Both the position numbers and the translations under genes were made by a program. From assembly GCF_006345805.1 (NCBI RefSeq), contig NW_021835267.1, positions 1-57,851 of the forward strand: a stretch of 57,851 nt of DNA, written 5' to 3'. Shown piece after piece: positions 1 to 57,851 of this stretch (positions are counted from its first letter, which is position 1; each line of letters begins with the position of its first letter). Origin of the DNA: Octopus sinensis (lineage: Eukaryota). Below the pieces are notes generated by a model. It searched no databases, had not been told where the DNA came from, and worked only from the letters and a program-made list of their open reading frames with translations.

Positions 1-118
1 ATATATATATATATATGTTTGCATGTACGTTATGTCATCATCAAAGTAAGGTTTTACCTCGCCTGTTTCTGCTTGTTTAAAATTTACCTGGAAATTTTGC
101 ATTACTTGCGATCATGTA

Positions 119-167
119 AATCTATGAGTACCTCAATATAATTCTACCGAAACAGCTGTCGTAGATT
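119..167 (+). ncRNA. Degenerate hammerhead ribozyme relic (3' half intact, CUGAUGA core partly deleted)
   Basis: GAAAC-AGCT-GTC at 149-160 (palindromic stem III ACAGCTGT, GUC triplet); TAGATT (162-167) pairs with AATCTA (119-124); only 'TGAG' of the core remains. Confidence 0.4.
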
Positions 168-534
168 CTTCCCCTATTTTTGTTCTTTTTATGCCTACAC
201 CCACATAGAAGCAATCCGGTGTCCGATCTACGATTTCAGTCGGATTTGCTACTACTTACACATCCATATATCCGCAGTGTATTACTGTTGTTTCACCTCG
301 CTGTGAATGTTATGTTATAATTCCTAACCAGCTCTGGCGCCCTACGTGTTGATACGCCTTGATTCTAATGTTTTTCCAAAATGGAGGCGAACACCTTCCT
401 CCATATGATCGGCTTGAAAAAAACTGTTGAGGCTCTAGGATATATTCCTACTTTCCTTAACATGAAACCGATGGTAGACTTAATTCACAAATTTATATTC
501 GCCGTGCTAACGTTTTTGCCATTAGTTCGCTTTA

Positions 535-1130
535 AACATACACATACACACACATACACATACGTACACATATACACACACATACACACATACATATACA
601 TACACAGCATACACACACAATGACAGACATATACACACATACATACACACACAATGACAGACATATACACACATACATACACACACATGCACATGCATAC
701 ACATATACGCATACACACATATGCATACATATACACACACACATACACACAATCACATAGACATACACACACATACATACAAACAGACACACATGCACAC
801 ACATACACATACTTACACATACATGCATATGCACACACATACACATACTTACACATACATGCATATGCACACACATACACACACACACACACGTACACAC
901 ATACATATATACACATATACACCCACCCACATGCACACACACATACACACACAAACACACACAGATACACACTCATACACATGCATGCAAATGCATACAC
1001 AATATTCACACACACACACACGCATACACACACATAAATGTATGCATGCACGTGAGCATCATACGAATGTATATGTATATTTATACACGTACATGCACAC
1101 GTATGCGCACATTAATTTTCATATACAAAA
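535..1130. repeat. Cryptic (CA)n/(CATA)n microsatellite with an internal 36-bp duplication
   Basis: Alternating purine/pyrimidine tract; GCACACACATACACATACTTACACATACATGCATAT occurs twice from ~795. Confidence 0.95.
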
Positions 1131-1688
1131 CGTGATGAAATTAGACTCTTTTATGCGTAACATATAGAAAAAACAACCACAAAAAAACATAAGTCAAAGA
1201 TATAACATTCTTCAGTTTATGACATAAACTACGTATCTCACCGCACACAACTGGAATCAAAGTCTGTATTGATATGCAAATACATGTATGTACACAAAGA
1301 CGCACAGATACATTAAAACACTCACAAATATGGCGCAGTGTTGTGATGGCACTTAAAAGGCATTAATGTTGTTAAGCGTGAATAGAATCTCCGTAATTAC
1401 AGCAAGAATGTCCCACTGAGCTTCGGGATAATAATCTTTGAACGCACTCACACAATCACACGATTACAGGTTTCCATTAGCAACGCAATTTAATTATACG
1501 CATGCGCACTGTACTGCAATCATATATAGATATATCTATATATATAATTATATATATATATATATATATATAGTGTGTGTGTGTGGTGTGTGTGTGTATG
1601 TATATATATATCACGTGATCATGTGACAGACCAGAGTATCAGATGTTACACGTACACACACACATGCACATACACATATATATATCGC

Positions 1689-2053
1689 GGCACTCCGTCG
1701 GTTACGACGATGAATGTTCCAGCTGATCCGATGAACGAAACAACCTACTCGTAAAATTAACATCCAAGTGGTTGAGCACCCCTCAGACACGTGTACCCTT
1801 AACGTAGTTCTCGGGGAGATTCAGCGTGGCACAGTGTGTGACATGGCTGGCCGCTCTGAAATACAGGTACACACAGAAACAGAAGAAAGATTGAGAGAAA
1901 GTTGCGGTGAAAGAGTATAGCAGGGTTCGCCATCATCCCCTGCCGGAGCATCGTGGAGCTTTAGGTGTTTTCTCTCAATAATCACTCACAATGCCCGGTC
2001 TGTGAGTCGAGACCACGCGTCTGTTGTCCTAACCACTGGGCCATTGCGCGTCC
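1689..2053 (-). mobile_element. tRNA-derived SINE, family A (head GGCGCAATGGCCCAGTGGTTAG..., tail ...CGTAACCGACGGAGTGC)
   Basis: Colinear with copies at 3185-3567 and 16700-17002; Pol III A-box TGGCCCAGTGG on the minus strand. Confidence 0.85.
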
Positions 2054-3184
2054 ACACATATGTATTTATATATAACCAATAAGAAATAATAAAAGGATCT
2101 CCGTTGGTTGTGATGATGATGATTTAGTTGTTCGATCCATTAAACTAACTGCTCATTGATTTGTGTTTAAGTTGTGTAATTCACACACAAGCATTCCATC
2201 CACAGTGGATGGCATGGCTGAACCTTTTGTGTTAATCCATTTGAGGATTATATCACACACACACACACACGCTCTTTACTTAATGACTCCTTATAGTCCT
2301 TTGTTGCTTCCGTCGAAAAAGAAGTCAGCTTTCCCTTTCGAGCAATTCTGACGCTGAGGTGACATGTACCCTTTTTCTCACTTATTATTTCAGATGCCTG
2401 TGTAGTCGCGAGCAGACATTGAGACTCATTCAGCCCCCCCCCCCATCCCATCAAAAGCCGAGCGCAGCACCCACGATGTGACTCGCAACACTTAGAAGCC
2501 GAGAAGCCAACAGCAGCAACCAAGTGGAACGTTTTTACAGTTGAGTAGAGTGGAACAACATGAAACGAAGTTCATGACCACATAGCACTGCTCTGTCTTC
2601 GATTCGAAATCACGTCCTTATGGATCATAGCCGGAACATCTCTAAACATCTCGTCCAGATATTGCTAGGGATGTAACACAATATAGAAAACGCTGCGGTT
2701 TTACGTGTGTATGTGTGTATGAAACTATATGTTTATATCTATGTATCTGTTAATGTGTGTGCTTGAGTGTGCGTGTGTGAATATCTATGTCATTAAACCA
2801 CAGAGATTTATTAAAGCGCTGTAATTCTTTCCATTCGTATTTCTATGCTTTTATCCGTGCAATTAACTTTGCAATTAACAGCCTCATTAGAAGACACAGC
2901 CCCCAAGTGAAATGTAGAAAATTATGAAATACTGCTCAAGAATTTAGTGAACGCAGAATAACAAGTAATTACATAGAATTTGTAAAAATACGTTACAGTG
3001 TCCTAAGAAACGGTTAATTCAGGCATTTCGTGTTGGGCCCAGCTGCAAAATTGTTGTTTGAAAAGGAAGGGGAAATATGATGATGAGCTTTCTACGACAC
3101 ACGAATAAATAATTGGGAATTGTTTGTGACTAATTTTTGCCGCTGGTTTTCTCGGCTTCTGATTTTACCTGATAGTGGATGGAA

Positions 3185-3567
3185 GCACTCCGTCGGTTAC
3201 GACGATGAGGGTTCCGGTTGATCCGAAACAACGGAACAGCCTGCTCGTGAAATTAACGTGTAAGTGGCTGAGCACTCCACAGACACGTGCACCCTTAACG
3301 TAGTTCTCGGGGATATTCAGCGTGACACAGAGAGTGACAAAGCCGGCCCCTTGAAATACAGGTACAACAGAAACAGGCAGGAAGTAAGAGTGAGAGAAAG
3401 TTGTGGTGAAAGAGTACAGCAGGGCTCACCACCATCCCCTGCCGGAGCCTCGTGGAGCTTTTAGGTGTTTTCGCTCAATAAACACTCACAACGCCCGGTC
3501 TGGGAATCGAAACCGCGATCCTATGACCGCGAGTCCGCTGCCCTTAACCACTGGGCCATTGCGCCTC
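3185..3567 (-). mobile_element. tRNA-derived SINE, family A, full length with TSD
   Basis: Minus strand reads GGCGCAATGGCCCAGTGGTTAAGGGCAGCGGACTCGCGGTC...GGTTTCGATTCCC (A and B boxes); direct repeat TACCTGATAGT at 3166-3176 and 3568-3578. Confidence 0.9.
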
Positions 3568-3596
3568 TACCTGATAGTATTAATATGCAAGAACAA

Positions 3597-3805
3597 GGCG
3601 GCGAGCTGGAAGAATCGTTACCGCGTCGGGAAAAATGCTTAGCTGCCTTCCACCCGTCTTTACATTCTGAGTTCAAATTCAGTCGAGGTCGACTTTACCT
3701 TTCATCCTTTTCTGGTTGATAAAATAAGTACCAGTGCGGTACTGTGTCGATGTAATAGATTTCCCCCTCTGTTAAAATAGCTCGTCTTGTGCTAAAATTT
3801 GAAAG
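3597..3805 (+). mobile_element. SINE family B (head GGCGGCGAGCTGG..., central GTCGACTTTGCCTTTCATCCTTTCGGGGTCGATAAA domain, Meta/MESC-like)
   Basis: Homologous to many other copies in the window; the Meta/MESC-like label is from memory of the domain consensus. Confidence 0.8.
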
Positions 3806-3841
3806 AATTTTTAATATATACCTTCAGGTATATAATGTGTG

Positions 3842-3886
<45 letters not shown>

Positions 3887-3888
<2 letters not shown>

Positions 3889-4453
3889 CCACATATATAC
3901 ACACATATATACGATGGGTTTCTTTCGGTTTCCGACTATCAAATTCACTCACAAGGCTTTCGTCGGTCCGAGGCCATAGTAGAAGACACTTGTCCAAGTT
4001 GCCACGTGTCGGGACTGAACCTCAAGGCACGGGGCTGGGAAGCAAGCTTCTTACCACACAGCCATCTCGAAAACATATAAAATTTAAGTCAACCAAATTT
4101 GTCTTCTGACATGCATTCCCGTTAGAAAGTCATAACTACATAATTTTTCAATCTAACATGTATTCTGAGTAGTAACTTGGAATAATAATTTCAAAGTATT
4201 GTTGTATTGCTTTAGTTCCTTCGGATGATGGACGGTGCTCATGACTTTTAGAGTTCCCCTGAGTTTGATCAGATTGATGCATTTGTTGTTCAGTTTCGAC
4301 GAATCTATAGCCACGACTGCAGTGAAATGATGAAGGGAAAAGCTATTTCAGTGTTGGTGTTCATGGGAGGAAAGGAAGGACGCAACATTGTGGTCAGTAC
4401 AAAGCATTGGTAATGAGTTGCGCCACTGATGCATGTGAACAGAAAAGAATGTA

Positions 4454-4510
<57 letters not shown>

Positions 4511-5080
4511 ATACCCCACATATATACACACATATATACGATGGGTTCTTTCGGTTTCCGACTATCAAATTCACTCACAAGGCTTTCGTCGGTCCGAGGC
4601 CATAGTAGAAGACACTTGTCCAAGTTGCCACGTGTCGGGACTGAACCTCAAGGCACGGGGCTGGGAAGCAAGCTTCTTACCACACAGCCATCTCGAAAAC
4701 ATATAAAATTTAAGTCAACCAAATTTGTCTTCTGACATGCATTCCCGTTAGAAAGTCATAACTACATAATTTTTCAATCTAACATGTATTCTGAGTAGTA
4801 ACTTGGAATAATAATTTCAAAGTATTGTTGTATTGCTTTAGTTCCTTCGGATGATGGACGGTGCTCATGACTTTTAGAGTTCCCCTGAGTTGATCAGATT
4901 GATGCATTTGTTGTTCAGTTTCGACGAATCTATAGCCACGACTGCAGTGAAATGATGAAGGGAAAAGCTATTTCAGTGTTGGTGTTCATGGGAGGAAAGG
5001 AAGGACGCAACATTGTGGTCAGTACAAAGCATTGGTAATGAGTTGCGCCACTGATGCATGTGAACAGAAAAGAATGTAGA
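3887..5080. repeat. Near-identical tandem duplication, period ~625-627 bp, with (TA)n at each junction; each unit contains the 5' half of a family C SINE (-)
   Basis: 3887-4455 matches 4514-5080 apart from two single-base T-run indels seen by eye; the ORF track repeats identical peptides. Confidence 0.95.
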
Positions 5081-5121
<41 letters not shown>

Positions 5122-6239
5122 GTGTGTGTGTGTGTGTGTGTGTGCGTGTTTGTGTAGGCGCAATGGCCCAGTGGTTAGGGCAGCGGACTCACTTTGCATT
5201 TTATTCTTTCGGTGACGATAAGTACCAGCTGAATATTGGTGTCAATGAAATGGACTTATTTCTTGCCCTGAAATTGCTGGCCTTGTGCCAAAATTTGAAA
5301 CTAACAAGTCTCGACCCCGAATAAATGAAAGCAAAAAAATAAAATGGTTACATCTGTGGGGCTCGAACCAAGAGCCTAGTGAGCCGGAACGAAGAACTCA
5401 GAGCATGCCATGCGACACTTAAATGATTCGGCCATTTTGAGGCTTCAAGAGAAATTAATGGAAGACGTAGAATTTGGAAGGAGACAGCAGCGTAAGTGAT
5501 GAGTCCAAAACCGCGTCGCTATTGCTTTGATGAAGAAGAGAATTAATTGTGGAGAATTGTATAACTGATTTCTAATATTGGCTTGAGGTCAGAAATTCGG
5601 CGGAAGGGCGAATTTATTTCAACTGACTTCAATAAAACATTGACTTAAGACCACGAATTTTGAAAGAGGGCATATTTGTTTAAATCGACTCAAATACAAC
5701 ATTTGGCTCCTCGTCAAATTCGGAGGGAGGGCATAATAGTTGAAATCGAAACCAATACAACCTTGGCTGCATGCCACGATTTCTGAGGGAGCATATATTT
5801 ACTTAAATCAACATCAATACCTGACTGGTACATAAATTTGTTTATCCGGTGAGGAAGAAAAGTAAAATCGATGCCTGCGATTTGCAGTCTTCTTCTCGCA
5901 TATAGCATAATTCGGTGTCAAATGCAATTGGCATTTATAACCAGATTCTTGTAAGTTTTGTTGCTGAAATCCCGAAATCTGAAATATCCGAATAAACACA
6001 ATCATATACAGATTTACTCCCAAAACTTTAATGCTTTCTTTCATATTCAAACGTTAATAAATTTTATTATATTAGATTAAAGATGATTTCAAATTCCACT
6101 GAGGTCTGCTTTACCCTTCATTCTTTCGGGTTTAATAAAATAAATACTTGTCAAACGTAAACAGCTTAACCCCCACCCGCTTCAAAAACTGATGGGTTAT
6201 GGCCATAAATTGAAGCCATTACGTTAGAGAAAAACATTT

Positions 6240-6658
6240 GCTTTTAATGTCTGATCGAGCAAACCCACGATGCAAGGCTGTCTAACCGTGACTGTCCAAC
6301 CTTTTCCTATTTGTCAGAAAACAGGGAACCTCTAGTCGAATGTGTCCTTAATAAGTCGGTCGGGTGTGATTTGAAGGTGGTTTGACTGTTATTTCTAGCA
6401 GGTCAAGTGACAAAATAGATTCCCTCCTCTTGGCTTATAATAATTGCTTTTAATGTCTGATCGAGCAAACGCACGATGCGACGCCGTCTAACCGTGACTA
6501 TCCAACCTTATTTCTATTAGCTAGAAAATAAAGAACCACTTGTCGAACGTATCCTTAATAAGTCAGCTGGGTGTGATTTGAAAGAGGTTTGACTGCTATT
6601 TCTAACCGGTCGAGTGACAAAATAGATGCCCTCTTCTTGTTGGCTTATAATATTTGCT
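6240..6658. repeat. Diverged ~206-bp tandem duplication
   Basis: Both units start GCTTTTAATGTCTGATCGAGCAAAC (6240, 6446) and end ...GTGACAAAATAGAT...TTGGCTTATAATA. Confidence 0.9.
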
Positions 6659-7240
6659 TTGTTACATTCTTGTGAATTATTGATAATCAATGAAAACAAT
6701 GTTTTTATGGATGGGTTGGTCTTGGCCCTGAAAAGAAATAGAAGTTAGCAAAGGTTTGCGGTAATCTCGTATGAACGAGACTATTATACTGGACATTACT
6801 GAAACCTTTAAATCTTATTTGATTTACAATGTTATTTGGCAACAATAACAGTGCTTGTAACCAACCAATCGAACTTCATCAAAAAATGATGCAGTGTCGA
6901 GACGCTTCATCAATTTTATATTCATCATTCGTTATAACACAGACACAGTTTTCTCTTGCTCGTATATGAATATCGACATGTTAGTATCAAATGTAGAGAA
7001 GATTGACCTTTTTTGTCAAGTAAGAGCACTATTTGATATCTTTGTTCTTGAGAAAGATTAAAGTATATAACTTACTTTTTATCTTCTCGCCGTGGTTATT
7101 TGACCTGACCTCATGCAAATCTTCTGTTGCACATTGATTCAAAGTCACACACGCATACACGCACACACGATTTATTCTGTGTATTTGCGGATCATATAAG
7201 TGCATAAATCTGTATGTACATACACAGTGTATGTGTGTGC

Positions 7241-7278
<38 letters not shown>

Positions 7279-7298
7279 TGTTTTTCTCTCTCACTCTG

Positions 7299-7329
<31 letters not shown>

Positions 7330-7777
7330 TTAACCATATACATTATATTTACAAAGATGCGTGTACATTTCCCACACACACATGCACGCACATACACTTA
7401 AATACACACATACACAGACACATGTACACACGAAGAGATATTGGAGTGTGTGTGTGTGTTTGAGTACAATGGAGATAATATTGATTTCTTCCTTAGATAT
7501 AATGCCACAACTTTTGAATGGCGGAAAATGAAATTCCGAGACTATTAAACCATTCTTAAGAACATAAGCAGCAAAAAGTTACTATAAATGTTAGGCGAGG
7601 TCATGTCGTTATCGTAGAATATCGGAGAATATATTTGCTGTATGTGTGTGCTGACAACAGCGTTCGTTGCGGACATTTTGCTTTGTTGCTGTCAGATGTG
7701 TCGCTTTACATTGTGAGTTCGAACGCGAACGACGTCAAATTCTCGTTCTTTTATCTTGGAGTCAATGAAAAAATGGT

Positions 7778-8176
7778 TTCGATTTTTTGGCACAAGGCCA
7801 GCAGTTTCATGGAGAGAGTAAGTCGATTATATCACCTTTATTGCTCAACTGGTACTTGCTTTATCGACCGCCAAATATTGAAAGGCAAAGTCAACATCGT
7901 TGTACTCAGGAGGAGAAGACAGGCGAAATACTGTTAAGCACATCGGCCGGTGTCCTTACGGTTCTTTTCTACTCTAGGCACAAGACCCGAAATTTTGGGG
8001 GAGGAGCAAATCGCTTAGATCGACCTCAGTACGCAACAGGTACTTAATATATCGACCCCGAAAGGATGAAAGGCAAAGTCGAGCACGGCGAAATTTGAAC
8101 TAAGAACGAAAAAACGGAGGAAATACCACTAAGTATTTCGCCCGACATCCTAACGGTTCTGCCGGTTCGCTGCCTT
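7778..8176 (-). mobile_element. SINE family B, dimer-like, inserted into an older family B relic
   Basis: Two Meta-like domains on the minus strand; flanking direct repeat TTGGAGTCAATGAAAwAATGGT at 7756-7777 and 8177-8198. Confidence 0.8.
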
Positions 8177-8249
8177 TTGGAGTCAATGAAATAATGGTGT
8201 GAAATGATGGAACCGATTTATATGTCGCTGTGGTTTCGTGCAAATCTTT

Positions 8250-8633
8250 ATCTGTTATTTTTGACTAGTTTCGCTGCGGGCTGCGGCATGCTTTAGCGCC
8301 GTCGAGTAGGATTCAGACGAACAAAAGATCCTCTATCACACTTTTTAATTTTTAAGGTTGGTACCCATTTACCGGACGTTGGTACCCATTTGCTGAACCA
8401 TTAAGTTACGGGGACGTAAACATGCCAACACCGGTTGTCAACAAACATAGAAAGACACATCTACCCCGTCCCCCACACAATAAATCTCTTTCAGTTTCCG
8501 AGTACCAAATCCGCTCAAAAGGCTTTGGCTGGCTGAGGCTACGGAAGAAAACACTCTCACAAGGTGCCACGTAATGAGACTGAACGCGGAACCATCTGGT
8601 TGGGAAGCAGGCACCTAAACACACTACCACGCC
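8250..8633 (-). mobile_element. SINE family C, diverged
   Basis: Contains AGTTACGGGGACGTAAAC...GTTGTCAA and TTCAGTTTCCG...ACCAAATCC...CAAGGTGCCAC shared with 15372-15778 and 31308-31708. Confidence 0.75.
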
Positions 8634-9469
8634 TTTTGTGATTTCCAAATTCCCGCTGACTTCAGTTTTACCTTTCATAGTTTCAGCTCTGACAGGAATA
8701 TATTAGGTTACCCCATCCACCAGTGATTCTCAACCATTTTAACCTTTGGTTCTTATATTCCTAGGGTGGACCCTCTTAACCCTTTCGCGTTGAAAAGAAT
8801 CTTATATTTTTATCAGTAAATATCATAAGGAATTGCATGAAAAAAATTGTTTTTATTGCCTGTGTATTGTAGAAGAACAACCGATTTATTGCAAATGAAT
8901 TTTAACACGAAATTCTTATATAGAACCCATTTCAGAACTATTGGTTTAAAGCATCTACCAAAGTTGATGGTTATTGCCAATGTTAGAATTGTCAATGTTA
9001 GAATTGGCCAATTTTCATCGATTTCGGTTCTAACCAATTTCTAGAGAAGGAATGTTTTCTTTATCAATTCTTCAACATCACCAAAAAATAAAGAAGGAAA
9101 TCTGAATCTGGTTCGCCTTTTAATCTTATTCTGCATAAATCGAAGAACTTAAAAATTCTTAAGATATACAGATCCTTTTCTTTCTTCGACATGTGCCAAG
9201 AGCAAAAGTGAAAGGAAACGGCAACCAGATTATGGCAGCAGCAGCAGTAGTAGTAGTAGTAGTAGCAGAAATAAGTATCATTGTCGTCGTTGTCTCCTTT
9301 TGTTGTTTGTGTTGTCTTTGTTGTTGTTGTCGGTGGTGGAAGTGTTGTTTCTGTTTTATTCCGGGTCAAGTGTCAGAACGAGCAGACACAGGATCAAACA
9401 GGATCTCTTCATAACTATTTTCTCCTTTCATTCCAGGCATCGTGTCTCACAGACTACATTATCCAGTGT

Positions 9470-9731
9470 TTTTTACTCTTTTACTTGTTTCAATCTTTAG
9501 ACTGCGGCCATGCTGGGGCATTGAGTTGAAGAACTTTTTTTTTTAGACAATTGGATCGATGCCTGTTTTTATTAATTTTCAAGCCTGATTCGAATTTCTT
9601 CGGGGTCTTTTGTCAAACTTCTAGCTTGCGGGGACAGAAACACAGCAACACAAGTTGTCAAGCGGTGGTTAGAAATTCATAGTTTCAAACCTTACACCCC
9701 CCACACGCACCACGCACACACATACAACATG

Positions 9732-9795
<64 letters not shown>

Positions 9796-10102
9796 GTGTG
9801 TGTGTATAAGGAAAATAAGGAAAATAGGTCAAGGTAGAAAATGCTAAGATAATTTTATTATAAAAAACATTTTAGTACCGGTTCATTTTCAACCTTCTAC
9901 ACACACACGCACACGCACACACACACATACACACATGTATATACGACGTGCTTCTTTCACTTTTCTTCTATCAATTCGACTCAAGGATTTGGTCGGGAAA
10001 GGGCTATAGTATAAGACACTTGCTCAAGGCACCACGCAGTCAGACCGAACACGGAACCCGGGATCATCTGGCTGGGAAGCGAACTTCTTACCACACAGCC
10101 AT
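9470..10102 (-). mobile_element. SINE family C, diverged, middle expanded by microsatellites and other insertions
   Basis: 3' half at 9470-9668 (TTTTACTTGTTTCAA...GCGGCCATGCTGG) and 5' half at ~9940-10102 (CTTCTTACCACACAGCCA). Confidence 0.75.
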
Positions 10103-10819
10103 GACAGGATCTTAGGCGTATTTAGCTCCTCTTTCTATCAGTTCTAACGAAACCATAAAGACTTCATCATTGACTCTATTAATCCATTTGGATCCACGGC
10201 CGAATGCAGTCGGCTCTGATTATATACTTATGAGCTCGGAAATGGAATAAAATGTCACGATATTCCATTTAATCTTTCATCTTACATATCGCTGGAAATG
10301 AATCCAATATGTTCTGCGAAGTCTACGTAAAAAAACTTTCAACGACAATATATTAAATGGCAATTTCCAAATCGCTATTTCGGCATGACTATTAATTTTA
10401 AGATTTTTCTTTCGTAAATGAATATATAAATGGAAACAGAAATTGAATAATATGACAGGGTTTATATTAAATTTCGGGGTTTAAAAAAATAACGGAACAG
10501 AAGGAAAAATTTTGGTTTCATTTAAAAATAATAAAGTATTTATTAATAATATTGTACATAAAATGTTTATGCGATCGAGGCATTGATGCCATTATGAGGC
10601 CGGATTGCAGATTATATATTAAAATGCATTTTTGTATATTTTCAATGCTTTTTTTTTATACATTAAATAAATTCGATATTAGTTGAAAAATATTACCGAA
10701 AATGAACCGGAAACTTGGAAATATTTATGGAAAATCATAATGTATTGATATAAAAATTAGAAATGAACGCTTTGAAGATCATACATAAGCATGAACCCGG
10801 ATAATTTTAAAATAATGAG

Positions 10820-10821
10820 AG

Positions 10822-10886
<65 letters not shown>

Positions 10887-10998
10887 CATACATACACATT
10901 CACATATATATCTGTATGTATATAATATTATATATATAACTATATAAATATATACATATATACATATATATCTATATATTATATATATATATATATAT

Positions 10999-11029
<31 letters not shown>

Positions 11030-11075
11030 ATATATAATATATATATATATATATTATATATATATATATATATGT
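10820..11075. repeat. (TA)n microsatellite
   Basis: Direct reading. Confidence 0.95.
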
Positions 11076-11916
11076 ATACACACATGCACTATGGGTGTGT
11101 TATGTGTACAGTTAATATAAAATATATTCATGCAAATCCATTGCAGAAGATCAATCCAATAATATTTCATATTTCTATGAATGTGAAATTGGTTATAAAA
11201 TTAATGCTTGAAGATGAAGTGAGAAACAGCAAAATATTTACGAGAAGAAAAAAAAAATAATAAATATGGTTTTTAATATTGCAATTAGAAATTCATAGTT
11301 TCAAACCTTACATAATAATCGCACGAACGGAAGATTAAAACACACACAAACACACACATGCATACATATTTACATACGTATATATTCATATATATACATG
11401 AAATATAAATGGTCAGATATAACTCTCTCTCTCTCTATCTATCACTCAAATATACATAGACATTTGCATATATGCAAATACACACACACACACACACACA
11501 CATATATAGATATATATTTAAACATAAAATACTTATATATATATATATAATGGATATATATATATATGGATATATATGTATGTATATATATATATATGCA
11601 TACATATAGCTCTTTCTGTCCCCGCTCCTCTCTCTCTCTCTCTCATATACATACATGAATTCGTGGATTTGGATTATTGACTCCTCTTTCTAGCAAATGG
11701 GTTTCAATTACCCTACTTCATTTATTTGAATATTTTACCTATATAGATTAAACTTGCTGGCCAATTTTTTTATCATTTATATTTTAATAATGGTAATAAT
11801 ACTTCAACAAAGAGTTGCATTATGGAACTGTCATTTTAACGAGATTTTTTATTTATTTATCACCCGACGAGATACGTCAGCACCGCCGTAAGCTCCTGTA
11901 CCAGTATTTGTGTGTC

Positions 11917-11961
11917 TCACAAGAGGAGTCGATGCTGGATGTGTCGAAACAATTGTTGTGA
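11917..11961 (+). ncRNA. Degenerate hammerhead ribozyme relic
   Basis: TCAC-AAGAGGA-GTCGATGCTGGATGTGTC-GAAAC-AATT-GTT-GTGA: stem I TCAC/GTGA, palindromic stem III ACAATTGT, core mutated (AAGAGGA for CUGANGA), stem II decayed. Confidence 0.45.
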
Positions 11962-12008
11962 TTAATAATAATTCTCGTATATTCCATCTTCTGTTTTATT
12001 TGTTATAT

Positions 12009-12041
<33 letters not shown>

Positions 12042-12302
12042 CGTGATTTCGATTCCCGGCGGCGCACTGTATTCCTGAACAAATGAACAAAATACTTTAT
12101 TTCTCGTTGCTCCAGTCCACTCAGGTGGCAAAAATGAGTTGTAAATGGCACATTCTGTGGCGCGCTAAATCTCCACGAGAACTATGTTAATGGTACATGT
12201 AACTGTGGAGTGCTCAACCACTTGCACGTTAATCTCAGGAGCAGGCTGTCCGCTGATCGGATCAACTGGGACTCTTGTCATCGTCGTAACCAACGGAGTG
12301 CC
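12042..12302 (+). mobile_element. SINE family A variant (CORE-like middle, family A tail)
   Basis: B-box-like TTCGATTCCC, then TTGCTCCAGTCCACTCAG, then tail GAGCAGGCTGT...CGTCGTAACCAACGGAGTGC; similar to 46610-46896. Confidence 0.8.
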
Positions 12303-13264
12303 AGTTTTATGTCTGCCGAACCATTCTCATATATTGTCTGCCTTGGATATTTACAAGAAATAAAACTGAAAAGGTTGCAAGACGCAACGAAAATTTTAGG
12401 AAAATAAAAATAAGAAATAAGTGGAAATTTTACCGGTGAGTGTGTTAAATTATAAGGCACAAAAAGAAAATGACTCTCCCCAGACACAACAGAATATGCT
12501 TCAACGCACGAACTCATATAAAGAATCTTGCAAACCATATCCAAAACGGTTTTGAAATAAAATTTTAAAAATGAGTTTATAATTCTAAGACGATACATCT
12601 GTTACACGACGATCTTATCTAAATGGTATCATCGAGGCATTCAATAGAACTAGTCTTTTGAATCAGAATTGAGGTACTTTTGAAGGAATCTTTGACATCC
12701 TCTATCGAGAAATTAGATTTACCTTTGCCAGTTTTACTGATTAGATTCTCAACATTTACATGAATGTCAATGGAATTTTCCCAGGTAAATTTGATGGTAA
12801 ATTAGTGATACGTCGGACATACGTCGTTCACGGCTCATATCAATGATGGTGTTTATCGGAAAGTCGATTTGAATTGATAATATATTGAGATCATTGATCA
12901 AGAGTGTTAGTCTGAAAATTCTAGTTAATAATTTCTGGTTCAGGTTTTATGCCGCATACCTTTCCACCACAACCCGAAATTGTGTAAATACGGTTGTTGG
13001 ATAATGAAATTAAAACGAAACTTTTTCCTGAAAATATCGATTTAGTTCAGATGTGTCTGAAAAGCGGATCAATTTTGGCAATGCCATTCTGGCGAAACTA
13101 TACTTAGGAAGGAGATTCTTACAATTAATATGTTGGTATAAAGCCAAATATTCTATAATTTTTTGAAAAAAAGTAAGTAAATAAATATAACGGAAAAAAC
13201 CCTCTAAAAACAGCAGATAATGACTTGAAAAAATGATTGAATAAATATATTACTACTACCGTTA

Positions 13265-13460
13265 TACAGCTGTTGCTGCTGCTGATGATGATGATGACGA
13301 TGATCGTGATGATGATGATAGCAACAACCACGAAACCACCGGCAACAGTAACAAGAACAACAACAGTAATATTAACGATGGTTATTATGACGATGATGAT
13401 GATAGTAAAAATAAAAATAGTAGTAATATCAAAAGCGATAAAACAACAATAGCAACAACG

Positions 13461-13518
<58 letters not shown>
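13265..13518. repeat. Trinucleotide repeats (GAT/AAC/AAT)n
   Basis: Direct reading; pure (AAT)n at ~13461-13518. Confidence 0.95.
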
Positions 13519-13519
<1 letters not shown>

Positions 13520-13864
13520 GTTTCCACAAATCTAACGGCTAATTTGCTGATGCTAGGATAAGTAAAAGAATTGCAGTTTGATTTCGAAATTCTTTGTAGA
13601 AGTGAGATTAAAAGACAGAGATGAAGACAAAAACCCCCCCAAAAAAAAAACAAAATAAGAAAAGTAGGCAAACAAATAGAGCGGTAACGATGAAAGGAAG
13701 GAAAAAATGGAAGGAAACAAAACGATGGAAAAACTGTCTTAATTGAACAATTTACTTCACGAAGCCGAAAAAAAAAGGAAAAAAGAAAAAAGTCTATGTA
13801 AACGAAAGAAACTCCCTAATCAAACCTTTATCATCAATAGAACTTCTCAAATTGCAGAATGATA

Positions 13865-13867
<3 letters not shown>

Positions 13868-13904
<37 letters not shown>

Positions 13905-13908
13905 TACA

Positions 13909-13944
<36 letters not shown>

Positions 13945-14045
13945 TAATGTGTATATCATATATATATATATACATATACATATATATATACATACATATA
14001 TATATATACACACATACACACACATATATATATATACATACACAT

Positions 14046-14076
<31 letters not shown>

Positions 14077-14153
14077 CATTTATATACATACACACCTATA
14101 TGTATATATACATACATACATATATATATTCATGCACACACACACGCACACAC

Positions 14154-14205
<52 letters not shown>
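13868..14205. repeat. Compound (CA)n/(CATA)n/(TA)n microsatellite
   Basis: Direct reading. Confidence 0.95.
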
Positions 14206-14206
<1 letters not shown>

Positions 14207-14451
14207 CAAGGTAGGTAGTTATAAAAGCCAAGTGTAGAAGCAACATAGAAAACCTCAAACGCCCGAATAAATCAAGTTGAATGAAAAAGAAAAGAAGCGA
14301 ACATTCTAATAGAGTCACACAATGCGCTACCATTTTCTAACAACAGCAAAAAAAAATATCCCTATCTTTTAACCAGCGAAACATCAAAAGACTATCCTAA
14401 AAAAATATAGAAAAGAAGAAGAACATTCACCAATATTGTATTTACGTTTAC

Positions 14452-14862
14452 GTTATGTTATATTATTATTATTATTTTTATTATTATTATTATATTATTA
14501 TTATCATTATTATTATTATTATTATATTATATTATCATATTATTATATTATTATTATTATTATTTATTATCATTATTATTATTATTATATTATTATTATT
14601 ATTATTATTATATTATCATATTATTATTAGTAATACTATTATTATTATTATTAGTTATTATTATACTATTATATATTATATTATTATGATCTTATTATTC
14701 TTATTATTATTATTATTATTATCTCTTCTCTCTTCTTCTTTTTTCTTTATATTATTATTATTATTATATTACTAGTATATTATCATTATATATCATATCA
14801 GATCATATTATTATTATTATATTATTATTCATTCTTCTTCTTCTATTATTATTATTACATTA

Positions 14863-14898
<36 letters not shown>

Positions 14899-15025
14899 CA
14901 TATTATTATTATTATTTTATATTATTATTATTATCTTCTCTTCTTCTTATATTATTACTATTATTACTATTATTATTATTATTATTATTATTATATTATT
15001 ATTATTATTTTTTTTATTAGTTATC
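14452..15025. repeat. Long degenerate (TTA)n microsatellite
   Basis: Direct reading. Confidence 0.95.
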
Positions 15026-15187
15026 ATTTATATATGTTTTTTTGTTCATTCTGAAAAATGCCTCGTTACCAATTAATCTTTTGTAACTTATCTAAAGGAC
15101 TCGCTCCATCGTTGCATTGTACTGATTGCTTAAAATAAAGAGGTGCATGAGGGAGTAAGCTAGTGTTTCTCAACCGGGATTCAGATA

Positions 15188-15849
15188 GGCGTAGGAGTGG
15201 TTATGTGGTAAGCAGCTTGCTTACCAACATCATGGTTCCGTGTTCAGTCCCACTGCATGGCACTTTGGGCAAGTGTATTCTACTATAGCCTCGGGCCGAC
15301 CAAAACCTTGTGAATGGATTTGGTAGACGGAAACTGAAAGAAGCCCATCGTATATATGTATATATATATATACTCTTTTACTCTTTTACTTGTTTCAGTA
15401 ATTTGAATGCGGCCATGCTGGAGCACCGCCTTTGTCGAGCAAATCGACCCCGGGACTTATTCTTTGTAAGCCAGTACTTATTCTATCGGTCTCTTTTGCC
15501 CGAAACCGCTAAGTGACGGGGACGTAAACACACCAGCATCGGCTGTCAAGCAATGCTAGGGGGACAAACACAGACACACCAACACCACACACATACATAT
15601 ATATATATACATATATCGACAGGCCTCCTTCAGTTTCCGTCTACCAAATCCACTCACAAGGCATTGGTTGCCCGGGGCTATAGCAGAAGACACTTGCCAA
15701 GATGCCACGCAGTGGGACTGAACCCGGAGCCATGTGGTTCGTTAGCAAGCTACTTACCACACAGCCACTCCTGCGCCTTATATATATATATATTATATAT
15801 ATATATAATATATATATATAATATATATATATATATATTATAAATTATA

Positions 15850-15895
<46 letters not shown>

Positions 15896-15971
15896 CATAT
15901 ATATATATCTATATATATATATATTTCGGAATGGTCATATTTAAACGTATATATATATATATATATACATA

Positions 15972-16006
<35 letters not shown>

Positions 16007-16009
16007 ATA

Positions 16010-16050
<41 letters not shown>

Positions 16051-16085
16051 ATATATATATATATATGTATGTTATATATATATAT

Positions 16086-16119
<34 letters not shown>

Positions 16120-16320
16120 GGTGTGTGGTGTGTGTGTGTGTGTGTTATGTGTTTGTGTTTGACCCTCCACATCGTTTGACAACCGATGGTGGTGTGATTA
16201 CGTCCCCGTAAGTTAGCGGTTCGGTAAAAGAGACCGATAGAGTAAGTACTAGGCTTACAAAGAATAAGTTCTGGGGTCGGTGTGCACAACTAAAGGCGGT
16301 GCTCCAGCATGGCTGCAGTC
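15188..16320 (+). mobile_element. SINE family C (CORE-like; head GGCGyAGGAGTGG.TrTGTGGTAAG), split by a nested antiparallel copy and (TA)n
   Basis: 5' half 15188-15355 with GGCACTTTGGGCAAGTGT (CORE-like); 3' half ~16140-16320 ending GGTGCTCCAGCATGGCTGCAGTC. Confidence 0.85.
15372..15778 (-). mobile_element. SINE family C, full length, nested antisense in the previous copy
   Basis: Reverse complement matches 31308-31708 along its length. Confidence 0.9.
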
Positions 16321-16496
16321 ATATATGCCCTCCGCTTTTGTAGCAACTCATACATTACTGCCAACACAACATACAAAAACACCACACGAACACACATCTT
16401 GGAATTTTTGCACTCACCCATACACACTTATATACACACACACACACGAACATCCACACGTATTGAATTGAGAAACACATTAGCATTTGTTGTGTT

Positions 16497-17002
16497 GTGA
16501 CCCCATTGGGTCATGAATGACCATGGGATTGCACTTAGAAAGTTACCCTCCGAGGCATATGTCTGGGCAAGGTTGTTTATGGATGACCAGCAGTCGCCCA
16601 CGCATATCAGCTTCCCCTCTCCACACCACTGATGTTATTCAAGGCAAAGGCAAAAGGGATGATACAGCTTGGCACCAGTGATGTTTATTAACGCAGCTCA
16701 TTTATTAACGTGCAAGTGGCTGAGCACTTCACAGACATGTGTACTCTTAACGTAGTTCTCAGGGAGATTCAGCGTGACAAGGCTGGCCTTTTGAAATACA
16801 GGTACAACAGAAACAGGAAGAAAGAGTGAGAGAAAGTTGTGGCGAAAGAGTACAGCAGGGTTCGCCCCCCCCCCTGCCGGAGCATCGTAAAGCTTTAGGT
16901 GTTTTCGCTCAATAAACACTCACAATGCCCGTCAGGAAATCGAAACCGTGATACTAAGAGCGCGAGTCCGCTGCCATAACCACTGGGCCATTGCGCCTCC
17001 AC
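16497..17002 (-). mobile_element. SINE family A head/body (16700-17002) joined to a different ~200-bp 3' module (16497-16690)
   Basis: Family A homology stops at ATTAACGTGCAAGTGG; the adjacent GC-richer module (minus strand AACAACCTTGCCCAGAC...GTGCAATCCCATGGTC) resembles RTE-associated untranslated sequence from memory. Confidence 0.7.
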
Positions 17003-17080
17003 ATTCCTTGTAGTAGTATGTCTATAAATCCTGCTATGAGCGACGAAAAACGGTAACAGTTAAGAACTTGTGTTAATTAT

Positions 17081-17259
17081 TATTTCTTTATCGCCCACAA
17101 CGGGCTAAACATAGAGAGGACAAACAAGGACAGACAAAGGGATTAAGTCGATTATATCGACCCAGTGCGTAACTGGTATTTAATTTATCGACCTCGAAAG
17201 GATGAAAGGTAAAGTCGACCTCGGTGGAATTTGAACTCAGAACATAACGGCAGACAAAA
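17081..17259 (-). mobile_element. 5'-truncated SINE family B with LINE-like tail and 16-bp TSD
   Basis: TSD AACTTGTGTTAATTAT at 17065-17080 and 17260-17275; minus-strand tail TGTTTAGCCCGTTGTGGGCGATAAAGAAATA. Confidence 0.9.
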
Positions 17260-17968
17260 AACTTGTGTTAATTATATTAACTGTGTGAGTCCCATCCTGC
17301 AAGCCTTGTACGAAACGATTATATATTTCATTTTGTTAATGTATAATGAAAACGGTTGCTCTTGAAAACAAACCTCAGACTTGTTTATTATCTAAAATAA
17401 TTCTTCGATATATTTCTGCAGCATTCATCTAAAGTTCGCAATGTATTTTAATATTCTACCTGTTCCAAAGGAAACACTTTCATGAAAATCTTCTGCACCA
17501 ATTTATATAAGGCCAATCCTAGAAAATTATATTACTGGTGTGAGATCAATTCTCCTCTGGTATTGCGTAATTGCTTTCTCTCAAATAAAATAATTCGTTT
17601 CATAACTTTCTCGTCTCCTAGTTTCAAACTAATCAATAAATACAACTTTCACTAAATTCGCTGGAAAGTTACTTCGACAACATTTACACCAAGAACACTT
17701 CGACTGCTTTCTATTTTATGTTTGAATATTTTTCTCTCACAGAATCTTATGTCACCTGAGCAGTTTTCTTCTGCTTATTTATTTTGTTGTGTATTTCAAT
17801 GACATACAAAATACATTAAATAGAGTATTTTCATATTTTCACTCAATATTTTCTTTTGAAAATTGCTTTTACTAGCATTCGAGGATGGTCAAACTAATAT
17901 TTTACCGCGATTGCTTACCGCGTCTTCTATTCACCTCGCTATAAGTGATCGTTCTGTGACATTATTTG

Positions 17969-18053
<85 letters not shown>

Positions 18054-18082
18054 GTTCTGTGTATGGATGTATCATATGTATG

Positions 18083-18125
<43 letters not shown>

Positions 18126-21100
18126 TGTGTACTGCCGTACACAATTTAAAATAGTCAGCTACACAGATCACAAATTTGTGACGTGTACGCTCGACTTAGA
18201 TAAGACAGATAGACAGGTTCCCGGTTACTGGAAACTGAACACGTCGCTCTTAGCGCGACAGGTTTACAGGAACCGGATTAGCGAGTTAATTAAGAGGGCG
18301 CTGACGGGAGCCGTCGTTAACAACCGCTTGTGGTACGCCCTGAAAATGGCAATAAAATCGGAATCAGTTAGGTTTAGCAAGGAATTAGCGATAGATCGAA
18401 ATGGAGTAGAGGGAGACCTGGTTAAGAAACTAAAGAGGCACTTACCACTGGCAGCGCAACCAACGTGCTGGCTGTGAGGATGGCCTCGACCAACACCTCA
18501 ACGCCAAGCACGAAGGTTGCGTCGTCAAGAGCTAAAATGCGTGCCTTAAGGAACGAAGCGATCGAAGCTGCGCGAGATTGCCCGGGTAGCGGAGGCGCAG
18601 CGTGGCAACGAGCCACCTTCGGTCTCTAATAGATCAACAGGGATGCAGTTTACTCGAACCCGAAAGGATGTGTGAGGCCTTCACAGCACTTTGCTCGACT
18701 GTTTGGTGCGAGTGGTGGGTCGGAACGAGGGTATGGATTTCAGTGCCTAGCTGACCGACCTGCCGCGGCTCTCGGCAAGAGAAGCGGAGTGTTGTGAAAG
18801 TCCCATCCACAGCCGCTACGTGCGGGATGCGATGGCGGGCTGCGCGAGGGATAAGTCGCTGGATTGAATGGTTTACCTTACGAGCTGTATTGTCAAATGC
18901 CAGACTTGTTTGGCGACCTCTTGGCATCAGTCTACTGCAACTGGAGAATCCCCGGTTTCGTGAGCCGAGGTGCAGTGACGTTGCTGAAGAAAGACCCAAA
19001 CAAGGGGAATTTTATAGATAATTTCAGGCCCATCACTCTGCTCAACACAGATTTGAAAATTTTGGCCAAAGTAATAGCCGAGAGGTTGGCGCTTGTCATT
19101 GGTAAACTGGTCGACAGGGCGCAAACATGAGCCGTGCCGGGCAGAACCATACATGACAACCTCCATCTGATGCGCTACATTGTGGACAGGGTAGTTAAGG
19201 ATCCTGGCATGGGTGGGGCGCTGATCAATTTGGACAGTCTAAAGCCTTCGATAGGGTCGACCATCGGTACTTGGCGGCCGTCCTCAGGGCGGCTGGCTTC
19301 GGTCCCGTCTTCCGGGGTTTGATCGCTGCCTTGTATAGCGGCATCCGATCGGTGATTCGGGTGAACGGTCATCTGTCGAAACCGTTTGACATCATGCGTT
19401 CGGTCCGTCAGGGGTGTCCCCTGTCGGCGCTTCTGTATGTATTGACTCTCGAGCCGCTACTGCGGAAGCTGGCGACACTGAGGGGCATCCCACAGGAACT
19501 GGGTTGCGGGACGAGCGTGTCGGCATATGCGGACGATGTCACCGTCATAGTGTCGAGCGACAAACACATCAAGATGATAGGCGAGACATTAAGAAAATAC
19601 GAAACGGTGACGGGAGCGAAGATTAACCCGGAAAAGTCAGTGGGTTTGCTACTCGGCACCTGGAGAAGCAAGCCCATGTCGTCCGACTGCGGCTCAGTAG
19701 TGGACGCTGGACGGACGGACCGGTTAAATTGCTCGGGGTCTGGTTCAGTCCGCACCTCCAAATGGATAAGAACTGGGACGAGATCAAGGGTAGAGTGGTC
19801 GCTCTCAGCCAAACATGGGCCGAGAGAAAGCTGTCTCTAGAAGGCCGGGCGGAGGTGGCGAACGCGTACATCGCATCCGTCATCGATTACCGCCTGACCG
19901 TCGTACCTTGTCCCGACGCCACCATCACCAAACTGGAACGCATACTCTTACGCTTCCTGTGGAAGGGTGGCGTTCCGATGGTGAGGAAGTCCATTTGCTG
20001 TCAACATCCGTTGAATGGAGGACTGGGCATGCCGTGGTTGATGATGCGCAGGCATGCGCTGAGACTGCGACATCTCTGGAACTTCATCGACGACGGTGAA
20101 CAGGTGTGGGCGCGCCTTCCCGCAGCTCGTCTCACTGACCGAACTGCAAATGTGGATCAAGAAGAGACCGAAACTGGGCGATTGGCACCGAGAGTGTCGC
20201 CAAGCTCTACAGCAGCTCTGCCGACCGGGGTCAAACTTGTGCAACTTACAAAAGACTAAAGCGTTATATAGAGGACTAGTGGAGGGGAGGTCCGACGACA
20301 CACTCGGGGCAAACCTGGGCGTCGACGAGAAATTCCTAACCCGCCTGTTCAGGACGACGTTCGGGCCGGGGCCTATGGATAACTTCCAGAAATCCCTGGC
20401 TTGGCAGTGCTATCGAGACGCACTACCTGTTCGAGAGAAGAGCTACAGGCACGGTTCGAAAACCATCACGGACCGACCTGCCCGAGATGCGGTCAGAGCG
20501 ACGAAACCGTTCTGCACGCACTCGTGCAGTGTCCAGATATTTCAGAGCTGTGGACCTTCGTCGAACAGCTGTTGTCACGTGTAGGTGGGCCCGCCTATCG
20601 GCCGAGTCTATCGTTAATATTGTTCCACCACCTTCCTTTAAACGGGAAGGGAAACGGTTTTCGTTACGCTGATGGCTATGGCGAAAGAATGTGTGTGGGG
20701 ACGCGTTTGAAAGGACTGCAAACAAAAACCTTCCTCTCTGGTCTGTCTCTCGTCAACTTTTTCAAGTACCATGAAAAGGAGGATGAGAATAGAGAGGAAG
20801 GCTTTGTCGAACGAATGTTTTAATAAAAAGTGGGTAAAAGTGGCAAAAATGGTCAGTATGAAAGACGACACTATTTTAAGCGTAAATCTGTAACCAAAAG
20901 AGACAACGAGAGGTAAGGTGACTTACTCATGTGTTCATTTTCGAACTGTCTGAGGTTACCTTGGTCTTTTTTGTAGGTTTTTCTTTCCAAGGCTACACCT
21001 AAACTGTGAACCTTATATATATATATATTGCTTTTTTATACACCACACAACCCACAGATCCATATTGATCAAAGGTTTTTTTTGTGCTCCACCCATCCCA

Positions 21101-21180
21101 CCTCGAAAAGAAAAAAATTCTACATTGTATTTCGTCCATTTTTATTGTGTGTTTAGCCCTGTGTGGCTACAATAAAAAAT
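18126..21180 (+). mobile_element. 5'-truncated non-LTR retrotransposon, L1/Tx1 clade
   Basis: End of APE domain (SYTDHKFV...GYWKLNTSLL), RT motifs (NFRPITLLNTDLKILAK, GRTIHDNL, SVRQGCPLSALLY, SAYADDV, GAKINPEKS), C-terminal CPRC-x8-H-x4-C zinc knuckle, 3' UTR ending AATAAA at 21171-21176. Confidence 0.95.
18130..20893 (+). pseudogene. Disrupted ORF2 (endonuclease C-terminus, reverse transcriptase, zinc knuckle) of the LINE
   Basis: Homology hops between ORF-track fragments 18052-18477, 18864-19130, 19134-19322, 19271-19840, 19729-20259, 20096-20584 and 20401-20823; several frameshifts and in-frame stops (e.g. TGA at 19128-19130). Confidence 0.9.
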
Positions 21181-23116
21181 GATCTAACTATTTATATATA
21201 TATAACTATCTATATATCTACTGTATTTAAAAAAAACCCAGCTTGATCAGGTCTTCACACTTAGCGTAGATTCCGGTATCAAGAACAATATTCCCACCTA
21301 AAATAAGCCGGAATATTCTATCACGCGTTCTAGAAAATACTGATTACAAATACCATAATCCAATTTCAGCCAAAGTGGATGCTGATCAATGCTCAACTTA
21401 CCACCGTGTCTTCGCACCGTAAGACTAATTGATTACCAGGTCCTGTCATTCTCTAAACCACTGAAAATGTATGGCAAATTAATAGGCAGTTGTGCTTCTT
21501 TTCATCTGTTTTCTTAAGTGTTTAACTGAAAATTGGTTTGTCTCATTGTGTCTGGATCCTCATCGACGACAGGAAATATTGATGTGTTTTAAATAACTTT
21601 TATCCATGATTTAATCGCATTCTATTAAATACACATCTCTCTGACAAACAATGCGGATGCATTCTTTTCATCATGAATAACATGTTTACATAATGTGAGG
21701 AGAGAAATGCTTCTGTTGATTAGACAAGTCAAATTGAAGCACTTTTCCGAATTGAATCCAGATAGGACTTTTGTATAAACACTGCTTTGATTTTTTTTAC
21801 AAAAAAATGTAGTTCTAGACAAATTAAATTTAAACGTTGAAGTGAATCTAACGGTTTTTGTGTATGAAATGGCTTATAAACACATTTCACGCTGTAATTG
21901 TTCTTGTTTCAACACATGATCTCAGATTAGGTCACTTGCTATGTAAGTACATCTCTGTAGTTCTTGACTTTTATATTAAAGTCTTGCAACTATAACACAC
22001 TAAAAAAGTATATTAAAAGTTTTATGGGTCAGCACTACGTCCTACTGCGTTATTTTGTAAAGGTTACTTCGACAGAAACTAGAGCCAGCATGTTGTAGCA
22101 AAAATCAGTGCTAGATTTTTATGTCCTGGTCTGACATTGGTGCAGTAGCCTTCCTTTGCATGAAGCATAATAAAATAATGAATATTACTGATTTTCTGTG
22201 TAGATATTTTGTGATATGGTATTTCATTGTAATAATTAGTGTTTCCGAATCGCTTGTCGATTCAACTGAGTCATTTCCCTCCCGAAATCTTGTAGAGCTG
22301 TGTAATCTAGAATAGTTTACTCTATGCTATTTAGGGTGAATCTAGACCCACCATATTCAAATCGTAATCCAGATGGTAGGAATTCAATATTCTCGTTACC
22401 TCCAGCGGAGATTTGAGTCCAGTTCTTGAAATAAACAAACCGCATTAATTACTCCGAACTCCGTCGTTAAACAAATCAGAACATTGAAGGTTCATGTTAT
22501 GAATAGCTATGATTAAATAGGTTGGCAAATGAAGTGTATATTTCCCTTGTCCGGAAGATAAAGTAGAACGTTTTCGATGGAATACAGAATGTTGATATCA
22601 ACCATTTATGAAAACACTATCAAATCAGCCTGTTGCGATTAAACACAAAAACAAATCAAAACCGAAACATTCTTTAAAAAGTTCAAATATCTAAACTAGA
22701 AACTATTTTCTATCTGCAAAATACAGAAAAATATTGAAAGTCTTCATCGCTATCATCTTCTGCACAGCAACTATCGCCATCGTGTTTCTAGCAAAGTTGT
22801 TATGCTATTTTTTCTTCTTACTCCAACAATTTTAAACATTTGTTGTATTCAAAAGATTCATATTTGATTTCCTTTTATTGTTAAATATTGCAGATAAAAA
22901 AATAATATGAATTAAATATTCTTCTGTAAGCAGCTTCTTCTTCTTTTTTTTTATTGATTTGAATCAATTCGAAGCAGTGTATAAAACAGAAACAACACAA
23001 GTCAAGTAATTCGAGAATCGATTTTATGCTTCCAAGATGTATACGCCTCTGAACACATGCATAGAGACAAAGACATACACAAACAAAGACGCCAACACAC
23101 ACGCACACACACACAA

Positions 23117-23152
<36 letters not shown>

Positions 23153-23399
23153 TACATACATGTATGCATGCATATATACGTACATGCATACATACTTACG
23201 CATCTGAGCGTCTGTGAGCTTTGTGTATCTTTCGTTTACTTTGTGCACGATTTCTATCATCGTACACATGTATGTAGAATGTATGTATGCATGAGTAAGT
23301 ATATATGTACGCTGCAGATTTACAGGCCATGTGTTCATGTTTCAGTATTCTATATGTACTGAAACACACACACACACATATATCCTAACATCTAAACAT

Positions 23400-23820
23400 A
23401 CATTGTACATATACATATATATATGATTATGTACATGTATGTATATATGCTTACACACACACACACACGCGCACACACACACACACATATATATATATAT
23501 GAATATATATATATATATGTATATAAGTATGTATATGTATATATATGCTTATGTATGCATATGTGTGTATGCATTTATATGTATATATATGTATATGCAT
23601 TTATATGTATATATATGTATATATATGCATATGTGTATATATGTAATTATATGCATATGTGTATATATGTATATGAATTTATATGTATATATATGTATAT
23701 ATATGCATATGTGTATATATGTAATTATATGCATATGTGTATATATGTATAGGAATTTATATGTATATATATGTGTACACACGCAGGCACACACACATAT
23801 GTGTGTGTGTGTGTGTGTTT
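23400..23820. repeat. TA/TG microsatellite with a ~78-bp higher-order duplication
   Basis: ATTTATATGTATATATATGTATATATATGCATATGTGTATATATGTAATTATATGCATATGTG... repeats at ~23599 and ~23677. Confidence 0.85.
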
Positions 23821-24284
23821 GTAATGTTAAGTTGATGAACTTTTGAAACAAGTTTTTATTTCCTTTGTTCGAATATTAATCTTCTTTTGGCAAATGTTAT
23901 CTTTTGAAAATCTGATTTTTATTTCGTTCTGCTGACGGTGAACGTACAACACTCGTTTGTGTAGAAGTTCAGACACTGAGGGAGTGAAACTGTTATTTTA
24001 AAAGTATTCTGTTGATTTTGAGTGAGACGAAAACAAGAGAAGGCAAAAAAAAAAAAAAAAACTAAACAAAACAAACCAAAAAGAAAACAAAAAAAAACTA
24101 TGTAGCGCACACACAAACACACACACACACACTCAAACACACACACACACACATGCAGATAAAGATGAATAAATGAAATAGCCTTATCTAATGAACGGAA
24201 AAAGAAGTGTATTCATGTTTTGAATTATGTTTTGCATTCATTTCAATGAATCCTACAGTTATGCGCATATACCCGCACAGTACG

Positions 24285-24287
24285 AAT

Positions 24288-24322
<35 letters not shown>

Positions 24323-24368
24323 GATATATTATACAGATGATACACACAGCACACACACACACTATATA

Positions 24369-24399
<31 letters not shown>

Positions 24400-24569
24400 C
24401 ACGTACTCATACATACATATACATACATACATGCATATATATATATCATATATATATGTATATTTATATATATTATAGATATGTATATATGTACATATGT
24501 ATATAGATGTATGTGTATATCATACTGTATATATATATATATATATATATAGAGTATATATATATACTA

Positions 24570-24609
<40 letters not shown>

Positions 24610-24788
24610 ATATATCAACACACATAATATGTATATATATTGTTGGCATTTAGAAACAGACAGGTGTATAGTGTAACGTTCGGGAAGATGTACATATACA
24701 TGCATATATACAATGATGTATATATATATATATTATCTATATATATATATATATATATAATATATATATATATATAATATATATATAC

Positions 24789-24837
<49 letters not shown>

Positions 24838-24855
24838 CATGTATGTGTGTGTGCA
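24285..24855. repeat. Degenerate (TA)n/(TG)n tracts
   Basis: Direct reading. Confidence 0.9.
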
Positions 24856-24977
24856 TGTATCCCCGGTATCCGAAACTCTGAGTTTTATTAAGACAACCAT
24901 CTAGTTGCACCGTTATAGTTATTGATAAATTCGTCTATTTTACATAATATGGATGTCCCATTCATTGTTTTGTTGTA

Positions 24978-24979
24978 TA

Positions 24980-25036
<57 letters not shown>

Positions 25037-25043
25037 TATCATA

Positions 25044-25085
<42 letters not shown>

Positions 25086-25113
25086 TATTATTATTATTAT
25101 TATTATATCATTA

Positions 25114-25144
<31 letters not shown>

Positions 25145-25430
25145 TATTATATTATTATTATTATTATTATATCATTATCATTATTATTATATTATTATTA
25201 TTATCATTATTATTATATCCTTATATCATTTTATTATTAGTATTATTAATAATATATATATATATACATGCATACATATATATATGTACAACACATAGAT
25301 ATATAATATATATATATAGATATATATATATATTATATATTTATAATATATACATATTTACATACATAAATACGCATATTTATATATATAATATATATAT
25401 CTGTATATTATATGTATATGTTAACATATA
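24978..25430. repeat. (TTA)n followed by degenerate (TA)n
   Basis: Direct reading; source of the spurious 268-aa ORF. Confidence 0.95.
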
Positions 25431-26107
25431 TGTTCGTATTTTGTATAAACGTTCACATTCACACACACACACGCACGCTCGCACACAAACACGCACAAAC
25501 ATACCCTCAAGTGCATATACATCTATTCATATTCATATGCATTCATATATATGTATATATAGATATGCATATACATATATTATATTATATATATATATAT
25601 GTGTGTGTGTGTGTATGCTTGAACATACACATATATGTGTATATACACGTCTATTTTGTATCTTCAATTATGTAATATATGCACATGATTATTATATATA
25701 CGTGTGTGTATATATGTCATACATATAGAAACACAAGCACATTACATATTTATTATTTCTGAAAGATTAATATCAACTAAGATAATGGAAAATGTTTTCT
25801 CTTTCTTGAAAACAACCCTTGATAGATTAGCGGAGGATTAATAGAGATTGAAATACACATGCACACACACATGCAGCGCAGAGACACATGTAGCGCAGAG
25901 ACACATGTAGTGCAGACACACACATACATACAGAGTCAGCTGAAAGCACACAAGCTCACTTTCTACGATCCAACTATATACACACACACACACACACACA
26001 CCTCCATACATATATTCGAGCAAACATGCATATGTATAAACTCACACGCATATACATAAACACACAGACACACATATATATATATACATATGTGTATTAT
26101 ATATTAT

Positions 26108-26163
<56 letters not shown>

Positions 26164-27414
26164 ACATACATAATAAGATAGATGAGAAAAAGATAAAAGG
26201 GAAAATGTAAACATGAGATGGTTCTAAGAACTCGGAAGCTGCTCAGTTTCACTGGAAATATTCTCATCATTTTAAATGTAATCAGGTTATTTTCCTTTAT
26301 CAATGAGGGCAATCATCGATCACATTTGTACTGAACATCATATGACGCTGCGAGTTGTAACACTGATGTAATGTCATCAGCAGGAGACGAAATGTCAGCG
26401 AATGTATCTTTCAAAAAGCAAAAATCAAAACAAAAAATGTCGATAGGATAGGTCATGAAATTGATGCTAAACATGAAATGAAATCTGACACAGATCTGTT
26501 TGTAAGGAACGTTGGAAAATATTAGTTAATAGGAGATCAAAGCAACTGGTTGGGAAGAGTATACGTGGATATTGGGAAGGAAGAGCGCAAGATATAGAGG
26601 GAATGAATACGTCGAAATGAATATTGATAAATGTGTAACATCTGAAGGGTTACCGTCATGTTTTCCTGAAGTAAAATATATCAAACCAGTACCGTATAGA
26701 CTGAAGGAAAACAATACATCAACGGGAAACAGCTAAATATGAAGAAATGTCATGAAAATACAACTGCATAACGGGTCTTGATGTGATAGCCAGAGCAGTT
26801 TAGAGTTGAGCGAGGCAGAAAATGTTGACAACAAATAATGTGAAGCGTATTGAGAATGATGGTCGAATTTTTTTTGTTAAAAAGAACAACCAGCCCGACA
26901 TTGTTATCTGGAATTTAATTTAAGAAGTGGGCCTAAATGAGTAATTTCTGATTTCTTGTTATTTTTTCCCTACTAGTGGGAGAGGGAGAGAGAGAGAAGT
27001 ATAGACGAGGGAAGATATCCGATACAGTGTTAACGACCGAATAGAAAAGTTAGCTGCTATAACTAATTAGAAAACAAAGACAAATTCATTACTGGTTGAA
27101 TGAAGTCATTACCTGCAACAATAAAATATATTTTAATGAACCGAGAAATATATTAATTTTGATTCTTCACGTCAAAAAGCTCATACTGAAATTACATAAA
27201 AAAATTTAAAATAAAATCCAAAAGTAGTAAAAATAACAGCCAGATACATTTTCTCTTTATTGCCAAGGCCAGCTGAAGAAACTTCTTCACTGTTGTGACA
27301 GATAACGATTAACCATCGCGTGTGCCTAATTATAATGTCTAATAAAACCAACCAGCGACTTCCTCCTTTGTATTATTTCAAATAAAGTGGCGAGCAGACA
27401 TAATTGTTAGCCGG

Positions 27415-27953
27415 CCACGAATTTTTTTCCCACGACATTTCCGGATTCCAGTTATGAACTCATTTGCATACAGCCAATCAGAGCTCAACTATCAAACTAA
27501 TTTATGGCGCATAATAAGTGATGCGCGATAAGATGAGGTCACTTGGGTAAGGAATGACCATGCTTCTTTTCTCTGTTACTAATGCTTGTTGTTCTTGTTC
27601 CAACCATGGCTGCCTCTGCGAAGTTATTTGTATCGTACTTTACTTTGTAAAACAGTAAGGGAAGAGGGTTGCTAGCGTATCACTCTTTACCCACATTTTC
27701 CCCATCCACATCTTTACCGTATGGGACCCTAACAAAATCCGATAACAGGTATAGATGCAAATATTATTACTTGTCTCCTAAAACCAGGCATAACTTGGCG
27801 ATCGGTCGACTTACAACACCGTCCTTCCTCTTGAGTTTACTTGGTAGAGTGTGTTTGTTAACTTGACAACAAGGCCAAAGTGACTCTGATTAGCTGTATG
27901 CAAATGAATTCATTACTGGGGTCCGGAATTCTCGTGGGGAAAAAAATTTCGCT
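27415..27953. mobile_element. MITE-like element with ~67-bp imperfect terminal inverted repeats, inserted in a family B SINE head
   Basis: 27418-27484 (CGAATTTTTTTCCCACGACATTTCCGGATTCCAGTTATGAACTCATTTGCATACAGCCAATCAGAG) is the near reverse complement of 27884-27951; the SINE head GGCGAGC...GTTAGC stops at ~27411 and resumes at ~27958 (...ATGCTTAGCGGCATTTCG). Confidence 0.75.
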
Positions 27954-27957
27954 AGCG

Positions 27958-28310
27958 AACTGGCATGATGCTTAGCGGCATTTCGTCCGTTTTAGCGTTC
28001 TGAGTTGAAATTTCGCCGAGGTCGACTTTACCTTTCATCCTTTCAGGGTCGATAAAATAAATCCCATTTGGGCTCTGAGATCAATTTAATCGACTTCTGA
28101 CCTTGTGCCAAAATTTGGAACCAATATATATGTTGGCAGAATCGTTAGCACTCTGGACAAACTGCTTAGCGGCATTTTGTCCGTAGTTGACCTCTGAATT
28201 GAAACTCCACCGCGGTCGACCTTGCTTTTCATCTTTTCGGGGTCGATAAAATAAGTACCAGTTGAGCACTGGAGTCGATTTAATCGACTTAACTATACCT
28301 CCGAAACTGC
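27958..28310 (+). mobile_element. Two tandem SINE family B copies
   Basis: Meta-like domain at ~28020-28060 and ~28215-28260. Confidence 0.8.
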
Positions 28311-28314
28311 TGGA

Positions 28315-28382
28315 TTAGTAGCTGCAGTGGTAGTACTAGCAGCAGTAGTGGCGGCAGCAGCAGCAGTAGTTGTAGTAGCAGC

Positions 28383-28446
<64 letters not shown>

Positions 28447-28448
28447 AT
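28315..28448. repeat. (TAG/CAG)n microsatellite
   Basis: Direct reading. Confidence 0.95.
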
Positions 28449-28893
28449 AATCTGCTGTTGTAACAAAAGATAAACAGCAGTAGCTTAGATATTTTTGTTT
28501 GAATAACTTCCACGACCTTTTGTTTAATCTAATCTTTGCAGAAGCTATTTGGTAGAAACTATCACCACTGGACAGGCATCAATCGAACCATTGGAAAGAG
28601 ATAAATAAATGAATTACTCATAACTTTACATATTGCCGCATTGATCCACGAGCAAAAATGGCGGATTCTTTCTATTTATCGATCGAGCAAAATAAAAGTC
28701 TGGAAATAAAATATATGAAACCTTAACTAAATAATAAGCAAATTTGATTAATAAGACGTTAATATTGTTTCTGTTTTGTGGCAGACAGACCAGACAAATA
28801 ATGCTTCCGGCTATTATGAATTTAAATGTATATTTATAAATGGTTAGATAGATTTATTTTATCATTATAACGGGCACACAGAAAGGCGCATAC

Positions 28894-28961
<68 letters not shown>

Positions 28962-29300
28962 ATCTATCTATCTATCTATGTTCATACACAATTACACAGA
29001 TATATACACACATCTTCATATATACATTAATGCAAACACATTAATTCATGCATATATGTATAAATATAAGTTCCTTATTAGTATGCCTATATATATATAT
29101 ATATATATATGTATATACACTTATGTAAATATGTATTATATATGTATACTTATGTATATATGAATATATATATATATATATGTATATATACATTTATAAA
29201 TACATATATTATATATATATATTATATATATATATGCATATGTATATATATGCACACACATAAGCATCTCACTATATACATATCATATATATATATATAT
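28894..29300. repeat. (TCTA)n followed by degenerate (TA)n
   Basis: Direct reading. Confidence 0.9.
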
Positions 29301-29631
29301 GCAGAGAGGGCGAGAAGGAGAGGGAGGGGAGGGAGGAGAGAGTGAGAAAGAAAGAGTAAGAGGAAGAGAGAGAATGGTGTAAGCGCTGGTGTGTGTGTGT
29401 GTGTGTGTGTCCCACTGCTATCTCATATTATCCGATTTTTGGCTGTGTAATCGACTGGATATAATAATGGAGATAGATAAGAATAATATATTAGTTATCG
29501 AATTTTATAAATTTATCAATTTTTAGCCATAATATTGTGTATAATATATCGATTTTTTAAAACATCGATCGTTACCTGGAGCCATACATCGTTCGGAACA
29601 GTGTATCTCACAATAGTGAGTATATTAATTA

Positions 29632-30048
29632 CAAATTTCAAGGGATGAGATAACTCGATTACATCGACTCCAATGTTCCACTGGTACCTATTCTATCGAT
29701 CACGTTAGGATGAAAGGCTAAGTTGACCTTGGTGGAATTTGAACTCAGAACGAAAAGACAGACGAAGTGCTAAATATTTTATCCGGCGTGCTAACGATTC
29801 TGCCACCTTGTCTTGCGTTGCGCTCGCTGAATATCTATCCCTTTATTGCCCACAGGGGGTTAAACATAGAGGGGACAAACAAAAACAGACAAAGGGATTA
29901 AGTCGATTACATCGACTCCAATGTGTAACAGGTACCTGTTTTATCAACCCTGAAAAGATGAAAGGCTAAATCGACCTCGACGGGATTTGAACTCAGAACG
30001 CAACTCAGAGCATTTCGCCCGGCGTGCTAACGATTCTGCCAGCTCGCC
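29632..30048 (-). mobile_element. Two SINE family B copies; the right one carries the LINE-like tail
   Basis: CGGCGTGCTAACGATTCTGCCA at ~29785 and ~30020; tail TTTATTGCCCACAGGGGGTTAAACATAGAGGGGACAAAC at ~29842. Confidence 0.85.
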
Positions 30049-30099
30049 TGTGTTGCGATCGCACAACATTGGCTTCAATGTCTGGTGCAAGCTCAGCAA

Positions 30100-30412
30100 T
30101 TTCCTCCTTTCTTCCACCCGACCTCCCCTTCCTTCTCCTTTTCCCTCCTCCTCCATCTTTCTCCCGACCTCCCATTCCGTCTCCTTTTCCCTCCTCCTCC
30201 TCCTTCCTTGTTCTCCCCTTCCTCCTCCTTTTCCCTCTTCTTCTTCTTCTTCTTCTTCTTCTTCTTCCTCTTCCTCCTCCTCCTCCTCCTTTCTCTTCTT
30301 CTTCTTCTTCCTCCTCCTCCACCTCCTTTCTTCTTTCTCTTCCTCCGTTCCTTTCTCCTTCCCCTTCCTTCCTGTTTCCTCCTCCTCCTCCCCCTCTCCC
30401 CCCTTTCCTTCT
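30100..30412. repeat. Polypyrimidine (CTT/CCT)n low-complexity tract
   Basis: Direct reading. Confidence 0.95.
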
Positions 30413-31307
30413 CAGGTCATCACCTTCAACCACATCCCACATCCCAAATGACTCTTCTACAGACATCAATGTCACACATTGCCATAACTAATTCTCGTCT
30501 TCGTATTCTCTGCTGTAGTTTCGCCCCAACTCAGTTTCCATTAAAAACGATCAAATTTTGAGTATTTTTTCCTTCCTTTCAGAAATTAATCGAAGGCAAT
30601 ATTCTGGTATCAATATCCATTCTGTTTTAAAACAGTAATTTGTTTTTTCAGGGGATTTGGTTGCCATTCTGGCATGTCGAGCGATCAAGTAAAGACCCCT
30701 TAGGTGATTTGCCATGAGTTTGTTTTTAAATTTTAATGATTGTCATGTATCACGCAAATCCCACGTGTTTGTGGGATTAGAAGAGAGAAATGTGCCGATT
30801 TAACCGCCTCCGTCGCCATTTGACCTCCATTTCTTCTATAGACCTGTAAAGGATGGATAAAAAAGATGATTGTCAGGGACGTAAATGGATGTAACTAAAT
30901 ACTATAAGGGATTTTATCCAGCCCTTTACTGATCTGTCGATTGATATCTCTTTGTTTGAAATTATAATGGCTTTTAAGATCCTTTTTATCAGCGCGTTTT
31001 ATTATTTCACCCCCCGACACTTTCACCGCTAAACGCTGCGCCAGTGACAGCTTAATGCCGTATCAATCAATGGTTTGATGGTTTTATTATGAAAACGATT
31101 TGTATTCATGACTACGCCTGATAATCTGCTCAACTCCTTCTGTGTCTTATTAAGCAATTTCCATGGGGCTAAAACACGTGACTTCGATCGATCGAATTAT
31201 TAATTCTGAAGAGATTAGATTTGAAAAAAAAAAAAAAAAAAAAAGTTAATAATTCTGCACAAGTTAGAAGCGAAATTCTGAACAAAAAAAAAAAATGTTT
31301 AACAGTT

Positions 31308-31708
31308 GCAGGAGTGGCTGTGTGGTAAGTAGCTTGCTTACCAACCACATGGTTCCAGGTTCAGTCCCACGGCGTGGCACCTTGGACAAGCGTCTTCTAC
31401 GGTCAAAGCCTTGTGAGTGGATTTGGTAGACGGAAACTGAAAGAAGCTTGTCGTATATATGTATATGCATATATATATGTGTGTTTGTGTTTTGTGTGTC
31501 TGTGTTTGTCCCCCCCCCCAACATCGCTTGACAACTGATGCTGGTGTGTTTACGTCCACGTAACTTAGCGGTTCGGCAAAAGAAAACGATAGAATAAGTA
31601 CAAGGCTTACAAAGAATAAGTGCTGGAGTCGATTTGCTCGACTAAAGGCGTGTGCTCCAGCATGGCCACAGACAAATAATGACTGAAACAAGTCAAAGAG
31701 TAAAAGTG
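31308..31708 (+). mobile_element. SINE family C, near full length
   Basis: Head GCAGGAGTGGCTGTGTGGTAAG...GGTTCAGTCCC, CORE-like GGCACCTTGGACAAG, internal TA/TG microsatellite, tail CTGAAACAAGTCAAAGAGTAAAA. Confidence 0.9.
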
Positions 31709-32664
31709 TAACAAAGTTTACACTTTAATCTAAAGACACAAAGAGTTAACATATGATGATGCTATGTATGATGCTAGACTGTTAAAAATAGCAGCTATAT
31801 GTCCCTTAAACTAGATTTTATTATCTTAAGAAACAGAGTGGGGCTGTGAAATGTAATCGTTGACGCATTCTCTGGAAATAAAAGTGTAGGTCAAGTGTGG
31901 AACGCTTTGATCATTAGATTGCTCATTTAAAGGTAGCCTATGGCTAAGCAGCGATGACAGCAGCCACAACAATAATATACAATAACCACTTCAGGAAAGA
32001 TATTTAAATAGCTGAACATATAATCTACATAGAAATATGTGACACTCACACCAGTCTGCTGTGCATTGTACTTGAGAGCTTCTATAGTAACTTATATCTG
32101 GAAACAGCAACGATGATATTTCATTATGTGAGGAAGCAATGCAGCTCTCATTCGAAAGTGCTTAAGATTAGGCCTAACAACCTTAAGTAGAAGAGTAACT
32201 TCAATATCAACATATTAAGTAATGCTATTCTAAACGATCTCACTTTGAAGCTTGGAAGTTGTACAAAATCATCAGCAATCGCATTTTATTGTAAACAAAC
32301 ATGAATACTAAGAAGGTAACAGCAAATAGTATGAACGGATAGGAAAAATAAAACAATATAAAATGGCGTTGATTAGACTGAAGGTGTTACATGACAACGG
32401 AAATATTTCTAAATGAAATAGATTTATGCAACGAGAAGCAACTACTGGCAATAAGATAGGTCAGCATTTCATTCAGAAAATCTGAATTACACTTGTAGTT
32501 TTGTTTCATTCAGAAACACTTCAACAATGCATTTACTACAATTATTTGCTGGTTCGAAAACATGAAAAAACGTATTCCATTGCTGTGGCGGTCTTCATAG
32601 GAAATCATTAAATTCTTGCATAATTCACATGTTTGGCATCGTATTTTTCTTTTTTTTTTTAGGA

Positions 32665-33040
32665 AAGCTGTGTAGCTGTGACTGTGAGGTAAGAAGATTC
32701 CCTGCAGAAAGTAGAGCAAACCAATACCTCGTGAGTAGATCCGGAAGACGGAAACTGAAAGAAGCCTGTCATAGATATATGTGCCTGTGTGGGGTGGGTG
32801 GATGTATTCTTATATTCTTTCTTTTATTCTTTTATTTGTTTCAGTCATTTGCGGCCATGCTGGGGCACTGCCTTTAGTCGGAGAAAATAGTGCCAGGACT
32901 TATTGTTTTATAAGCCTAGTATTTATTCTATCGGGATCTTTTGTCGAACAGCTAAGTTATGGGAACATAAACACACCAACACCGGTTGTCAAGCGATGGT
33001 GAGGGGACAAATACACACGCACACAAATAAATACGTACAG
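32665..33040. mobile_element. SINE family C fragments: 5' half (+) facing 3' half (-)
   Basis: GACGGAAACTGAAAGAAGCC at ~32747 (+); GCGGCCATGCTGG...GTTGTCAAGCGATG at ~32851-32998 (-). Confidence 0.7.
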
Positions 33041-33042
33041 AC

Positions 33043-33174
<132 letters not shown>

Positions 33175-33305
33175 ATGTGTGTGTGTGTGTGTGAGTGTGT
33201 GTGTGTGTAGGTATATCAGAATTCACTAATGAATATATTTAATATGTATCGGTGCCATTAAGTTAGTTGTAGCCTGGATCAATCTTTGGTCGAACCATTT
33301 CTAAT

Positions 33306-33421
33306 TTCGGTGATTTATGCAGGACCCTTCATCCTGTTTGAAATAATTTTAAATATATAGGCGCAGGAGCGGCTGTGTGGTAATTAGTTAGGTTACCAAC
33401 CACGTGGTTCCGGGTTCAGTT
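33306..33421. repeat. 116-bp exact inverted duplicate of 38040-38155 (unique flank plus SINE C head)
   Basis: Base-by-base comparison by eye found no mismatch; followed by a 20-bp tandem duplication at 33418-33457. Confidence 0.92.
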
Positions 33422-33707
33422 ATGTATCTTCTCATTGAGTTATGTATCTTCTCATTGAATTCTAAAATTGTATAGTACGCGTATAACACTAAATGGTAAA
33501 GAGTACCAGTTGCCGAGGCAACGAATGATCAACTTCCTCGGAGTTTATTATTTGAAAACGGAACGAGGTATTGAAACAGGGTGTATTCAGATGCAAAATA
33601 ATTTGATTCCATGCAGAGACAACCGTAACACCGTATGTTGAAATACGCATCTCACTCACATTCTCGTATAATTGTACACACAGACACACAGACACACACA
33701 GACACAG

Positions 33708-33742
<35 letters not shown>

Positions 33743-33818
33743 CATTGGTTTATATACGCTGGCGGAAAAAAGACTGTTCATCAGGAGTCAATCTTATGGA
33801 AAATTGTGTATATTTTAG

Positions 33819-33905
<87 letters not shown>

Positions 33906-34757
33906 AGAGAGATAGTATTGTAGCTTCGTTAGTCAATTATGCAAAACTTGAATAATTCTTCAAACGGAAGCATTATAAAATTGCAGACACACACGCTTAC
34001 GTACGTATATGCGTACGTATATGCATGTATGTACGTACGTATGTTGGTATGTATGTATGTATGTATGTATGCAACTATGGTATGCATGTATATATGTATA
34101 TGTATGTATGTTTGTATGTATATTATGCAAGCACATAGATCTTGTAAATATGTATATGTGTATATGTATGTGCGTGTCTACGTACATATATTTATACATA
34201 ATTCTACATATATATATCTTCATAGATACTTACACACACATTCATACTCAAACACACTCGCACACACACACACACATTCACACACACACACACACACTCA
34301 TACATACATACATATATTTATAGAGTAACTCATATTTCTAAATGTATACGATACAACTCTATGCTGAGACCTCTTCAACTGTTTGTGTAAAGCTATTACG
34401 ACCCGACCAGGCCGGGGCACCACCCGGCTGTGTAATCTCGATGTTAAGATATATTCTTTTATCTTTAATCATTTACTTCTTTCAGTCATTAGACTGCGGC
34501 CATGCTGGAGCACCGCTTGAGAAACATTTAGTTAAATGAATTCGCCATAGTATTTCTTTAAGCCTAATAATTTATCGCTCTCTTTTGCCAAGCAGTGGGA
34601 CACAGACACATACGGACGCGGGCTCGCACGCACGCATGCACACATGTGTACCTCAATGTTACACTTTTAATTATAATCTCATCTTTGCCATGGGGACATT
34701 TCCCGTCGAAATCTTTGCATTTTGTTTGACTTAGGAATTTTCGTTAATAAGTAACAA

Positions 34758-34805
<48 letters not shown>

Positions 34806-34806
34806 C

Positions 34807-34866
<60 letters not shown>

Positions 34867-34891
34867 GTCTATCTATCTATCTATCTATCTA
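34758..34891. repeat. (TCTA)n microsatellite
   Basis: Direct reading. Confidence 0.95.
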
Positions 34892-34900
34892 CTGTCTATA

Positions 34901-35428
34901 TATTAAAAAGTAGGAGCAGGTAAAATTGCTTCAAAAAATCACAGAATACATACGTCCATAATATAAATAATATTGTATTAATAGGTAAATATATAAAGTA
35001 TGGTTATTTAAAAGGCTTGTGATATTTTACGATCGTTGTATAAACCCTTCGAAATGTAATCCAAAATTGAAAACCATTATTAGGTAATACGTCCACTCGT
35101 CAGAGAAAAGGATGGATTTCCGTCTGGTCAATCGAATTAAGGAGATGCTATTTAAAAACGTATGCCGAAGTTTGCACCAATGTACAACTATATCAGTAAC
35201 TGTTTTAAACAAAATCTTCATCATACGATTGCGCATACGGAAGTTCATCCTTTTCTCTGACGGGTGGATGTATTACCTAATAATGGTTATCAATTTTGGA
35301 TTTCATTTCCAAGGGTAATACATTCATGAAGCGATCGTAAGATATCTTAAACCTTGTAAATAATCGTACTTATATATTTATCTTTCGTGATTTTTGGATG
35401 TAATTTTTCTTGCTCTTACTTTATAATA
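34901..35428. mobile_element. Fold-back (long imperfect palindrome) element, MITE-like
   Basis: 35027-35123 is the near reverse complement of 35237-35340; ends TATTAAAAAGTAGGAGCAGG / TCTTGCTCTTACTTTATAATA also pair; the ORF track shows near-identical peptides on opposite strands. Confidence 0.8.
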
Positions 35429-35605
35429 ATCGCTCTTTTTAAATCTCTAAATACCTTTAAGCTTTTAGATATTTCCCTATCAAGGGCACTTATTCGAAAT
35501 TCAGTATACAGTATTCTCAAAGAATATACCTGATTAACCATATATATGTATATATATATATATACATATATGCACAGATATGTATGTCTACATATACATA
35601 GATCG

Positions 35606-35636
<31 letters not shown>

Positions 35637-37644
35637 ACATATATGCATAAATACATACATACATATATATTTATATGTATGAATGTACATATACATATAT
35701 TCATAAACAGACCCCTCCGTATATACATACATATATATTTTTTAATAATATATACACATGTAAATATATGTATATATATATACATGTATGTACATATATC
35801 TCTATATATGTTTATATATGTATATGCATATATATATATATGTGTGTGTGTGTGTATGTCTGGATATATCTGTGATTTCATGCATATTAATCTACGTATT
35901 TACTCATTTCTGTATTTCTTTCTCTTCATTAAGCCTACCGCAGTTTATAAATTAAGTACATTGAATCTGTTCTCGTATCTGAATGCCCAAAGACGAATCA
36001 GTCCTGATTGATAGAGCCATTGAATATTTTATACAAATAGCCCGATACTGAAGCAAATCAAAGAAAAATCTTCATATCGAGTTCACTTAGCAGTCATTTT
36101 AAAATTCAGTATTTCGTCTACTTTGAATCTTTTATATATATATAAAAAATATATAAACAACAAAATATGTTTAAAAAGTAAAACCAAATTTGCTTTATCA
36201 TTAATCTATTGATTAGACGGTTCCGAGTATATTTTGACCTTTATTGCCTTTGCGGTAAATATTGTAGGTTTCTATATAATAAACCTTATAGACTCTGGTG
36301 AATATTTTTTGCAGACTTGAGTCTATTTCATGTTAGCTTGACTACAACAATGATGATATCATTCCTATATATTTTCACCGCAATAGCCCATGGATGCCTT
36401 TTGTGTGAGCGCTGCACGCTGCCGCTGGAGCATTCATTATAAATAGTGTGCGTTCGTTGGTTTTGAAGCTATGTCTTACGACAGAAGCATTTCTGATCCA
36501 GTGAGCGTTAGACTTATTTCCCTTCGACATATCACGGAACCTTTAATGGTTATGAACTGCTGAAGCGTTAACTTGAAGAGATGACCTTATGCAAGTTTTC
36601 TATGGAGGTTCTTAATCTAACAACCTATAATCAGCGAAGATCATTAAGACGATGGATCCTCAGCGTCTACCTATGTTAAACAGTCTGTGGTTGATCTGAG
36701 CAGGCAGAATATTAAATGAAATTATATTCGGAAAACAAATTGCTTAGACTAAATTCGCGGAGATAATCGATAATTGACCTATTAATGTCTGTGTATATGC
36801 AGTTTAATTTGATGAAGCTAAAAAAAAATGTTCACCACATTGCTTTATTAATTCCTATTTATAGAAGAGGGAAAAGAAAGTGTAACGTTCGTATCTGATA
36901 GAAAGATAATGGTTTCAGACATGCGTGGAATTTGTATGGAAATGTTACAGTGAAGTGAGAGGCATGCGGCTTGTTACTATCTGTGGTATGTATGGTCTCC
37001 AGTGAAAATGAAACCAAAGTGAGAAGCAATTAATAACCAAATTTTGAAAAGTATTTGGTAATAATTTCTCTGATAAATCGTCTGCCCTATCACTTTCGAA
37101 CGATGAAACTAGTCCTAACGTTGCGACTGTAAAAGAGAATTAAAAAATTAAGAGTCGGATTAAATCATATGAGGCTTGTAATTAAATATTCTAGTTAATT
37201 ACTTGGTAGATGAGTGGCTAATACCAAACGCTTAAGTCATTCGGCTATTAAAATGGGGCGAACATTTCGCGTGAATGGTGCTATAGAATGAACTGGGATC
37301 GTTGGTACTTCTTGTTTATATCATAAATTGAATTCTCTCCACAATACTTAAATATCAGAAAATTATCACGTTTTCTATTTTCAAGACAAGAGATCAAACT
37401 CCGTTTCAGTGAAAATGATTTAATGGAATGAAACAGGCTACATAAAAATTTTATTTTACTATTTCAGGATCCTGTCATGATACGTCATCTTGACATCTTT
37501 ATTTTCATGCTTTTAATTAAACTCGTTAAAACTGGTATGAAATCATATTAAATAGAGAGAAATTGAGGCTTATTTCTGAACAAATGGGTTTCATATTAAG
37601 CAATTTCTTCATTATTTTATAACGTTATAGATATTATATATTAT

Positions 37645-38102
37645 TCTTTTACTTGTTTCAGTCATGGCTATGCTCGAGCGCCGCCTTTAGTAGAAAAAAA
37701 TCGATCCCAGGACTTATTCTTTGTAAGCCTAGTATTTATTCTATCTGCTTCTTTTGCCTAACCGTTAAGATACGGGAACGTGAACACACCAATATCGGTT
37801 GTCAAGCGATGTTGTGGGGACAAACACAGACAAACAAACATATACACATGCATATATCGAGGCCTAATATCTCATATATATATATATAAGAGATATTAGA
37901 CCTTGATATATGTATGTGTGTGAGTATATATATATACACGACGGGCTTCTTTAAGTTGCCGTCTACCAAATTCACTGGCAAGGCTTTGGTCGGCCCGAGG
38001 CTATAGAAGAAGACACTTTCCCAAGGTGCCACGCGGTGGAACTGAACCCGGAACCACGTGGTTGGTAACCTAACTAATTACCACACAGCCGCTCCTGCGC
38101 CT
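37645..38102 (-). mobile_element. SINE family C, full length
   Basis: Reverse complement matches 31308-31708; head GGCGCAGGAGCGGCTGTGTGGTAA. Confidence 0.9.
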
Positions 38103-38569
38103 ATATATTTAAAATTATTTCAAACAGGATGAAGGGTCCTGCATAAATCACCGAATCTTTCCTCTTTCTCACAAAAAAGAAATATCTAAAAAGGCTTGTC
38201 AGTCCACCTCATGGTTCCAGCCGACAAAAGTGAAAAGAGGTTGCAAATTATTTATCAAAATGCAGGGCTGAAAGCATAATATCTCTAGATAAATGTTGCA
38301 GACAATTTTTTGAAAATCTAAAAGCTATCGTTACGGAAAATAAATAAGCGCATAGTACCACGTTACTTTCGCAATATTAGCCTAAGTCTCAGAATACTGG
38401 AACTTAAAGTGCACGCTGGTCGACCATAAGCTGTGGTTGATCCACATTGTCACCAACGGACGTTCGAAAGTTGTCGATGAGCTCTTTCAATAATTAATTC
38501 TTCGTAGATCCAGCTTATCACTTAAGTGTCAGTATCGATGGCAATACTCTCGATCATGTATGCGTATGC

Positions 38570-38601
<32 letters not shown>

Positions 38602-39235
38602 ATGTGTGTGTGTGTGTATGTGTGTGTGTATATATACACACGCACACATGCACACACAGACACACACACACACGCACGCACGCACACACGCTCATATATG
38701 TTCGTGTGTATGTATAGCATAGATAAAAATGTGGAGAATGAAAGAAAATGAAAGAACACGGAACGATTTCACACAATCGTGAAGACTGCAAACAATGGCA
38801 TTATTGACGGTAAAACAAAAGGAATATATCTTTAAGTGAAAACAGAATCAATAAGGGACGTTTTTTTTTCCTTTTTTACGCAACAGTTTTTTGGCTTTTG
38901 GACACAGAATGATGTCCATAGATAGAAGATATCTCCGCCAGAAGAACAATGGTTTCCATTAAATTATATTTCATGTATTCGTTATACTAGATTTACAGAA
39001 CAATAACTTTTGCATTTGAGCTTTAGGCAAAGAATAACAATTATCTGATGGATCAGAAGACGAGTAGGAGGGAAAGGGGTAACGCAGAGGCTGGATGTTG
39101 CGAAAATGGGCTAGAAATATATAAAACGTTGCCGAACACGTGGAACGAATAATATTATTAATCAAAACTTAAAGTTGAAGAACAATAGCAACCAAAAGCT
39201 ATTTCCATTGTGATAATAATGGTGAGTTTCCGAAT

Positions 39236-39241
39236 GATAAT

Positions 39242-39275
<34 letters not shown>

Positions 39276-39452
39276 ATATAATAATAATAATCATAATAAT
39301 AATAATAATGATAATAATAATAATAACTATAATAATAATAATTAATAATAATAATATAATAATAATAATAACAATAATAATAATATTAATAATAATAATA
39401 ATAATAACAATAACAATAATAATAATATAATAATAATAATAATAATAATAAA

Positions 39453-39494
<42 letters not shown>

Positions 39495-39504
39495 TAATAA
39501 TAAT

Positions 39505-39543
<39 letters not shown>

Positions 39544-39548
39544 TAATA

Positions 39549-39587
<39 letters not shown>

Positions 39588-39623
39588 TAATAATAATATT
39601 AATAATAATAATAATAATATAAC

Positions 39624-39660
<37 letters not shown>

Positions 39661-39661
39661 T

Positions 39662-39696
<35 letters not shown>

Positions 39697-39770
39697 TAAT
39701 AATAATATTATAATAATAATACATAATAATAATATTAATAATAATAATAACAATAATAATAATAATAATA

Positions 39771-39816
<46 letters not shown>
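39236..39816. repeat. Long (AAT)n microsatellite
   Basis: Direct reading; source of the spurious 223-aa ORF. Confidence 0.97.
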
Positions 39817-39818
<2 letters not shown>

Positions 39819-40352
39819 GTAAGCTAGCCCATACAAGATTCGGCGATAGGCAGAGACAAAGACACGCCAAGGCGCGTCAGGCATCAGTAGCATATCGCAG
39901 ATACAAGCACATACTTCGCCAAACATACATGCAAAAGCATACAGACGCACATAGATAACATGTTGCTTAAAGCAAGAAGGATTTCTTCCAAGCCTGAATA
40001 GAGGACTTGATGTTTGAAAGGCAGAGGGCAGAGTAATTGTTAGAGTAATTTAAAGTTATACTCGATTGCCAGAAGACTACATTTTGGCTCATACGAACTT
40101 CAGACACCCATCCTACTCCTCCGTTGCCATAGTCTACACATAACCTTATACATCTGTGTGTGTGTGTGTGTGTGTGTGTGTGGTGTATGTGTGCGTGCGC
40201 GCGTGTGTGTATGTGAGTATATATATATATATATATGAATGTATATATGCGTGTGTCTGCCTTTGTATGAATACATGCAGACATATATATTTGCATATGT
40301 GTTTATATACACATTTGTGATATGTGTGTGTGTTTGTGTTTCTGTATGTATG

Positions 40353-40356
<4 letters not shown>

Positions 40357-40422
<66 letters not shown>

Positions 40423-40465
40423 ATCTATCTATCTATCTATCTATCTTTCTAACTCTCTATCTATT
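40357..40465. repeat. (TCTA)n microsatellite
   Basis: Direct reading. Confidence 0.95.
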
Positions 40466-41673
40466 TATACCAATACACACATATTTATAAGTCATATATA
40501 TTCACACAAATATATAAAACATACACAAAGACATCCAAACGTAAATACACACAGACACACATCATCCATGGCAGTATCATTTTCTCTGCAAAGAGCTTAC
40601 CTCACACACGAGTATTTTTATCATCTCTACTTAGCCACTTTCAATGCCTCGTTCAATCCTCCTTGACTCAGTTACTCAATCACTCACTCCACTTGTTTTT
40701 CCTTTCACCATATTTTCTTTCCTTTCTTTATATATTGCCATTCTGCGCGATACTTCTAAGCTATCTTACAACGAAAGCCATATTTTGAAATACTGCAATT
40801 ATTTCCCATTTTTCCTTCGGTATTTTATATATATATATTTTTTGATATTTCTCTCGGCCATAATCCGACTGGATATTGTTATCAATGCAAACCAGATACT
40901 TCATATCTATCGCCTCATCACTCGCATGGAGATAATTATAAAGGTAGACGCTATAAGTGTATATAGAGAATATAACGCAGGAGAAAAAAAATGAAAGTAA
41001 AATGAACAACAATGTGATGAATGAAAAGGAGAGAGAAAGCTTTCGTGCTTTGGTTTAATTCAATTGATATGGAATGTATAAATTATATCGCTGCAGCTGA
41101 TAAAATATGTAATTCACTTGGCGGCAACAGGCTATTTTCTTAAATCCAAACCAATAATCAGATTGGTAGCTCCTTCATGGAGTTGGCTTCTTAGCTGTAA
41201 GTGATTATATAATTTCGTGTACACACACACACACTTATATATATGCACATAATGTTGGTATACATAGGTATATATTTACATATGCGTATATTATATATAG
41301 TACATAATAAATAAATATATTATATATATATGTAGAATGTATCATCTCTGTTTCTCTATGTATATGTACGCACACACACATACACACACACATGCAAAAA
41401 TGCTAGTTCTAAAATCTGCGCATATATGTGTGTGTGTGTGTGTCTGTGTGTGTGTGTGTGTGTGTATGCATGTATGTATATGCATACATGTATAGGTGTA
41501 GGCACGGCTGTGTTGTAAAAAGCTTCCTTCCCAACCACATGGTTCCAGGTTCAGTTTCAGAATGTGACACTTTGACCAAGTTTCTTGTTCTATACAGTTC
41601 TCTATTTAAGAGATGAGGAATTATTTACATTATTTACATTTGACGGATTTTTGTCCTCATCTTGTTTGTTGTT

Positions 41674-41719
41674 AACACAACGTTTCGGCTGATATACCCT
41701 CCAGCCTTCATCAGGTGTC
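41674..41719 (-). ncRNA. Minimal type-I hammerhead ribozyme (Penelope-like-element type)
   Basis: Minus strand: GACAC-CUGAUGA-A-GGCUG-gaggguauau-CAGCC-GAAAC-GUU-GUGUU; stem I GACAC/GUGUU, perfect 5-bp stem II, loopless palindromic stem III (ACGU), GUU triplet. Confidence 0.78.
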
Positions 41720-41766
41720 TTGGGGAAATTTCGAACATGGGTTCTCATTCCAAAGGTATTTTTCGA

Positions 41767-41840
<74 letters not shown>

Positions 41841-41843
<3 letters not shown>

Positions 41844-41914
41844 TCACTGCCTGGAATCGAATTCAGAAACTTGGGGTTAGTGGCCCGCGATCTTAACCAC
41901 TACGCCATGTGCCC
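41841..41914 (-). promoter_or_regulatory. tRNA-like internal Pol III promoter head
   Basis: A-box TGGCGTAGTGG (41897-41907) and B-box-like ATTCGATTCC (41853-41862, first G mutated) at tRNA-like spacing. Confidence 0.7.
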
Positions 41915-42159
41915 GTGGGCATATGGCGGAGGGTATATCAGCCAAAACGTGTTAACAACAAACAAAATGCGGACCAATATCCGTCAAATGTAAATAATAT
42001 CTTCTTCTATATCTTTGTGTCAACCAATTCCCTATGAGTGTATGTGATAGACGGAAACTGAAAGAAGCCCATGATTGTATATGTATACGCGCGCGTATTT
42101 ATAAAATAGATGGCGGAGAATTAGAAATTACCATACCCTTATAAATATATAGAAACCTA

Positions 42160-42372
42160 AGGCGGCGTGGTGACAGAATCGTTATCGCACCGGACAAAAT
42201 GCTTAGCGGTAATTCATCCGGCTTTACTTTCTTAGTTCAAAAGCCCCTGAAGTTTACTTCAGCTTTCCTCCTTTCGGGGTCGATAGAAATAATACCATTT
42301 GAGCACTGGGGTCGCTGTAATCGACTTACTCCTCTCCAGAATTTGCTGGCCTTGTGCCACATTTAGAAACTA
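42160..42372 (+). mobile_element. SINE family B, diverged
   Basis: GGCGGCG...AGAATCGTTA...ATGCTTAGCGGTA and CCTTTCGGGGTCGATA. Confidence 0.8.
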
Positions 42373-43165
42373 GTATATAGAAATCTAAATATTATTATTA
42401 ATAAGCAAAAGAAACGGTTAAAATGCCTCCACGCTGTTGAAATTGACGTGATTAATGGGATGTCCGTGTTAACCTAGATTTCGCAGACTCTTTTGGGCTC
42501 AGTAAAGAAGTAACGAATATTCATGCAGTGCGTTTAGTATTCTAAAACGCATCAATGTTAAATTTCTAATCACTCGGTTATATATAATTTTTCACTTACA
42601 TATAATCTTTCAACTGACAGAAAAAAAAAAAAAACTGGCCAAACGCGTTGTTGGTTAATAAAATAGACTATTCAGTAGTCAGATCATGAAAAACCTGATA
42701 GCCGTAGGAAAATTCGTTAAAAAAAAATGTAGTCTTTTGTAGTGAAAAGGTTAACAAACTCTTCAAGGTGAAAATCTAAAGAAACAAAGATTGAACAATA
42801 GGAACACATACCAAAAGCTGTACATTTTAGTTAGTTGTCGTGGCAGGCTTCATGTAAATATCCCACGGTTGGCACCAACTTTTCTTCTCCTGCGTACGTG
42901 ACGTCCAGGCATTTTGTGACGTAAAAGACGGTCTCTATGACATCACGGAGACGAAACGTTTAATTCTGGCTTCTTAAAAATAAATTCCGCTATTTCAACC
43001 ACAAAATAGCAATCACAGTGTTATAATAAGGATATGAATAATGTATTTATGGCTAAGGAATCCTGAGAAAGATTCAAATTGGTAGCAGGATGTAAAGAGC
43101 ACCCTGTAATTCGTTTAGCAAGAAAAAACAATACAGCAGAAAGAAATATATAGTAACAGCAAGTA

Positions 43166-43166
<1 letters not shown>

Positions 43167-43246
<80 letters not shown>
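43167..43246. repeat. (ATCT)n microsatellite
   Basis: Direct reading. Confidence 0.95.
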
Positions 43247-43247
<1 letters not shown>

Positions 43248-43666
43248 GGTTTGCAAGTTTCTTGACGTCAGTTCGTGTGTTTAAATAAATTTTTTGTATC
43301 TTGGGAAGGTCATTACGCTAATAATAATAGCAACACACTCATAGATTCAATTCCACTTCTTTATTGCTAGTCACTTGTTTAAATACCTAACCAACTAATC
43401 TAATTGATCGTTTGTTAAATGCGTTGATTAAACAATCAATCGGTTAGAAAATTATTAATTTTAAATCTCACAACGTGAGATATTCAGCAACAATACTTTG
43501 GAGTAAAGATTGTTTGCCAACATAACATGGCAGCCCTGGTTTAGGACGAATGTTGCTGTAATTTAGCCCCAGGAGACATTGTCTCCAGCTGGCTATACTA
43601 TGTGATCTGAGTCCTTATACTTTCGTACAAGGGAATCTAGCATCCCCACTCAACTCAAAACAATAT

Positions 43667-43709
43667 ATGTGTATCGCAATTTCTGGGTTATTTCTCTTCA
43701 TCAGCACTG
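43667..43709 (-). ncRNA. Hammerhead motif, left arm (core intact, stems partly decayed)
   Basis: Minus strand: GUG-CUGAUGA-AGAGAAAUAACCCA-GAAAU-UGCG-AUA-CAC. Confidence 0.6.
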
Positions 43710-43747
43710 AATAATTGTTTACCTAGCAGTGGCGAGGCCAAATTATT

Positions 43748-43790
43748 CTGTGCTGGTGGAGGGAAATGACCCGGAAATCGCGATACACAG
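43748..43790 (+). ncRNA. Hammerhead motif, right arm (stems intact, core mutated)
   Basis: CUGUG-CUGGUGG-A-GGG-aaauga-CCC-G-GAAAU-CGCG-AUA-CACAG; stem I CUGUG/CACAG, palindromic stem III AUCGCGAU, AUA triplet. Confidence 0.6.
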
Positions 43791-44319
43791 ATATTGTTTT
43801 GAGCTGAGTGGGGGTGCTAGATACCCTTGTTGGAAAATATAAGGACACAGCTGGTGTTGTCTAGCCAGCTGGAGATTGTGTCTCCTGGGGCTAAATTATA
43901 GCAACATTCGTCCTAAACCAGGACTGCCATGTTATGTTGCCAGATAATCTTTACTACAATCAATCGGTTTTTCAGTGATTTTAATGATTCCTCTGGCTCC
44001 AGAGTGTGTCCGATAACTGGTCTTATACCTCTGTTTGTATGGATGCTTGCACGCATGGTTGCTTAGAAGACGAGGTAAGTGAGAGTAGACGAACCATACT
44101 TGCACGTGCATACGAGCATGTGTGCGTGCGTGTGTGGCTGTATGCGTTTGGTCTCAACTCCGATGGATGAGGGGTATAGTTGTTTACCTGGGTAAAGGGA
44201 GTCAAGAACAGGGTAGGTGTGTGAGTATTTGCGTGCGCGCGCGTCTATGTCTGAGTGTGTGCATGTGTATATACATACATATATTTTCACACAGATGAAC
44301 ACATACACACAACACTGGG

Positions 44320-44333
44320 TATATATATGTATG

Positions 44334-44367
<34 letters not shown>

Positions 44368-44400
44368 CATACATATATATATATATACATACACACACAT

Positions 44401-44433
<33 letters not shown>

Positions 44434-44508
44434 GATATAGATATATATAGATATATATATATGTATATATATATGTATATATACATATATATATACATAT
44501 ATATATAC

Positions 44509-44602
<94 letters not shown>
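44320..44602. repeat. (TA)n/(TACA)n microsatellite
   Basis: Direct reading. Confidence 0.95.
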
Positions 44603-44604
<2 letters not shown>

Positions 44605-46309
44605 TAAATCATCTACCAAATATTCCTATTTTCATAAACACCTGGAAGAATGAATTAATAAGGGTAATTCGTAGTTTCGCAGTTGGGTGTGGTGAGTGGA
44701 GAAAATTTCAAGTTTCGAAATTTTCTCAGCACCCAAAACATGCAAAACTTGAAACAAGAGTAACAACAACAACAACAACAACAACACAAGCAAAATCAAA
44801 TTGGTAAAATAATTTCTGAGTCAGTTGCAGTGTAGATTTAGGCACAAAAATATAATAATGGGAATTAAAAAACAGAATGATAAATTTGTATTTGGTTGAA
44901 TTGTAACCTCTCATGTCTGAAATTCAACCTCCTAGAAATAGTACACACGCAGACACGCAGATGCATGCGCACACACACACATGCACATACACACACACAT
45001 ACAGACACACACACGCATACAGACGCATGCACACATTCACAAACGCATGTATCCAATTGTTTCAGCTATGCCACGCTTCTACCTCACTCCATATCTTAGA
45101 AACATGCTTCCGAAAACAATGTGTTCTTAATTAGACGGAAATTAGGAAATCAATCAAGCAATCAATAAATCAATCAACCGATCGATCAATCGATACTTAA
45201 AAAACAAAATCAATGTTCTAAAATTGAGGGATACTTTCAACAAAAGTTTCACGCTGATAACTAAATTAAAAGATAGACAGATGTTGTCATTTGAAATAAA
45301 ATAGAAACAATACAGAAACGAAATAATTCCAATATAAATAAAAAGATGAATTAACAAACGATATACTTTACTAAACACACACAGCCAGGGTAAGAAGTGC
45401 AAATAGTCGGGAACCTCGAAGAATAGGGATTTGAAATGAATATTGAATTATATTGTTGTAGAAACCTTGGATTCACGTCTGTCAGCATAAAGGTTGCAGA
45501 TGGTAAACAAAATGGCGTCATGCTGACATAAAAATGAATAAATATACGTTCCATGAATAAATCATAGTTTAAAAACGATGTTTAACTTAAGAACAATGTC
45601 AAACTTTTTGAGGGATGAGTGTGGACTTGTCAAGTGTTTAATTGGTGCTTAAGTTATCGCCTTCGGGAGGCAAAAATCGATTTTAGCGCGGAATTTTGGC
45701 TCAGAAACATATAATTAGGGTAGTGGTTTTATAGAGAAATGGTTCTAAAGTATACTTTTTTTTTCCTACTGAGGATCACTTTGATTAATATTTTATAGTG
45801 GTGGATTACCATAGCCATTAAGTGTTTAAAAGTTAGGTTTATAGAAGCATCTTTCAAAATTCCTATTTTGTTTTTCACATGTTCACTTGCATAGGTTTGC
45901 AATGGCACTCACTGAGGGAACATGTTTCAGTTGTCGGAAACATGTCAAACCTAGAGAAAGAAACTTAGCAGTATTTTGCAAATTTTTTCATAAACCCTCA
46001 CCAAAAATCTTAGACGGTCCCCGATTGAGAGCCCCTGTTATAGAGTAGTCAGTATACACGTGTGCTCTTAGCATAAAATAAGTTTGATTCAGTACATCAT
46101 AACACTGGGTCCTGTGAAAATGACGTATAATTCTTCTGACCGCTTTTCAAACAATCTCTGTATACCCAATTTCATTCATATGGTCGTTATTTTGTTAGGG
46201 TTGTTTCTACAGATATTTTATAGAACTTACAGCCAACACTGAGTTTTGCAACAAAGTTTCGTATCAAAACGTCAGACAAAAAAAAAACGAAAGACAAAAA
46301 TGTGTATGA

Positions 46310-46355
46310 GTGTATATGCCATATTTCGAGAGTTATCGCCCTCTCATCAGCACCC
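46310..46355 (-). ncRNA. Minimal hammerhead ribozyme motif with canonical core
   Basis: Minus strand: GGGUG-CUGAUGA-GAGGG-cgauaa-CUCUC-GAAAU-auggc-AUA-UACAC; 5-bp stem II with G10.1-C11.1, weak stem I. Confidence 0.65.
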
Positions 46356-46609
46356 ATTTAACTCACTCTCGCCTCCGAACACATTGCTTATATAGCCACC
46401 GCATACAGCGATGCTATGTTACTGGATATATCAATTTACATAATAGACGTATTCCTGGGGGAATATGGTCATATGGTCGATCTCTAAGCCTAAGTAGAGG
46501 GCACTTAACGAAAGACCCGAGTACAACCTTGAATAGCGAATGACCTTTTCGGCCATCTCCATACATACGCCATGCACATCGATATATGCACACAAATGTA
46601 GTTGGTTTA

Positions 46610-46896
46610 CTGTCGCTTACGAAGACGAGGGTTCCAGTTGACCCGATCAACGGAACAGCCTGCTCGTGAAATTAACTAGAGGCTGAGCATTCCGACAGTC
46701 ACGCGTACCCTCAACGTAGTTCTCAGGGAGATTCAGCATGACGTAGAATACGACAAGACCAGCCCTTTACAATATCGGTACACAGTGGACTGGAACAACA
46801 TGAAATAAAGGACACAGCGCGCCGTCGGGAATCGAACTCGCGACCTTCGGATCGTGAGCCGGATACCGCAACAACCAAGCAACGCGCCTTCATGCG
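46610..46896 (-). mobile_element. SINE family A variant (CORE-like middle)
   Basis: Minus-strand head GAAGGCGCGTTGCTTGGTTG...GAGTTCGATTCCCG; tail shared with 3185-3330 (ATCAACGGAACAGCCTGCTCGTGAAATTAAC). Confidence 0.8.
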
Positions 46897-47468
46897 CACA
46901 GATAGAACACAGATAAATAAAAGTACGTTGTCTTTCTTCCGATAGTTGCACTGGTGTCTCAAAAGGAACAGCAGACTATTTCCATTATACACTTAACATG
47001 CTGCGCTATTGATGCCGCTTTAAAAGGCCTGTTGTGTAATGAAGTTAATCCATGTATATTTCCTATAGGATAGAGATTAATTGATTAGCTGCAACAACAA
47101 TACGATGGCAACACAATACAGGTATTTGTGCGGCTCACTTGGAAAGTCTATTGGTTTCCTTTATTTAATTATTATGCAATATTCAATAGAAAACTGTGGG
47201 AGGAGAGATAATTTCACAATATAACACACACACACACGCAAGCAAGCACGTACGCACTGACACATGTATACATACTTACATTGACACATACAACTTACAG
47301 TGATACATACATACATATATACACACATAAATATGATACAAAGTCGAGAGACAGTGAAGCGTCAGATTTCTTATGATTTATACTTGTTTTCATTCATTTT
47401 GGTTTCAAATTCCACATGGAATGATCTTGAAATCCATTAACCTGTAGTATTATTTCAACTTTCATTAG

Positions 47469-47822
47469 GGCGACGGGATGGCAGAAACATTAGCACGCCA
47501 GGCGAAATGAGTAGCCGTATTTCGTCTGCCGTTACGTTCTGAGTTCAAATTCCGCCGTGGTCGACTTTGCCTTCCATCCTTTCGGGGTCGATAAATTAAG
47601 TAGCAGTTACGCACTGGGGGGTCGATATAATCAACTTAATCCCTCTGTCTGTCCTTGTTTGTCTCCTCTGTGTTTAGCCCCTTGTGGGTAGTAAAGAAAT
47701 ATGTATTTCGTCTGTCTTTATGTTGTGAGTTCAAATTCGGCCGGGGTTGACTTTGCCTTTCATCCTTTCGACGTCGATAAATTAAATACCAGTTGTGAAC
47801 TGGGGTCGATCTAATCGACTAA
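47469..47822 (+). mobile_element. SINE family B with LINE-like tail (47469-47702) plus a tandem partial copy
   Basis: Head, Meta-like domain, tail TGTGTTTAGCCCCTTGTGGGTAGTAAAGAAATA. Confidence 0.9.
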
Positions 47823-47909
47823 CCGACTTACTCCAAGAATCAAGTCTCGCGCATACTTTGGCGCCGCCAATTATCACAGTTGTTGTTATTATTATTAATA
47901 TAAGATGCA

Positions 47910-48116
47910 TGCTGGCAGAATCGATAGCACGACGGGAAAAATGCTTAGCAGTTTTTTGCCCATCCTTACGTTCTGAGTTCAAACTTCACCGAGGTTGAAT
48001 TTGCTTTCATCCTTTCGAGATCGATAAAATAAGTACCAGTTGCGCACTGGGGTCGATGTAATCGACTTTCCCCCCCACCTATCAGAAATTGCTAACCTTG
48101 TAGCAGAATTTGAAAT
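47910..48116 (+). mobile_element. SINE family B (short-tail form)
   Basis: GCTGGCAGAATCGATAGCA...TTTCATCCTTTCGAGATCGATAAAATAAGTACCAG. Confidence 0.85.
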
Positions 48117-48378
48117 CAACACAGTAATAACAGGAAATTTGTTGTTGTTCTTATTATTAATGTAAGCGCGTCGGACAAAATGCTTTGCAAAAATTTCACT
48201 GAAGTCAAAAGTACAAGTTAAACACCGAGGTCAATGTATTCCACTACTCTCCCCCACTACCCTCCTTCCACTGCGACACACACACACACACACATATATA
48301 TCAAAATTTCAGGCCAAAACTTTAAGTACTGGGATTGATGAACATAGCATGTTCCCTCGAGTGGTCTTATAGCAGCAG

Positions 48379-48382
<4 letters not shown>

Positions 48383-48465
<83 letters not shown>

Positions 48466-48492
48466 AGAAAGAGAAAGAGCGAGAGGGGAGAG
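48383..48492. repeat. (GA)n microsatellite
   Basis: Direct reading. Confidence 0.95.
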
Positions 48493-48682
48493 ACTTGATC
48501 AGAATATTTTTTCTTTTAGATCTCAGCAAATCCGATAAACAACAGAAGCAGAAGAAGCAGACATGATAATTTTGGTGGCTGCGTGAACGGGATTTGCTGC
48601 CAACACTATAGAATCTGAAAGGAATTTAGTCGGAAAAACGATTGGCATAAAAGTTTCAGAAAATTACAATTTCATTACATTG

Positions 48683-48773
48683 ATGGAAGCCGCTGTGCTG
48701 GCAATCCGAAAAGAAAAAAGTATATTTGCCAGACAGTATGCTCAAATGGTCAAAGAGAATGAATATATCTCCT
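48683..48773 (+). CDS. Candidate first coding exon of an unidentified host gene (MEAAVLAIRKEKSIFARQYAQMVKENEYIS)
   Basis: ATG-initiated, non-repetitive 30 codons + 1 nt, then donor-like GTTAGT (48774-48779); pyrimidine-rich acceptor TTTTTTCTTTTAG ending 48519; phase-compatible with 55189-55286. No homology recognised. Confidence 0.3.
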
Positions 48774-49149
48774 GTTAGTTGTACAAAATCATTTGAACGT
48801 TTATTTAAATCAGATTGAGAGGGGGAAAAAATAAGAAAGAAAAAAAATGATCGAAACATAAGGCACTGGAAATAGCGATATCTCGTAAAAATGGAAGACT
48901 ACAAGAGGGGGAAAAACAATACCCGATAATATTAAGTGTATTAAGAATTGTAGAAAGAGATGCAGGGAAATGCGCAACAAGTTACCAAAAACTGTGCATC
49001 ATATTGCAAAACAGCTTAGGTTAAAGTGCAGTTAATAAAAAAGTAAAATAAAAGTACCAAAAAAGATAAAAATGGAAATGCTAAAGATAGGAGACTACGG
49101 AAAAGGAGAAGATGAATGGCGATGATAATGGTGATGCTGATAATTCTAA

Positions 49150-49527
49150 TTTTGGCCCAAGGCCAGCAATTTTTGTTGTGGGGGTGGAAATCGATTATTT
49201 AGATCCTAATATTTGATCGATATTTATTCTATTGTCGCCGAAAGCGTGAAAAGAAAAGTCGTCCGAGGCGAAATTTGAATTCAGAATTTAACATGACGGA
49301 AGAAATACCTATTTCTTTACTACCCACAATGGGCTAAACACAGAGAGGACAAACAATGACAGGCACACAGTATTAAGTCGATTATATCAACCCCAATACG
49401 CAACTGGTATTTATTTAATCGACCCGAAAGGATGAAAGCCAAAGTCGACCTCGGTGGAATGTAGTGACGGTCGAAATACCGCTGATGATTTCGTCCGGCC
49501 GGCTAACGATTCTGCCAGCTCACCGCC
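49150..49527 (-). mobile_element. Two SINE family B copies
   Basis: GCTAACGATTCTGCCAGCTCACCGCC at the right end; tail TATTTCTTTACTACCCACAATGGGCTAAACAC at ~49310. Confidence 0.85.
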
Positions 49528-50699
49528 TCGGCATAATGATAATAATAACAGCAATTCTTTCTAATTTTGTCCCAAGACCCGTAATTTTGAAGGAAAGGAG
49601 TATCAATTACTTGAAGCCCTCTTTTTAATTAATACGTGTTTCATCGTCATGTGTTTGTCAACTTGACGGCTTAACCACGCTGCCATTAGTTTTTATTTAG
49701 CAGCAGCATTTTTTTTATATTCAATAACAATGTCTTGCTTTCTTCATTGAACTCTTGTATTTAATTACCAACAATTTATCTCCCTCGAGTGTAGATAAAA
49801 GAGAAAGTTATATGATTTAAATTCACCGCATCGAGACATCAAAATTGTGAAATCGCAAAAAAGAGAGTGGTGCGTTTCAACCACTTTTACTGTCTTCCCT
49901 TGTGTCAACAATGGTATCCTAAATAAAGGAAGAAGGCGGAGGCGGTGGGGGTGGGTGGGTGAGAAGTGAAGACAAACATTAAAAGCATCGACCAAGAAAA
50001 CGCAACAATATAATGACAGACTCCACCGTCACCACAACAACAACAGTATTGCCGTCATCTTAACTAGCATGAATAGCAACAATCAATTACGAGAATGACT
50101 TATAATCGCTCATCGGGTAAAGCAACAACAACAACAACAACAACAACAGCAACAACAATAATATCAACGACAATGACAGCAACAAGAATAACGAGAATGT
50201 TGTATGTAGGCTACACTATTCTATTATTCTGGTATAGAAGAATGAAGAGAAATGGAATGAATATTCCGGGTGTATTCATCTCTATAGTTGTGTTACAAAG
50301 AACGATGTTGCCAGTTCTTCGACTAGCAGTCGGAACTAAACACGCAACGAGAACTGAAAAATTCATGTCTGTCAGATTGATTGTATTTCGGTAAGAATTA
50401 GAATGTCTTGAGAAGAAGAAGAATCAATATTACCAAAAATGTTAATCTCGTTGATTTCTATAATTGTCATCGAAATAAGAATGGTGGCAGAGATGAATGA
50501 AAGCAGGCGAAGGAAGAAGTATGGAGTTGTCTGTCTACATACGTGTACATATTTGCATGTATATATATATATATATATATATATACATTCATATATCTCT
50601 ATGTGTGTATATATATATGTGTGTGTATATATTTATATATATATATATATATTTACACACATGCATACACACGCACACACACACACATATATATATTTG

Positions 50700-50743
50700 T
50701 GTGTTAACAACCGATGTTGATGTGCTTATGTCCCCGTAACTTA

Positions 50744-50787
<44 letters not shown>

Positions 50788-50900
50788 GAATGGCTTCTTT
50801 CAGTTTCCCTCTACCAAATCCACTAACAAGACTTTGGTACGCAACCCGGAACCAAGAGGTTGTTAAGCAAGCTTCTTACCACACAGCTACGCCTGCGCCT
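50700..50900. mobile_element. SINE family C fragments in opposite orientations
   Basis: ACAACCGATG...GTCCCCGTAACTTAG (+) and CTTTCAGTTTCC...CTTCTTACCACACAGCTACGCCTGCGCC (-). Confidence 0.7.
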
Positions 50901-50913
50901 TTAGATGTCTAAC

Positions 50914-50968
<55 letters not shown>

Positions 50969-50983
50969 TATATTGTATGTATG

Positions 50984-51033
<50 letters not shown>

Positions 51034-51374
51034 GTGTGTGTGTGTGTATGCATGTATGTATGCATGTATGTATGTATGTATGTATGTATGTATGTATGTA
51101 TGTATTCATGTATGTATGTATGTATGTGCGCAAGTGTGGAACGTGTGGGATGTGATTGTGTGCGTAGGAAATAGGAAGAGATGGGCTGGGGGGGGGAGAG
51201 ACTCATTGTAATTAAAAGACAGTGTGGGTGGGAATATAAAGGATAACCGTGTGAAGTCTCTATCTACGTGTGGCGGTGGCGGGGGAGCAATTAAAGAAGG
51301 GTTATCTGAGAGGGAATAGATTTAAAAGTGTTTGATGCAAGATGCGTAAGAGAAGCGTTTGTGTATGTGTGCAT

Positions 51375-51592
51375 ACGCCACCGCTTGACAACCCGGTGTT
51401 GGTGTGTTTACATCGGAGTAAAAAAGCGGTTTGGCAATGGAGACTAATTGAATAAATGTCAGGCTTTTAAAAGAAAAGTACCAAAGTCGATTTGACTAAC
51501 GATTCCCCAAGGCGATGAGTGACGATTCGCCAAGGCGGTGCTCCAGCATAGCCGCAATCTAATGACAATAACAAGTAAAAGATAAAAAAGAT
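51375..51592 (+). mobile_element. SINE family C 3' half
   Basis: GCTTGACAACC...GGCGGTGCTCCAGCATAGCCGCA...ACAAGTAAAAGATAAAA. Confidence 0.75.
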
Positions 51593-51784
51593 ACACGTAC
51601 AATTATACATATTATATATACCCAAGCCTATTCCCTATTTTTTTAGGAGGGAGTAGCTAAAATCAAGACACACACCAGGTATACCATTTATTTCCCAGCT
51701 CGAAGAGGCAAGCAATCGAAAAGCCTGATACACACCTGTCATCGTCTTTTTGTTTTTATAAATTCAAACTCTATCTTGAACGCT

Positions 51785-52400
51785 CACGTGGTCACACCAG
51801 TTTCATCCTGTCTCTGCCTCATACACTTCGGACTTCTGGATTTTCTACACCTTCTGCACTTCGGACTACTCTACCTGGATTTTCTACTCTCTTACACTTC
51901 GGACCTCCTACCCTTCGGACTCCTATACTTCGGACTTCCACCTGTTTTGTTTTGCACCTCTCCTACCTACCCATGGATTACACTGGACTCTTCCGTTGAT
52001 GAGAAATCACTCCAATACACCACGACGTTTGAACCTTTTGAACTTTTTGTACATTTTTGTACTTTCTGTTTTTCCTATTGTCGTTTCTTCTTTGTTTTCT
52101 CTCAATCCGCACATTGCTCCTTTGCCTGCCTTTCTCGCTCTCCCGCCCTTTCTTTTTTCCTTTCCGTCTTCTCTTCTCCCTTTCTCCTCCTTTCCTCTCT
52201 GTTTCTTCCTTCTTTCTCTCTTTGTTTTTATGTTTTCTTCTCCTCACACCTTTTGAATTTTTCTGCTCCGCTTTTTCTCTCTCCTTTCTTTCTCTTTTCT
52301 ACATGATTGATAAACATGTTTATTTCAGTGTTCTTTTCTGTTGAAGATCATAGGCTAAAAACGTAAAAGACTTTCTCACTCCCTGAGAGTTAAACTAATA
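51785..52400 (+). other. Pyrimidine-rich repeat relic with 5x CTTCGGAC and a degenerate hammerhead-like end; possible Penelope-like pseudo-LTR
   Basis: CTTCGGAC at 51826, 51859, 51897, 51913 and 51928; TTTT-CTGTTGA-AGATCATAGGCTA-AAAAC-GTA-AAAG at 52334-52369. Confidence 0.3.
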
Positions 52401-52404
52401 CATA

Positions 52405-52666
52405 CGTGGAAGATGGGACCGAAACCAGTCGCTCTAAGTACAGCCTCTAACTAGTGATGGTCTACCTTATCGAAAGCTTTTGTTTGACCCAAATTGATCA
52501 GCACTCCACCCACGCCCGATTCCTTATCTGCCCTGTCTATGATGTAACGCATCAGATGGAGGTTGTCATGGATACGCCTACTCGGCACGGCGTACATTTG
52601 CGCCTTGTCGACTAGTTTCTCGATGACAAGCGCCAATCTCTCGGCTAACACCTTGGCCAAAATTTT
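52405..52666 (-). pseudogene. Isolated RT fragment of an L1/Tx1 LINE related to 18126-21180
   Basis: AKVLAERLALVIEKLVDKAQ...IHDNLHLMRYI...LINLGQTKAFDKVDH, homologous to ~19058-19315. Confidence 0.92.
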
Positions 52667-53184
52667 TCAATATTAGGAATGCAACTTCAGTCAGTCATAG
52701 ATACTCGTTTGTCGGTTCACCAAAATCTATAAAATAAGATACTAAGTAGTTGGAACGTTAGCATGTCGGGTGGCTCCATGCAGAAACTATCAGACCAGTA
52801 CTAAAATCCGTTTTGCTTGCCTACTTTTGACCCATATTGTGTTTATTTCTGGAAGAAATTGTTTCTGAAAGTTAAAATTGCTATAGACACGCCATATTTC
52901 CTCACGATGTCCTAACGGATTCACCAGATGCTGAGGGCTAAAGAAACGGAATGCAGTATGGTAATGATGTATTTACCCCAGGAGCTTTCACAAAATTTAA
53001 ATACGATTATGTCTTTTAATTATTCTGAAGCCTGAAGCTCGCTGAACCGGGATTCCAAGCTATAGATTCTTCAGCTTATACTTAAACACAGCGCATACAC
53101 TCTCTGTCTCTCTGTCTCTCTCTCTCAGCCACACACACATATTCACTCATATAGACAAACACACTTTATAAAATGGTAATAGTA

Positions 53185-53227
<43 letters not shown>

Positions 53228-53394
53228 ATATATAACGTATTGATATACATCAGTTGTGATAAGCTGAAAAATAGGATTAAGGAAAGAAAAGGAAGATAAG
53301 AAATACAGAGAATAACGAAAATGGAAGAAGTTAAGATATCGAACGATAACGAATACAATAAATTACTGATAACAAACACTACAATAACTATTAT

Positions 53395-53475
53395 AATGCA
53401 TATGTATATATATATACATCTGCGTCTGTGAATGTGTGTTTGTGTGTGTGGGCATATATGTTAATGTATGTATGC

Positions 53476-53561
<86 letters not shown>

Positions 53562-53637
53562 GTATATGTATATATATGTATATATATATATATGTGTGTG
53601 TGTATGTGTATGTGTGTATATGTTAATGTATGTATGC

Positions 53638-53676
<39 letters not shown>

Positions 53677-53710
53677 TTATGTGTTTGTGTGTTCATGTGG
53701 ATGTGTGTTT
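53395..53710. repeat. (TA)n/(TG)n compound microsatellite
   Basis: Direct reading. Confidence 0.95.
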
Positions 53711-53979
53711 GAAGAATTGAAATATGTAAAGTAAAGAAGACAGCAAAATTGAAATACATAAAAACAAATTGGCAGACAATATGGAAGAGTGAATTATGGA
53801 AGACAAGTGTTTATGGTGAATTTCTAATAGAAATCTGGATTATGTTAAGATTTTCGAATGATCTGCTAACTTTCTACGTGGCTTTCTATGAAATACTCAA
53901 TGAAATAGAAAAAACACAAAATTAGCGAGCGGAGAGGAAACAGAAGTGATTGCCTGATAGTTAGATAGATAGATAAAAA

Positions 53980-53980
<1 letters not shown>

Positions 53981-54058
<78 letters not shown>
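53981..54058. repeat. (GA)n microsatellite
   Basis: Direct reading. Confidence 0.95.
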
Positions 54059-54702
54059 GGGTGGGGGAGAAGGAGAAAAGAGATCGTGAATGATAGTAAG
54101 AGTGCGTGGGCGCGTGTTTATGTGTGAAAGTGTGCGAGTGGGTGGATGGCGGGTGGACTGTGATTGGTGGATTGATTTTCGAGAAGGAATAAAGTGAAAT
54201 GGGGGTAACAACGATGGTTAAATCACATTATTTTTTATATTTTTTGTGTGATGAAGATAAAACGAAAGTGAAATGTGTTTGGCGAAAGAAATAGAAAAAC
54301 AAAACAAAACAAAACAAAAACAAACAAATGAGAAACAACAAAATTAACAAAACAAAAGAAAATAATTCAAAGCATTAAAGCGATAAGGTGCTTCTTAATA
54401 TTATTATGTAAGTTGAAGAGAAAACTACTCCTACGACATACATAATGTCTTTAAAGAAATATATAAAATTCAATTATATATGAATTAAGATTGGCAAATC
54501 TCTTCGCGATGGTAAAACTGATTCTTTCGTGTGCGGCAACGCAGATACGACGGGAGAAAAGAGTCATCGCTCATCTTGCACTCTTATTGAAGAGTCTTCT
54601 CTGTCATCGTCCATCGACATTAGAAAAAATTTGTAAATGGACGTTGCCGTTATATATATTTCTGAAATATAACACACACAAACACACATGCACACAAGAC
54701 TG

Positions 54703-54783
<81 letters not shown>

Positions 54784-54945
54784 TACACACATACCAGTAC
54801 TTCTGTCAGTTTCCGTCAACCAAATCCACTCACAAAGCCTTGGTCGGCCTGAGGTTATGGATAAATACACTTGGTGGAGGTGCCACGCAATGGAACGGAA
54901 ACTGGAACTATATGGTTGGGAAGCAGACTTCTTACAACACAACCT
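54703..54945 (-). mobile_element. (CT)n tract plus SINE family C 5' half
   Basis: TCAGTTTCCGTCAACCAAATCCACTCACAAAG...TGGTTGGGAAGCAGACTTCTTAC. Confidence 0.75.
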
Positions 54946-55188
54946 CTACTACGAAAATATTTTGTTCGAAAGTGAAAATCGTAGAACTTAAGACAAATGT
55001 TGACAGTTATTATATAATAAGAACCTAATACCATTTCAAGATAGTCAGATGGTAGACATCTTGAATTATCATTATTGATAATGGAAGATAAAATGCTTTT
55101 GGCCTGGTAGATATTATGTGTCTTATGAAATGTTGAGTTGAGAACAACAATGGTCACTTAAAGAGAAGTTCTTTTGTTGAATTTAAAG

Positions 55189-55286
55189 TGGTCACGCAAT
55201 ATCTTCTGATCCGGCAGCCATTGACATTTGTTCCATATGAAGATGACCTCAAACAGGACCGGTTTATACGACGTAGAGAACACTTG
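55189..55286 (+). CDS. Candidate internal coding exon (VTQYLLIRQPLTFVPYEDDLKQDRFIRRREHL), product unknown
   Basis: 98 nt between AG (55187-55188) and consensus donor TTG|GTAAGT; only one frame open; GC-richer than its flanks. Confidence 0.4.
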
Positions 55287-55993
55287 GTAAGTATGAGAAA
55301 TTAAGTTATAACATTATAGGAAGACGAACGAGTATTTATAATTAAAAACCGCAATGAGTATATTTGTGATATTCATTGAAAATATGATTGCAGTTTGATT
55401 TATATAATCAGATGTTAAGTAGCAACGTTAGAAGTCCACGTCTAATTTATCATGAAATACCCCGACAACAATATCAACAACTACAACAACTTCAAGAAAT
55501 ATTACCTGATAAATTATTTGACAATAATCGAATTCAATTAAGCTGTTGATTAACGTATCCCTTTTCAATATCAACATATATTTTACAAACACCCACACGC
55601 ACACACACACACACTCATTCACACAGACGCACGCACACGCACACACACGTACAATCGCACGAACACACATACTTGTGTTATATATATATATACATACACA
55701 TATACATAAGTATATACACATATTTATATATATATATATATATATTATATTATATAATATGTCTGTGTGTGTGTGTCTGCACGCGTGTACGTGCCTCTGT
55801 GTGTTATAATATATATATATATATATACTAAGTATATATATATATATATATATATACGTATATAGATAGGTCACTAGCAGGCCTTAGAAGCCATATGTGA
55901 CATTATATGAATTGGAGAGAGCAAACTTGAGACGTTTCTTAGAATGAAACCGGTTTCGAAAACGGTCTTTTCTCGGTCACAACTCGATTACCT

Positions 55994-56170
55994 CTATGTA
56001 TGTATGTATGTATGTATGTATGTATGTATGTATGTATGTATGTATGTATGTATGTATGTATGTATGTATGCATGTATGTATGTAGGTGTATATATTCATG
56101 CACTCATATATATACACACACACATATATATATATACACAATATATATACACACATATACGCATATATAT
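55994..56170. repeat. (TATG)n and TA/CA microsatellite
   Basis: Direct reading. Confidence 0.95.
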
Positions 56171-56581
56171 GCCTGTATCTGTATTTCTAATGTATATACA
56201 TTATACAAACGTTTCACGGCTGAGTATACGCAAGACGTTATCTCCAACCATTTTATTGTCACTGATTAAACGCTTTGTTAAATAGTCAATATTAGTATCT
56301 CGATATCACAATGGTGGAACGGAATCGTTTTGATGTCTTACTGCAAGTCTGGTCACAGAACATTCTAAAAGACTCGACCTCCACCTCCGCCAACGACTCG
56401 GCCATCTTTCATACACCATTTCAACAAAAGCATTGACTCGGTTGAATTCAAAACTGGTCATTTGGGAACGCAGCATGCTTCACTTGGTTATCACCATTAT
56501 AAGTCCACCGCTAGTTTTTGCTGACCCAATTTCACAATAATCTTCTCTTTTACATTCAAACATTCAAACATTCAAATATAC

Positions 56582-56749
56582 CACACACACACACACACAC
56601 ACATACACACACACACATACACGCACACACACACACACACTCACACACACACACATACACACACACATACACACACACATACACACACACATACACGCAC
56701 ACGCACTCACACACTCTCACACACACACACACATACACACAAATACACA

Positions 56750-56798
<49 letters not shown>
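56582..56798. repeat. (CA)n microsatellite
   Basis: Direct reading. Confidence 0.97.
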
Positions 56799-56801
<3 letters not shown>

Positions 56802-57243
56802 CGTTTGTGCATTATTCTCATTTCTGAACATTAGACCTCGACCATGCTGGGTTATCGTCGACGGTAAAGTGTTTCCGTTGATTATATCGACTCCATAAAC
56901 ATGTCTAGATAGATGTAGTATTTCTTATTTCAACATTCTAGTAACATTGAAATGCCGAGTGGGTAGAATATTCGCCTGAAGGTATCGGTTTTAACAGCTA
57001 CGCTGCTATAAACACACACATACACACACACGTATACATTGACACACACACAGAACGCACACGCTACCCACTTATGCACATTTGAATAGAGAGACCTAGG
57101 TTGCCAAATATCTAGCCCCCTCATTTACTAAAAACCAACTGCAGAGAGTGGGCTGTGTGGAAGTAACATAGAAACAACGTTAATAACATGGCCTCAGCAT
57201 TAACAACGTTAATAACTAGTCCTTATTATGGCTGGGTTCCAAA

Positions 57244-57595
57244 GGTGGTGCGCTGGCTGAATTATTAGCACGCTGGATGAAATGCTTAGCGGTATTTCGT
57301 CTGTCGCTACGTTCTGAGTTCAAATCCCGCCGAGGTCGACTTTGCCTTTCATCCTTTCGGGGTCGATAAATTAAGTACCAGTTACTGACTGGGATCGATG
57401 TAATCGACTTAATCCGTTTGTCTGTCCTTGTTTGTCTCCTCTATGTTTAGCTCCTTGTGGGTAGTAAAGAATTATGTCGGCCGTTACGTTCTGAATTCTA
57501 ATTCCGCCGAGGTCGACTTTACCTTTCCTCCTTTCTGGGTCGATAAATTAAGTACCAGTACCTCAAATTTCAGGCCTTGCGCCCATAACAGAAAG
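57244..57595 (+). mobile_element. SINE family B with LINE-like tail plus a tandem partial copy
   Basis: Same architecture as 47469-47822. Confidence 0.9.
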
Positions 57596-57851
57596 GATTA
57601 TCGCTGGGTTCCAACAAGGACCACGGCAACAAAGTCCACCCGTCACACTTCTCGGTCCATTTACTGCCACGAGATCCTAGTGCATTTATATATATTATAT
57701 ATATATAATATATATATATATATAATATTCAACAATTGAGGGTAAAATTAATTAATTAATCAATTTCACCAAGTATTCAGTATGCAAAGGGACCATTTAA
57801 GGGCGAATTCAAATTATTACATTATATAAAAGGCTTAGTAAAATAAATTAC

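What the first reader, a model, noticed from the sequence alone, without database searches (positions are those of the whole stretch)
41595..41999. Candidate self-cleaving SINE: tRNA-like Pol III head + (AAU)n + hammerhead ribozyme, in a head-to-head fold-back with a 12-bp TSD
SEEN: on the minus strand, a tRNA-like head (A-box TGGCGTAGTGG, B-box-like ATTCGATTCC; 41914-41841) is followed by ~70 nt of (AAT)n, a ~50-nt linker and a complete hammerhead (GACAC-CUGAUGA-A-GGCUG-loop-CAGCC-GAAAC-GUU-GUGUU, 41719-41674). No T4 Pol III terminator lies between head and ribozyme. A second, internally deleted unit points the other way (12 nt of head, then the 3' half of the ribozyme and the tail). The whole is flanked by an 11/12 TSD and splits an older SINE, so it moved as a unit. 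KNOWN: minimal type-I hammerheads with palindromic stem III that cleave as dimers are typical of Penelope-like-element pseudo-LTRs; PLEs often insert with inverted pLTR segments; schistosome SM-alpha repeats combine Pol III boxes with a hammerhead. INFERENCE: a non-autonomous Pol III retroposon that captured a PLE pLTR, processes its own RNA (predicted 5' product ~236 nt, 41914 to 41679, ending in a 2',3'-cyclic phosphate) and is mobilised by a PLE RT/GIY-YIG endonuclease rather than a LINE. I do not know of this being described in cephalopods but cannot check the literature.
Basis: partly seen in the sequence, partly recalled or inferred. Interest (0 to 1): 0.85.

Follow-up and report, generated by a model that had tools for sequence, protein, structure and literature searches.

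The report
Penelope retroelement with a tRNA head
This repeat is the terminal piece of a protein-coding Penelope retrotransposon that carries a tRNA-derived head in front of its hammerhead ribozyme; the head likely acts as an internal RNA polymerase III promoter that spawned thousands of SINE-like copies, and a recurring 3-base deletion at the predicted cut site likely records the ribozyme cutting in living cells.

Summary
Observation confirmed: tRNA-like head, (AAT)23, minimal type-I hammerhead, inverted second arm, 11/12-bp TSD, inserted in an older SINE. The reading changes. The unit is the pseudo-LTR of an autonomous Penelope-type element in G000. The head starts 29 nt after the stop codon of an RT/GIY-YIG-type ORF, and the ORF's ATG lies just before the hammerhead. 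The family has at least 10,060 exact 20-mer matches. Arms end at two 3' sites about 30 nt apart (the PLE tail) and sit head-to-head. Two features are unusual. (1) Most arms that reach the head stop at its 5' edge: 68 of 100 by eye, about 6-fold drop in genome-wide estimates, against a background of 0.34% per base. The A/B boxes are intact while the cloverleaf is decayed, which points to a Pol III start. (2) About 16% of arms (1,509 vs 8,074) lack three bases at the predicted ribozyme cut site, independent of source haplotype and usually in one arm only (control 0.27%). This fits RT jumping across a nicked RNA. No separate SINE lineage was found. Pol III use and cleavage are inferred; the RNA-seq was uninformative.

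The parts
41485..41594 (+). 5' part of an older tRNA-type SINE (host of the insertion)
   Evidence: matches 10+ window copies; continues in the right flank
41583..41594 (+). target site duplication, left copy
   Evidence: 11/12 identical to 42000-42011
41595..41625 (-). PLE 'tail' (about 30 nt, present on one arm only); outer RT start site inferred
   Evidence: two 3' end classes; 74 of 105 head-to-head pairs have one tailed and one tail-less arm
41674..41719 (-). minimal type-I hammerhead, predicted cut after 41679; lies inside the first codons of the PLE ORF
41595..41748 (-). first ~50 codons of the PLE ORF (ATG at 41748; one stop near the end in this copy)
   Evidence: natural 391-aa frame in L344, 49% identical to P0005
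41769..41837 (-). (AAT)23 internal microsatellite, probably the tail of the captured tRNA-derived insert
   Evidence: origin is inference
41839..41914 (-). tRNA-derived head: intact A box, B box with one substitution in this copy; predicted Pol III promoter
41905..41927 (.). palindromic head-to-head junction with a 2-nt spacer (41915-41916) templated by the pLTR
   Evidence: 342 exact symmetric junctions, 398 read-through junctions
41917..41999 (+). second, tail-less arm: head start, internal deletion, 3' half of hammerhead with core mutation and 3-nt cut-site deletion
42000..42011 (+). target site duplication, right copy
42000..42087 (+). 3' part of the older host SINE

Best explanation
The unit is a short head-to-head insertion of the pseudo-LTR of an autonomous Penelope-type retroelement whose pLTR contains a tRNA-derived head, likely used as an internal Pol III promoter. 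Shown: the element's order is ORF stop, 29 nt, tRNA head, (AAT)n, ATG, hammerhead, tail, ORF. Inferred mechanism: Pol III starts about -6 to +1 of the head in an upstream pLTR and reads into the ORF start. The PLE protein nicks both target strands about 10-13 nt apart and primes two cDNAs at two internal sites about 30 nt apart, giving one tailed and one tail-less arm. Both cDNAs run off at the RNA 5' end and join through the self-complementary head start or short microhomology. In roughly one arm in six the hammerhead has already cut the template; RT would then cross the nick using a 2-nt GT microhomology and lose three bases. The short copies would be dead-end by-products rather than a self-propagating SINE.
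For: Structure. The head follows the ORF end in 11 of 11 RT-anchored copies that reach it. RVT_1 hit at E=1.2e-9. True tandem pLTR in L239; L250, L251 and L324 start at the head and run into the ORF. The hammerhead-encoded peptide is conserved in distant PLE P0005. Best 1-mismatch flank repeat is 10 nt or more in 58 of 74 tailed/tail-less pairs. The tail matches the two RT start sites of anole Poseidon (PMC11167929). 5'-end hot spot. 68 of 100 listed head-core matches stop at the head edge (read by eye); 22 of 30 by script, 15 of them asymmetric, i.e. without palindrome pairing. Background truncation is 0.34% per nt (28 loci). Genome-wide exact counts are 4,938 (+30), 3,649 (+3), 858 (-29) and 742 (-140); corrected estimates about 13,800, 11,900, 1,750 and 2,160. 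A and B boxes are intact in the majority state while the T, anticodon and acceptor stems are broken (column counts, read by eye). Cut-site scar. 38 three-nt, 5 five-nt and 11 other deletions in 230 arms; 1,509 vs 8,074 exact genome-wide. Control: 10 of 3,695 at 106 comparable ORF sites. Unlinked to 5 haplotype markers; 16 discordant vs 2 concordant pairs, while haplotype markers are concordant. 7 of 13 nearby 5' ends fall in the 7 nt around the cut (by eye; p=0.014). The only polymorphic core position is the free N7.
Against: No direct evidence of Pol III transcription or of cleavage. Three unstranded RNA-seq runs showed equal strands, mostly pass-through reads, no defined ends, and depth of at most about 18 per strand on the ORF start against about 1,900 on the hammerhead half. 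A 9-bp bulged hairpin (-11.6 kcal/mol) spans the head start in read-through RNA and could itself cause stops; about half of the junctions are symmetric. The deletion share rises somewhat with divergence (9/73, 17/73, 15/74; p=0.10), so part may be post-insertion slippage. No core over-conservation or covariation; no Rfam hit. T4 scarcity in the ORF is not significant. The GIY-YIG domain gave no Pfam hit. In anole Poseidon, uncut RNA is the dominant template and no reads ended at the cut (PMC11167929). Uncapped Pol III RNA would not easily explain ORF translation, so a Pol II route must coexist (32 of 100 arms read through).
Confidence: 0.62

Rival explanations
1. Same PLE anatomy, but no Pol III: a long Pol II or read-through RNA is stopped or cut at the head start (hairpin, palindromic annealing of two cDNAs, or RNase P-type cleavage), and the tRNA head is a passive old insertion in the pLTR.
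For: Hairpin at -11.6 kcal/mol over the head start; 342 exact symmetric junctions; 32 of 100 arms read through; the D. virilis Penelope pLTR promoter is compared with Inr/DPE-type LINE promoters (PMC2377424 passages).
Against: 15 of 22 head-start junctions are asymmetric. Ends fall at the loop and 5' arm, not at the 3' foot of the stem: 92 of 116 head starts in non-ORF-linked arms lie at +1 to +4. The templated -1 to -6 bases are often kept, unlike a cut at +1. Boxes are intact while stems are decayed.
Confidence: 0.25
2. One reading: an independent non-autonomous tRNA-SINE with its own source copies that borrowed a PLE pLTR and processes itself with the hammerhead.
For: Head-start arms outnumber ORF-linked arms about 2- to 6-fold. 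L241 and L242 share one unusual ORF-to-head junction. Head position 56 differs between classes (13/48 vs 5/98 T, p=0.0003).
Against: The head is part of the autonomous pLTR. Position 56 is a CpG site and is the only strong difference among about 250 columns; mean divergence is the same, 5.5% vs 5.4%. Short copies stop at the tail and lack the downstream ORF RNA that anole Poseidon protein needs (PMC11167929; transfer to this family is inference).
Confidence: 0.12
3. The 3-nt deletion is not a cleavage scar: it arises by DNA slippage after insertion, by RT skipping over the folded but uncut ribozyme junction, or from minor deleted source elements.
For: Low-complexity GT context; weak rise with divergence; a neighbouring AAC deletion (9 of 246) often co-occurs; 2 concordant pairs.
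Against: About 60-fold above 106 control sites, and above the reverse-strand look-alike motif (1 of 63, 1 of 29). Present in 12% of the youngest third. Unlinked to haplotype. Sizes 3 and 5 are those expected from microhomology at the cut.
Confidence: 0.3

Closest known systems
Penelope/Poseidon-clade PLEs, e.g. Poseidon of Anolis carolinensis (PMC11167929; PMC4209133; PMC8557442)
   Same: RT plus C-terminal GIY-YIG-type ORF, tandem pLTR, inverted 5'-truncated arm, 30-nt tail on one end, minimal hammerhead overlapping the ORF start
   Different: tRNA-derived A/B-box head inside the pLTR, a sharp 5'-end hot spot at that head, and a frequent deletion at the cut site; none of these appears in the text I read
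Schistosome SM-alpha / Sj-alpha (via PMC6765202 and PMC8490949 passages)
   Same: Pol III-type promoter followed by a type-I hammerhead
   Different: described as SINE-like tandem repeats with no ORF-bearing partner in those passages; here dispersed, head-to-head and contiguous with a PLE ORF
TRIMp3: Helenus, Ajax, Cassandra (PMC10886601 abstract)
   Same: small-RNA-derived Pol III promoter embedded in a terminal repeat, probably from a SINE insertion
   Different: those are non-autonomous LTR elements with PBS/PPT and 4-5 bp TSD; this is an autonomous PLE with about 10-13 bp TSD and a ribozyme
Animal non-LTR retrozymes (bioRxiv 10.64898/2026.07.22.740005; PMC7229834)
   Same: short hammerhead units related to PLE pLTRs and proposed to use PLE enzymes
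   Different: defined as head-to-tail tandem arrays; 'tRNA' and 'promoter' occur 0 times in the preprint
Octopus tRNA-derived SINEs of Ohshima and Okada 1994 (title seen in a reference list only; family names OK/OR1/OR2 recalled)
   Same: tRNA-derived retroposons, reported from octopus
   Different: paper not held; I could not test whether one of them is this head-start unit

Membership tests
Penelope-like element (EN+, Penelope/Poseidon type) | single ORF with RT domain | tested here: met
   RVT_1 E=1.2e-9; 49-68% identity to PLE-type proteins
Penelope-like element (EN+, Penelope/Poseidon type) | C-terminal GIY-YIG endonuclease | tested here: inconclusive
   no Pfam hit; GIY-YIG/CCHH-like motif seen by eye (motif recalled); homolog P0005 hits GIY-YIG at E=0.23 only
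Penelope-like element (EN+, Penelope/Poseidon type) | tandem pseudo-LTR and inverted 5'-truncated copy | tested here: met
   L239 tandem; 105 head-to-head pairs among 285 arms
Penelope-like element (EN+, Penelope/Poseidon type) | 30-40 nt tail on one end | tested here: met
   74 of 105 pairs one tailed, one tail-less; 1 both tailed
Penelope-like element (EN+, Penelope/Poseidon type) | hammerhead in the pLTR at the ORF start | tested here: met
Penelope-like element (EN+, Penelope/Poseidon type) | RT phylogeny places it in the Penelope/Poseidon clade | not tested
   no tree built; assignment rests on domain order and lack of the linker Zn finger seen in L340-L343
tRNA-derived SINE | tRNA-derived head with A and B boxes | tested here: met
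tRNA-derived SINE | simple-repeat tail at the 3' end / LINE-like 3' end | tested here: not met
   (AAT)n is internal; 3' ends are two fixed PLE sites
tRNA-derived SINE | lineage separate from its autonomous partner | tested here: not met
   55 ORF-linked vs 101 head-start arms: one CpG column differs, same divergence
tRNA-derived SINE | Pol III transcription | not testable with these tools
   RNA-seq unstranded and pass-through
minimal type-I hammerhead ribozyme | CUGANGA / GAAA core, NUH triplet, stems I and II, palindromic stem III | tested here: met
   62 of 210 arms fully intact
minimal type-I hammerhead ribozyme | covariation or Rfam match | tested here: not met
   at most one compensatory double change per pair; no Rfam hit
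minimal type-I hammerhead ribozyme | self-cleavage | not testable with these tools
   indirect only: cut-site deletion
non-LTR retrozyme | head-to-tail array with two or more consecutive intact hammerheads | tested here: not met
   window copy is head-to-head with one intact motif; arrays not surveyed genome-wide
TRIMp3 (Helenus) | two direct LTRs, PBS/PPT, 4-5 bp TSD | tested here: not met
   inverted arms, TSD about 10-13 nt; PBS/PPT not searched

The most novel reading that the evidence does not exclude
An autonomous Penelope element took up a tRNA-derived Pol III promoter in its pLTR and so manufactures its own SINE-like family (over 10,000 arms), and its hammerhead cut the template RNA in vivo, leaving a dated 3-base scar in at least 1,500 genomic copies: a fossil record of PLE ribozyme activity and of two-cDNA integration.
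Probability: 0.45. Interest if true: 0.8.

Novelty: new variant of a known kind. Interest (0 to 1): 0.66.

Why it matters
Whether PLE hammerheads cut in vivo, and how the inverted and tailed PLE insertions form, are open questions in the papers I read (PMC4209133, PMC8557442, PMC11167929). This family gives thousands of natural read-outs: a defined RNA 5' end, paired arms from one source with independent scars, and a precise deletion at the cut. The same scar can be looked for in any PLE family. It also shows a route by which SINE-like repeats can arise from a non-LINE retroelement, and warns that some repeats annotated as tRNA-SINEs may be PLE pLTR fragments.

Tried and rejected
Rfam and ARAGORN: no hit on the unit. 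One search used a pattern whose first letter excluded read-through copies; I discarded its proportions and repeated it. T4 depletion as a sign of whole-element Pol III read-through: the ORF has no shared T4 run in 155 aligned pieces, but this is not significant against Markov or synonymous shuffles or against 15 distant PLE relatives; rejected as evidence. Core conservation and covariation among copies: none. Private substitutions shared within pairs: 12 of 559 vs 5.4 shuffled (max 22), not informative. Run search: no RNA holder listed on record. RNA lay (3 raw RNA runs of another organism label plus 1 contig set): no molecule ends; the cut-site deletion shows in about 5-6% of reads, but these are pass-through genomic copies. 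The stretch was laid on the + strand of a locus whose element is on the - strand; coordinates were converted. Earlier-findings look-ups returned nothing. Literature searches found no PLE with a tRNA-derived pLTR and no cut-site scar; Repbase, Dfam and SINEBase could not be searched, two key papers were not held and no supplements were read.

Full report
Observation. My descriptor scan finds this one hammerhead in the window and none in 60 resampled windows. The head aligns colinearly to a genomic tRNA-Arg(TCG) (score 53.5, shuffled maximum 29.5); the parent isotype is not settled. Rfam and ARAGORN do not call either part.

What it is. Searching G000 with the 3' half gave 40 scored matches at 92-100%. 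One locus, L010, continued upstream into a reading frame. [quoted passage not shown] Its relatives are 52-68% identical unnamed proteins (8 of 13 hits). In 28 of 28 new ORF-end loci the head follows the stop by 29 nt, but that query contained 25 nt of head. In the unbiased RT-anchored set, 11 of 11 distinct copies that reach the ORF end continue into the head. At the other end, the tail runs into the ORF start (240 matches). L239 is a true tandem (ORF end, head, hammerhead, tail, ORF start), and L250, L251 and L324 begin at the head and run into the ORF. The ATG lies just upstream of the hammerhead (41748 in the window). A natural 391-aa frame in L344 is 49% identical to P0005, including the peptide encoded by the ribozyme core. 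So the unit is the pLTR of a Penelope-type element. Family size: 10,060 exact matches to one 20-mer. Arms are about 5% from the majority state, so the family is old and probably inactive (inference).

Insertion anatomy. Among 285 de-duplicated arms, 3' ends fall in two classes about 30 nt apart. Of 105 head-to-head pairs, 74 have one tailed and one tail-less arm, 5 two tail-less, 1 two tailed and 25 an unclassified end. A flank repeat of 10 nt or more (one mismatch allowed) is found in 58 of 74 such pairs (no shuffled control, and AT-rich flanks inflate lengths). This matches the PLE tail and inverted copy (PMC8557442, passages) and the two internal RT start sites and two-strand cleavage of anole Poseidon (PMC11167929, parts 1-2 of 4). 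Haplotype markers agree within pairs (e.g. site 61: 45 TT, 10 AA, 6 mixed), but the cut-site deletion does not (6 of 14 symmetric pairs discordant). The arms are therefore best read as two cDNAs from one source rather than a fold-back copy.

First unusual feature: a 5'-end hot spot at the head. Of the first 100 listed head-core matches, 32 read through into the ORF end and 68 stop at the head edge (by eye). By script on the 30 fetched: 8 read-through, 7 symmetric, 15 asymmetric. Upstream truncation runs at 0.34% per nt (28 loci), which predicts about 3-4% for a 10-nt window. Exact genome-wide counts are 4,938 at +30, 3,649 at +3 (with a first-letter filter), 858 at -29 and 742 at -140. Corrected for motif survival these are about 13,800, 11,900, 1,750 and 2,160, a drop of about 6-fold; the two estimates of the stopping share (68% and about 85%) differ. 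Asymmetric ends spread from -8 to +3. In the majority state the A and B boxes are perfect and normally spaced while the stems are broken (one search counts, read by eye; box consensus recalled). I infer a Pol III start at -6 to +1. Against: a hairpin of -11.6 kcal/mol covers this site in read-through RNA, about half the junctions are palindromic (342 exact), and RNA-seq shows no ends and almost no ORF-start reads.

Second unusual feature: a deletion at the predicted cut. Of 230 arms spanning the site, 38 lack 3 nt, 5 lack 5 nt, 11 have other deletions and 176 are intact. Genome-wide there are 1,509 deleted vs 8,074 intact exact matches, 15.7%. Comparable microhomology sites in the ORF show 10 of 3,695 (106 sites), and a perfect AAC tandem next door 9 of 246. 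The deletion is unlinked to five haplotype markers (p 0.24-0.79) and discordant in 16 pairs vs concordant in 2. It is what RT would make by copying the 3' cleavage product, then annealing its terminal two bases to the GU before the cut in the 5' product (inference). 5' ends also cluster weakly there (7 of 13 in 7 of 31 nt, by eye, p=0.014). Against: the share rises from 12% to about 20-23% with divergence (p=0.10); RT could skip a folded uncut junction; core conservation and covariation are absent; and in anole Poseidon the ribozyme was dispensable in vitro and no RNA reads ended at the cut (PMC11167929). The window's right arm carries this deletion; its left arm has an intact ribozyme but a damaged B box.

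SINE or by-product. 55 ORF-linked and 101 head-start arms differ strongly at one CpG column only and have equal divergence (5.5% vs 5.4%). In anole Poseidon the template must include ORF RNA beyond the RT start sites; if that holds here, short copies cannot re-transpose. I therefore do not file it as a SINE, although it likely works like one at the transcription step. L241 and L242 share one ORF-to-head junction and may be a small non-autonomous branch.

Comparison and novelty. Papers seen: PMC11167929 and PMC4209133 (parts 1-2 of 4 each); bioRxiv 10.64898/2026.07.22.740005 (part 1 of 5 and passages); PMC13282606 (part 1 of 3 and passages); PMC10886601 (abstract and passages); PMC8557442, PMC6765202, PMC2377424, PMC7229834, PMC6962438, PMC8490949 (passages). 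Not held: Ohshima and Okada 1994, Lunse et al. 2017. No supplements were read; those of the repeat-annotation papers could hold this family. Nine searches showed no PLE with a tRNA-derived pLTR and no cut-site scar. Repbase, Dfam and SINEBase were not searchable, so the short unit may already be catalogued as a SINE. Each component has precedent: PLE hammerheads, SM-alpha, TRIMp3, retrozymes. The combination in an autonomous PLE and the scar have none that I found. Verdict: new variant of a known kind. Anatomy shown (about 0.95); Pol III start about 0.65; cleavage scar about 0.65; interest 0.66.

Noticed in passing
L340-L343 (G000:C10, C19, C5): Other PLE families in G000 with long open frames (829-1,009 aa) and a Cys-rich linker before a GIY-YIG-like domain, Neptune-like by recall; no A/B box pair or hammerhead found near them.
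   Followed up: partly
L241, L242 (G000:C3): Two loci share the same junction from ORF nt ~240 to position -6 of the head; L240, L243, L244 and L248 have similar ORF-to-head joins, suggesting RT jumps from an RNA 5' end to another RNA's 3' part.
   Followed up: partly
symmetric junctions, e.g. L122-L136: The 2-nt spacer reads AC before the tailed arm (6 AC, 3 AT, 1 GT) and GT before the tail-less arm (8 GT, 4 AT, 3 AC), hinting that the tailed cDNA supplies the junction (small numbers, pairs counted twice).
   Followed up: partly
G000:C1:34865312-34865361 (L196): One arm begins exactly at the predicted cut site and is joined to the head start of the other arm.
   Followed up: no
window 43498-43959: Inverted repeat with 219-nt arms, 86% complementary, 24-nt spacer; unrelated to the unit by BLAST; could be another fold-back insertion or a MITE.
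   Followed up: no
window 18049-20823: Decayed LINE with endonuclease- and RT-like fragments, L1/Tx1-like by recall.
   Followed up: no
window 42156-42372 and 41485-42087: Two other abundant SINE families with 10+ copies each in the window; one resembles a Deu/Nin-domain SINE by recall.
   Followed up: no
L023: A family copy inserted next to one of three tRNA-Arg(TCG) genes in a cluster.
   Followed up: no
L095, L105, L111, L114: Head plus (AAT)n with no hammerhead half behind it; could be later deletions or a free simple SINE form of the head.
   Followed up: partly
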